From positions 57,290,001 through 57,354,000 of the forward strand of contig NC_086108.1 in NCBI RefSeq assembly GCF_963921235.1: DNA of 64,000 bases, read 5' to 3'. The notes under the pieces were generated by a model that saw only the letters and a list, made by a program, of their open reading frames with translations, did not search any database and had not been told where the DNA came from. The DNA is from Mobula hypostoma. Its lineage: Eukaryota. A program made the position numbers and the translations under genes. Shown piece after piece: positions 1 through 64,000 of the stretch (position 1 is its first letter; every line of letters starts with the position of its first letter).

Positions 1-648
1 CATCATCAAAAACATACCATCCCCCCTGTGAAGCATGGTGGTAGGTCCATCATGTTGTGGGGATGCTTCAGTGCAGCAGGCCTGGCAAGGTTTATGAAGG
101 TGGAGGGCAAAATGAATGCAGCAAAAATACAGAGAAATCCTGGACGAAAATCTGTTGCAGTCTGCACAGGAATGGCTTAAGGTCAAAGTTAATGTCCTAG
201 ACTGGCCAAGTCAGAGTCCAGACCTCAATCCAAAAGAGAATTTGTGGTTGGATTTGAAAAGGGCTGTACAGTCATGATCCCCATGCAGTCTAACAAAGAC
301 TGAGCAATTTCTTGAAAAAGATTTGGGAAAGATTGTAGAGTCCAGATGTGCAAAGCTGACAGAGACCCATCCATACAGACTCAAGACTATAATTGCTGCT
401 AAAGGTGCATCTACTAAATACTTGAAGGGGGTGACTACTACTTATGCAATCAATTATTTTGTGTTTTATATTTGTAATTAATTTAGATTACTTTGTAGAG
501 ATCTGTTTTCACTTTGACACAAAAGAGTCTTTTTCTGTTGATCAGTATCAAAAAAAGCCAAATTAAATCCCCTGTGATTCAATGTTATAAAACTCAAAAA
601 TTTCCAAGGGTGGTGGGGGCAAGTACTTTTTTTTATATAAGCACTATA
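1..648 (+). mobile_element. Tc1/mariner transposon remnant (3' half of transposase plus right end), decayed
   Basis: Translates in shifting frames to [18 protein letters not shown] ... [15 protein letters not shown] ... IAAKGASTKY, typical Tc1 motifs; the FQQDNDPKH block is deleted (jumps from LLQSA to QEWL); ends in gcactaTA resembling a Tc1 terminus. Confidence 0.85.
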
Positions 649-747
649 AATACAAATACCTTGTCAGGTATTTTGCCTTTACTGTACTTTAATAAATTTC
701 ACAGTTTTTCATTTGTCATTTCTTTATTATACAACTGGTGCTATTTA

Positions 748-937
748 CAGGGTATTTTAAAGGAAAGGTGACGTGATTATCAAATGGGTTAGGTGTTTAT
801 TTATTTAATCCTAACCCAACAACCTGTAATTTGTCAAAACCACAGGGTGCTTTAAAGATAGGGTGAGGTGATCATCAAGTGGGTTAGAGGTGTTTATTTA
901 ATCGTTACCCAACCACCTGTGATTCGGCAAAACCACT
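748..937. repeat. Two-copy diverged tandem duplication, period 95 bp
   Basis: cagggtattttaaagga...gtcaaaacca (from 748) repeats as cagggtgctttaaagata...ggcaaaacca (from 843). Confidence 0.8.
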
Positions 938-1039
938 AATACAGCACTGCACAGATTCCACTCCTTCCGGGTTTGTGGTAGTCTACCAGTACTCACTACT
1001 GAGCTACAATGGATATTCTATACAGATGAGCACAAAAAC

Positions 1040-1425
1040 AGGCCCTTTTACCCAATAATGAAATTAGTAATCAAATACGCAACTAAACTAATACCTTCTG
1101 CCAATGCAATCTCCATATCATTCCATTTCCTGCATATTTGCCTGTCTAGGAGACTCTTAAAATACCTCTACCACCATCCCAGTGAGAACATTCTAGGCAG
1201 CCAACGTTCCCAGTGTGTAAAATTGCCCTACACATCTGCTTTGAACTTCCCTCTCTCACCTTTCACATACATGATTTCTAGTATTAGACAGTTCAACCCT
1301 GGGAAAAATATATTAGTCATCTATTCCATCTATGCCCCTCATAATCTTATAACCTTCTATGAGATCACCTTTCAGCCTCTGCTGTTCCAGAGAAGACAAC
1401 CCAAGTTTGCTTAAACTTTCCTTAT
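1040..1425 (-). mobile_element. CR1-type LINE 3' end fragment
   Basis: Minus-strand translation LGLSSLEQQRLKGDLIEGYKIMRGID is the CR1 ORF2 C-terminal motif. Confidence 0.8.
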
Positions 1426-1429
1426 GGCT

Positions 1430-1680
1430 CAGACACAAAATGCTGGAGGAACTCAGCAGGCCAGGCAGCAAGTGGATGAACAGTCGACGTTTCGGGCAGA
1501 GACCCTTCTTTGGGACTGGGAAGGCAGGGGAAGATCCCAGAATAACAAAGTGGGGGAGAAGGGGAAGGAGGCTGGCTGGAAGGTGATAGTCAAGTGTGTG
1601 GGAAAGGTAAAGGGCTGGAAAAAGAGGAATCTGATAGAAAAGGAGAGTGGACCATGGGAGAAAGGAAAGAAGGAAGTTAA
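1430..1680 (-). mobile_element. Penelope-like pLTR fragment with dead hammerhead core
   Basis: Related to the 4282-4460 repeat; minus strand 1482-1517 reads agtc-CCAAAGA-agggtctctgccc-GAAA-cgtc-gact (core mutated from CTGANGA). Confidence 0.7.
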
Positions 1681-3325
1681 ATCCTTGCAAAGTGTCAGGC
1701 TCCAATGGTGCACCTGACAGCATGCTGAAAATATGTGCTAATGAACTGGCGGGAGTGTTCAAAGACATCTTCAATCTCTCCCTGCTGCAGTTGGAGAATC
1801 CGTCTGCTTCAAAAGCGTGACAATCATATCAATGCCCAAGAAGGGTAGGGTGAGCTGCCTCAACAACTTTCGCCCAGTTGCACTCGTATCTGCTGTGATA
1901 AAGTGTTTTGAGGCATTAGTCATGGCTAGAATCAACTCCTCCCTAAGCAAGGACCTGGACCCACTGTAATTTGCCTATTGTCACAATGGGTCTGCAGAGG
2001 ATGGAATCGCACTGGGATTCCACTTGGCCTTGGATCACCTGGACAATAGCAATACCCATGTCAGGCTGCTACTTATTAATTACAGCTCAGTGTTCACCAC
2101 CATCATACCCTCAATTCTAATCAACATGCTCCAAAACATGAGCCTCTGTACCTCCCTCTGCAACTAGATCCTGGATTTCCTCATCAGGAGACCACAGTCA
2201 GTGCAGATTGGAAGTAACATCTCCTCTTCACTAACAATCAACTGTTCCTTCATTGTAGCTGGGTCAAAATCATGGAATTCCCTCCCTCATAGCACTGTGG
2301 GTGTACCTGCACATCAGGGACTGCAGCAGTTCAAGAAGGCAGCTCATCACCACCTTCTCAAGGGCAACTAGGGATGGGCAATAAATGCTGGCTTAGCTGA
2401 TGAGGCCCACATCCCATAAATAAATTTTTAAAAAATCCACACTTGTGCACCTCAGGATGCCAACTTAGTCCATGGCTCTTCCCTCTCTACACCAATGATT
2501 GTGTGGCAAGGCACAACTCAAACACCATCTATCAATTTCCCAATGTTGACAGAATTTCCAGTGGTGACAAGGAGGCATATAGGAGTGAGATGGATCAGCT
2601 TGTGAGTGGTGTCACAACAGCAACCTTGCATTCAATGTCAATAAGACCAAAGAATTGATTGTGGACTTCAGGAAGGGGAAATTGAGGGGTCAGCAGTGGA
2701 ATGCGTGAGCAGTTTCGAGTTCCTGCGTGTCAGCATCTCTGAAGCCCTACCCTGGGCTCAACATATTGATGCAGTTACAAAGACGGCATGTCAGCAGCTA
2801 TATTTTATTAGGACTTTGAAGAGAGTTGGTATGTTACCAAAAATTCTCGTAATTTCCAACAGATGTACCAAGGAGAACATTCTAACTGATTACATCTCCA
2901 TTTAATATGGAGAGGCTCCTGCACAGGATCAGAAAAAAGCTTCAGAAAGTTGTAAACTCAGCCATGCCATCATAGGCATCAGCTTCCCCAGCACTAAGGG
3001 CATCTTCAAAACGTAAAGCCTCAAAAAGGTGGAAATCATCATTAGGGACCCCTCTTACATAGGGCGTGCCCTCTTCCCATTGCTGCCATCAAAGTGGAGG
3101 TAAACGAGCCTGAAGACAGATGCTCAGCATTTTACGAACACGTTCTTCTGTACTATCAGATTTCTGAATGGACAATGAACCTAGGTACACTATCTGACTA
3201 CTTTTTCCCTTTTTTGCACTACATTATATATTTCTTATTATAATTTAGTCTTTTTAAAATCATGTATTGCAATGTACTGCTATTGTTAATTAACATATTT
3301 AACAACATATGCCAGTGATTCTGCT
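1680..3325 (+). mobile_element. Rex1/Babar-type LINE, RT region to 3' UTR, decayed
   Basis: Fragments such as CANELAGVFKDIFNLSL, LYTNDCVARHNSNTIY, AYRSEMDQL, SFEFLRVSISEALPWAQHID, with frameshifts and stops. Confidence 0.8.
2243..2435 (+). mobile_element. Nested 3' terminus of another non-LTR element (CR1-group LINE or SINE tail)
   Basis: ttcaagaaggcagctcatcaccaccttctcaagggcaactagggatgggcaataaatgctggc...cccacatccc followed by an A/T tail interrupts the Rex RT; a degenerate minus-strand relative lies near 17020-17100. Confidence 0.6.
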
Positions 3326-3334
3326 AATACGATT

Positions 3335-4030
3335 CGATTTGCCCCACACAAAGCCATGCTGACTGTCCCTGACTAGTGCATGGTTTTCCAAATGCTCATA
3401 AATCCTAACTCTAAGAATCCTCTCCATTAACTCCCCTACCATCAAAACATAGAAAACCTACAGCACAATACAGGCCCTTTGGCCCACAATACTATGCCGA
3501 ACATGTCCTTACTTTAGAAATTACCTAGGGTTACCCACAGCCCTCTATTTTTCCAAGCTCCATGTATCTATCCAGGAGTCTCTTAAAAGACCCTATAGTA
3601 TCTGTCTCTAGCAACATCGCCGGCAGCGCATTCCACGCACTTACCACTCTCTGCGTAGAAAACTTACCCCTGACATCTCCTCTGTACCTACTTCCAAACA
3701 CCTTAAAACTGTGCCCTCTCGTGTTAGCCATTTCAGCCCTGGAAAAAAGACTCTGTCTAGCCACACAATCAATGCCCCGCATCATCTTATACACCTTTTA
3801 TCAGGTCACCTCTTATCCTCTGTCACTGCAAGGAGAAAAGGCAGAGTTCACTCAACTCATTAATGAGAGTCTCACTCATCTATAGTTTACAGGATTACCC
3901 TTATTTCCCTTCTTGAATAATGGAACAACTTTAGCTTCTTGCCTGTCCTCTAGCGACTCACTTGTTGCTAGGGAGGACATGAAGATGAAAAGAAAGGAAA
4001 CAACTTTCCTCAACTTTGAATACTTCTGGG
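3335..4030 (-). mobile_element. CR1 RT fragment with nested younger CR1 3' end (about 3445-3860)
   Basis: ORF 3531-3794 MYKMMRGID...TRGHSFKV...FSTQRVVSAWNALP is the CR1 C-terminus; flanks carry CR1 RT sequence (caaagccatgctgact = SQHGF on minus). Confidence 0.8.
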
Positions 4031-4323
4031 CTATTTTCAAATAATTTACTCAATGAACATTTGAATCGGCAGACCATGCTACATAGACAATTGAAAGCTG
4101 TCTTAGATAACACTGATATTTCCTGATTTCCTTTTGGCATTGCCTAAAGCTATCATGCTGGCAAATGGGTGTAGCACCAGAGTGAGTCATATCTCTGCCA
4201 TTCACATCAAGCAACATTAACATGTGCTTTTGGAGAAATTAGGGAGAAATTAGGGAAAAATAAACCCTGGAAAGCAATAAACCCCTCCAGCTTTCAAATC
4301 GCTTACTCACTCTTCCTTCAGTT

Positions 4324-4359
4324 AGTCCTGATGAAGGGTCTCGGCCTGAAACGTCGACT
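4324..4359 (+). ncRNA. Minimal type I hammerhead ribozyme motif (copy 1)
   Basis: AGTC-CTGATGA-AGGgtctcggCCT-GAAA-CG-TC-GACT: stem I AGTC/GACT, core CUGAUGA and GAAA, stem II AGG/CCT, palindromic ACGT in place of helix III, predicted cleavage after C4355. Confidence 0.75.
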
Positions 4360-4415
4360 GCGCCTCTTCCTATAGATGCTGCTTGGCCTGCTGCATTCAC
4401 CAGCAATTTTGATGT

Positions 4416-4985
4416 ATGTTGCTTGAATTTCCAGCATCTGCAGAATTCCTGTTGTTTGCGTTTAAATTCACTACTGCGAAGCCTCTTCCGGTGATGCCTA
4501 CACCGAAGAAGTTTAGATCCTCTCTTCGACGGGAGTTCAGTGAAACCATCTCTCACTGCTCCCCATCTGTAATTTCTTCGGCTCTTCAACTTTTCGACCA
4601 CACTTTGACTCAAACTCGCTATCACAGCCATATATCCTTTCTTGGAACGTGCCTCCGTCGCCAATTTACTCTAGTTGGCTTTAGGATTCGTTTCCAAGCC
4701 TCTCAATTTGGACCTTCTGAGGATCCCAGGTACTCACATTTTATTGGCTCTGCCTCTCGCCGCTTCTCCCGTCAAGCTCTGAAGGCGATGCTCTCCGCCA
4801 TGAGGAGGTACTTGGTGTCCCTATCCCAGGCCCTTCCACACCTTCGGGACACTTTCTTCGCCGTCTGTAATGGTCCTACCCGTTATTTCATCCCCTCCAG
4901 CTTTCAAATCCCTTACTTACTCTTCCTTCAGTTAGTCCTGACGAAGGGTCTCGGCCTGAAACGTCGACTGCGCCTCTTCCTATAG
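4416..4985 (+). CDS. Open ORF (189 aa; about 163 aa from ATG 4494) resembling the N-terminal domain of a Penelope-like element protein, truncated before RT
   Basis: RYHSHISFLGTCLRRQFTLVGFRI resembles the H-x-x-FL-x-x-C...GF motif of PLE ORF N-termini; directly follows the pLTR; no RT or GIY-YIG domain; the C-terminal end reads into pLTR copy 2. Expression not shown. Confidence 0.55.
   Translation: MLLEFPASAEFLLFAFKFTTAKPLPVMPTPKKFRSSLRREFSETISHCSPSVISSALQLFDHTLTQTRYHSHISFLGTCLRRQFTLVGFRIRFQASQFGPSEDPRYSHFIGSASRRFSRQALKAMLSAMRRYLVSLSQALPHLRDTFFAVCNGPTRYFIPSSFQIPYLLFLQLVLTKGLGLKRRLRLFL
4934..4969 (+). ncRNA. Minimal type I hammerhead ribozyme motif (copy 2)
   Basis: AGTC-CTGACGA-AGGgtctcggCCT-GAAA-CG-TC-GACT; predicted cleavage after C4965. 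Confidence 0.75.
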
Positions 4986-5529
4986 ATGCTGCTTGGCCTG
5001 CTGCGTTCACCAGCAACTTTGATGTATGTTCCTGGAAAGCAATAATTATTTACAACTACAACACCTTTGCATTTCAGGTAGCAATAATCATGCCTAAGGA
5101 CAACTATTTTGAGGATGACCACAAGAAACTGCAGAGATTTGTGGCCAGAGCTCAGTATATCACAGAAACCAACCTCCCCTTCATGGATTTCTTGGTGCCT
5201 CAGTAAAGCAGCTGGCATCAAAGACCTTACTAACCCCAGACGTTCTCTCTTCTCCCCCCTTCCTTCCAGCAGAAACCGCATCCCACCATCTCAAGGACAG
5301 CATTGGGTGGCACATGGGTTTGGGTGATCCAGATGAAGGGTCTTGGTCCGAAACATTGACTTACTACGTTGCCCGAGTTCCTCCAGCATTTTCCCGTGAG
5401 TTGCTCAGGGACAGTTTCTGCCCCCGTTGTTGTAAGACTACTGAATAATTTCCCAGTAGGTAAAAAAGACTCTTGACCTTACAATCTACTTCATTATGAT
5501 CTTGCACCTTATTGTATACCTGTGCTGCA

Positions 5530-6380
5530 CTTGACGTAGGTGCCTCAGACTGCTGAAGTGAGGGGTTAAAGATTTCAGTGAATTCTTCAGCCATTTGATC
5601 AGCACAGGTACCCAATATGGGCCAAATGGGTTCACCCTCCTGAAGGAAGGATACTCTCATGTCAGCCTCAGAGACTGAAATCACAGGGTTGTCAAGGGCT
5701 GTGGGAGTTTGTGAAGGTTCCTCCATGTCTTGATGGCCAAAGCAAGCATAGAATGCATTAAGCTCATCTGCGAGTGACGCCTCGATGTCACCTGTGTTGC
5801 TTAGTTTCACTTTGCCAAGCTTCTTTCAGTGATTCGAGTTTGATCCAGAGTTGCCACTTCTCACGTGAAACGGCTTTCCAGGGATCGAACCTGGATTTCT
5901 TGCGTCTTACTTGGTCACCAGACATGAATGCCACTAATCTGGCCCTCAGCAGATTGCAGGTCTCCTGTTTCATCTGGGGCTTCCGACTGGGGACATTCAA
6001 CCACAACCGTTTCCATAAAGTCCGTGACAGCCACTGGGATTCATTCAGATCCCCTGATCAGTCCTTGAACACAGCCCAGTCCACCTACCTGGAGCAATTG
6101 CAATCCCATAGATGCTCCTCTGCCTCCTGTGACTGGGCCTCGGCACGGAATGGTTGGCATTCCTAATCATAGTGTAGCAGTGATAATGTGCTGGGACCGC
6201 ACCCCCCTCCCCTCCCCTCCCCTCCCCACCCCCGGTGCTGCAGGTTATTTGTTGATGATAATTGAGCAGAGGTTTCTTCAAACAAGCCTGACTGAAGTCC
6301 CTCACTATGATATGACATGTGTTGGGGGTGGGCTGTTTCTTGTTTGGTGATGGCAGCATTATCTCGCATGCCTGATTAAA
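5530..6380 (-). mobile_element. Rex1/Babar-type LINE fragment (endonuclease end / EN-RT linker)
   Basis: ASLADELNAFYACF, CADQMAEEFTEIFNPSLQQSEAPT, IIVRDFSQACLKKPLLNYHQQITCST; short plus-strand Rex 3' pieces at about 5100-5515. Confidence 0.75.
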
Positions 6381-9300
6381 ATTGGCTTTTGCCGATATGT
6401 TAACTCAAGAAAGGTAGGCAGTCATATACAAGGGGTGAGGGGAGGGGTTAAGTTCCAATGGGCGTGGCACATTACAAGACAAGGAGACGCTGATAGACTT
6501 TTGGATACTGAAGTAGTAGGGTTACGGTGCTATTGGAGGAGTCTGTCTCCAAAGTAAAAACAAAAATCAGCTATTACAGAAGGGTAAAACAGTCACAAAA
6601 ACAAAGTAGCTTCTCCTAGCTCTATTTATGTTACACACTGCACTGTCATTACCAGGTTGTCCATTGTAGTATCAATATATTGCACTACCCACATTTAACC
6701 CAATGCATTGCAACATTATACTTCAATTTCTTACTGTCACTCAACTCCTACTTCATTATTAGGACCATTAAGAGGCTAATAAACACATAATTTCCTTTCC
6801 AGTGCATGGATCTGTGTTGGGGATAATTATGAGTTGTTTTTTTAAATTAACTAACAATTAACTAACCCAAGTCATGTTAATAAAATTTGACAAAGAAGAT
6901 ACCAGGATGTGTGACTAAAAAAAATCTCAATTAGGTAAGTTTTAAAGAACATGATAAAAGACAGATATTGAACGGAATTTCCAGAGATTAGGAACTCAGC
7001 AATTGAAGGCACATTTGCCAGCGTGATATTGAAGACAGGTGTCAGAACTGGAGCAGTCCAGAGATCTGATGAGGTACCTAGAATAAAAGAGGACACTGAA
7101 GTACAGTGTCACTAAAACACAAAGATTTGAAAGGGAGAGTGAGGGATAGCTAGTATTGACTCATGTAAAATATAGGAAAATCGTACAGAACATGGATTCT
7201 ACCTGTCTCCTGTTGACCAAACTCCATGGTATCAAATGTAAAAGTAACTCAGCTGTATCAATCTGTAAATAATGGGCCCACCATGGACCTGTTTTTGGTG
7301 CAGACTAGGGGTCAAGAAAGACTGTGTGACAGGACCAATTTTCTTGCTGCATTTCGATTCTAAATTGATTCCTGCTGGATTCGAGTTATTCTGTAAGATC
7401 AACTGAAATCTGATCAATTTTTTTTCCAGCCCAACCTTAACTTACAGTAGGCGGACAAAGTTCCAAGTCACTATTGATCCTTAATTGCAGTAAACAAGTA
7501 TACCATGCACTAAACACCCAGACAGCAGCAACATCCCTGCCATACAACACAATTTCTTCCCCAAATCTCCATTCTTTGACAAACCAGGGTCTCCAAGGAT
7601 GAGGCTGGTGGTTCAATATCTGTGTCCAGGTCAGGGACTAGAGCTTAGAGGTCCAATATCCAAGACTGAAAGACCTGGACCAAGGACTAGAGATTGCAGG
7701 CCCGTACTGAGATTACAGACCTGTCTGTGAGTGTGGGTAGGAAAGGGGCTTGCTTTGCTGTTGTTTGTTGTTCTGCTGAACACAGTAGGCATATTATGTT
7801 GGTGCTGAAATTTGTGGGGACACACGCAGGCTGCTCCCAGCACATCCCTGGGTTGTGTTGGTTGTTAACACAAATGACACATTGCACTATGTGTTTTAAT
7901 GTGCACGTGATAATAAATACAAATCTGAATCTGTATTTTCCCCAAATTTCACTTGGTGGTTTGCTCAGAGACATCAATGTGGTTTTTGGCTCAAATGGCT
8001 CATAGATCTTTACTTCATATTGTCTCCCCACCCTTCTGAAAGAGGTTACTTGGTAATGTATGATTCCTTAAGCAACAACCTTCAAAGATTATTCTGAATA
8101 AGTCTGGTGTTAAAATATCAGCTTTTAATAAATATTCACTCTTTTCATGTCTCACTTTAAGCACATCAACTTGCTTAACAAGTCTTGGTCCCTGTGGCAC
8201 ATATTGTTTTGGGTTTTACGCCAGTCTTTCTACTCATTAATTTCACAGCTCAATGTGGATAACGACTGAACAGCAAATAAGAATTTCTGCTCCATTTCAC
8301 CAACTTGCTGCAGAAAGAAACTGACAATAATTTAGCAGTCAGGAAACCTAAAGAACATCTTAGACAAGAAGCAACACAGCAAAGCTTCCCTCATACGTAC
8401 TGCACAAAGCAGCTTTTAGAAATACTTCACTTTCATTCCCATAATTCCCAGCTGTAAATGAGCAATGTTTGTGGTCTACATTCCCAAGATGTCAAGATGT
8501 GGCATCAAAAAGTTGGTGAAAATCAACATTCAGCAACTTAAAAAGAACTCAAAACTTCCATCGTTCTCTGCCTATTGCCCTGAGCAAGTAGATAAATGCA
8601 TTAAGAGCCACAGAGATCAAGGTCTTCTGTTCAATTCTGAGCAGATTAGGGCTCTACCACAGCCCAAAATATGACAACTCCTTAACCATGCAATCACCTC
8701 TGGCCCAATAACCTCAAATATTCTCACTTAGCAGAGGTCACCGGATAATGATTTAGAACAACCTCTTCCTTCACAACACTGCGAAAAGAAAACCTCAAAA
8801 TTTCTGTGATCAATTGTAAAATCCTGACAACCATCCCAGCCAAGATTAACATATGCTACACACATAGAGAATAAAACTGCAGTTTCTAATCCTACCTGCC
8901 CCAGAGGCTTCGAGACAAGCTTTATTAAATGAAGAATAATCTTCAATTTTTTTCACCCACTTCTGTACTGATTGATTTCTTGGACACTGCATAGCTGTAG
9001 GGTATTTTAGATTGTCTTAGTGAGATACTTACTATTAGGACAAGCACCAATCTTTCAGATTTTATTCTACAAAGATTTCCATACCATCATCCTTGCATTT
9101 TATTTTTAGTTACTGTTGAGACTTTAAATGCTACTCAGCAAGAAGAGGAGTGGGCATTTAGACTTGCTTGTCTGATCCTCTCGATCCTCTAGGCTGTACT
9201 GAAGGTTCCTGATTTGAATGCTCACTGGATAAACTCTTGAGCCTTCAGGGGAATCCTAAAGTGCTATTTAATGACAATGCAAATGTTTAACCAGAACCAA

Positions 9301-10119
9301 AAACCCGGTCATAGAGAGAGGAATATTTCTCATAAACTATAGCTACAACACTATCCAATGCATGCTATGTGTAATCACAAACAAAAGAATTTATTTATAG
9401 CGCAATCAACTTCTGCAGTTTTTTGATCATCTGATTGGAAAAAAAGAGTGCACTGCACACTGAAATAGGCTCAGCAGGTGGCAGAGCAGCTCAGAAATGG
9501 GGGTGCTTTTCATTTCCTATTATATGGCTCCCTGTAGATCAAGAACTAAACGATGCAAGACATACTTTAAAAAAAACATTCCTAGTGGAAGAATTGTGTG
9601 CAGATATTCCAAGCACATTTTTGAATTATAAAATATTGAATCGCTCAATCTTCTTTTCCAAAGTATCTCCCCACTCCTCTCAGGTTTTGGATTCTTGCTG
9701 GTCAGGAAACGTGCAAGTGCCAGACCTTCCTGAGAGTTCCAAGCTAACTATATGGCTGCAAGATTTTCAAATCACAAAGAGCATTACATCCAATCAAGAT
9801 CCTATTCTCAGATTTGTAGCTATTAATTAGACAACAGTTTATCTCAGTAAATACTAGAAAATGTGTAACACAGGGATAAAGTGTGATGAACATTACATAT
9901 CCATCTTTAGTTCCTAATTATCTGTCTGTAATAAGTCAATTACTTGTTCAAAGGTTTAAATTTTTAATTTCCCCAATGGCTGAAAGGGTAATTGCATTGA
10001 TAAGTTTGAAAATGAACCACATAAACCACATAAGGCCCAATGTGTTAAAAAGCAGAGCTCTACAAAACGGACCTTGGTAAATGAGATGTGCAAAAATAAA
10101 ACTAGAAGACCGATGCATG

Positions 10120-10905
10120 TTCTGCTGAATTCCTCTTCCTGATGTCCACAATTAGTTCCTTGGTCTCACTAATGTTGACTGTGAGGTTAATGTTGCAATA
10201 CCACTTAACCAACTGATCTATCTCACTCTTGTAAGCCTCATCAACACCATCTGGGATCCTACCAACAATAGTTGTGGCATCTTCATATTTATAGATGGTG
10301 TGAGTTGTGCTTGGGCCACAATGTCATGAGTCTAAAGAGGGTAGAGCAGTGGGCTGAACACATATCCTTGAAATGCACCTCTGTTGACAGTGACCAAGGA
10401 GATGTTATTTTGATCTGTTGTGACTGTGGTCTCTCAGTAAGAAAGTTGAGGATCCAGTTGCACAGGGAGGTAAAAAGGAACAGGGTATGAAGTTTGATTA
10501 TAAGCACTGAGGAAATTAAGGTTTTAAATGCTGAGTTGTAATCAAAAAACAATAGCCTTCCATGTGTCTTGCAGTTGTCTAGGAGCCAATGACTTTGCAG
10601 CTGTTCTAGACCTGTTGTGGCAGTAGTGAATTGCAGCAGGTCCAAATCATTGTTCAGGTAGGAGTTAATTCGAGCCATGACCACCTCTCAAAGCACTTCA
10701 GTGGGGAGGATGTGAGAGCTACCAGGTGATAGGCATTGAGGCAGCTCTTCTTAGGCACTGATTGGACAAAGATTGTTGCCCTCTTGAAGCAGGAGGAACT
10801 TTAGACTGCACCAATGAGTAATTCAAGACGTCCTCGAATAATCCAGTCAGTTGACCAGCACAGGTTTTAAGTACTCAGCTAGGTACACTGTGGGGGCCTG
10901 ATGCC
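10120..10905 (-). mobile_element. Rex1/Babar-type RT fragment
   Basis: RLLFFDYNSAFKTLISSVLIIKL ... SLCNWILNFLTERPQS. Confidence 0.8.
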
Positions 10906-11129
10906 TTCTGAAGAACATTCTGACTCTGAGATAGATAATCATAGCAGAAAATACTGCAAACTGACAAAGTGTCTTCAAACCAAAAAACTGCTCCTCTTTC
11001 TACTGAGTTTTGCCTGTTCAGCACTTTGTTTTTTATTTCAGATCTCCAGCATCTGGAGTTACAATGGTTTTCACTATGAGGATTGTTTTTGTTTCTCCCA
11101 CCACTTGTAGCATGTTCTTGAATCATCTG

Positions 11130-11990
11130 CTAATGGGAAAAGCTATCTAATCCATCCAAATATGCCTTGATCCAACATATTTCTATCAAATCCTTTTTAA
11201 TGCTGTTTGTTGCAAAGAAGGCAATACCAATTTCTCTATCTAATGAAATCATTTTTGTAAATATTCCTGAAACAGTTTAGGATCTTCTGAAACAATTTTA
11301 TAAAGAATCCTGTCTGCACCCTATGCATATATTTATGAAGTTTCCTTGCCTTTGAACCCAGAATCCTATATATTTACTAACTACTCTCTCAAAGTGCTCT
11401 GTAACTTTCAACAATCTATGCACGTTATCTGTGCAAGTACCTTCAGTTCCTGTAAATTCTTTAGTACTACACTAGTCTATTTTGCCTCTTCCATTATTTA
11501 TTAAAAAATTCATCACTTCTGCCACTAGTTTGCACATTGTTTCATCCTATCTCATCCTATTATGCTCCATAATGTTCACCCCTCGTTTTGACCCATCTGC
11601 AATTTTTTCTCTGTATATCTGAGCTTCTTCCCACCTCACACCACCATCATCTCTGATAAAAAATATTTGTTTATCACAACTCTGCTTTTATCCAAAGCCA
11701 AATTTCTTATCCATGATCATAAGCTGCAATTTTTGCTAATCAGCATTTCACATACAATTGTTGACAAACATCTTCAAAAAATCCAAAGAGTTGAAATTTA
11801 CTTCATTCCCTTCATCAATTCGTTTCACCAAAAGATTCAATCAGGTTTGACAAATACAAATTGCCTTCATTGCATCAGTGCTGGCTCTCCATATTAACTT
11901 CTATTACAAGTGCCTTATATTTTCATCTCTCTGGTTACTGTTTCCAACAACTTCTTTGTACCAAAGTTGAATTAACTGTCCTCCAATTGC
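11130..11990 (-). mobile_element. Old, highly diverged CR1-like remnant
   Basis: Degenerate similarity to the minus-strand CR1 RT sequence seen in the younger copies; no long ORF. Confidence 0.4.
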
Positions 11991-11998
11991 TAGGTGTG

Positions 11999-12288
11999 TG
12001 GGCATGTGGCCAAGTGGTTAAGGCATTGGACTACCGACCTGAAGGTCGTGAGTTCGAGCCCCAGCCGAGGCAACGTGTTGAGCAAGGCACTTAATCACAC
12101 ATTACTCTGCGACGACACTGGTGCCAAGCTGTATGGGTCCTAATGCCCTTCCCTTGGACAACATTGGTGTCGTGAAGAGGGGAGACTTGCAGCATGGGCA
12201 ACTGCTGGTCTTCCATACAACCTTGCCCAGGCCTGCACCCTGGAGAGTGAAGACTTAGTCTCGCAAGACTAAAGGATATCTTTATTAT
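11999..12288 (+). mobile_element. tRNA-derived SINE
   Basis: A box TGGCCAAGTGG (12007-12017), B box GAGTTCGAGCC (12050-12060), CORE-like ttgagcaaggcacttaa, non-tRNA body, A/T-rich end. Confidence 0.8.
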
Positions 12289-14981
12289 ATTAATTGCTAC
12301 TTAAGATCAACTTGTTCTTTCTTGTAAAATTGCGTATAATGTATTTGTTTTTCCCCCGTGAACACTGCTGCTTTGATGCTATGTGCCTGTGATGTTGCTG
12401 TAAGTTTTTCATTGCACCTGTGCACATAACAAAAAACTCAGCTTTGATGACCCTGTATCCCTCTCTGAACAAAAACGTCTGCCGTTTTCCACTCCACTCC
12501 ACCTCCCACCACCCCACTTCTGTTGGTGACTGAAACATTCCATTGGGCCAAGTGGCTTGTAAAATAATTCTCCTGGCACGCATCTGATTTTTGCTTCATA
12601 ATTTTTTTGAACTTTTGGTTCCACTTTAGCCCAGCCAGATCTCCTCCCACTGAACTTAGCTCTATTCTAATTAAGTAGTTCTATTTTAGTTCAAACAAAC
12701 TTCCTGCATGACATACTGCATTGGCATCGGGCCAACTGAGCAGCTTCATTCAGGAATGGAAGAGGGATGGGCAATTGGCTGGCCCTATAACTTCTTTGCA
12801 TCTAAGGCAACCATCCAAGAACCAAAATGGTGATGTTTCCACTGGTCTACCCTCTTTGATAACAGCCTGGCAAAGCCAGTTAATATATCCGCTACTGAGG
12901 TTGAATCATTACAATGAAAAATCTTGCTGGGACCTAATTTCTGAGTATCGAAACGTGTTTGCAATTCACGAAAATATTGCTTAGAAGGATGAACACAAAA
13001 AAAATGTAGAATACAAACTATAAATTCCACATAATTCACATGCAAAGCAAGCTTTTCTAGCTAATGCAATTTACATAATTAGAGCTGTTGCAATTAGAGT
13101 TTATAAGACCCAAGAGCCGGGATTTCATATGTTTAGCTACAAATATACATATTCCAGTAGCTGACTTTTTCTTCTGGCTCTGCCATTGACGTGTCTTCTA
13201 TATTTAATGATATAAAAACCTAGCACTGTCTCAAGGATGTCAAGAATGAAAATAGTAGGATCAAAGCAGCTTAAGGTGTGAAAGTCTGAGTCAAAGTAAC
13301 ATATTTATGAGTATTTAGGAAAATAAAATTTTGTATTCCACCAGTGCTGCTATGTCTAAATCTCTGGATGTATTAATTTCAATGGTTATTAAACTGCTTG
13401 GGATGGGTGTGAAGGAGGGCTCATGTTATCTCAGGTTTGTGAACAGATTAACATACTAATGGATAGATGGAATCGAGGGATGAGAGCAATAGGAAATTAC
13501 AGATTACCTACCATATTTAGATTTATCTCAAAAATAAACAGCATTCAGAGAGAAAAGAAGATTTAAAGAAAGGGAAAGGGCCGTGCATTTCAAAAATATT
13601 TAGAACCCTACATTTTTCTTCTCGTTCCAAAGAGCATTCTCACATTGACAAAAAAGGTTGGCAACGTTTTTATTTGCCGCTAGACATTGTACAAATTACA
13701 AGATTATTCCCGCGGGCCAACGCAGATTTAATTCTAGAAAAGGAAGAAGAAAAGAGGAGGAGGATTGCAGTTAAAAGTATAACATCCTTCTTTAAAAAGT
13801 AGATATCCGAACAAAGGCCAGGGATCTCCTTGTCAGATCTTTGTCTTTTTTTTGCATGGAAAAATTACTCATTGCACTATAGATCTGCACCCCCCCCCCA
13901 CACCACCCACCTTGCCACATCTAATAAGGGCAGATTCTCATGCCTATAAACCATGCCCCTTTTGTGCCTCGGGCCGCTGTCCCAATCAATGGTGTGTAGG
14001 AACCGCGCAGTCACAGCGGAGGGGGCTGCGCTGCACCCTCCCCCGCCCCCCCCCAGAAATACGAACTGAGATCAACCTTGTTCTAACTCATTGAGATAGC
14101 TAGCTGGGGAATTAGTCCCGAGGCAGTATTGACGGCGGGGGGGCTGCCATCAACAGAACGCTCAAAAGCACATTAAGGGAAGTGGGAATTTAGGGAATGC
14201 CTAATATAATCTCCTGCCATTCCCACCGCGGCTAAATCCAGTCTTTTCCAAGGTCTCCCGGTTCCCTCCTAACCCTGCAGTGCCTTCAGAACGCCCTCAA
14301 AAATATCCTGGTTTCTGTTAGACCATACATAGCTTGCCTCGATCGCGATTCAAAGCACTGAAGTGCAGCCAAAAAAGTTCCGAAACTCCACTGGAGTGGC
14401 ACTGAACAAAAGAAAACTTCCAAAACTTACGATGTTTAAAAGCAATTAAGTGTTCATTTTTAAAGCAAATTTTTGAAGAGCTTTTAAATAAAAAGGCGCA
14501 TTTTAGTTATCAATTTTGCGTTCTAAATTTTGAGTTAGTTTCAAAACGAAATAAAAATCAGCGCAATCCACTCGCGCCCGTTTCAGCCCTCTTCATACAG
14601 GCGTAACTAAAATTCGACGGATAAACTTTCTAAGGTTTGACTTCACCACCCCACCCCGCGAATTATCATCTCATACTGCCATTAATTTTCTTCAAGAAGA
14701 CAATATTGCCAAGACGAGTTTAAAGGTTTACAATATTGCCTCTTGCCTTCCTTCGCCGCCTTGTCGCCATGCTTCAATTTGCCCTTTTTAAAAAGTAGTT
14801 GATACTGAAAGTAGGCCAAAAGTTTTCTTCCACTTTACGCACTAGACTGAACCGCTACAAAGAGCCCATGCAGTTCCTCTCTCCCCAAGTACAAAGGCAG
14901 GACTAATTAGATCATAGTACGTTGCTACCGATACTGTAATAAATAGCTAACAAAAGAAAACGACAAGCAGAAGCCACTTAC

Positions 14982-15087
14982 CGATCAAACCTCCTACCAG
15001 AAAGGAAATTACTTGGAAAACCAGCAAAATCCCTCCAACAATGCACAGCTTCTTGGTGCTCATATTTTCTATAATTGCGCCTGCCAT
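14982..15087 (-). CDS. WLS: Wntless (Wnt ligand secretion mediator, GPR177/Evi), first coding exon
   Basis: Minus strand aagATGG Kozak context, MAGAIIENMSTKKLCIVGGILLVFQVISFLVGGLI+G (106 nt), nearly identical to the vertebrate WLS N-terminus, followed by canonical donor GTAAGT (14981-14976). Exon 2 not seen in the window. Confidence 0.97.
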
Positions 15088-15229
15088 CTTTTATTATCTT
15101 GTTTTCACTCTTTTCGGCCCGTAACAGTAACTAATTGAATTAGAGTCAATTTAATCAAAGCAAAGATCTTGTCGCAGCTCCAGTGTCGGGAGCTGTGATT
15201 CTACGAGCGAGCTCGCTCCCTCGCTCGCT

Positions 15230-15237
15230 CCCTCCCT

Positions 15238-15287
<50 letters not shown>
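15230..15287. repeat. (CCCT)n plus (CT)22 microsatellite
   Basis: Pure CT run 15244-15287 preceded by ccct units, about 150-200 nt upstream of the WLS ATG. Confidence 0.95.
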
Positions 15288-15292
<5 letters not shown>

Positions 15293-15694
15293 CCTTCAAG
15301 CTTTTTTTAAAGGGGCGCTGTGGGAAACCGACAATACACATACAAAAAATCAATCACATGACTTGCCAGATTCCGAATCCTATTTAGCCTATTGCTACAG
15401 TATAAGCCACGTGTGTGTCGATTGATAAAATTCAATGTATTTCCAATTTAAAGACTCATTAGCCTGCAAATATGGAAGTCTGGTCAAGTCTACCGTGGTC
15501 TGGAGAAGTGATGCTGCCGGACACTTTAAGAACTATTAATGACCTGAATTTAGGAAAGAAATAATTCATTGTGGAGTACATATTTCTAATCTTTCTTCTG
15601 GGATTTCTGCTGTAAAATCCACATTTTGAAAGGTGTGCTTTAGAGCTAGGACAGGATCCAAGCCCTGACTGTTGAATTATCAGCCACTTTGCAA

Positions 15695-16130
15695 ATTGAT
15701 TATTATTATTGTCACATGTACCTAGGTACAGTGAAAAGCTTATCTTGCACATTGTTCACGCAGATCAATTCCTTACGCAGTGCATTGAGGTAGTTACAAG
15801 GGAAAACGAATGGCATTTCCACTGTTACAGGGAAAGTGCAGTGCAGGTAACCAATAAGGTGCAAACTGGTAATGATGGTGAGATTGAGGGTCCATTTTAG
15901 CATAGTAGGGAACCATTCATTATAAGGGCAGGGTGGAAGCGGCCTTTGAGACTGCTGGTTTGGGCTTTTGCATCTTCTTCCTGATGGAAGATGGGAGAAG
16001 AGAGCTTGACCAGGATCTTTTGTTTTATTATGCTGGCTGCTTTACTGAGACAGCGAGAACCATAGGCAAAGTCCAAAGAATCTGTCACACACAGGGGTGC
16101 TCTGACCATACACACACAAGCATGCAGATT
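15695..16130 (-). mobile_element. Rex1/Babar-type 3' end, decayed
   Basis: RCLSKAASIIK-like C-terminal motif and family-type 3' UTR (ttattattgtcacatgtacc). Confidence 0.6.
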
Positions 16131-17549
16131 TACACAGAAGTAGATGAACGCATACTCTTCATCTTCTCTTCTTCCATTACCAGCCTCACCACCCTTTTCC
16201 CTTTCCTGTACTCCTCCCTCAGTCTCCCTCCTTTCCTCAGTCCCCTTCCTCTCAACTTTTTCTTCCCTCTTAACTTCCTACACCCGTCCTGTCCTATTGC
16301 AGTCTACCACTATTCTTCCCCCACCCCGACCCTACAGGTGCTGGCCGTTCACTCCCCCCCCAAAGGTAAAGCCAATTCCTAGTCAGTCGGCCTGTCTCGG
16401 GCTGCTCCTCACTTGCCATTCACCCTCGCACTTCAGTCAAGGGAGTGGTGTTGCTTGAGGTCTGCAGTCAAGTGTAGCCACCCCACACCGCTCCCAAGAA
16501 GCTTTGGGAAAGTCTTCAGCCACTGACCTAATGTTCAAAATGGCTACAAATCATGGCCACCCAGTTAACGGCTCCCTACTCACACTTTGCCAACTTCTAG
16601 AGGTTTCACTGAAGGAGCCAGCGATGATTTGGAGCACAGCCTCTGAGTGTTACACAAACACCAGCACTAGGTCCTTTTTCAACACAGGCATTGCCTGTAT
16701 ACTGGAAATCAATGACATTTTGATTGAAAATTTGATTCGAGAAAGAAGTTGGCAAAGGTGGAACAAATTCTCTTTCACCCAATATATTTGTTAGGGGTGA
16801 ATTACAAAATTCCAGTGGAGGAAAATAGGATGATTGGTGTAACGAGGCACCTTGCTTCACAATGGTCTGAACCAGGACGGGGACTATGGTAAGGATCGCA
16901 GGTTTCATTCAGCATAGTAACATACCTGAGGATGGCCCACCTTGAGAAGTTTTCTTCATAATCACTCCCCTCCCGACACCGAGCTAAAGGCTTCTGCAAG
17001 ATTTTAAAAAGGTCAGTAGCAAATGATCTGGGTATCATTAGCGAGGCCAACATTAATTGTGCAACCTCGTCCCACTCCCTGGAGTGACTTGCTTGGCCAT
17101 TTTAAGGCTCAACCACAACAACCATCCGGTGTCATACACAGGGCAGGAGAGGAGGCTGATTTTCTCACTTTAGTGAATTTTACAACAATGGGGTAGTTTA
17201 AATCCAGCCCTCTGGATTACTTGTCAGTTTAACTGCTCTGCCACCACCTCAACCACTTTATAATTTTCTCTGATGTTGTAATCATGACCATCTTTAAAGA
17301 GACAAGTCTGTATTACTTATGGAGTAATCTCCCTCCTTAATACCACAGGGTAAATCATTGGAAAACTTCCTCTCAACCAGGTTCTCCCAGAGATGCAAAG
17401 TGGACTCTGTCCTTTAAGAGACACAATGGACATGAACTTCACTACACAGCAAAGCCATTTAAGTACATTCAAAATATAACTATTACTGTTATGATTAACT
17501 CAATGGTCAACATCTGCACTTCAAGTCTAAGAGTAGAAGTGGGATAAAG

Positions 17550-17755
17550 CCCGGATATGTATTCCTTTCTGCAAAATAATGCAACAGAATCTTCACATCC
17601 ACCAAAGAGGGCTGGCTAGCTCGAGTAGTGGTGTTTCATCCAAAGGATATCACCTCTGCCTGAACAGTCCTCACTTATTCCTGAAATATGTTCTAAATCA
17701 CTAGAATTGGACAGTTACCATCTGAGACTGGCTGGGAAGCTAACATCGAACCACA
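17550..17755 (-). mobile_element. Old SINE with Deu-domain-like core (SacSINE1/AmnSINE1-like)
   Basis: gaatcttcacatccaccaaagagggc...tttcatccaaaggatatcacctc resembles, from memory, the reverse complement of the DeuSINE central domain; very degenerate. Confidence 0.45.
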
Positions 17756-18039
17756 ATATCTCCTTCTTCTTTAACCTCATTACATTGTTTATGCTTTAAC
17801 TTGCTACTGACACTTATTTCACAGAATGTATCTGGAGGGCTCCGCAGTAGGTCTCTGAGCAAACATTAAAAGAACTGCGACAAACAAACCAGAAGTCAGT
17901 CATGTGGTTGAGGTTACTTATTTCATGTAGAAGAGTAATATAGAATTGATATGAGCAAAGGATCTTGGGTGAAGAAAATCCATGTGGGGTCTCACCTTAC
18001 TTGCTATCCAGTGACATTTTCCCAACAAAATGCCAAACG

Positions 18040-18270
18040 CAAAAGCACATGGGTTTACAATAAGAGGTAAGAGATTTAGGGGCAATAGAAGGATAAGATT
18101 TTATCAACAGGCTGGTTGAAATCACTGCCTGACGTGGTGGTACGCTCACAACATTTACTACCTAGTGCTTGAATCCCCAAGAGCTGGAAGGCAATGGACC
18201 TTGTGTTGGTAAATGGGATTAGTATAGAGACTTGATGGTTGGCTTAGACATGGTGTGGAGAAGGGTCCCC
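18040..18270 (+). mobile_element. CR1 3' end, degenerate
   Basis: ataagaggtaagagatttaggggc ... ggtaaatgggattagtatag ... gacatggtgtggagaagggtcc, a CR1 3' UTR pattern. Confidence 0.6.
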
Positions 18271-18289
18271 CCCCCCCCCACCGTGGTAT

Positions 18290-18780
18290 ATGATTGCACA
18301 TGAAGCAGGCACTGGTGGCGATTGATGGAGAATATATATGACGGTAATCAGTAGTATATAGGAGTCACTAGAAGACAATGTGTACATCTGTCTGTGTTGG
18401 TGAATGTATACAACTGCAAATGATGATGAATGTGTACGATTGCCACTGAGGGCAAAGCCATTCAACTGCCAACTATGGTGATTGTATATAATTGTCACCA
18501 GTGGCGAGTATGAATGATTGACATGGCAAAAACTTTTACAACTGTGACAGAGAGTGAATGCATACAACTGCTACCAATGGTAAACACAATGAATCCTGAT
18601 AGTGAAATGTATAATGGACCAAGTGGTGAACGGATGTAACTGACTGCGAAAGGTTAATATTGTATGTATAACTACCAAGGATGTTGGGTGTGCACAACTG
18701 CCACTGAAGTTGAATTTGTTTGATGCTACAACTTTTCATGATGGTGAAAGAACAGCGATTGTGCACAACTGCCAATGGGC
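18290..18780. repeat. Degenerate minisatellite, about 26-bp unit (consensus near tggtgaatgtgtacaactgccactga)
   Basis: Consecutive 26-mers tggtgaatgtatacaactgcaaatga / tgatgaatgtgtacgattgccactga / gggcaaagccattcaactgccaacta / tggtgattgtatataattgtcaccag. Confidence 0.7.
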
Positions 18781-19839
18781 TTAGCTGTTACTCCCAACAC
18801 GAAGGTACCGGCAACTGATGCACAGCCAGAAAAAAATTGAAAATTATGATCACTACTTCGGGAACAGATCAATTGTATATTGTGCTTGGATTGAGAAATG
18901 CTGCTCCCAACATAACTGGGTCAAATTCCTAAAGAATTGGCCACCAGAATAGCTCAATAAAAAGGGAGTAAGAATGGTTCTAGACGTAGTTCTGAGTAGA
19001 TTAATCGCACGCCACAAAGATTTAAAACAGAGCCATTGACAAGATTCTTCCGGGAGCTGCAAATTGAACAAGAAGACCATGCAAAACACTCAGACTGTAA
19101 CTTCAGTGCTGTTTCTTTTCTATAGATGACATTTAACCTGCTTTTTCCATTTCATTTCAAACAAAACACTTGTCTAGACTTATGGAGGTGATGTGACTCA
19201 AGCAGATTATTTGGAGTAGCGCTACTGATAATTTATTTTGTCATCATGATCAATGTGCTTTCAGACTCCACAGATTATTACATTTGAAGCAACACTGAAA
19301 GTTTCTCAGTGATTTAGCAAGTGAACTAATGAGTCATACTGACCATGAAGGTCTCAGTCTTTCTAAATCCTTTATCATTGATTATCTTAGTGTATTAATT
19401 GGTCAGCCCAAAAGGTGCAAACCAACAAGATTCCACATTCATTTTGCAGCTTATGCTGAGCTAACTGCTATCAACTATGCTACTGGAAATATAATGAATG
19501 CTTCAGGAGCAAATGGTGAGGGTGAATTAATCAGAAAAAATTCAGTGATGGAAAAAATATTATTTTATTCTCTATGTAGAATTTTTGAAGATCTTCAGCT
19601 TAAAATTACGCCTTTATAGCCATTTGCTCTATTCATGTTTACTGAATTGGCAGAATGACAATTTTATTTTCCTTTTATAAAATTTTATGCCCACTTACCT
19701 TTAGATCATTAGCCTGACATGCCAAGATGCAGTGCCATGAGTATTCAGGACTAACGTAGCTCTTCCCAAATGGACATTCTTCATAGGTGAACCCAGAAAG
19801 CAGGGCACTTAATTAACTCAGTTTCCTGTTGCATTGCAA

Positions 19840-20305
19840 CTGGACTTTCAACTTCCTCACTTTCAGGCTCCAGTCAGTTCAGATGGGCAACAACATCTCC
19901 TCCACAATCACCATCAGCAGGAGTACAGGAGTCTCAGGTCAAACACCACCAGATTCAGAAACAGATATTACCCCTCAACTATCAAGCTCTTGAACTACAG
20001 GGGATAACTTCACTCAGCCCAACACTGAACTGCTCCCACAGCCCATGGAATCACTTTCGTGGATTTTTCATCTCATGTTCTCAATATTTATTGCTTATTT
20101 ATTTATTATTATATACATTTTTTCATTTCTACATTTGTACAGTTTATTATCTTTTGCACATTGGTGTTTGTCCATCTTGTGCGCAGTTTCTCACTGATCC
20201 TATTGTGTTTCTTTGTATTTGCTGAGAATGTCCACAAGAAAATGTATATGGTGACATATATGTACGTTGATAATAAATTTCCATTGAACTTTGAATTTTG
20301 ATTTT
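19840..20305 (+). mobile_element. Rex1/Babar-type internally deleted fragment with 3' UTR
   Basis: cagtcagttcagatgggcaacaacatctcctcc joined to caccaccagattcagaaacag and a tail ending aataaatttccattgaactttgaa. Confidence 0.65.
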
Positions 20306-20309
20306 GAGC

Positions 20310-20720
20310 TGTGTTACTATGTATGCAGGAGAGTGCCCAGTATCTCTGAAGCTGACCTCCCATCCCTCAATATGTGGCAATCTCTGCCCAAATGCATTTA
20401 AGCCTTACTGATGAGCCAAACAATTGCTCAAGCCTGCAAGAGGTATCTGGTGAAGATGTGCTCTTGTACATACAATCCAGAGTATAATGATACGCCATGC
20501 TATCATACAAAATGTGAGAGAGCAAACAATTGACCGCACTGAGGGGCCTGTTTTATGCCTAAAAAACTCTCTGCATCAATGGCTCAGCCCACAGCATCAG
20601 CTATACAGCAAACAACTAAACGTGGAGCTGATGGAGGGGGGATAGAAGGATGAGGAGTAGGATGAGTAGGAAGAGGAAAGGACCAATCAAACTAGAGAGA
20701 CGATATCTGGCCACGTTGCC
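20310..20720 (+). mobile_element. PIF/Harbinger transposase remnant (C-terminal DDE region), very decayed
   Basis: Across frameshifts: TMYAGEC (cf. YPGSxHD), ACKRYLVKMCS (cf. GDKGYPLKTWL), YND-HAIIQNVREQTID-LRGLF-CL (cf. YNxxHxxTRxxIExTIGxLKxRFxCL), then an acidic gag/gat-rich tail. Confidence 0.45.
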
Positions 20721-23179
20721 CATGAAGAACTCATATAATTGAAAGAATCCAATCACAACCACAGTTTCGTGTTTACCAGAAATCCCAAACATTCCTTGTT
20801 GTTGAACATCAGTTTTCATTTAGCCATAAAGAACAAATATCCAAAAAAAGAAAATAAACATTGTTAACTATAGGGACAAGTTTAGAATGTTGCAGAGAAT
20901 TGACAAGTGATCAGCATTCTGTATTACCTTCAATGTACCAGTGCCTTTATACAGTGGTGGCAGCACAGCTGGTAAAACTGGTCCTTGGAAGAAGACCTGG
21001 AGCAGCTTTGGGCTGAGAAGGATCAGATTTGACTCAAGGGAATCGTGAAGTAGTGAATACCATCATCTCTGAGACAAAAATGCTTGTGTCCCTATACTCA
21101 CTGCCTATCCCACAGACCAGATTGCTTGGACCACTGACAAACTTTGCAGGCCACTTTGTGTAAGGATTTAATGGTGAAGAGAGGAGAGGGAGGGAAAAAG
21201 AAGCATGCTTAACTGTAAAGCAAAGCATTCTTACCAAATGAACCAGTTGGGTATTTTATATTCAAGGAGTAAAATCCTGATGTCCGTGCTACATTGTTGC
21301 ACCATTCTTCACGTTCTCCCATATCAAAATAAGTTCTCAAGTGCCTAAAATTCCCTGCTGCACCGGCGAATATGTCCCTTTAAGAGAGTCAGCTGTTTAA
21401 AGGAGGGAAGGTTACAGTAGATGGCCTTTCCCCTAGCCACACATAGAATAATTCCCTATTGAGAAAGGTAACAGATAAATAGTGTGGATGACGCTAACTG
21501 CTCAAGGATATCTTAATAAACGAACTTGTGGTGTCAGAAGCAATGAGCAAAAGGCCAATTTTTCATTGCCATCTCCATGCCTGCTTTTAGCCTTTTGAAT
21601 TTAGTTTACAGTGATTCTTCCTGAAAATGCAGAGTGGATGTACCAGGCTATTCACTCAGACACCGCATTCCAGCCCCAGCAATTCCCCACAAGTTTTCTC
21701 CTCTCAGCTCGATCAGATTAGCTGCTGACCCTCACTAACCTCAATCATGTGAAACAAGTAATGCACGAAAGGGTCCCGTGGATTTGCTCCATTATGACGA
21801 AGTATACATTCAAAAAGAAAACAGCAATTAAGCAACGCAGACAACATTGATACCACAGTTGGTAGCCAATGAGTTCAAGGCAGAGCAAAACTGCTGGATT
21901 TAATTTACTGAACAAAAACACAGTACTGAAGCAAGTCAGTCTCATTGATACTGCAGGATTATTTCTTCAGCAATTATAAAGGATAATTCTATACATAGAT
22001 AAATCCCAGTCATTTATAAGAATGTGATCTTAAACATAATTTATATCAAATTATTGCATCATCTCCATTTTGGCCAGTACTTGCACAGGTTTTTTTAAAA
22101 ATGACAGTTTTTAGATCCGTGCCAGAGCTTCAAACATGCCTAGTGTCACTGGGTATTTTTCAAACCACACCATGCCTTTCAATTTCAAGCCTTTAATCTA
22201 GACTGAGCCTCCTCCATCTTAAATACAGCATGTAAAAGGTTTGTGATGTAGGCTCATCCAAAATTAAATATGTATCAATTTTTAAAACTTGCTGGAGGCA
22301 GCTTGTTTGCACTCAGCCTGTATGGTTGGCAGGTTGGCACCTGCCAGAATCAGCTCCATCAAAAAGGTTCAATTTAACCTGATTCTGTAACTACCATGTG
22401 TCTCAAGTTGAATTAAATGCACTGGGAAAACTGACAGGCAAAGATATACCAAATGATCTTAAATGGCTCAGAACTTTACATTTAAATTCAGTGCTGAATT
22501 AGCATCATGAAAAATGTACGCCACTTTTTTGATCACATTGTTAACTCCCAGCATTTAGAAGTTCAAGCTACAGGGGCAAATCAGATTAACAGATAGACAG
22601 AGGATCTTTTGGTAACTGATGGCCACAATCCATTTGGACCTCAGCGTCATGCCTTGGACCTCTGTGCTTTCTTGATCACGTGTGCAAGTTCAAAAGGCAG
22701 GTGGTTGGAAGCTAGTGCTCAGAACGCCCTGCAGTGCCACTGGGTTCATCATTGCTGAGGAGAATAGCTGGCTGCAAAACACATGCACCCCTTAGTCTTA
22801 CCCCAGGAACAGTCGTCCCATTCCTCTGAACAGAGTCATTGACGTTGGGGCTCTGAATTATTCCCTCGTGCACTTACTCTTCTTTCTCTCGATTACATGT
22901 GACAGACTACAAGTTATATCTACTGCTAAAGTTACAAAACTAATGAAACAACACCATTTACAGAAGCTACAGCATTCTCATGACCGGCTTCATTGAATGC
23001 CATATGCCAGTCCATATAAACAGGCTACATAAGCAATCATCTATCTGTTACTTTACCATTTTTATTTCCATTAGGTCTGTGAGGCAACTACCCTATACTG
23101 GCAACAATCTTTGAACAATTTCAGGGTGTTGTCACGCTTGAAGATTTTAATGCTGTAATTCCGATTCCACACTCTCAAG

Positions 23180-23830
23180 GTTAAAGTCAAAACTGAGTAC
23201 ATTGTCACATGCACACAAGTACATATACGTACAGGTATAATGAAAAACCTGCACGCAGCAGCATCACAGACACGTAGCATCATATAAGCAACATTCACAA
23301 GAAAAATATAAATTAAACATAAGTTATACATAATTTTTGTAAGAAACACCATTAAAACAAAATAAAAATGAAAACAAAGGATTCTGACAATGATGTATTA
23401 GGCAGAGTCACTGCCCTCTGTAGTTTCTTATGTTCTTGCACTTTTGAATTGCCATACTAGACAATGAGGCAACCAGCCAGGATGCCTTGGCAGTACATCC
23501 ATAGAAGATTGTCAGCATCTTCAGTGACAAACTAAACCTCATTAACCTCCTAACAGAGTAAGGACACGTGTACTCTCCTTGTGATTGCATCTATGTGCTA
23601 GGCTAAGACAGGTCATCTGCTACGTTAGCATCCAGGAATTTAAAGTTGTCGTCTCTCTTCACTGCTGATCTCCCGGTGTAGACTGGCACGTTCTTCCTTC
23701 TTCACCTTCCTGAAGTCAACAATCAGCTCACTGATTTTGCTGACGCTGAGTGTGAGTTTACTTTTGCGGCACCACTCAACTAGGTGACTCTGCATTCTCT
23801 TCAGTAGCTTGTCAAAATTCTTCATTTGTG
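23180..23830 (-). mobile_element. Rex1/Babar-type 3' fragment
   Basis: LVEWCRKSKLTLSVSKISELIVDFRK motif plus family 3' UTR. Confidence 0.75.
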
Positions 23831-23904
23831 ATCCTAAATTTCTATGAATTTTTATAATTGTATTTATCTTGTTGAAATAACATTTCAGTACAAAGCAATT
23901 TTAT

Positions 23905-24520
23905 TTTAGATTATGAAGACACGCAGTCCTCTTTTATTCTCATTTAGTAATGCATGCATTAAGAAATGATCCAATATTTCCTCCGGTGTGATATCACAAA
24001 ACACAGGACAGACCAAGGCTGAAAAAACTAACAAAACCACATAATTATAACATATAGTTACAACATTGCAATAATACCATAACTTGATGAACAACAGTCC
24101 ATGAGCATAGTAAAAAGTTCAAAGTCTCTCAAATGTCCCACATCTCACACAGACGGGAGAAGGAAGAAAACTCTCCCTGCCATGCCCGACCACAGTCCGA
24201 CTCTGAGTCATCCAAAAACTTCGAGCCTCCGATCAGCCCTCCGACACCGAGTACCGAGCGCCATCTCTATCCGAACGATTCGACCTCAATCTTGGTCGCC
24301 AGCAGCAGGCAAAGCCGGGGATTTTGAGGCCTTCCCTCGGAAGATTCTAGATCGCACAGTAGCAGTGGCAGCGAACCGGCGTTTCAGAAATTTCTCCAGA
24401 TGTTCCTCTGTGCTTTCACGTCTGTCTCCATCAAATCAGAGTTGTCCATGGCCCCTATTTAACAGATACAATATCATTTTCACCGGAAGGCTGCACGCAC
24501 ACAGCGTGCTGCTCTCTCTC
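23905..24520 (-). mobile_element. Probable non-autonomous retroposon, unclassified, CpG-rich
   Basis: Sharp CpG-rich block ending (minus strand) in aataaaagaggactgcgtgtcttcataatctaa, a LINE-like tail; no recognisable protein. Confidence 0.45.
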
Positions 24521-24649
24521 CTTCCACCGTTTCATCACTGCACTTTTGGTAGAGATGTTCCATATCAGTCAAATTCCCAGCAGACAACACTATGACCATC
24601 AGAAGAACTTCAACCAAATCTAGTTCTATTTTCCCCTGACATAAACCCA

Positions 24650-25200
24650 GTCTAGCTTTATAAAACCTTGGTTAGACCTCAGTTGAGTACTGCCTGCAGT
24701 TCAGATTCTCATTCTATAGGTAAAATGTGTTAGCAGTGCAGAGGGTGCAGATGAGCTTCATCAGGATGTTCATCAGATTTTATAAGCTAGTTCTGTTCCC
24801 AGGAATGCAGAAGTTTAGAGAGGACTTGATCGAGGTATGTTAAATTATGAAGAGTCAGGATAGGCTAGACTGAAGAAAATGCTTCCCCATATCAGAGATA
24901 GAGAAAGCTAGAGGACACAGACTATGGATTGGGCGAAAGATTTAGAAGGGATATGAGGGGAACCTTCATCACCCAGAGAATGATAAGCACACGGGAATGT
25001 ACTGCCTGAAACTGTCTGAAGCTGAGATGCTGACAGCATTTGAGAAGTGTTAGGATAAATGAACTGCCTTGGCATAGGGGGCCATAGACCAAGTGTTGGG
25101 AGATGGGATTAATGCAGAGGGATGCCCACTGGTTGACGGGTGGGTCAGGCTGGATATGCTGTTTCCATAGTGTACAGTTCTAAGACTCTATGTCTCTGTG
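24650..25200 (+). mobile_element. CR1 3' fragment
   Basis: LYKTLVRPQL-EYC..QF motif and ctaagactctatgtctct microsatellite-like end. Confidence 0.75.
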
Positions 25201-26233
25201 CGATAATATTCACAACTCCTGTTTCTACCAAAATCTGAATCAGAATCCCCTTCATGAAAAAAGTGCTAATCTGCTGCATAATCAAAAGTAAAATAAATGT
25301 GACTTGGACAAGGAAGGAATTTCTGGAGGTAGAATAGACTGTTACAGATTGGAAAATAGACATTAGATGAGATCAAACACAAACTGAGTGGCTGCTTAAA
25401 AATCTTCAAATTCAATTCACAAGCATCAGGCCAAACTTTCAGACACCTGTCACAAACTTTTTGTCTTATTCCCACTCAATCACTGTCCCCAGCCTTCTAC
25501 ATTTTTCAGTGAATCTCAGTGTAACATAAAGAACAGCCACTCATCTTTTCAGTCTTTCTTTCTCTAAGAATGCTGCCTGACACACTGAGCAGTTTTTAGT
25601 AATGATGAGGAAGGGAAATATGCAGAAGGTTAATGAGGGAAACTAACAAAAAGGATTGGAAAAGGTGGTTAAAATTGTCATATCAATGGTCCAGAATTGT
25701 GCATGGATAATTCAGATGAGATGATGCCACATCTATGGGTGAAGTGTTTTAAAGGAATAGTGAAATTGGGGAGAAATGGGACAACAGTGCAGTCAGAGAT
25801 ATTTTGATGTCACGGAGGATGTATGGGACTGTAGAAGAAGAGAAAAAGCAAATAAGAAAAATATTCATAATTCTCATCTACTAATATATTATGCCATTCT
25901 ATGTAATCCTTTTGTGTCTTCTGGAAACTGGTTTGATTACACAAAAGATCATAAGACCATAAGACACTGGAACAGAAAGGCCATTTGGCCTATCAAGTCT
26001 ATTCCACCACTCTATCATGGCTGATTTATTATCCCTCTCAATCCCATTCTCCTGGTTTAACCCTGTAACCTATGATGCCCTTATTGATCAGGAACCTATC
26101 AAACTCCACATTAAATATATCCAATGACTTGGCCTACACAGCTGTCATTTCCACAGATCCACCAACCTCTGGCTAAAGAAATTCTGTCTCATCTCTTTTC
26201 AAAAGGTAAGTCCTTCTATTCTGAGTCTGTGCC

Positions 26234-27388
26234 TGTCATGGTCCAATCCGTGAAGTCTGCATTCCAGTTCACGGTCCGCCTTATTCCAGGTTTTCCAGTT
26301 TTCCCTTGTCCTGTTGTGTGCCTTAATTGAGGCACATGATTCCCATTTTGGGCTGGACTGTTCCCTTCCCTTCCTTTCCCCTTCCTTCTGTAGACCTTGG
26401 CTGAAGCCTCACCTGCTACCTTTCACCTGAAGCCTCGCCTGCTACGCCGTCAGGTTCAACCGCCAGGGCAAGATCGGGGCCTTGCTGTGTCTAGATAAGG
26501 AACTGTTGTTCATTGTTTGGAACTGTCTCTTTGTGTCCTCGCCTTCGCTAGGTAGGTCTGTCCGTTTGCCGCTACCTTGAGTTGAGAACTGTCTCTGTGT
26601 CCACACCTTCGTTAGGTAGGTCCGGCCGTTTGCCGCTACCTTGTGTTGGGAACTGTCTCTTTGTGCCCTCGTCTCTGCTGTGTAGGTCCAGCCGTTTGCC
26701 GTTACCTTGAGTGGAGATCTGTTTCTCAGTGTTCTGTGTATGAGTCCCGGCCCTACGTCCTGCTCCCTAGGAGGGGTCCCGGCTCTGCGTTCCATGTTCC
26801 TGTTCTCCCTCGACCAAGGCTCTGTACTCCTGTTCTTCCTCAACCAAGGCTCTGTGTTCCTGTTCTCCCTCGACCAAGGTTCTGCGTTCCTGTCTCCCAA
26901 GATTACCAAGGCTCTGTGTTCTGCGTTCCTGTCTCCCAAGATTACCAAGGCTCTGTGTTCCACGTTCCGGTCTCCCTAGACCAAGGCTCTGTGTTCCAGT
27001 ATCCCAAGTCCAAGTCTTAGCTTTGTGTCCTCATCCAGTTCTGGTCCGGCGTCCTGCCGCCATGTCCAGTCCTGTTGCCTTACCACGTCTTATCCTCGCC
27101 TAGATCCGGAGTCCGAGTCTGAGTCAAGACCCAGGTTTCGGATCCCTGTCCAGTCTCTGGCTCGGAGTCCTTGTCCAGGTTCCAAGTTCCTTGTTCCTCA
27201 TCCAGGTCCTGCTTTCCTAGCCTAGTCCTAGCCCAGGCCCTGTATCCTTGTCTCGTCCACGGCCTGTGTCCTGTCCAGCGTCGTTTTTTCCCCACTTCCC
27301 TTGCTTTCTTGACACACCTAGTCCTGTTCCTAGTACTTCAGTGCCTGTGTCTTGCATTTGGGTCCGCTCCCAGCGCCTACATATGACA
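26234..27388 (+). mobile_element. Solo LTR, 1155 bp, probably Gypsy-type
   Basis: Starts TGTCAT, ends ATGACA (6-bp inverted termini); 5-bp TSD GTGCC at 26229-26233 and 27389-27393; the host CR1 resumes across it; ttgcatttgggtcc motif near the 3' end. Confidence 0.85.
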
Positions 27389-27487
27389 GTGCCCTCTGAT
27401 CCTAGACTCTCCCTCTATAAGAAACATCCTATTCACATCCATTCTATACCAGACTTTCAATATTTAACGAGATTTAACGATATTTAA

Positions 27488-28876
27488 AACCTCCCTCTGC
27501 AACTGGATCTTAGACTTCCTGACTGGGAGACCTCAGTCAGTCCGGATTGGAAGCAGCATCTCCAACGCCATCACACTGAGCAGGGGGGCCCTCCAGGGCT
27601 GTGTGCTCAGTCCACTGCTGTTCACTCTGCTGACCCACGACTGTGCAGCAATACACAGCTCGAATCACATCATCAAGTTTGCCGATGACATGACCATGGT
27701 GGGTCTCATCAGCAAGAACGACGAGTCAGCATACAGAGAGGAGATGCAGCGGCTAACGGACTGGTGCAGAACCAACAATCTGTCTCTGAATGTGAACAAA
27801 ACTAAAGAGATGGTTGCTGACTTCAGGAGGATACAGAGCGACCACACTCCACTGAACATAGAGATCGTTAAGAGCACCAAATGTCTTGGTGTCCACCTGG
27901 TGGAGAATCTCACCTGGTCCCTCAATACCAGCTCCATAGCAAAGAAAGCCCAGCAGCGTCTCTACTGTCTGTGAAGGCTGAGAAAAGTCAATCTCCCCCC
28001 CCCCCCCCACCTCACCACATTCTACAGAGGCTGTATTGAGAGCATCCTGAGCAGCTGCATCATGGCCTGGTTCAGAAATCGCACCATCTCAGATCGCAAG
28101 ACCCTGCAACGGATAGTGAGGTCAGCTGAGAAGATCATTGTGGTCTCCCTTCCCACCATCACAGACAATTACACCACACACTGCATCTGCAAAGCAAACA
28201 GCATTATGAAGGACCCCATGCACCCCTCATATAAATTCTTCTCCCTCCTGCCATCTGGAAAAAGGCACCAAAGCATTCAGGCTTTCACAACTAGACTATG
28301 TAATAGTTTCTTCCCCCAAGTCATCAGACTCCTCAATACCCAGAACCTGGCTTGACACCAACCTACTATACCCTCTACTGTGCCTACTGTCTTGTTTATT
28401 ATTTATTATTATTTAATGTAGTGCCTGCACTGTTTTGTTCACTTTATGCAGTCCTGGATAGGTCTGTAGTCTAGCGTAGTTTTTGTGTTTTTCGTATGTA
28501 GTTCAGTGTAGTTTTTGTATTGTTTCATTGATCCTGACCCGGATCTGGGCCATACCCTCCAAATATCCGGACCTGCCTCTCGGTTTTTTTGCACTACCTT
28601 ACTTTCCCTTTTCTATTTTCTATTTATGATATATAATTTAAATTTTTAATATTTACTATCGATTTGTACTCCAGGGAGCATGAAGAGCAGAATCAAATAT
28701 CGCTGTGATGATTGTACGCTCTAGTGTCAATTGTTTGGCGACAATAAAGTATAAAGTAAAGTAAAGTAAAGTAAAGCACCATGGTTCTGGAAAACGTTGT
28801 CTCATTTTTACTATGTTCTGTACCAGCAGTTATGGTTGAAATGACAATAAAAGTGACTTGACTTGACTTGACTTGA
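27488..28876 (+). mobile_element. 5'-truncated Rex1/Babar LINE with a nested 3' end of a second Rex family (about 28530-28775)
   Basis: [13 protein letters not shown]...[14 protein letters not shown]...[18 protein letters not shown]; (gactt)n tail; the nested piece ends in (aaagt)n and matches the 3' UTR of the 59312-62975 element. Confidence 0.85.
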
Positions 28877-30646
28877 GATTCCCCCCCTCATACTCCTAAA
28901 ATCTAGTGACTACAGGCCCAGAGCCATAAAATGCTCATCATAAATTAACCCCTTCATTCCTGGGATCATTCACGTGAACCTCCTCTGGACTCTCTCCAAT
29001 GCCAGCACATCCTTTCTAAGGTAAGGGACCCGAAACTGCTTACAGTACATTAAGTGTGGAGTGACCAGTGCCTTATAAAGCTCCAGCATTACATCTTTGC
29101 TTTTATATTCTAGTCTTCTCGGAATTAATGCTAACACTGTTTTTGTCTTCGTTACTACTGATTCAACCTGCAAGATAACCTTTAGGGATTTCTGCACGAG
29201 GACTCCAAAATTCGTTTGCACATCTGGTTTCTGATTGTCCTTTCTGCTTAGAAAATAGTCTATGCCTTTATTCTTTCCACTAAAGTGCATGAAAATACAT
29301 GTCTCCATCTGCCACTTCTTAGCCTATTGGTCTAAGTCCTTCTGCAGACCTCCTGCTTACTTAACACTACCTGCTCCTACACTGATTTTGGTATTATCTG
29401 CAAACTTAGCCACAAAGCCATCAATTTTATCATTCAAATCATTGACATATATTGTGAAAAGAGTGGTCCCAACGCTGACACCTGCGGAATACCACTAGTC
29501 ACTGGCAGCCAACCAATATAGACCCCCTGTATTCCCACTGTTTTCCCCCTTACAATCAGCCAATTTTTTATTCATGCTGGTATCTTTCTTCTAATAACAT
29601 GGGCGCTTATCTTGTTTAGCAGCCTCATGTGTGGCACCTTGTCAAAGGCCTTTTGAAAATCCAAGAAAACAACATCCACTCATTCTCCTTTGTTTACCAT
29701 GCCTGTTATTTCCTCAAAGAATTCCTACAGACTTGTCAGGCAAGATATCCCCTTAAGGAAGCCATGCTGACTTCAGTCTATTTGCATCCAAGTACTCCGA
29801 ACCTCATCCTTAAGAATGGATTCAAATGTCTTTCAAACCACTGAAGTCTGGCTAACTGACCTATAATTTCCTGTCTTTTGCCTCCCTCACTTCTTAAAGA
29901 ATGGAATGACATTTACAGTTTTCCAGTTCGCAGTAAGCATACCAGAATCTAGTGATTCTAGAAAGGTTACTACAAATGCCTCCACAAACTCTTTAGCTAC
30001 CTCTTTCGGAACTCTGGGTGTAGTCCCTCTGGTCCAGGTAATTTATCCATCTTTAGACCTTTCAGCTTCTAAAGCATCTTTTCCTTCATAACAGCCACTA
30101 TTCTCACTTCTGCCCCCGACACTCTCAAATTCCTGGCATACTGCTGGTAACTTGCACGGTGAAGACTGAAACAAAGACCTATTAAGTTCACTCACTATTT
30201 CTTTGTAACCCATTACTACCTCTCCAGTGTCATTTTTCAGCTGTCCAACATCTTCACCCCTCATTTACTCTTTATACATCTGAAAAATCTTTTGTATCCT
30301 CTTTTATATTATTGGCTAGCGTATGGCTTTTTAAGGTGCCTTCTATTAGTTTTTAAAAGCTTCCCAATACTCTAACTTATCACTATTTTTTTCTATATTA
30401 TATACCATATATTTTGCTTTTATGCTGTCTTTGACTTCCCTTGACAGCCACTGTTACCTTATCTTCCTTTTAGAATATTTCTTCTTTTTTGGGATGTGTC
30501 TATTTTGCGCCTTCCAACTTTCTCCCCGAAACTCCAACCATTGCTGTTCTGTTGTCATCCCTGCTAGTGTCCCCTCCTAATCAACTTTGGCCAGCACCTC
30601 TCTCATGCCTCTGGAATTCCTTTTACTCCACTGTAATACTGATACA

Positions 30647-30780
30647 CACAGAATGCTGGAAGAACTCAGCAGGCCAGGCAGCATCCATGGAAAAAAGTAC
30701 AGTTGACGTTTCAGGCTAAGACCCTCCAGCATTTTGTGTGTGTTGGCTGAATTTCCAACATTTGCAGATTTTTTCTTGTT
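30647..30780. mobile_element. Penelope-like pLTR fragment, inverted pair, 15-bp TSD
   Basis: Minus-oriented then plus-oriented pLTR pieces; TSD tgtaatactgataca at 30632-30646 and 30781-30795. Confidence 0.8.
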
Positions 30781-32900
30781 TGTAATACTGATACATCTGA
30801 TTTTAACTTCTTCCTTTTAAACTGCAGGGTAAATTCTATCATATTATGATCACTGGCTCCAAAGAGCTCTTTTACCTTAAGCTCCCTAAACAAATTTGGT
30901 TCACTACATAATACACAATCCAGAATTTCCATTTCCCTAGTGGGCTCAACCACTCAAGCGGCTCTAAAAAGCTATCCTGTGGCTTTCTACAAGTTCCTTC
31001 TCTTGGGATCCAGCACCAATCTGATTGAAATCCCACACGACTAACGTAACATTGCCCTTCTTACGTGTCTTTTCTATCTCCTATTGTAATTCACCCCCCA
31101 CATCCGGGTTACTGTTCAGAGGCCTGTTTTTAACTCCCGGAGGGGATCAGCGAGTGCTCCCAACAGAGGCCAGACTGTCAGTTATCACTGTCAATGGAGG
31201 CCATCAAGGAGCATGCAGAGGGGGGTGGGGTGGGGGAGTCAGCGATCGCTCCTAACAGAGGTTACCAGGTCAGCAGCCTGGTTGGTGACATTCGGACCAG
31301 GCATGAGTTATGAGTCATGGAAAGGCTATTTGATGTTCTGAAATTTATGTCATTATTGGACTGTACTTTATATTGGTCTCTTTCGGGTATTTTTTTGGTG
31401 GTTTCTTTCTTGTGACTGGTGGGTGGGTAATCTGTTAGTTCTTTGTGCGTAAGAGAGGGGGTTGGGTGTTTTGATTCTACTGTCACTGAACTTTTCTGCA
31501 AGTGAAGTGGTCGAGGATTGTTATTGTCACCGTTTTTCTCCGTTCAGGGTTTTTGGGGTTTGCAGGTTTTGTTTCTTTTTCTTTTTTGTGTGGGGGAGGG
31601 AGTTGATGACTTTTCTTTCATCAACACCTAACTGGTATGTGGCACAGGCAGCAATCCTGAGGTCCTGCTTTTCAGCTTTCTACCTAGCTCTCTTCAGGAC
31701 CTCATCCCTTTTTCTGCTTATGTCATTAGTATCAATACGTACCATGACTTTCAGCTGTTCACCCTCCCTCTTTAGAATGCAGTAGACTCATTTTGAAACA
31801 TCTCTGACCCAGGCACCTGGGAGGCAACATACCATCGGGGTGTCACTTTCACATTCACAGAATCTCCTGTCTGCTCCTCTTACTAAGGAATCCCCTATCA
31901 CCATTGTACTCCTCTACTTCCCCCTTTCCTTCCAACCCCCAGAGCCAGACTCAGTGTCAGAGACCCAGTAGCTTTCCCCTGGTAGATCGTTCCCCCTCCC
32001 AGCATCCATAGTGGTATACTTATCGTTGAGGAGAATAGCCACAGCGGGACTCTGCACTGGCTGCCGATTTTCTTTCTCTTTTCTGACAGTCACCCAGCCA
32101 CCTGCCTCTTACAACTTAGGGGTGACTGCCTCTCTGTAGCTCCTATCTATCATCTCCTTATTTTTCCTGTTTGAGCTGGGGATCAGCCATCTGCACAAAC
32201 TAACATGGTTTGTAAGCAGCTGCAGCTGGGTGCAGCTCACGTAGACGTTGTCATCTGGAGGTCTTCCGGAGTTCCCAAGTCTCACACAAAGAATGTACCA
32301 TTGACCCCGGACCCATTCTCACCACATTCACTTATTCTGGTCATAGCTGTAAAGGCTGTGGACTCCTTACATGTGTATCGGTGTCTGGCCCAATCAGTAT
32401 CCTCTTGTCTCTTCATAGCTTGTGGGTCCAGGTGAATAGAAAAGATCCAGTGGAAGGATTTTGAAAACAAGTCCTAGGTATCCAGGCCAATTTATAAAAT
32501 CAATAAACATCAAAAAACCATGTTAGGTACTCTCATGTTGGTGTTTGTGAAAAATTGCTATGGACGAAGTGATTCCCACATTCCATATACTCCAACAATA
32601 TCTTCACTTATAGAAGGATGGGGAGTAACATTCTGCATTCTACAGATGCTATAAGCATGTACTGGTGATACCCAGTTCCTGTTTCTTAATTTACTTAAAG
32701 GTGAATGATGCTGGAGATGGAGATAAATTTCAGTCAAAATCTGAGAGTGATTTTTCTGTGTTTCAGACATCTAAAATATTTTAAAATGCTGTAAATAATT
32801 ATGAAAATATTTCAATATGTATTAAAATTAAAATAAAGGCATACTAAAGCACAGAGCAATGATTAAAATTTTGATATGAATAATAAAAAAAAGTCCTTAC

Positions 32901-33167
32901 CAATCCTGAAATCCTGTTCAAATGAACAGGAGTTTCACTGTTATGGCAGGTCTGACTTGCGTATGATGAGAGATGCATTTCCCTGAGTTACATTGGATAA
33001 TCCTAGCAAGACTGGGCTCTATTGCTGGACCTGCAGTGGAATCCAGTGAAGTGGAATGACAGGTACACCATTATCTGTTGCTCAGCATATCCTGACATAC
33101 GCAGGACCGACATAAGTTTACTGTAGACCAGAGGAAGAACAGCATGTCTTTCCTTTGGAATTGCCAT
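32901..33167 (-). pseudogene. Tentative decayed immunoglobulin V-set exon (CAR/CLMP/VSIG-like spacing)
   Basis: MAIPKERHAVLPLVYS...EQQIMVYLS...SNRAQ then, after a frameshift, SNVTQGNASLIIR-VRPA; ends at a GTAAGG donor (32900) followed by a 130-bp AT-rich intron-like stretch ending in tattttAG (32771). Canonical Cys/Trp not visible. Confidence 0.3.
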
Positions 33168-34155
33168 CCTCAGCGATTCCTACTTCACGCTCTTTCACCT
33201 CAGTAGTGTTCTGAACAATGGGGCATTGGTTTGACTTGACCCATAATTTTTAATTCAATTTCAAGGTAATTATTACATTCAGTCACATTTTATCTGAATT
33301 AAGAAATCTATTCACAAGTATAACGCAACAGGGGAGCTTTTCCAGCAGTAAGGTAGCTAAATGAGGCCATAGGAGTGCCTGGAATGTAGCAATGCAAGTA
33401 ATATTGATTGCTGTTGACAGCAATGTTTTCATGTGGCAACGTCCCTTGGCACCAGCTGTGAGAGATAGGGGTGTAGTTGAGTAAAAAAAATCCTCTGAAA
33501 CTCACACCATTCAATGGATTATTCCCTAGTTTCCCTGCTCTGGGTAAAGAAACTTCTTTTAGTACTTGCTAATTTAGTAAAGGTGATGCAGGAATTCTGT
33601 TTTCTGTGAATGCCCAAGGGGGACATGGTACACAGAATAACTAAGCACAACATAGTTAACTAGAGTCTTGAAAAGAACAGAGAACTACCATGGGCTTTTA
33701 ACCCTTTGTTAGGATTTCAGATTCTTCATACCAGACATTTATTGTTTGAGTGGACTCCATTCTCCGAATTGTAGATCACCGGCAAACTTTGTAATCATTT
33801 GTGCTTAACTCCTTCTGGTTTAGAAATAAATGGGTAGAGTCAGAATTATAGAAAAGTACAGCACAGAAACAAGCTCCTTGGCCCATCTAGTCTGTGCCAA
33901 ATCATTTAAGCTGCCTAGCTCCATTGATGTGCACCTGGACAATAGCCATCCATATACCTCCCATCTATCTACCTATCCAAATTTCTCTTCAACATTGAAA
34001 TCGAGTTGCATGCACCACTTGTGCTGACAGCTCGTTCCACACTCTCATGACCCCGAGTGCAGAAATTTCCCCTTGTATTCCCCTTATCCTTTTCACCTCT
34101 CACCTTTAACCCATGACCTCTAGTTGTAGTCCCACCTAACCTCAGTGGAAAAAGC

Positions 34156-34332
34156 ATCTATAGAAAGAGGTGCAGTCGACGTTTCAGGCCGAGACCCTTC
34201 GTCAGGACGAAGGGTCTCGGCCTGAAACGTCGACTGCACCTCTTTCTATAGATGCTGCTTGGCCTGCTGCATTCACCAGCAACTTTGATGTATGTTGCTT
34301 GAATTTCTAGCATCTGCAGAATTCCTGTTGCT
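34156..34332. mobile_element. Penelope-like pLTR inverted insertion with perfect hairpin, 15-bp TSD
   Basis: TSD ctcagtggaaaaagc at 34141-34155 and 34333-34347; 51-bp perfect inverted repeat; hammerhead core intact on the minus strand only. Confidence 0.85.
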
Positions 34333-36267
34333 CTCAGTGGAAAAAGCCTGTTTCTGTTTACCCTATCTATACCCATCATAATTTTGTATACCTCCAACAA
34401 ATTTCCCCTCAATCTTTTAAGTTCCAAGGAATAAAGTCCCAACTTATTCAAACTTTCCTTATAATTCAGTTCCTCCGGTTCTGGCAACATCCTTGTAAAT
34501 TTTCTGAGTACTCTTTCAACCTTTGTTTACATCTTTCCTGTAGGTATGTGACCAAAACTGCACACAACACTCCAAATTAGGGCTCACCAATGTCTTGTAC
34601 AACTTCAACATAGCATTCCATCTCCTCTATTCAATGCTTTGATTTATGAAGGCCAATGTGCCAAAAGCTTTCTTTATGACTCAGTCTACATGTGCCACCA
34701 CTTTCAATAAATTATGGACCTGTATTCCTAGATCCCTCTGAACTACTGCACTCCTCAGTGCCCTACCATTCACAGTGTAAGACCTACCCTGGTTGGTCTT
34801 ACCAAAGTGCAACACCTTGCACTTGTCTACATTAAATTCCATCTGCCATTTTTCACCCCATTTTTCCAGCTAGTCTAGTTCCCGCTGCAAACTCTGATAG
34901 TCTTCCTCATTGTTCACTACTTCTCCAATCTTGGTGTCATCTGCAAATTTGCTGATCCAGTCAACCACATTATCATAACGATCATTGATATAGATTACAA
35001 ACAACAACGGACCCAACACCGATCCTTGTGGCACGCCACTCGTCACAGGCCTCCAGTCAGAGGGTCAATTATCTAATACCACTCTCTGCCTTCTCCCACA
35101 AAGCCAATGTCTAATCCAATTTACTACCTCATCTTGAATGCCAAGTGACTGAACCTTCCTGACCAGCCTCCCATGCTGGAGGCTGGTCAAGTGCCTTACT
35201 ATAGCCCATGTAGGCAACATCCACTGCCACTCCTTCATCAACTTTCCTGGTAAATTCATCAAAAAAACTCATAACCTACCACGCACGAAGCCATGCTGAC
35301 TATCTTAATTGGTCCATGTCTATCCAAATATATCCAGTCCCTTAGAATACCTTCCAATAACTTTCCTCCTAATGATGTCAGGCTTATCAGCCTATAATTT
35401 CCTGGTTATTTTTACACCCTTTCCTAAACAGCGGAACAACATTAGCTATTCTCCAATGCTCCGGTACCTCAACTGTCTCTGAGGATGATTTAACTCTCTC
35501 TGCTAGGGCCCCTGCAATTTCTGCATTTGCCTCCCACAGGGTCTGAGGGATTACCTTGTCAGGCCCTGAGAATTTATCTACTCTAATTTGCCTCAAGACA
35601 GCAAACATCTCCTCCCCGTAATTTGTACAGGGTCCATGACCTCACTGCTGCTTTGTGTCACTTCTGTAGACTCCGTGTCCATTGCCCAAGTAAATACAGA
35701 TGCAAAAAACCCCTTTTAAGATCTTCCTATCTCTTTTGGCTCCACACATAGATTACCATTCTGATCTTCCAGAGGACCAATTTTGTCCCTTGCAATCCTT
35801 TTGCTCTTAACTTATCTGTAGAATCTCTTGGGATTCTCCTTCAACTTGTTTGCTAGGGCAATCTCATGTCTTCTTTTAGCTCTCCTGCTTTTTTTCTTAA
35901 GTGTTCTCTTGCATTTCTTTATACTCCATAAGTATCTCTTTGTTCCTACCTGCCTATACCTGCTACATACCTCCCTAATTTCCTCAACCAGGGCCTCAAT
36001 AGCTCTTGAAAACCAAGGTTCCCTAAACCTGCATTCTTTATATTTTATTCTGACAGGCGCATACAAGCTTTGTACTCTCAAAATTTCACTTCTGAAGGCT
36101 TTCCACTTATCTAGTACACCTCTGTCTTCGCCAGACAACAGCCTGACCCAATCCACGCTTACCAGATAATTTCTGATACGATCAAAATTGGCCTTTCCAC
36201 AATTTAGTATCTCAGCCCATGGACCAGACCCATCCTTTTCCATATTTACTTTGAAACTAATGACATT

Positions 36268-38637
36268 TTTTGCGCTATATATTGAACCGCTTGCCCAACT
36301 AATAAGACAGAGCGAAATCGTAAAAGGTATCAAGCTGGCAGGGATTGAACAGAAAGTGGCGTTATTTGCAGATGATGTTTTAGTCTATCTGAGTGAACCA
36401 GAAAAATCATTTATAGGATTGTTTACACTGTTGGATGACTTTGGGAAAATATCAGGTTATAAAATAAATGTAAAGAAAACGCAGGTTATGTCCCTAAATT
36501 ATACACCATACAAAAAACTGCAGGATACATATGATCTTAAGTGGGAAGCTAAATCATTAAAATATTTAGGAATAACCCTGCCGAAGGATCTTTCAACGCT
36601 GTCACAGGTAAATTATGGGCCATTAATCTCAGAGATAAAAGCAGATATGCATAGATGGAATCTTATCCCCTTTTTAAGTTTAAATTCAAGGATAAATACT
36701 ATAAAAATGAATATTCTCCCTCAGTTACTGTATTTTTTCCGGACTTTACCCGTGGAGGTGGATGATAATCAATTCAGGGAATGGGACAAATGGATTTCCC
36801 GCTTTATCTGGCAAGGAAAGAAACCTAGAGTTTGATATAACACCTTACAGTTAGGGAAGGAAGGAGGAGGTATGGTTCTTCCTTGCTTGAGAAATTATTT
36901 TTATGCTTCACAGATAACCCCTCTGTTATATTGGTGTAATAGGGACTATAAGGCTAGATGGAAGGAAATAGAATTTGGATTGGTTGACAGTTTTCCTCTA
37001 CAGACCTCAATAGCTTGATGGCCCAATTGGAAAAGTTTAAAAACAATTGGATAAATCTTACATTAAAAGTATGACAGAAGGTGGTTAATTCATGTGGAAT
37101 CAATAACATGTTAAAACTTTTCAGATGGTGTGCATATGATACCGAATTCCTTCCCAACAGAGGAGATAAAAGATTTGAACTATGGATAAAGAAAGGTCTT
37201 ACAACCTACCTCCCATTTATACATAAAAGAGTATTACAAAGTTTCCAATTCCTGCAGGACAAACATGGCCTAGAATACAATAACTTTTTTTAGGTACCTT
37301 CAAGTACGACACTATGTTAACCAGAGTTGTAGATATACAGACCTATCAACAGTAGAATTAGAATTTTTGAAGATTCTGAATTCGGCTTGCAGTTCAATAT
37401 CTAGTAAATCAGTTTCTCAATTATATAATGCACTCTCCCATGCTAAAAATGTAAACACATTGTATATTAAAGAGAAGTGGGAGAAAGAAGCGGGGTTGGT
37501 ACTTTCAGAGGAGGCTTGGGGGAAAATATGCAGCTTTCAGTGGTCTTCGACTAATTCTTTGACTTGGAGAGAACATTGTTGGAAAAATATTATAAGATAC
37601 TTCAAGACCCCATATCAGGAAAAATATAAAGACACAAACGTGACGTGTTGTAGAAGGTGCGGCTCCAAGGAGGCAAATCATTTCCATATTTTCTGGGATT
37701 GTCCTAAATTAAATTTATATTGGAAAGGTATTCATAGAACATTAGTTAAGGTACTTAAGACCCAGATACCTCTGAACTTTGAGACGCTCTATTTGGGGCA
37801 TGTATTGTTTCTTGAACAGAAGAAAGATATAAAGTTGCTGCGGGCCCTTTTAGCGGCAAGTAAGAAATCAATCACTAGAAAGTGGCTAAATCCAATGCCA
37901 CCTACATTAGAAGATTGGCACAAAATTATCTTGGAAATATTTAAAATGGAAAAGATACTTACTCCCTGAGAATTCAAGAAGAAAAATTTTTATCAAATCT
38001 GGAATAAATGGATTGCATATATAACCCCAAAGCAAGCAGACTTTAGATGAATCTCCTAATGATTTATACTGTTCTTCTCATCAACACAGTAATATTGCTA
38101 ACGTAAGCACCCCTGGTCTAAATGTTTACTGTTTTTGGTTTTTTTTGGAAAATAGAGAATTAACACAAGTAAAGGAAAAGATTTGGGAAAGGGATAAAAA
38201 AAATGATAAAATTAAGTAAATAAGTACATAGGGATTGGATAATTATGTTTGGGGGCAGGAGTAAGCATGAACAAGTTAGGATATAAACACCTACAATGGT
38301 TGTTACATAGGCTTACATACAACATTTTGGACCAGTAGAAATGGTCCAGAAGAGATATATGGAAATTATTATTAATCCACTATTATTACTACTTTTCTTA
38401 ACAATAACAACTAATATCATTACTTAGCCTAATAGATTAGAATTTCAACTGTACATAATTATCTATTTAAGTGTCTAATTTCTTTTCATATCATCTTAAT
38501 GTGTACTTAGGAATGTATAAATAATTATAGTTTTATACATATAAAAAAAAGGAAAAGGTTATACATGTGAAAAAAGTACATGATACTTGTGAATTCCTTA
38601 TCCAAAAAAAAATGAAAAATTCAAAAAAAAAAGAAGG
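36268..38637 (+). mobile_element. 5'-truncated L1-clade LINE (ORF2 RT C-half, zinc knuckle, 3' UTR, A-tail)
   Basis: FALYIEPLAQLIR...KVALFADDVLVYL...SGYKINVKKT...KYLGI; CRRCGSKEANHFHIFWDCPKL; A-rich tail; TSD aactaatgacatt at 36255-36267 and 38638-38650; premature stops. Confidence 0.9.
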
Positions 38638-40649
38638 AACTAATGACATTGTGATCACTGGGTGCAAAGTGTTCCCCAACACTAACTTCTGTCACCTGCT
38701 CTGTCTCATTCCCTAATAGAAGATCAAGAATTGTAACTCTCTCATTGGAACTTCTATGTATCGATTAATGAAAATTTCCTGAACACAGATGATAACCTCT
38801 ATCCCATCTAGTCCTTTTACAATATTGGAGTCCCAGTCAATATGTGGAAAGTTAAAATCACCTACTATCACAACCTCATGTTGTTTGAAAGACTCGGCGA
38901 TCTCTCTACAAATTTGTTCCTCTAAATCCCGTGGACTGTTGGATGGTCTATAATATAGCCCATCAATATGGTCATATCTTTCTTGTTCCTCAGTTCCACC
39001 CATAAAGCCTCTCTTGAAGAGTTTTCCAGTCTGTCCTGACTGAGCACTGACATGACATTTTCCCTGACTAGTAACACCTCCCCTTCCCCTTTACTTCCTC
39101 CCATTCTGTCACATCTAAAACAATGGAAGCCCAGAACACTGAGCTGCCAGTCCTGTCTCTCCTGCAAATGTCTCACCAACAGCTACAATATCATAATTCT
39201 GTGCATTGATCCATGCCCTGAGCTCATTTCCCATTCTACACCACTTCTTGCATTGAAATATACGCAGGTCAGAACATTAGTTACACCATGCTCAGCCTTT
39301 AGATTCCTGACTTTGTCTGAGGCCTTAACAACAGTTGTCTCCAAAACATCTCCACAATCTGTTCTGGCACTCTGGTTCCTCCCCCCCGCCCCAAACCGGG
39401 TGCAGCACTAGCAAACCTTCCCCGCTGCGATATTATTCCCTCTCCAGTTCAGGGGCAAACCATCTCTTCTGTACATGTCCCTGGAAGAGAACCCAATGAT
39501 CCAAAAATTTGATGCCCTTCCTCCTATGCCAGCTCCTTAGCCAAGAGTTAAATTGTTTGATCTTCCTATTTCTGGCCTCACTAGCATATGGCATGGGTAG
39601 AAATTCTGAGATCACGATCCTGGAAGTCCTATGCTCATTACTCTCCCTAGCTATGTCATTGGAATCTACAAGGACCATGACCTCTGGCTATTCACCTTCC
39701 CTCTTAACAATGCTGAGGCCTCATTCTGAGATATTCTGGACCCTGGCACCTGGGAGGCCACATACCATTCGAGAATCTCATTCTTATCTACACAACCTCA
39801 TTTCTGTTTCCCTAACAAACGCATCCCCTATCATCACAGATCGCCTCTTTCCCTTCCCTTCTGGTAAGACTCAGTCCAGAGACCTGACTGCTGTGACTTT
39901 CCTCTGCTGGGTCATCCACCCAGAAGATTATCCGAACTGGTATACCTGTTGCAGAAGGGATTGGCCACAGGGGCACTCTACATTGGCTGTTTAACCCCTT
40001 CCTTCCTCCTGATTGTCACCCAGTTTCCTGTGTCCTGCAACTTGGGTGTAAATGCCTCTCTATATGCCCTATCTTTCACCCGCTCAGCCTAGTAAATATA
40101 AAAATGCATAAGCTGCATCATCAAAGTTATAACTCTGTAGAATCTGGGATTTTAAAAACATTTTCCAAGCTCTAACTTAGCTGGTGAAGATATTTATAAC
40201 TGAGTTGCAAGAGGAGGAAAGCCCTATCTCTGGTCCCTGTTAGGGGACGAGATCCTTGACCTCTGCAATCATGGCAGCTGAAAAAATAAAACGGGATTTA
40301 GCCTATTGGCACAAGGAGCAGAAAATTCTATAGGGTTTCAATTTCTGTTCAATATCTTGAAGGTCTGAATGTTGCTTCGTACGAACAGAGGGCAGAGTTA
40401 AAGGATGAACCAAAGCACAAACATTGTCAATATTTCACACTTGAGCTCAGTAATGAAGAATGAGCATTGTGACAAGAGATCAAAGAATGCCCTTGTGGAG
40501 CTACATCAGGAAAAGTTTGTAGAGAAAAGGAGAGGAAACAGATTGATAATGTTGCTTCTTTTCAAGGTTACTCCTTGACATAATGGGATAAAGAGGAAGT
40601 ACTGAAGTTTAGCAGAATTTAGTGTTTGACCCAGATATTCCAGGTGAAC

Positions 40650-40900
40650 TGCATCCTTGGAGAGTATGTTGACTGGTTGCAACACGGCCTGGTATGGGAA
40701 CACCAATGCCCTTGAATGGAAAAACTGACAAAAAGTAGTGGATACAGCCCAGTCCGTCACAGGTAAATCCCTCCCCATCGTTGAGTACATTTATAAGGAA
40801 TGCTTTTGCAGGAAAGCAGCATTCATCATCAAGGCCCCCCACCACTCAGGCCATGCTCTCTTCTCTCTGCTGCCATCAGGGAAACGTACAGGACCCTTAC
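40650..40900 (+). mobile_element. Rex1/Babar C-terminal fragment
   Basis: ctggttgcaacacggcctggtatgggaac...aaagtagtggatacagcccagtcc matches the other Rex copies. Confidence 0.7.
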
Positions 40901-41359
40901 AATTTTAACGGGATACAAGATTTCATCATTTACCTTTACCTCATACAATTTTTCATCATTCCTTGTATCGTGTCACATTTTTCTGCATTGAATTTTATCT
41001 AGAACTCTCTGTTACAAGCCTGCATGTTCTCTTGGTCTATTACTATCATCTCCTGGTTGTCTATGACAGAGAGAAATTTCAGCATTGGGTTTTTTTTTAT
41101 AACCAGGTCTTGGTCCTTAATACAGAAGGATGGGTTTAGGGCATAGTTTTAAAGGTGCAATTATAAATTATAATAGTAATATAATTATAAATAAATTATA
41201 AGGATAAGTAGTCTTTATGAATAGACACAGAATATTAAAACTAAGAAGTTGTGCTGAGCCTATTTTGAAATGCTGATTTAATTACAATTGAACCACTCTG
41301 CTCATATTTGAGGATCATGCTTTAGAAAAGACTTGAAAACCTTGGAAAGGCAAAAGCTT

Positions 41360-42690
41360 AAACTTTGTAGTTCAAAGTAAATTTATTATCAAAGTACATA
41401 TATGTCACTATATACAAACCTGAGATTCATTTTCTTGTGGGCATACTCAATAAATCCATAGAATAATAACCATGACAGAATCAGTGAAAGACTGCACTGA
41501 TGTGGGTGTTCAGCCAATGTGCAACAGACTACAAATAGTGCAAATGCAAAAATAAATAAACAAACAAGTAAATAGATAAATATTAAATCAATAAATAATA
41601 AGTAGGGAACATCGACTCAGACCATGAGAGGCCTGCATCGGGCATTTTCATGCCTTACAAGGCGCAATAATAATAAGTAAATAAGCAATAAATATTGAGA
41701 ACATGAGGTGAAGAGTCCCTGAAAGTGAATCCATAGTTTGTGGGAACATTTCAATGATGGGGCAAGTGAAGATGAATGAAGTTATCCCCTTTGGTCCAAG
41801 AGCCTGGTGGTGAAGGGGTATAACTATTCCTGAACCTGGTGGTGTGAGTTCCAAAGCTCACCTTCTTCCTGATGGTGGTAGTGAGAAGAGAGCGTGTACT
41901 GGGTTGTGGAGGTCACTGATGATTGATATTGCTTTCCTACGATGGCATTTCGTGTAGATGTGCTCAGTGGTGGGGCGGGCTTTACCCATGATGGACCGGG
42001 CTGTATCCATTACTTTTTACAGGATTTTCCATTCAAGGGCAGTGGTGTTTTCATACCAGGCTGTGATGCAGCCAATCAATATACTCTTCACTACACGTCT
42101 ATAGAAGTTTGTCAAAGTTTTAGATGTCATGCTGAATCTTTGCAAACTCGTAAGGAAGTAAAGGCACTGGCGTGCTTTCTTTGTAATTGCACTTCCGTGC
42201 TGGGCTCACGACAGGTCCTCCGAAATAATAACACTAAGGAAAATAAAGTTGCTGACCCTCTCCACCTTTGACACTCTGGTGAGGACTGGCTCATGGACCT
42301 CTTGTTTCCTTCTCCTGAATTCAATAACCAGCTCCTTGGTCTTGCTGACATTGGTATAAAGTTGTTATTATGGCTCCACTCAGCCCAATTTTCAATACCC
42401 CCCATATGCTGATTGATCACCATCTTTGATACAGCCTCTGACACAACCTCCATCAGCACAGGTGCACCACAAGGCTGGGTGCTTAGCCCCCTGCTCTACT
42501 CACTTTACACTTACGACTGTGTGGCTAAGCGCAGCTCCAATGCTATATTCAAGCTTGGTGGAGATGCTTTTGCCAATCAAACTGACTGGGGTTTGCAAGT
42601 GAGGAAATCAAGGATCCGATTGCACAAGGAGGTATTGAGGCCAAGGTCTTGAAGCTTATTGATTAGTTTTGAGGGGATGATGAAAGATAT
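41360..42690 (-). mobile_element. Rex1/Babar 3' portion with a short inverted internal piece (about 42430-42555, plus)
   Basis: [28 protein letters not shown] (minus), GAPQGWVLSPLLYSLYTYDC (plus), family 3' UTR at about 41360. Confidence 0.75.
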
Positions 42691-44127
42691 ATTCTGTGAT
42701 AAAACCTGGGATGATGAAATTGTTAAAAGGGCAGCTTGCAGAAGTTTGGGTTTTCCTTGAGAATAAAGAAAAAACATCTTGTTGTTATTCACTCATAACT
42801 AGATGGTCAGATTTATCTAAAATACCGTTAGGATTTGCAATATGCTGCCCCTTAGGATAGTGGACACAGATTCAATGGAAGTCTTCAAATGAAAAAAGGT
42901 TAAAGGAGAAAATAGTTGCTGGAACACGAGGAAAGATCAAAGGTTGGAGCTGACCACACTTCAAAAGATCATGTACAGTATTAAGAGGTCAAATGGTTTT
43001 GATTAAGCTCTGTTTTTGAACATAGAGTTCATGTCCTATCATCCTGTCTTTTTGTGAGCCTTTTCCAGTGAATAAATCAATACCGCACGATATAAAAACA
43101 GAAAATGTCCATTTGGTGAGATGTTCCTGTGAAGAGAGAAAGTGAGAAAGGAAACAAGTTTTAAGTTGCAGTGAAAATGGGAAGAGAGAGAGAGAGCTAA
43201 TAGCTATGTTTGGCAACATGGGCAAGAAGTGATCGATGATGAGAACCTAGTGGAAGACTGGTGGTGTTGCTAACTGAAAGAGGTGTATTCAGGAGAAGAC
43301 AAATGTGAAATACCAGAAGAGGAGAGAATAAATTTAAACACTGACCTTGTGAGGTTAGGGAAATCCTAGGTTCAAGGCTGAATTAATTGATTATGAATGT
43401 AGAAATTTTTAAAAAATAAATTAATTTAATTCTGTTTAATATTGGAGGAATGAAACATTGTAGTTTATCTGATTTGCTCTTATAACTGTCAGATCTCATC
43501 AGACAAAAAAAATCTGAACTCTCAGGAGATAGTTATTGTTCTTCAAATATGATTGCAGATTTTACATTGTATTGAAGTGCAGAGAGATGGAAACAGTTGC
43601 TTGGAATATACTATGTCTTCTGAAATACAAAAATGGTAAGCATTGAGTCAAGTTGAATTTGTGGTCATGTGCTCAAGAATGTTGAGGTGCAGGTGCAATG
43701 AAAAACTTGCGTGCAGCAACATCACAGGCATGTAGGTATTAATTTTTTAAAAAAGCAAGATAACCAAGGTTTTTGCCTGTACCTTGAAAAACAGTTGAAC
43801 ATTGACCTCAGTTGACATTAAAGTGACATCTTCACAATAGCAGCTGATTGAACATCATGTCGGGGTGGGGTGGGGAAGTGTGCTGCACCTATACTTGAAG
43901 GGAAAACATAACAAAAAAAAGAACAAAGAGGGAAGATCTGTGATAAAGTGGAAGTCAGGAAAGATAAAATGACAAAAGCAGATGATAGTGCAAGGTAGCA
44001 TAGGTTGGAAGGGGAAACATCACAGAAAAATCTGTTTCCTTTGGAGGAGAGAAACTTGCAGACAGCTGAAATTAAAGAAAAGTAATATAAATTAAAATGA
44101 GAAATAAACAATATGTTTCATCAGTAA

Positions 44128-44311
44128 ACATGAGGAAATCTGCAGGTGCTGGAATTTCAAGCAATACACATAAAAGTTGCTGGTGAATGCAGCAGGCCAG
44201 GCAGCATCTCTAGGAAGAGGTCCTGACGAAGGGTCTCGGCCCGAAATGTCGACTGTACCTCTTCCGAGAGATGCTGCCTGGCCTGCTGCGTTCACCAGCA
44301 ACTTTTATGTG
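44128..44311. mobile_element. Penelope-like pLTR inverted insertion, 14-bp TSD
   Basis: TSD tgtttcatcagtaa at 44114-44127 and 44312-44325; plus-strand motif CTGACGA(44223-44229)...GAAATGTC (ACGT palindrome changed to ATGT). Confidence 0.85.
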
Positions 44312-45129
44312 TGTTTCATCAGTAAGTTTAGATACTAATTGTTTCTTTTTAGCTCTTGCCTCTCATCCCCTCACTCCAGCACAATTTCTGTTTATCTCTA
44401 ACTGCACGGTTCTGATGGAAGGACATCAATTTGAAACATTAACTTTGTTTTCCTTCCAAAGTTGCTTCTGAACTTGTCAAATTTCTCAAGCATTTCCCAC
44501 TATTAATCCAGGTTTCTGGGGTTTGAGACAATGGGAACAATGGGGCTATGTAGTGGGGAAGTTACACAGAGAGATTTTGGATAATAATACAATTAATAAA
44601 CTCAGAAACTAGAGAGCAAGGTGAATTATGAGTGAGGTTTAAATCTCTGAGAGTAGGAACAGATAGGAAAGTGAAGAGAACCCAATTAAAATTTTTATAT
44701 GTTAATGGATAGGTCATAGAAATGAGGAATTTAAATGGAAGGCTGGAGATGTGGCATAAGATCAGACACTCAATGTCACCAAAAATTTTAGAGAAGTAGG
44801 GGTGATTTATTAAAAAGAATGTATTAATATTGTTAGACAATCACCTTTGTATTTGTGTTTGTATATAGGCTAAGGTTAAGTATTAGTAATGATATAGGCA
44901 CTTTGCTGTTCATTGTTTGACTTCCTGTTTCAAATCACTCCATTGCACAATTTATTGGTCAGCAATTTGCGAGCTGATACTGGTGAGAAAAGTGACATTC
45001 ATTAATCATAAAAGGGAAGGGAGGCTCCTTTCCCAGCAATTTGTCTGGTCTAGGTGCAGCTACTGTATGGAGTTCGTGCAGTACAGTGGTGTAGAGATAA
45101 AAGACTAGCCTTGATCCACTGAACGGTGG

Positions 45130-45410
45130 AGCTGAATCAGGCTTGTTATCACTGACATATCACATGAAATCTGTTGTTTAGTGGCAGCAGTACAATAGAC
45201 ATAAAAAATATTGCTGTAAGCTACAAAAATAAATAAATAGTGGAAAAAGATTAATAACGGGATTGCATTCATGGAATCTTCAGAAAATCTGATGGCGGAA
45301 GGAATGAAGCTATTCTTAAAACATTGAGTGTGGATCTTCAGGCTCCTGTACCTCCTCCAAGATGGTAGTAACACAAAGGGGACATGTCCTCGATGGCAGG
45401 GTCTGTAATC
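45130..45410 (-). mobile_element. Rex1/Babar 3' end
   Basis: FVLLPSWRRYRSLKIHTQCFKNSFIPSAIR C-terminal motif. Confidence 0.75.
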
Positions 45411-45725
45411 CTCTGATGAAAATCCTGATGAGCGGGTCTTGACTCGAAACACCGACTATTTATTTCCCTCCATATATTCTTATTCTCTGCTATAAGATTT
45501 ACTTTTAACTCTTCCTAAGTAGTTTGGCAACTATAAGTAATTTCTATCAATGAAAGAACAGGATTATTAAGAATCTGGAAGTCAGGCAGGAACGTCAGTG
45601 AGGTAAGTCATCAGCCATGATATTGAATGGCGCAGTTGGTCTGAGGGGCCATTTGGTTTATTCATGGATCTGTTTCACATTTTTCAAGTTTCTTATAGAA
45701 TCCTCCCAGCAACATTATATACATA

Positions 45726-46260
45726 CACTCAGGGGCCACTTTATTAGGTACACCTGTATGCATGTTTGTTAATGCAAATATCTAATCAGCCAATGTCGTG
45801 GCAGCAGCTCAACGCATAAAAACGTGCAAGCATGGTCAAGGGGTACAGTTGTTGTTCAGACCAAATATCAGAATGGGGAAGAAATGTGATGTAATTGACT
45901 TTGACTGTGGAATGCTTGTTGGTGCCAGGCAGGGTGGTTGGAGTATCTCAAAAATTGCTGATCTTCTGGGATTTTCTTGCACAACAGTTTCTAGAGTTTA
46001 CAGAGAATGGTGTGAAAAACTAAAAAACATCCAGTGAGCGGCAGATCTGCAGACAAAAACACCCTGTAAATGTGAGTGGCCAGACTGGTTCAAGCTGACA
46101 GAAATTTGACAGTAGCTCAAATAACTATGCAGAACATCTCTGTACCCACAATACGTTGAACCTTGAAATAGAAAGGCTACAGCAACAGAAGACCATGAAC
46201 ATACACTCAGTGGCTAGTTTATTAGATACTGGAGGAACCTAATAAAGTGGCCACTGAATG
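45726..46260 (+). mobile_element. Non-autonomous Tc1-like element (535 bp)
   Basis: TIRs cactcaggggccactttattagg / cctaataaagtggccactgaatg, TA on both sides; encodes an N-terminal HTH MGKKCDVIDFDCGMLVGARQGGWSISKIADLLGFSCTTVSRVYREW. Confidence 0.85.
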
Positions 46261-48204
46261 TATTTCTATTTAGCCGATGATATACCTGATATTATTGACT
46301 AAACTGATATATCTACTTACAAGACCTAAGGTATATCAGCTTAGTCAATGTATAAATCTTCTTCATTAATCTTTTAGCTCTCTTGGATAATACCCAACTA
46401 GGATTAAATCCCCTATATTCAGTTCCATAGCCACAATCTTTCCACAAACAAATATGTACCAGAATATGAGACATTGCAAGCTGATTCTTTGTCTGCCAAT
46501 TTGATGTCATTTCTCAGAGCCCAAGAACTTAACTGTGAATGATTTATACTGTCTGGTCTCCACGATTGCATGTGCCTTCACTTTGCAAGTAAAAACATAA
46601 TCAGCATTCCTTTTATGATTTGGCCAGGAAATGTACCTGCCACTCTGAATCCAAGCCCATTACTTCTCCCTTTCCTCTCAACTGCTTTCTAATCTTTCTG
46701 TCATCTGAAATAAAAACATTACCACTGGATATGTGCTGTTCAAGTAACAAGTGAATAGAGAAGGAGTTAAAGTATCAGTTGAAGACCCTTTATTGGAACT
46801 GTTAACTTCATTTCCCTTCCTGTCTCTCAAGCATGTTTCTACTTACCTTACCTTGTCAGAACTTTCTCCAATACTCCCAACTCTGATCCCAATGGAATCG
46901 TCTCAATATACCTCTTTCTTCCTGCTTTTCAGCTATTATATCTGGTTCAAATGTATGGAGGTGACTGAAGAAGGATTGAATGTTTGTAGTATGTTTTTAA
47001 TGAAGTGAGGAAATAAATGTCCTTAATGTCTGAATGTGATCAGTCCAGATGATTCCTTGCCAAGGGCCAAGTACTAAAGGCAAAATGAAGGAATGTTGCA
47101 AATTTAAAAGAAAACAATGGAATGCTGAAATTATTCAAGTTAAGAAAGGAATGACATATTAATACATACTGCTGTAATTGTTCTGTTAATTTTGCTACAA
47201 GCAAGTCCATTTCCTATTATTTAATAATTCTAACTTGCTCTATCCCCAAGGAAATGCAAAAGATAAAGGAACAACAAAAAAAGATTTAATCACTTCTGTG
47301 TTCATGGAAATAGACAAACAGCAGGAATGGTTTAAAAATTAGTTCCAAACACATGAAAACACTACAGTCCAGAGAGCCCTAGTAAATTGACACAGATGTA
47401 ATCAGCATCCATTTAATTGAGACAAGATGGGTAATGCGGTTTTTTAGCTGAAGTGAATCAGCATGAAAATATGTACAAGAGGTTTTCATCGCAATACTTA
47501 CAATTAATGAATAATCACAACGGAGAGAACTCTTATGAATCACAGAAAGTCAATGTTTCTAAGCATCAACAGCTGTAGTTAATCTATTCACTGAATATTT
47601 ACAACAACAAATGTGAGATTTCTAAAGATCCAGTCTATTGTTGAAAGGGAAATCTAATCAATAAAAGGTAAACAAGCATTTATGCTCTTTAATTTTTCAC
47701 AAGGCTGACAGAATTAAAAAGAATCCATTCAGCCCTCGGTATGCACGTCCGATGGAAAAGGATTAATGTAGGTTAAACCTACTCTCAGTTCCAAGGTTGC
47801 AGCTTTTCAAGCACTCACACTGATTTTTTAAAATGCATCAGGGATTCTGCCTTCACTACTCTTCCAGGCAATTTTCCACAAATCCATTCCAAGCAATCTA
47901 CTAATTAAATTTATGTATCCTACTTATTAATATCTCTACTAAGAAATAGCTCCTTCTTTTTCATCTCATCTATCCTGATAATTTTATTCACCTCAACTAA
48001 ACCTCCCATGATTTTGTTTAGCACTGAGAAGGTAAGCCCTGCCCCTCCCCTTCGCCTATTTATACTGGCTATCAACCCTTTACACTCAACCCAAAACATC
48101 AACTATTCAGTTGACTCCACAGATGCGAACTGACCCGCTGTGTTCCTGTAGTACAACATCTGTAGTCTCCCGTGTCTCCTTTTAATCTCTCTTAAAATAT
48201 ATTC

Positions 48205-48540
48205 ATTGACAGAATGTGGCCATTATTACCCAGCATTTTTTTTACCCTTTCCATTTCTGAGTGGCATGCTACGCTATTATGAAAGGCAGATAAAATTCAA
48301 ATTCTGTACTGGGACTTTACTCACACTTAGTCTGGACCAGATAAGGATGGCAGATTTCCCTGAAGGGCATCAGTTAACTAGATTTTATGATCATCTATAA
48401 TTTTCATGGACAATATTAATAACAGAAATATTTTAATTCAGATTTATTTTAATTAATTTAAATTCCCAAGTGCAGATTAAAAAAAATCACATCTTTGGAT
48501 CTGACCTTTCGTTGGCTGTCCAGTTACCATTATACAATAT
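48205..48540 (-). mobile_element. Old SINE remnant
   Basis: Minus strand tctagttaactgatgcccttcagggaaatctgccatccttatctggtc resembles a conserved SINE central domain; degenerate. Confidence 0.45.
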
Positions 48541-50428
48541 TTCTAATCACTAACAACTAATAACACTAATAGAATGATCTTTATTTTATTTAGTAAGTGT
48601 ATTTTTTTCTTTAAATCACTGCCTCATTTATGACGCACATTTTACCTGCTTAGGATTGGCCATCATGGCTGAATGGACATTGTCTATGGGAGTCTTGATA
48701 TCGGCATGCCATTAGACAAAGACACGATCACAACTGGCTGCAGTTCCATCTATGCCTGACTTTCAAACAATTACATTGGGCCCAGCAGATTAATGGCCAG
48801 CAGAGACAGCATTACTCAGCTCATTCTCCCTATTCCACACAGAATTACAATGCACGGTATGCCATTATCTGACTCATGCTATGTTCTTGAACCTCTGTGG
48901 ATTTATAATCAGGATGTGGGTAGGTTACGCTCTTTTGTAAATTATCTCTCTGAAAGAAGAAAACTGGTATTTTAGTGATATTTGGTGGAGTGGTGGGGAG
49001 GCAGACATTCCTGATAACTCCATCAGTTTTTTGTAATCCAGATGAGACTATGGGAAAACAGAAATGTATGTGAGTAGGAAGATTTGTATTTAATAGCATC
49101 TGTGAACTCATAAGAGCATAAGATACAGGAGTGTAGTTAGGATATTTGGCCCATCCAGTGTCCTCTGCCATTTCATCATGACTGATCCAATTTCCCTCTC
49201 AGCCCCAATCGCCTGGCTTCTCCCTGCATCCCTTCTTGCCATGACCAATCAAGAATCTATCAACCTCTTAAATATACGTAAAGACTTGGTCTCCACTGCT
49301 TTTTGTGGCAGCAAATTCCACATGTTCACTAATCTCTGGCTAAAGAAATTCCTCATCAGAATCCTAAAAAGATGCTCCTTTATTCTGAGGCTCTGTCTTC
49401 TGAATTTCCATGGCTCCCACCAGAGGAAATATCCTCTCCACATCCACTTTATCAAGGCTTCTCACCTTTTGATAGATTTCAATGAGGTCACTCCCCCCAC
49501 CACCACCATTCTTCTGAATTCCAGTGAATACAGGTCTAAAGCCATCAAACGCTTTTCATATGACAAGCCGTTTAATTCTGGGATTATTTTTGTCAACCTC
49601 CTTTGAACCCTGTTCTGTTTCAGCACATCCCTTCTAAGATAAAGAGCCCAAAACTGCTCACAATACTCCAAGTGAGGCATCCCCAGTGCTTTATAAAGTC
49701 TCAGCATTACATCCTTGCTTTTATATTCTAGACCTCTTTAAATGAATGCTAACTTTCCACTTGCCTTCCTCACCATGGACTCAACCTGCGAATCAACTTT
49801 CAGGGAATCCTGCACAAGGACTCCCAAGTCTCTTTGAGCGTCAGTTTTTTTTTGTATTTTCTCTCCATTAGAAAACAGTTAACTCTTTCATTTATTCTAC
49901 CAAAGTGTATGGCCATACACTTCCCAGCACTGTATTCCATGGGCCACTTCTTTGTCCACTCTCCTAAAGGTCCTTCTGTAGATTCTGTTTTCTTGAAACT
50001 TCCTGACCTGCCACCTATTTTCATTCTGTCTGCAAATTTGGCCTTAAAGCTATCAATTCCATCATCTAAATCATTGACATACAACATAATTGGTCCCAAC
50101 ACAGACCCCTGTGGAACACCACTAGTCACCGGCAGCCAACCAGAAAAGTGTCCCTTTATTCCCACTCTTTGTCTCCTGCCAATCAGCCACTGCTTTATCC
50201 ATGCTAGCATCTTTCCTGAAATACCATGGGCTCTTAATTTTTAAGCATCCTCATGTGTAGCCCCTTGTCAAAGACCTTCTGAAAATCCAAATGCACAACA
50301 TCAACCTTTGTCTTTTGTCCGTCCTGCTTGTTATTTCTGCAAAGAGCTCCAACAGATTCGTCAGGCAAAATTTTCCCCTGAGAAAAAAAATGGCCTATTA
50401 CATCATGTGCATCCAAATACTCCAAAAG

Positions 50429-50649
50429 AAGAAGAAGAAGAAGAAAGACCTTAACTCTGAGTGGAGTCATTGGGATGCCATCATGACGGTATTTTTTTAG
50501 CAGGCGTTCTTATTTTTATGAGGCCGAATTGCTAGCTCAACGCTCAACCCAGCACGAATGGAAAGCGTGCAAGGGAGCCGGCTGGATTCGAACTCGGGAG
50601 CCTTTGCTCCGAAGTCCGGCACCGATACCACTACCCCACTAGCCGGCCA
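50429..50649 (-). mobile_element. tRNA-derived SINE with (TTC)n tail, 14-bp TSD, nested in CR1
   Basis: Minus-strand A box TGGGGTAGTGG and B box GAGTTCGAATCC; TSD aaatactccaaaag at 50415-50428 and 50650-50663. Confidence 0.85.
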
Positions 50650-51840
50650 AAATACTCCAAAAGCACATCCTTAACAATCGACTCCCAACATCTTCCCAAA
50701 CACTGAGGTCAGACTAACTAGTCTATAGTTTCCCTTCTTCTGCCTCTCTCCCTTCTTGAAGAGTGGAGTGACATTTGCAATTTTCAAGTCTTCCGGAACC
50801 ATTCCAGAATAGAGTGATTCTTGAAAGATCATTACTAATGTCTCCACAAACTCTTCAGCCACCTGTAAGTCCAGGTGACTTATCTACCTTCAGGCCTTTC
50901 AGTTTCCCAAGAACCTTTTCCTTGTAATGGTAACTTCACACACGTCATGCCACCTGACACCGGGAACTTCCACCATACTGCTAGTGTCTTCTACAGTGAA
51001 GACTGATGCAAAATAATTATTCAGTTCATCTACCATTTCCTTGTCCCCCATTACTCGCTCTCCAGCATCGTTTTCCAGCAGTCCGATATCCAGTCTCACC
51101 TCTCTTTTCTAGTTAATGTATCTGATGACATTTTTGATACCTTCTTTAATATTATTGACTAGTTTACTTTTGTATTCCATCTTTACCTTGTTAATGACTT
51201 TTTAGTTGGTTTTTAAAACCTTCCCAATCCTCTAACTTCCCACTAATTTTTGCTCTATTACATGCTTTCTCTTTGGCTTTTATGTTGTCTTTGACTTCTC
51301 TTGTTAGCCACAATTGCATCATCTTACTTTTAGAATACTTCTCCCTTTTTGGGACGTGTATATCCTGTGCCTTCTGCATTGCTTCCAGAAATTCCAGCCA
51401 TTGCAGCTCTACTTCATCCCTGCCAGTGTTCTTTTCCAATCAATTTTGGCCAAATCCTCTCTCATGCCTCTGTAATTCCTACTCCACTGTAATACTGATA
51501 CATCTGACCTTAGCTTCTCCTTCTCAAATTTCAAGGTGAATTTGATCATCTTTTCATCACTCTCCCTAAGGGTTCTTTTACCTTAAGCTCTCTAATCAAT
51601 TCTGGTTCATTGCACAACACCCAGTCTAGAATAGCTGATCCTCTCATGGGCTCAACCATGAGCTGCTCTAAAAAGCCATCTTGTTGGCGTTCTAGAAATT
51701 CCCCCTCCTGGAATCCTGCACCAATGTGATTTTCCCAATCTACCTGCATGATGAAATCCCCCATGACTATTTTAACATTGCCCTTTTGGCATGCATTTTG
51801 TATCGCCCATTGTAACTTGTAAACTACATCCTTACTACTA

Positions 51841-51970
51841 ACAAGAGAAAATCTGCAGATGCTGGAAATCTGAGCAACACACATAAAATGCTGGGTGAAC
51901 CCAGCAGGCCAGGCAGCATCTATGGAAAAGAATACACTTGACGTTTCGGGCCAAATCCCTTCGGCAAGAC
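51841..51970 (-). mobile_element. Penelope-like pLTR fragment, degenerate hammerhead
   Basis: acaagagaaaatctgcagatgctgg...cagcaggccaggcagcatct...gacgtttcgggcc nested in CR1. Confidence 0.7.
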
Positions 51971-53609
51971 TCCTACTGTTTGGTGTCTGTATGTAACCCC
52001 CGTCAGGATGTTTTTACCCTTGCAGTTCCTTAGCACTATCCACAATGTTTCAACATCTTTCGACCCTATGCCAATTCATTCTAATGATTTAATTTTGTTC
52101 TTTACCAAAAGAGCCACAACATCCCCTCTATCTGCCTATCCTTTCAATACAATGGACATTAAGCTCCCAGCTATAATCTTCTTTCAGCCTGATTCGGTGA
52201 TGTTTACTTCATTCTTGCTAATCTGTAACTGTGCTACAAGTTCATCGACCTTATTCCTTATACTGCCCACGTTCAAATATAACACCTTTAGTCCTGTATT
52301 CACCCTTTTCAATGTTGTTCACTTTTTAACATGGCAATTCATCCTGTTGACTGCAATTTTGCCCTATCATCAGCCTCTCCTTGCTGAGAGTCTCACTACA
52401 CATTGCTTCTGTGTGTGAACCAACTACCTCATCCTCAGCACTGTCACTGATTCCCATCTCTCTGCAAATTTAGCTTAAGCTCGCTCAGGCAACTCTAGCC
52501 AACCTGCCCGCAAGGATATTGGACCCCCTCGGGTTCTGGTGTAACCCGTCCCTTTTGTACAGGTCATACCTTCCCCAAAAGAGATCCCAAAGATCCATAA
52601 ATCTGAACTCCTGCCCTCTGCACCAGTTCCTCAGCCACGCATTCACCTGCCAAATCATCCTATTCTTACCGTCACTGGCACATGACGCAGGCAGCAATCC
52701 TGGAGGTCCGGTTTCTCAGCTTTCGACCTAGCTCCCTAAAATCTCTCTTCAGGACTTCCTCACCTTGTCTACCTATTTCATTGGTGCCAATATGCACCAA
52801 GACTTCTGGCTGCTCACTCTTGCCCTTGGGAATGCCATGGACCTGATCTGAGACATCCCTGATCCTAGCACCAGGGAGACAACATACCATCCTGGTGTTT
52901 CTATCACACCCACAGAACCTCGTCTTTGTTCCTCTAACTAAAGTATCTGTTTTCAACACTGAAGTGTTCTTCACCTCTTTGCTCTTCTGTGCCACAGCAC
53001 CAGACTCAGTATTAGAGACCTGGTCAGTGTTGCTCCCCCCGGTAGGCTGTCCCCCTCAATAGTATCTGATAAGTTAAATAATATTGAGGGGAATGGCCCC
53101 AGGTACTCTGCACTGGCTGTGCATTTCTCCTCCTTCTCCTGATGGTCACCCAGTTACCTGTCTCCTGCAACCTTGGGGTACCTACCCCCCTGTAACTCCT
53201 GTCTGTCACCTCCTCGTTCTCCCACATGAGTCGAAGGTTGTCAAGCTGCAGCTCCAATTCCATAACACGCTCTCTTAGGAGCTGCAACTAAGTGCACTTG
53301 GTGCAGATGTGTTTATCTGGGAGTCGGGACATCTCCCAGACTTCCCACATCCCACACACAGTACAAAACACTGCCCTGGAGCCATTCTCACTGTAGTACA
53401 CTAATAGATGAGGAATGAACAAATAGGAGCAGAGAGAGAGCAACACAAGATACTTTACCTCACCCAAGCCTGATCTCCTACACTCCTGTGCTTTTTTTAT
53501 TGGTCCTTTCTAACGAATCCCTCTAGTGGATTGGTCGCTCCTCAACTCAAAGAATCCGCAGTGAAACTCTGTCTTTGAAATCTTGATCGACACACTGATT
53601 AAAAGGTAG

Positions 53610-54220
53610 CTCTTCTTATGCACCACTGATGTGGATTGATGCGGGTTTGAATACAGAGTGATGGTATATACATCAAGGGTGGTGGGTTGGAGACATGTCT
53701 CTACCAATGGAGGTGTAAGGCGCTCCTTCCCTCCGCTATCCTGCGGGTCACCCTTGGGCAAGTTGTAGTATCTGCTTAATATTGAGATATTCATAGACTG
53801 GTGTCATGCAAGTGATCAGATAATATCAAACACATGGTCCAAGCAGCACATAAGAGGGTTATTGATTTGGAGAAACCCAGAAAATTGGTACTGCAATTAA
53901 ATAGACTACATCACAATCAGCAAGCATTTCAGGAATGCTATGCAACAGTCCAAGGCATATTCAGGAGTGGACTGTGAGGGTGGCCATGTTCCAGTGATAT
54001 TCAAGCTGAAGGTTAAGTTTAGACTGTTAAAGAAGTCCAAGGGTAATATCAAATTAGACCTGGCTTACTTGAAAGATTGGATGTGAGGATGAAATACATT
54101 GTAGCAGTGAAGAACAGATTTGAAGCTCTGACTGTGGAGAGCACACCAAGCTGGTTGAAGTTTAAACAGGCAGTGATGGATGTGTCTAATAAAGTGATAC
54201 CAAAAAAGAGAAAATAGATT
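53610..54220 (+). mobile_element. RTE-clade LINE fragment (probable 5' UTR piece plus end of AP endonuclease)
   Basis: From about 53795: DWCHASDQIISNTWSKQHIRGLLIWRNP...*IDYITISKHFRNAMQQSKAYSGVDCEGGHVPV, matching the RTE pattern NTxFxxHxRRxYTWxSP...QIDYI...YPGADCxSDH. Confidence 0.7.
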
Positions 54221-54930
54221 AATAACCCAGATCTTATCATGGAGCTTAATGTAAAGGAACCATCAGGAGGCAGTGATCAGAATATGATTTAACTTATACT
54301 GCAATTTGAGAGGGAGAAGCATAAGTGACATGTATCAGTATCACCATGGAATAAAAGGAATTACAGAGGTCTGAGAGAGGAGCTTGCCCAGGTGGATTGG
54401 AGGAGGATACTGGCAGGGAATGGTGGCAGAGAAGAGATGGCTGAAGTTTCTGGGAATAGTTCACAAGGTGCAGGATAGATAAGTCCCACAGAAGAAGTAG
54501 TTCTCAAATGGCAGGGGAGGTCAGCCATGGCTGACAAGGGAAATTAGGACTGGATAAAAGCGAAGGAAAGGGCATGTAAGGTAGCGAAAGTGGGTGGGAA
54601 ATTGGATGATTGGGAAGCTTTTAAATTCCAACAAAAGGCAACTAAAAAAGCTATAACAAAAAGGATGAATATGAGGGCAAACTAGCAGGATACGAAAAGT
54701 TCTGTCTGTTATATAAAGAGTAAAAGGGAGGTGACAGTTGATATTAGACCACTGGAAAATGATGCTGGTGAGGTAGTAATGGGGAACAAAGAAATGGCAG
54801 ATGAACTTAGTACGTACTTTGCATCAGTCTTCACTGTGGAAGGCACTAGCAGTGTGCCAGAGGTCTGTGAGTGTCAGGGAGCAGGAGAGTGCCATTGCTA
54901 TTACAAAGGAAAAGGTGCCAGGCAAACTCA
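54220..54930 (+). mobile_element. CR1 ORF2 internal fragment
   Basis: PLENDAGEVVMGNKEMADELSTYFASVFTVE, homologous to 50899-51099. Confidence 0.8.
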
Positions 54931-56599
54931 GTGGAACTGGTTTATGTGAAGTGAGTACTAGGGCAATCAGTGCATGAAAGCTATTTTCTACTAAAATTAG
55001 CACATGTGGCAAGAGCCTTATCTTTGACTGGTCAGCACAGTCTGAACAATGACAGTTTATATAGAGAGTGGGGAATTACTGGATTGCATTGCCAGGGAGG
55101 ATGATGAAAATGTGGTTGCTTGTAGCACTTAAATATCTGGATGAGAACTTGAATGACTTAGACATAAAGCCTGTCGGCCAAGTTCTAAAAGGTTGGGTTA
55201 ATACTGATGGGACCCCACTGATTAACATGGATATGGTGGGTGAAGTGGGCTCTTTTCAGTCTGTATGAAAGTACAACTCCATGTGGCCCCATACCTCATC
55301 AGATCATTGTTTTAAAAACTGTGCCATCTTCGGAGTGGTATTTCTGTATTCAACATACTGTATTTACATTGCTTTGTTTTTTTTTCTTTTTTTTTGCTCA
55401 TCTATTAGGCCATCTTTTGTGGGAATACATTACAATTTTGTGCAGCTCTGATATCCAAAGCCAGATGTAGTTGTTACTTCCACGAGACAGGCAGACATAT
55501 CCCCATTATCTCCTTGTTTCCATTAAAATTTCCCTAGATATAGTTTCTAGCAGATTTATCACATGCTCCCTGATTCTCCACCACCACACACATCACATCC
55601 CACAGATATTTTTCTTCTTTACTTCTGTTCAGGATTGGCACTTGATTACAATCGGGAATCTCTCATGAGTGCCACTCATGGTTAAGCCTACTTACGTGAC
55701 ATTCTTAAAATCAGAAAATACTGGAAGCATTCAGCAGATCAGACAGCATCTGTGAAAGGAGCTATCTGACATGCTGAAATTTTACAGCACTTTATGTTTT
55801 TATTTAAGACTTGCAGCATCTGCAGGTTTTGATTTTCTCATAACATTTACATTTTGTAACAAGAATCAATGGATAACAATCATAAGTTTTATTCTCACTG
55901 ATCCTTGGCAAAGAGGCTCGTGGTAATGTTCCAACCACTGTCCAGTGAAATTAGGCAATTCAGCACCACACAGAAACAAATCTCCAACTTTACTAAACAA
56001 AAACAGAAAATGTTCAAAACACTTAAGAATCCAGACATCATTGTAGGAACAGAATCTGAATTAAAATTAAGATTCGGACCCTTTTTCTGAAATGGGGTAG
56101 ACAGAACTTTATTTCTCACTAAGTATCCTTAGCAATTGAGGCATTATGTTATCAGATCATGTCAAGGTTATAAAATACAGAACAGACACATGCTAACCTC
56201 ACCAAACAATCTTTGAAAAAATGAGTGAAGCAGGCTTAGAAGTCCAGATTTGAGCTGTGGTGAGTTAGCTGATGGCAATGCCCTGGAAATTCGAGGTAGA
56301 GGCAAAGAGGTAGCAATTGCCACTAACTTTGATGAAACCAATCCACAAAGATTGAGAGGGTTTCATGGCGTAGATTTAACTTTCTGATGTGATTCACAAT
56401 CAGGCACTTTCTGGAGGAGATTTGCAGAATAAAGCAACAGTAGAATCATTAAGGTAGCTAAATAATCAACCAGACTGCAAAATGCTAATTTATTTAACTT
56501 TTTTAAATTTTAAAAAAGTGGAATTGATTGGCTCATATAAGATAATGGAGTTGTAACTTTTTTTAAACAAACCTTAAAAAATACCTAAAATAGAAGGTA

Positions 56600-56736
56600 A
56601 CACACATCAAAGTTGCTGGTGAACGCAGCAGGCCAGGCAGCATCTCTAGGAAGAGGTACAGTCGACGTTTCAGGCCGAGACCCTTCGTCAGGACTAAATG
56701 ACGGAAGAGTTAGTAAGAGATTTGTTGTTTGCGTTT
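56600..56736 (-). mobile_element. Penelope-like pLTR insertion with intact hammerhead motif, 14-bp TSD
   Basis: TSD taaaatagaaggta at 56586-56599 and 56737-56750; minus strand 56660-56695 AGTC-CTGACGA-AGGgtctcggCCT-GAAA-CGTC-GACT; short plus-oriented tail gttgtttgcgttt. Confidence 0.85.
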
Positions 56737-57320
56737 TAAAATAGAAGGTATTTATTATGCTGTAAGAATATTTAGCTTTTTTTGTGCAGGGGATGTTCAG
56801 TACTAATCACTTATCAGTACAATGTTAGAAGTTCAGTTAGACTGCATTCTGGTGTTTACATTACACAAAGAAAATGTAGATCTCATCAAATCACTAGTTC
56901 TATGTTGACTACATCTGAGAAGAATGCAATGCCATATCCAGTGAAGGAGTGGTGTATTACCATCCACAATGCTTAGATTTCCACATTGAATTGTGAATTT
57001 GCAACATCTCAGAACTTTTAGCCAGTTTTGCAGAATAAAGACAATATTCCCAATTGAAGGAGAGGGAATAATCCGCTATGGATTATGCTCCCAACTGCTA
57101 TCGCAACAGAAAGTGTATATGCTTTGATATCAGGAGAATGGAGGAATGAGATCAGTGGGACCACTTCCATGGTTGAATAAGTTAGTACTTAAGAGATTTT
57201 TTCCTGTTGAAATGTTGAAGTGACCCCAGCACCCAAAAGCTGCACAAGAAAATGATGAGATACAGAAAAAAGTGGATGAAGACGATAATAAAGGAGTTGA
57301 TAGAAATGATCTGAGAGGTT

Positions 57321-57610
57321 GGCAGCACAGTGAGTACCGCTGAGCAGCTGCTGTCTCACAGCTCCAACGAACCACATTCAATCCTGCCCTCCAGTGCTGT
57401 TAGTGGGAAGTACACATTCTTCCTGTGATTACACGGATTTCCTCCCACATCACAAAGTTGAGATTTTGGTTGGTTAATTGGCTGCCATAACTAACCCTGG
57501 GCATGTTAGTAAATGGTAGGATGTGGGGAGAATGAAATGTGATTTTTATAGGTGCTCGATGGTGTGAATTCGGTGAATAGAAGAGCCCACTTCCATGCTG
57601 TATGACTCCT
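57321..57610 (+). mobile_element. HE1/V-SINE-like SINE, diverged
   Basis: tRNA-like head ggcagcacagtgagt...cattcaatcctg, V-domain-like ttcttcctgtgattacacggatttcctcccacatc, CR1-type tail ccatgctgtatgactc. Confidence 0.65.
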
Positions 57611-58754
57611 GTGCACTTTGTAAACAGGCCTATTGCTTTATACTGTATAAACATGCAGAAGATTAACAAATAGCACCCTCTAAATATAGTGGCAAATAAA
57701 TTTGAGTTTGACAGCAACTTTTTTAATTTAGTGACCTTGGTGTAGTGAAATAGAACAAGGTGATTCATGGGAGAGTTAACAAATGGAATATGACCAAGTT
57801 AGGAGATATCACAACAGTATTCTATAAATATGGGCCAAAATTACATAGGTTTGGCTTTATTACAAAGGGAAAAATGAGAGGCATAGAATTAGAGGTTTAG
57901 TGAGAGATAATTTTGCAAATGCGAAAGAAGAAATGACACCAAGTCTTAAATTATATTCTCTGCAAGTGAACTTCATTCAGAATGGAAAATTGCAATAAAT
58001 TCAAAACAGCAGATTAAAGGAGCTCAAATGCAACATTCGTTTTTGTTTACAATGACACCTTAACTCTGGATTTGTAGATTACAATTTTGAAATCAGATGG
58101 ATATAATTTAGAGATAATTATGTGTATTGTCACCAATTTTATCTGCCCTATTCTAAAATTTGGTTTTAAATCTGTGCTTTTGCTTGCAACAGTTGTTGGA
58201 CCGAATAAAACTGCCACACAGTAGTTGTAACTGGGAAATACAAGAATCTTTATTCACACAGTGAACGTCCAAGAGAAACTGAGATAATTTTACTCTCTTG
58301 ACACTATCTTTCTTCAACACAATGAATGATTAACTACAGTTTCAATTGCTATAAACACCTATTTAACAATAACATTTTGAATAGTGAGCTACATTTATAT
58401 GGTTATAAATCTACAATGGTAGCACATCCCAATGAGGCAAACCCTTTTCAATATTCAAATCTGGTTTCAAAGAGTACAAGCTCCAGACACATAAAATGTA
58501 AACCTTTTGTTACAGAATTAAAGGATGGCTTTGTGAATATCCAACTAATTAGAAGGCATGCATGTCAAAACAGAGCTGTCCTGAACTGTGCATTAAATGA
58601 AATTATTAGCACCTTTAATAATGTTCTAATAGCAGAAACATTCATGAATTGTCTTCACCAGTGTAGTTTCAATGCAACAGAATCAGAATGTTCCACATCC
58701 TGTGATTGGTTTCACTAGCTGCAGAGTATCAATTGGAAGTTAAATTAAATTGTG

Positions 58755-58890
58755 AACAAACAAGAGAAAAACTGCAGATGCTGGAAACCCGAAATACACA
58801 CACAAGATGCTGGAGGAACTCAGCAGGCCAGGCAGCATCTATCGAAAAAAGTACAGTCCATGTTTCCGGCCGAAACCCTTCGGCAGGGCA
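58755..58890 (-). mobile_element. Penelope-like pLTR fragment, degenerate hammerhead
   Basis: Same family as 51841-51970; core altered. Confidence 0.7.
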
Positions 58891-59311
58891 GAAAAATCGT
58901 GTCCAGGTTTTATTTCTCGAAGACTGGTTCTCATTTTAGTTGATCCATAATTATGCTACTCATAAGTTATTCTGCCAGAATGATCTCCAGCTGCTGACGA
59001 GGGTAATGTTATGTGTGCACTCCAGTTCTTTAATGTGTAAAAGCAAACATCCCATGGGATTCAAAATACTAGTGTTGTGTTAAAACTTAGCCTTTCAAAT
59101 GATCACAGGAAGGCTCTACATTGTACAGCAGTTTACTAAATCATAACAGGTATAGAAAGATGGATGGTCACAGTGTTTTGCCCCGAGGTAGGGGATTCTA
59201 AAACAAGAGAGCATAGGGTTAAGGTGAGATATTAGGGGAGATTTAAAGGGGGCCTGAGAGACAAGATTTTACACACAGAAGGAATCAGAATCAGAATCAG
59301 GTTTATTATAC

Positions 59312-62300
59312 TTCATACTTTATTGTCGCCGAACAATTGGTACTAGAACGTAAAATCATCACAGCAATATTTGATTCTGCGCTTCACACTCCCTGGATTA
59401 CAAATATTAAATATTAACAATATTAAAAATAATAAAAATTAGTAAATATTAAAATTTTAAATTATAAATCATAAATAGAAAATAGAAAAATGGAAAGTAA
59501 GGTAGTGCAAAAAAAAACGGAGAGGCAGGTCCGGATATTCGGAGGGTATGACCCAGATCCAGGTCAGGATCCATTCAGCAGTCTTATCACAGTTGGAAAG
59601 AAGCTGTTCCCAAATCTGGCCATACGAGTCTTCAAGCTCCTGAGCCTTCTCCCGGAGGGAAGAGGGATGAAAAGTGTGTTGGCTGGGTGGGTCGTGTCCT
59701 TGATTATCCTGGTAGCACTGCTCCGACAGCGTGCGGTGTAAAGTGAGTCCACGGATGGAAGATTGGTTTGTGTGATGTGCTGCGCCATGTTCACGATCTT
59801 CTGCAGCTTCTTTCTGTCTTGGACAGGACAACTTCCATACCAGGTTGTGATGCACCCTAGAAGAATGCTTTCTATGGTATATCTATAAAAATTAGTGAGG
59901 GTTTTAGGGGACAGGCCAAATTTCTTTGGTTTCTCAGGAAGTAAAGGCGCTGGTGGGCCTTCTTGGCAGTGAACTCTGCTTGGTTGGACCAAGTCAGGTC
60001 ATTTGTAATATTGACCCCAAGGAACTTAAAGATTTTGACCTGTTCCACTTGCGCACCACTGTTGTAAATTGGGTCATGTGGTCCACTACTCCTTCTGAAG
60101 TCAACAACCAATTCCTTCGTCTTGCTGACATTGAGGGATAGGTTATTGTCTTCGCACCGTGCCACCAGGTTCTTAATTTCCTCTGTACTCAAGCTCATCA
60201 TTATTCGAGATACGACCTACAATTGTGGTGTCATCGGCAAACTTATATATTGAGTTTGATGGAAACTTGGCTACACAATCATGGGTGTACAGAGAGTACA
60301 GCAGGGGGCTGAGTACACAGCCTTGTGGGACAGCGGTTCTCAGAGTGATTGTAGAGGAGAGCTTGTCCCCTATTTTTACAGCATGTTTGTGAGGAAGTTG
60401 AAGATCCAGCTGCAGATCTGAGTGCTAAGGCCCAGGTTCCGGAGCTTAGGAATCAGTTTATTTGGAATAATGGTATTAAAAGCAGAGCTGTAGTCAATGA
60501 AAAGGAGCCTTACGTATGCATCCTTATTCTCCAGGTGTTCTAAGGAGGAATGTAGGGCCAGAGGGATGGCATCTGACGTTGACCTGTTGCTCCGGTAGGC
60601 GAATTGCAAAGCGTCGAGGTTGACCGGTAGGCTGTGGTTGATGTGTGCCATAACCAATCTCTCGAAGCACTTCATAGCAATTGATGTCAGAGCCACAGGT
60701 CGATAGTCATTCAGGCGTGCCATCTTGCTCTTCTTCAGCACTGGGATTATCGTTGCTGTCTTAAAACACGAGGGGATCTTAGACTGAAGCAAGGAGCAGT
60801 TGAAGATGCCAGCAAACACTCCAGCTAGCTTGCTTGCACAGGCCCGAAGAACCCGTCCTGGGACGTCATCTGGGCCCGTTGCCTTCCTTGGATTTATCTT
60901 CAGGAAGGCCCTTCTAACGTCCTCCTCGGTGACGATGAATCTCAATGCCACCAGGTCCGGGTCATCCGGAGGGAGCGGGACGCTCCTCTTCTGTTCGAAT
61001 CTTGCGTAGAATACGTTAAGTTCGTCAGGAAGAGAAGCGCCACAGTTATTGATATTCCCAGCCTTTTCCTTGCGCCCAGTGATCTCATTTAGACCCTGCC
61101 ATAGTCTACTGGCATCCCTTTGGTTAGCCTGGGCTTTCATCTTGGCTCGATATTGCCTCTTGGCACCCTTAATGGGCTTCCGGAGTTCATGCCTGGATTC
61201 CGTGTAGCCACCTGTATCCCCGGACCTAAAAGCCATAGCTCTAGCCTTTAAAAGGGACTTGACCTCATAATTCATCCAAGTCTCCTGACATGTTTACCCC
61301 TCACACCCTGTCTACTGAGCAGCCTTTGGGGCGGTGAATCAGGGTGGTGATTCACCTGATATAGAGTGGTGAGACACACCCAGAGCCCAGTGCCAGGATC
61401 CAAGCCTGGACTGTGTGGAGCAGACCAGACAACTATGGATATGACAGTAATGCACTCCTAGGGTAAATTGGGAAAGCGTGATTAACTCTGGAAAATTCAC
61501 TCTGATGTCTCCAGCCGCAGTGCACGCAGGTTCAAAACACGTGTGGTGACAATGGTCAGCGGAGAAAGATATTGGCTTATTGTGGGCAAATGGGATTAGT
61601 GCAGATGGCAAAAGGCTTGGCATGGATTTGGTGGGCCGAGTGGCCTGTTACTTTGCTGTACAACTTTGAGAGTCTGACCACAGTACACCGACCAAAAACA
61701 TGATTGTACCAGAGTTGTAACACAAACAGGTGTTGCAATGGTGGAGGGGCAGTACTGACAGGAACAGTGTGGATCCAAAATAACATCTCCTTGCTAACAA
61801 TCTCCACTCTCACACCTCAAGGTTGCGTGTTTATGCTCATGAGTGTGCAGTTAGGCACAGCTCAAATGCCATTTATAAATTGAATGATGACACCACTGTT
61901 GTGGGTAAAATTTCAGATGATGATGAGGAGGCGTACAGGCGCAGGATAGGTTGGCTGGGTGAGTGGTGCTGCAACAACAAGATCGCACTCAACGTCAGTA
62001 AGACCAATAATTGATTTGGGGACTTCAGGAAAGATATATCAGGAGCACGCATAACTGTCCTCATCGAGGGATCAGCAGTGGTAAGGGTGAGCAGTTTCAG
62101 GTTCCTGTGTGTCAACATCTCTGAAGATCTATCCTGCGCCCAACATATTGGTGTAAAGACGAAAAAGACCTCCAGAGGCTATATTTCATTAGGAGGAGAT
62201 TTGGTATGTCATCAAAAACTCTGGCTAATTTCTACAGATGTACTGTGGAGAGCATTCTGACTGGTGTGGAGGATCAGAAAAAAACTGCAGAGGGTTGTAA

Positions 62301-62975
62301 ACTCAGTCAGCTCCTTCATGGGCACTAGCCTCCTCACCACTGCGGATACAACAGGGTCTTTTAAGAGCCTCTTGGATAGGTACATGGAGCTTAGAAAGAT
62401 AGAGGGCAATGCACTAGGGAAATTCTAGGCAGTCTCTAGAGTAGGTTACATGGTCAGCACAACATTGTGGGCCGAAGGGCCTGTAATGTGCTGTAGATGT
62501 CTATGTTCTATGTTCTACATGTTTCTGGTTAGGGAATACCCAGATCGTCTTGCGAGACACACAGTCCTCCGTGCATTTCCAAATAAAGTCCATGACAGCT
62601 GAGGCATACTCATCGAGGTTAGCTGCCGAGTCCTTGAATACTAACCAGTCCACTGATTCAAAACAGTTATGGAAGACCTCATTCGTTTCCTCCATCCAAT
62701 ACGACACTACTTTTGACACCGTGACCTCCTGCTTCAGTTTCTGTTTGTAAGCTGGGAGGAGGAGTACGGCCTGATGGTCCGATTTTCCGAAGTGAGGTCG
62801 TGGGACGGAACAGTAGGCATCCTTGACTGCTGTGTAGCAGTGGTCAAGTATATTCGGCCCTCTAGTGGGGCAGGAGACATGTTGGTATAACTTTGGCAGC
62901 GCCTTTCTGAGGTTGGCCTGGTTAAAGTCCCAGGCTGTAATGTGCAAAGCCTCTGGATACCTGGTCTCAAGTTCA
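59312..62975 (-). mobile_element. Rex1/Babar LINE (element B), 5'-truncated, interrupted at 61281-62520
   Basis: EN end ILDHCYT...FGKSDHQAVLL (62521-62975); 299-aa ORF with NDYRPVALTSIAMKCFERLV, LQFAYRSNRST, LLFIDYSSAFNTI; C-terminus FGNSFFPTVIRLLN. Confidence 0.9.
61281..62520 (+). other. 1,240-bp composite insertion (unassigned DNA, old CR1 tail, Rex fragment, young CR1 3' end)
   Basis: Removing it rejoins the Rex ORF as ...PNQK-PWMNYEV with no base lost or duplicated; ends in CR1 tail ctatgttctatgttctacat. Confidence 0.75.
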
Positions 62976-64000
62976 CCGGCATGTGACATGAAATTTGTTA
63001 ACTTAGCAGCAGCAGTTCAATGCAATACATAATCTAGCAGAGAGAAAAAAATAAAATGATAATAAATAAAATAGTAATAAATAAAAATAATCAATAAACC
63101 AGTAAATCAGTTATGTATATTGTATAGATTAAAAAAGAGTGCAAAAACAGAAATACTGTATATTAAAAAAAAGTGAGGTAGTGTCCAAAGATTCAATGTC
63201 CATTTAGGAATTGGATGGCGGAGGGCAAGAAGCTGTTACTGAATCGCCAAGTGTGTGCCTTCAGGCTTCTGTATCTCCTACCTGATGGTAACAGTGAGAA
63301 AAAGGCATGACCTGGATGCTGGAGGTCCTTAATAATGGACGCTGCCTTTCTGCGACACCGCTCCCTAAAGGTGTTCTGTAGGCTAGTACCTGCTGGAGGA
63401 AGTCACAGAGAAGGGTACAATTACAACGTTGAAAATACATTTGGAAAGGTTCATGGATGGGAAAAGTAAAGAGTGACATGGGCCAAAAGACCTATTTTCT
63501 ATGCAGTATAATGCAGTATAACTCTAGGACTTTGCATACCTGAAGGTCAGTTGTTTTGATAATAATGATCTCAAACAGAGGGACCTCACATTGACATCAT
63601 TTTCATGAAAAAAGTACTGAAATACTGAACTCCAAATTATAAGAGTATAAGAGCCCTGAACATAAGTCAGACAAACGTCAGGAGACTTTGACCAACCTTA
63701 TCACAGAGCCATAAATGATGAATGAAATAAGAAAAAGTCAAAAGGAAAGATTATGTAGTCCTGTGCAGGTTGACTTAGAAATTGCTTAACATAAGGACAA
63801 AATACACTTGTTGTACATAACAGTAGCTAAATTGTAACAACTAATTTTTATATAATTATTATAATCAAACTTATTTTAGAACCATTTTTGAGAGTGTAAT
63901 AGTTTTGTTGATTATTGGTACTGTATTAACATTTATTTGCGATTTTATAAAATGTAATTTCCCTCTAACAGTGATTATATTTCAGGTACTCCATTGTCCA

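What the first reader, a model, noticed from the sequence alone, without database searches (positions are those of the whole stretch)
4281..5030. Double-hammerhead, ORF-carrying Penelope derivative: a candidate protein-coding retrozyme / circular RNA unit
Seen: a 750-bp insertion with a 15-bp TSD; two hammerhead motifs with intact cores in the same orientation exactly 610 nt apart (predicted cuts after C4355 and C4965); each replaces helix III by the palindrome ACGT; between them an uninterrupted ORF resembling the PLE N-terminal domain, with no RT or GIY-YIG. Established: Penelope-like pLTRs carry minimal type I hammerheads thought to cleave as dimers, and non-coding retrozymes use tandem hammerheads to release RNAs that circularise. 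Inference: the two copies could pair via ACGT, excise a 610-nt RNA (4356-4965) and circularise it. On that circle the ORF would still be complete, crossing the junction to the TAG equivalent to 4373-4375. This would be a retrozyme-like element that keeps a coding PLE N-domain, mobilised in trans. It could equally be a one-off abortive PLE insertion.
Basis: partly seen in the sequence, partly recalled or inferred. Interest (0 to 1): 0.8.

Follow-up and report, generated by a model that had tools for sequence, protein, structure and literature searches.

The report
Gutted Penelope insertion with two hammerheads
This 750-base insertion holds two copies of the known minimal hammerhead motif of a very abundant Penelope-like jumping gene, around the cut-off start of that gene's protein, and is most likely a dead one-off copying accident rather than a protein-coding circular RNA element.

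Summary
In detail: a 15-bp TSD, two intact minimal hammerhead cores 610 nt apart, and an open frame. A related organism holds the empty site. The ORF is codons 1-133 of a Neptune-type Penelope-like element (PLE) protein. It is cut inside its conserved N-terminal domain, joined at a 2-nt microhomology to a second pseudo-LTR, and ends in 30 pLTR-derived codons.

The coding-retrozyme reading is not supported:
- The element's 5' end coincides (0-2 nt) with its internal junction, 75 nt upstream of the first cut site. A circular template gives this by chance ≤0.5% of the time.
- All 5 rare ORF changes are non-synonymous, one at a proline kept in 13 of 14 aligned sequences.
- Three of those alleles sit near single-copy depth.
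- Contigs of two probable RNA runs carry only the parent family's alleles there.
- Many other low-depth joints of this type exist.

Likely origin: one copying event with internal priming and a template jump. The junction's copy number could not be counted (no genome held), so a small family stays possible. The scan noted similar gutted copies elsewhere in this genome.

The parts
4266..4280 (+). Left target-site duplication (15 bp)
   Evidence: Identical to 5031-5045; one copy only at the empty site in organism B (record 17)
4281..4281 (+). Single A, probably untemplated, at the 5' junction
   Evidence: In neither the TSD nor the family's native upstream pyrimidine run seen as loose ends before 4282/4892 (table 7); inference
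4282..4420 (+). 5' pseudo-LTR copy (X)
   Evidence: 139-nt direct repeat with 4892-5030, 5 mismatches
4324..4359 (+). Minimal type I hammerhead motif 1; predicted cut after C4355
   Evidence: Core consensus; helix I 4324-27/4356-59; helix II 4336-39/4344-47 with unpaired 5' A; ACGU 4351-54; matches the description in PMC4209133
4421..4458 (+). Family 'tail' of about 37 nt between the two common 3' ends (likely the two RT start sites)
   Evidence: Window copies of the family end at family position 4420 or 4454-4458; loose ends pile up at 5030 and 4455-4462; cf. PMC11167929
4494..4893 (+). Codons 1-133 of a Neptune-type PLE ORF (helical N-terminal domain), truncated
   Evidence: 72% identity over 89 aa to a Hypanus sabinus protein that continues past this point; E 2e-15 to a full-length RT + GIY-YIG protein; conserved IHxLN segment missing
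4892..4893 (+). Internal junction, 2-nt CC microhomology between the ORF piece and the second pLTR
   Evidence: Native continuation after 4893 and native sequence before 4892 seen as loose ends (tables 7 and 8)
4892..5030 (+). 3' pseudo-LTR copy (X'), ending at the family's usual 3' end; supplies 30 read-through codons to TAG 4983-4985
4934..4969 (+). Minimal type I hammerhead motif 2; predicted cut after C4965
5031..5045 (+). Right target-site duplication (15 bp)

Best explanation
The insertion is a partial-tandem copy of an abundant Neptune-type Penelope-like retrotransposon, most likely made in one copying event with a template jump and likely dead on arrival. Shown: the TSD and empty site, the family's usual 3' end at 5030, the native sequence on both sides of the junction, the 2-nt microhomology, and the coincidence of the 5' end with the junction. 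Inferred steps: (1) The RT/endonuclease of an intact family member nicked the target and primed at the family's internal start site, 65 nt downstream of the hammerhead cut site. (2) It copied about 139 nt back to the C-run at 4282/4892, likely the 5' end of an uncut linear RNA. (3) It jumped through CC onto an RNA end or break at 4893, inside the ORF. (4) It copied the ORF start and the upstream pLTR back to the same 5' end, added one A and joined the target. Two hammerheads and an open frame then follow automatically, because any pLTR-ORF start-pLTR piece of a young family carries them. The RNA could in principle cleave weakly as a dimer, but nothing here suggests that this cleavage or the protein is used.
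For: Empty site in organism B with about 2 substitutions and one 11-nt indel in ~320 nt of flank, so the insertion is young. It carries 4613A, an allele at 30% of family depth in organism A and 0% in B. The 3' end matches family position 4420, shared with 2 other window copies. The 5' end and junction fall within 0-2 nt of the same base; the chance on a 610-nt circle is 0.16-0.5%. The template reached 75 nt upstream of cut site 1. Among the 15 joints shown (200 more cut) are joints from 4434-4548 to 4904-5009 at summed depths of 12-317, the same kind of structure at many positions. At 4665, 4672 and 4747 the locus allele has summed depth 0, 26 and 20 in run X1, against 4-10 for the unique flank contigs and 45,000-72,000 for the family. 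All 5 rare ORF changes are non-synonymous: P 0.13 if neutral, 0.002 at dN/dS 0.2; for the 4 strictly rare ones, 0.19 and 0.0065. One replaces a proline kept in 13 of 14 aligned sequences. An ORF this young stays open by chance 76-86% of the time. In an anole PLE, RT starts internally at two sites, hammerhead mutants insert normally, and no RNA-seq ends map to the cut site (PMC11167929). Microhomology-deleted PLE copies are described (PMC3846280).
Against: The junction's copy number was not counted: no genome is held, the read tables were cut, and only contigs were available. Siblings that share the junction but not the later point changes would be invisible to the allele test. Allele 4830G is at 0.5% of family depth in X1 (380, about ten times the level at 4672 and 4747), which could mark a small sub-lineage. 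The two pLTR copies differ at 5 of 139 sites, more than the 0.9-1.3 expected from the flanks (P 0.002-0.011; 0.06-0.14 without two CpG changes), so two templates or an older source may be involved. That 4282 is an RNA 5' end is inferred: 7 of the 8 other forward-arm matches in the window start at 4322-4329 and none at 4282. A pyrimidine-run stall site would weaken the coincidence argument.
Confidence: 0.72

Rival explanations
1. A small non-autonomous mini-PLE family (pLTR - ORF start - pLTR), copied in trans from a linear transcript that starts at 4282. The ORF piece is a passenger or part of the RNA's protein-binding site, not a selected protein.
For: This also explains the 5' end/junction coincidence, by inheritance from a master copy. 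4830G is shared at 0.5% of family depth. In the anole PLE the RNA needs the first 172 nt of the ORF (PMC11167929). Putative non-autonomous PLEs are reported in Chlamydomonas (PMC8557442).
Against: Three other locus alleles are near single-copy depth. No junction-spanning piece is among those listed, though that table was cut. Joints of this kind are scattered over many positions.
Confidence: 0.16
2. A longer or full-length PLE inserted here and later lost RT and endonuclease by a microhomology-mediated DNA deletion.
For: 2-nt microhomology at the junction. Such deletions are described in Adineta PLEs (PMC3846280). pLTR copies that differ at 5 sites are tolerated by this model.
Against: The deletion would have to end within 2 nt of the base where the element's own 5' end lies. 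The insertion is young, leaving little time.
Confidence: 0.07
3. A functional protein-coding retrozyme: the two hammerheads cleave as a dimer, the 610-nt RNA circularises, is translated across the junction and is reinserted by the PLE RT.
For: Both cores are intact and the double-hammerhead fold is topologically possible. The frame closes on the circle. A 1.23-unit insertion resembles more-than-unit copying of a circle, as proposed for PLEs in PMC4209133. The 610-mer folds better than shuffles (z -2.7, 20 shuffles). Animal retrozyme units of 51-972 bp derive from PLE pLTRs (bioRxiv 2026.07.22.740005).
Against: Copying would have to stop by chance at the junction (≤0.5%). One pass round a circle gives identical repeats, but these differ at 5 of 139 sites. 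The domain is truncated and its rare changes are all non-synonymous. At five diagnostic sites all laid depth in both probable RNA runs carries the family allele. The dimer fold costs about 31 kcal/mol over the minimum-energy fold, in a model without tertiary contacts or protein. Minimal hammerheads cleave poorly even as dimers (PMC4209133), and 8 of 9 Xenopus dimers did not cleave.
Confidence: 0.05

Closest known systems
EN+ Penelope-like elements of Neptune/Nematis type and their partial-tandem insertions (Craig et al. 2021, PMC8557442; Schostak et al. 2008, PMC2377424; Arkhipova et al. 2013, PMC3846280; passages read)
   Same: Direct pLTRs with a hammerhead, ORF starting just after the pLTR, two 3' ends about 37 nt apart in the family, TSD. 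Full-length homologues have RT, a CX4CxxC linker and GIY-YIG.
   Different: RT and endonuclease are absent. The downstream unit is the short one, and the upstream unit ends inside the ORF. The 5' end and junction coincide.
[quoted passage not shown]
   Same: Type I core, 4-bp helix I, unpaired base 5' of helix II, no helix III in the monomer, predicted dimer; reported in fish Neptune, Poseidon and Xena elements.
   Different: Here the two same-strand copies are 610 nt apart, not about 3 kb. Activity is untested.
Animal non-LTR retrozymes (Cervera and De la Pena 2020, PMC7229834, passages; Li, Clavereau and Pollet 2026, bioRxiv 10.64898/2026.07.22.740005, parts 1-3 of 5 read)
   Same: PLE-derived, same-strand type I hammerheads one unit apart, unit length within the reported 51-972 bp, large TSD.
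   Different: Only 1.23 units. Minimal rather than canonical hammerhead. Retains coding sequence. No evidence of amplification, or of RNA from this locus.
Poseidon element of Anolis carolinensis, in vitro mechanism (Frangieh et al. 2024, PMC11167929; parts 1-3 of 4 read)
   Same: Hammerhead ending GAAACGUC, and RT starts at two internal sites downstream of it that define the tail; long helical N-terminal region.
   Different: A different clade. The template jump inferred here was not shown in that work.

Membership tests
Penelope-like element derivative (Neptune/Nematis type) | ORF homologous to the N-terminus of PLE RT-GIY-YIG proteins | tested here: met
   A profile of 14 sequences finds 3 full-length proteins (E 6e-63 to 3e-45) with RVT_1 and GIY-YIG; direct BLASTP E 2e-15
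Penelope-like element derivative (Neptune/Nematis type) | pLTRs with hammerhead, 30-40-bp optional tail, TSD | tested here: met
Penelope-like element derivative (Neptune/Nematis type) | CX2-5CxxC linker before GIY-YIG | tested here: inconclusive
   Present in 3 of 3 distant full-length homologues; the parent family's own C-terminal half was not retrieved, and no tree was built
Autonomous PLE | Encodes RT and GIY-YIG endonuclease | tested here: not met
   The ORF stops at 190 codons, with 0 Pfam families; native continuation is lost after 4893
Minimal PLE hammerhead | Conserved core, helix I and II, palindrome in place of helix III | tested here: met
   against the description
Minimal PLE hammerhead | Self-cleavage, as a dimer or with protein help | not testable with these tools
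   Only contigs were available; table 6 lists no pile-ups of ends, but contigs cannot show RNA ends
Non-LTR retrozyme | At least two consecutive complete units, each with a hammerhead | tested here: not met
   750/610 = 1.23 units; two hammerheads are present. TRF could not test this, as its longest period is 500
Non-LTR retrozyme | Amplified as a family | tested here: inconclusive
   Three locus alleles near single-copy depth, one at 0.5% of family depth; junction not counted
Non-LTR retrozyme | Abundant linear and circular monomer RNA | tested here: inconclusive
   Contigs of 2 probable RNA runs carry family alleles at 5 of 5 diagnostic sites; contigs drop rare variants and cannot show circles
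Non-LTR retrozyme | Non-coding | tested here: not met
   Keeps 133 codons of PLE ORF in an open frame; no sign of selection on them

The most novel reading that the evidence does not exclude
The 610-nt unit is the founder or a member of a young family of protein-coding retrozymes: dimeric hammerheads release a circle that makes a truncated helical PLE N-terminal domain, which could pair with the full-length PLE protein and damp or hijack it. A milder and likelier novelty (about 0.45) is that the coinciding 5' end and junction record a strong-stop-and-jump step, showing how PLE pseudo-LTRs are regenerated from a linear RNA.
Probability: 0.05. Interest if true: 0.75.

Novelty: new member of a known kind. 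Interest (0 to 1): 0.2.

Why it matters
As a single locus it matters little: it is one of many broken copies of a very abundant retrotransposon. If the coding-circle reading were true, it would be a protein-coding animal retrozyme and a link between PLEs and retrozymes. The papers read describe retrozymes as non-coding, and six searches (listings only, except the papers named) showed no title or abstract opening that describes a coding one. The more realistic value is mechanistic. How PLEs regenerate pLTRs is stated to be unexplained (PMC2377424), with hammerhead-made circles (PMC4209133) and uncut linear RNA (PMC11167929) as candidates. Mini-elements like this one tell the two apart: circles predict 5' ends independent of the junction, while linear RNA with a jump predicts coincidence. 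This genome appears to hold enough such joints to count.

Tried and rejected
- Whole-genome BLAST of the junction: impossible, no genome is held.
- Junction as an exact 23-nt pattern in metagenome contigs: 0 hits. This is uninformative for a fish.
- Protein-based locus search in metagenomes: 1 weak locus with no DNA likeness, discarded as chance.
- Pfam: 0 families for the ORF, for the Hypanus protein, and for 12 of 12 further homologues scanned, of the 48 found.
- Near-length protein search: 0 of 110 candidates. This is no evidence that a stand-alone form is absent.
- Rfam: no hammerhead model reached.
- AlphaFold model (pLDDT 89.7, four helices) gave no PDB match at E ≤0.001.
- Sequencing runs: no holder on record as RNA; X9 and X10 are only guessed to be RNA. 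All four runs laid (of 24 listed) were contigs, so level, strand, ends and circles could not be read. Lack of a listed junction-spanning contig is not evidence, as the tables were cut.
- Summed contig depth is not a copy number; it is used only to compare alleles at one site and against the unique flank contigs.
- The first forced-fold run used a shifted helix II register (31.6 kcal/mol); the corrected run gave 31.0.
- 4613A was first counted as locus-specific and then dropped: it is a subfamily allele (30% in X1).
- One flank mismatch counted is an alignment effect of the 11-nt indel; both values are given.
- Sequence and relative look-ups in the scan's notes returned nothing.
- Supplements of the papers were not read; those of the 2026 preprint (family consensus tables, including one cartilaginous fish) may bear on whether such units are already catalogued.

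Full report
Observation. The described features are present. A perfect 15-bp duplication flanks 4281-5030. Inside lies a 139-nt direct repeat, 4282-4420 and 4892-5030, with period 610 and 5 mismatches. Each copy holds an intact hammerhead core with a 4-bp helix I, a 4-bp helix II after an unpaired A, and ACGU where helix III would be. This is the minimal hammerhead described in the pLTRs of metazoan Penelope-like elements (PMC4209133, passages and section 5). No genome is held for this window, so copy number was approached through public runs.

Family. The pLTR is a very common repeat. A 219-nt query matches eight other places in this 64-kb window; four of the six checked have their own 14-15-bp TSD, and three carry an inverted arm. 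Their 3' ends fall at family position 4420 (2 copies) or 4454-4458, about 37 nt apart. This matches the two internal RT start sites that define the PLE tail in an anole element (PMC11167929, parts 1-3 of 4). The insertion ends at the first of these positions, 65 nt past the second cut site. The host is probably a ray: the only named protein hit is from Hypanus sabinus, 72% identical over 89 residues.

The ORF. Codons 1-133 from the ATG at 4494 are the start of the PLE protein. There are 48 homologues at E ≤0.001, and a profile of 14 sequences retrieves 3 full-length proteins with RT and GIY-YIG, each with the CX4CxxC linker of Neptune/Nematis type (PMC8557442, passages). The domain is predicted to be all-helical. 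It is cut short: homologues continue with a conserved IHxLN segment, and contigs from both organisms run on natively after 4893. The last 30 codons come from the pLTR; such a stretch is open by chance 24% of the time. Six sites differ from the family majority. One (4613) is a synonymous subfamily allele, at 30% of depth in organism A and 0% in B. The other five are rare and all non-synonymous, one at a proline kept in 13 of 14 aligned sequences. This fits neutrality (P 0.13) better than purifying selection (P 0.002 at dN/dS 0.2), and an ORF this young stays open 76-86% of the time. The open frame reflects youth, not function.

Age and copy number. In a DNA run of organism B one 579-nt contig joins the left flank to a single TSD copy and the right flank (record 17), with about two substitutions and one 11-nt indel. 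The insertion is therefore recent, or still polymorphic. In the DNA run of organism A the locus alleles at 4665, 4672 and 4747 have summed depth 0, 26 and 20, against 10.4 and 4.4 for the unique flank contigs and 45,000-72,000 for the family. Against this, 4830G reaches 380 (0.5%), and siblings lacking the later mutations would not be seen, so a small family is not excluded. Among 15 joints shown (200 more cut), most link a point at 4434-4548 to a point at 4904-5009 at low depth: short pLTR-ORF start-pLTR tandems form at many positions, and this one is a longer example. Two earlier AI notes on this genome describe comparable 330-nt and 460-nt cases; I did not check them.

RNA. Two runs guessed to be RNA hold contigs over the ORF start. 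At five of five diagnostic sites all their laid depth carries the family allele, and one contig continues natively past 4893. What is seen belongs to other copies. Contigs drop rare variants and cannot show ends or circles, so silence of this locus is not proven.

Mechanism. The most telling feature is geometric. The native sequence upstream of the pLTR is a pyrimidine run (table 7). The element's 5' end, after one extra A, and its internal junction both fall in the same C-run within 0-2 nt, and the junction has a 2-nt CC microhomology. On a hammerhead-ligated 610-nt circle the RT would have no reason to stop there (0.16-0.5% by chance). On a linear RNA whose 5' end lies at 4282, 75 nt upstream of the first cut site and so uncut, it follows directly: prime internally, run off the 5' end, jump to an RNA end at 4893, run to the same 5' end again. 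The jump and the RNA 5' end are inferred, not shown; 7 of 8 other window matches start at 4322-4329. The five differences between the repeats exceed the flank-based expectation and mildly favour two templates or an older source over one pass round a circle. Published work points the same way: hammerhead mutants of the anole PLE insert normally and no RNA-seq ends map to the cut site; minimal hammerheads cleave weakly as dimers; 8 of 9 Xenopus dimers did not cleave.

Comparison. It works like, and derives from, an EN+ PLE partial tandem. It is not an autonomous PLE. It resembles a non-LTR retrozyme in having two same-strand hammerheads one unit apart, and such elements are now argued to derive from PLE pLTRs. 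It fails the two-full-units criterion (1.23 units), and amplification and circular RNA are unshown, so I do not file it as one.

Verdict. A real, correctly described feature with an ordinary cause: one-off by-product 0.72, small passive family 0.16, later DNA deletion 0.07, functional coding retrozyme 0.05. Interest 0.2. The reusable point is the 5'-end/junction coincidence as a genome-wide test of how pLTRs arise.

Noticed in passing
window 34153-34330, 44126-44315, 30654-30782: Short family copies with a 5' inverted arm and their own TSD. In the 44 kb copy the inverted arm reaches the tail end (family 4457) while the direct arm ends at 4420, the classic PLE tail asymmetry.
   Followed up: partly
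window-wide; family positions 4322-4329: 7 of 8 other forward-arm matches start at the 5' edge of hammerhead helix I, and loose ends pile up at 4324 in three runs. This may be a preferred truncation or RNA start point, or partly subfamily divergence.
   Followed up: partly
window 4310-4338 and 4920-4948: The pyrimidine tract upstream of each hammerhead is predicted to pair with the catalytic core, an alternative hairpin that would keep the ribozyme off (HH1 in the whole-transcript fold, HH2 in the centroid).
   Followed up: no
window 4957 (helix II): The common family variant T>C (23-32% of depth in the DNA runs) turns a G-U pair of helix II into G-C, consistent with the helix being maintained.
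   Followed up: no
window 4232-4261: An 11-nt tandem repeat just left of the TSD has one more unit than at the empty site in organism B.
   Followed up: yes
window 5328-5361: An older, diverged pLTR copy with a broken hammerhead core, about 300 nt downstream and unrelated to the insertion.
   Followed up: partly
window 4613: A synonymous allele marks a PLE subfamily at 30% of depth in organism A and 0% in B, and at 90% and 42% in the two probable RNA runs, suggesting a recent, possibly still transcribed expansion in A.
   Followed up: partly
window 5364-5825 (-), 27468-27974 (+), 36170-37969 (+), 60376-63016 (-): ORF pieces that look by eye like LINE reverse transcriptase or endonuclease fragments; labels recalled, not tested.
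   Followed up: no
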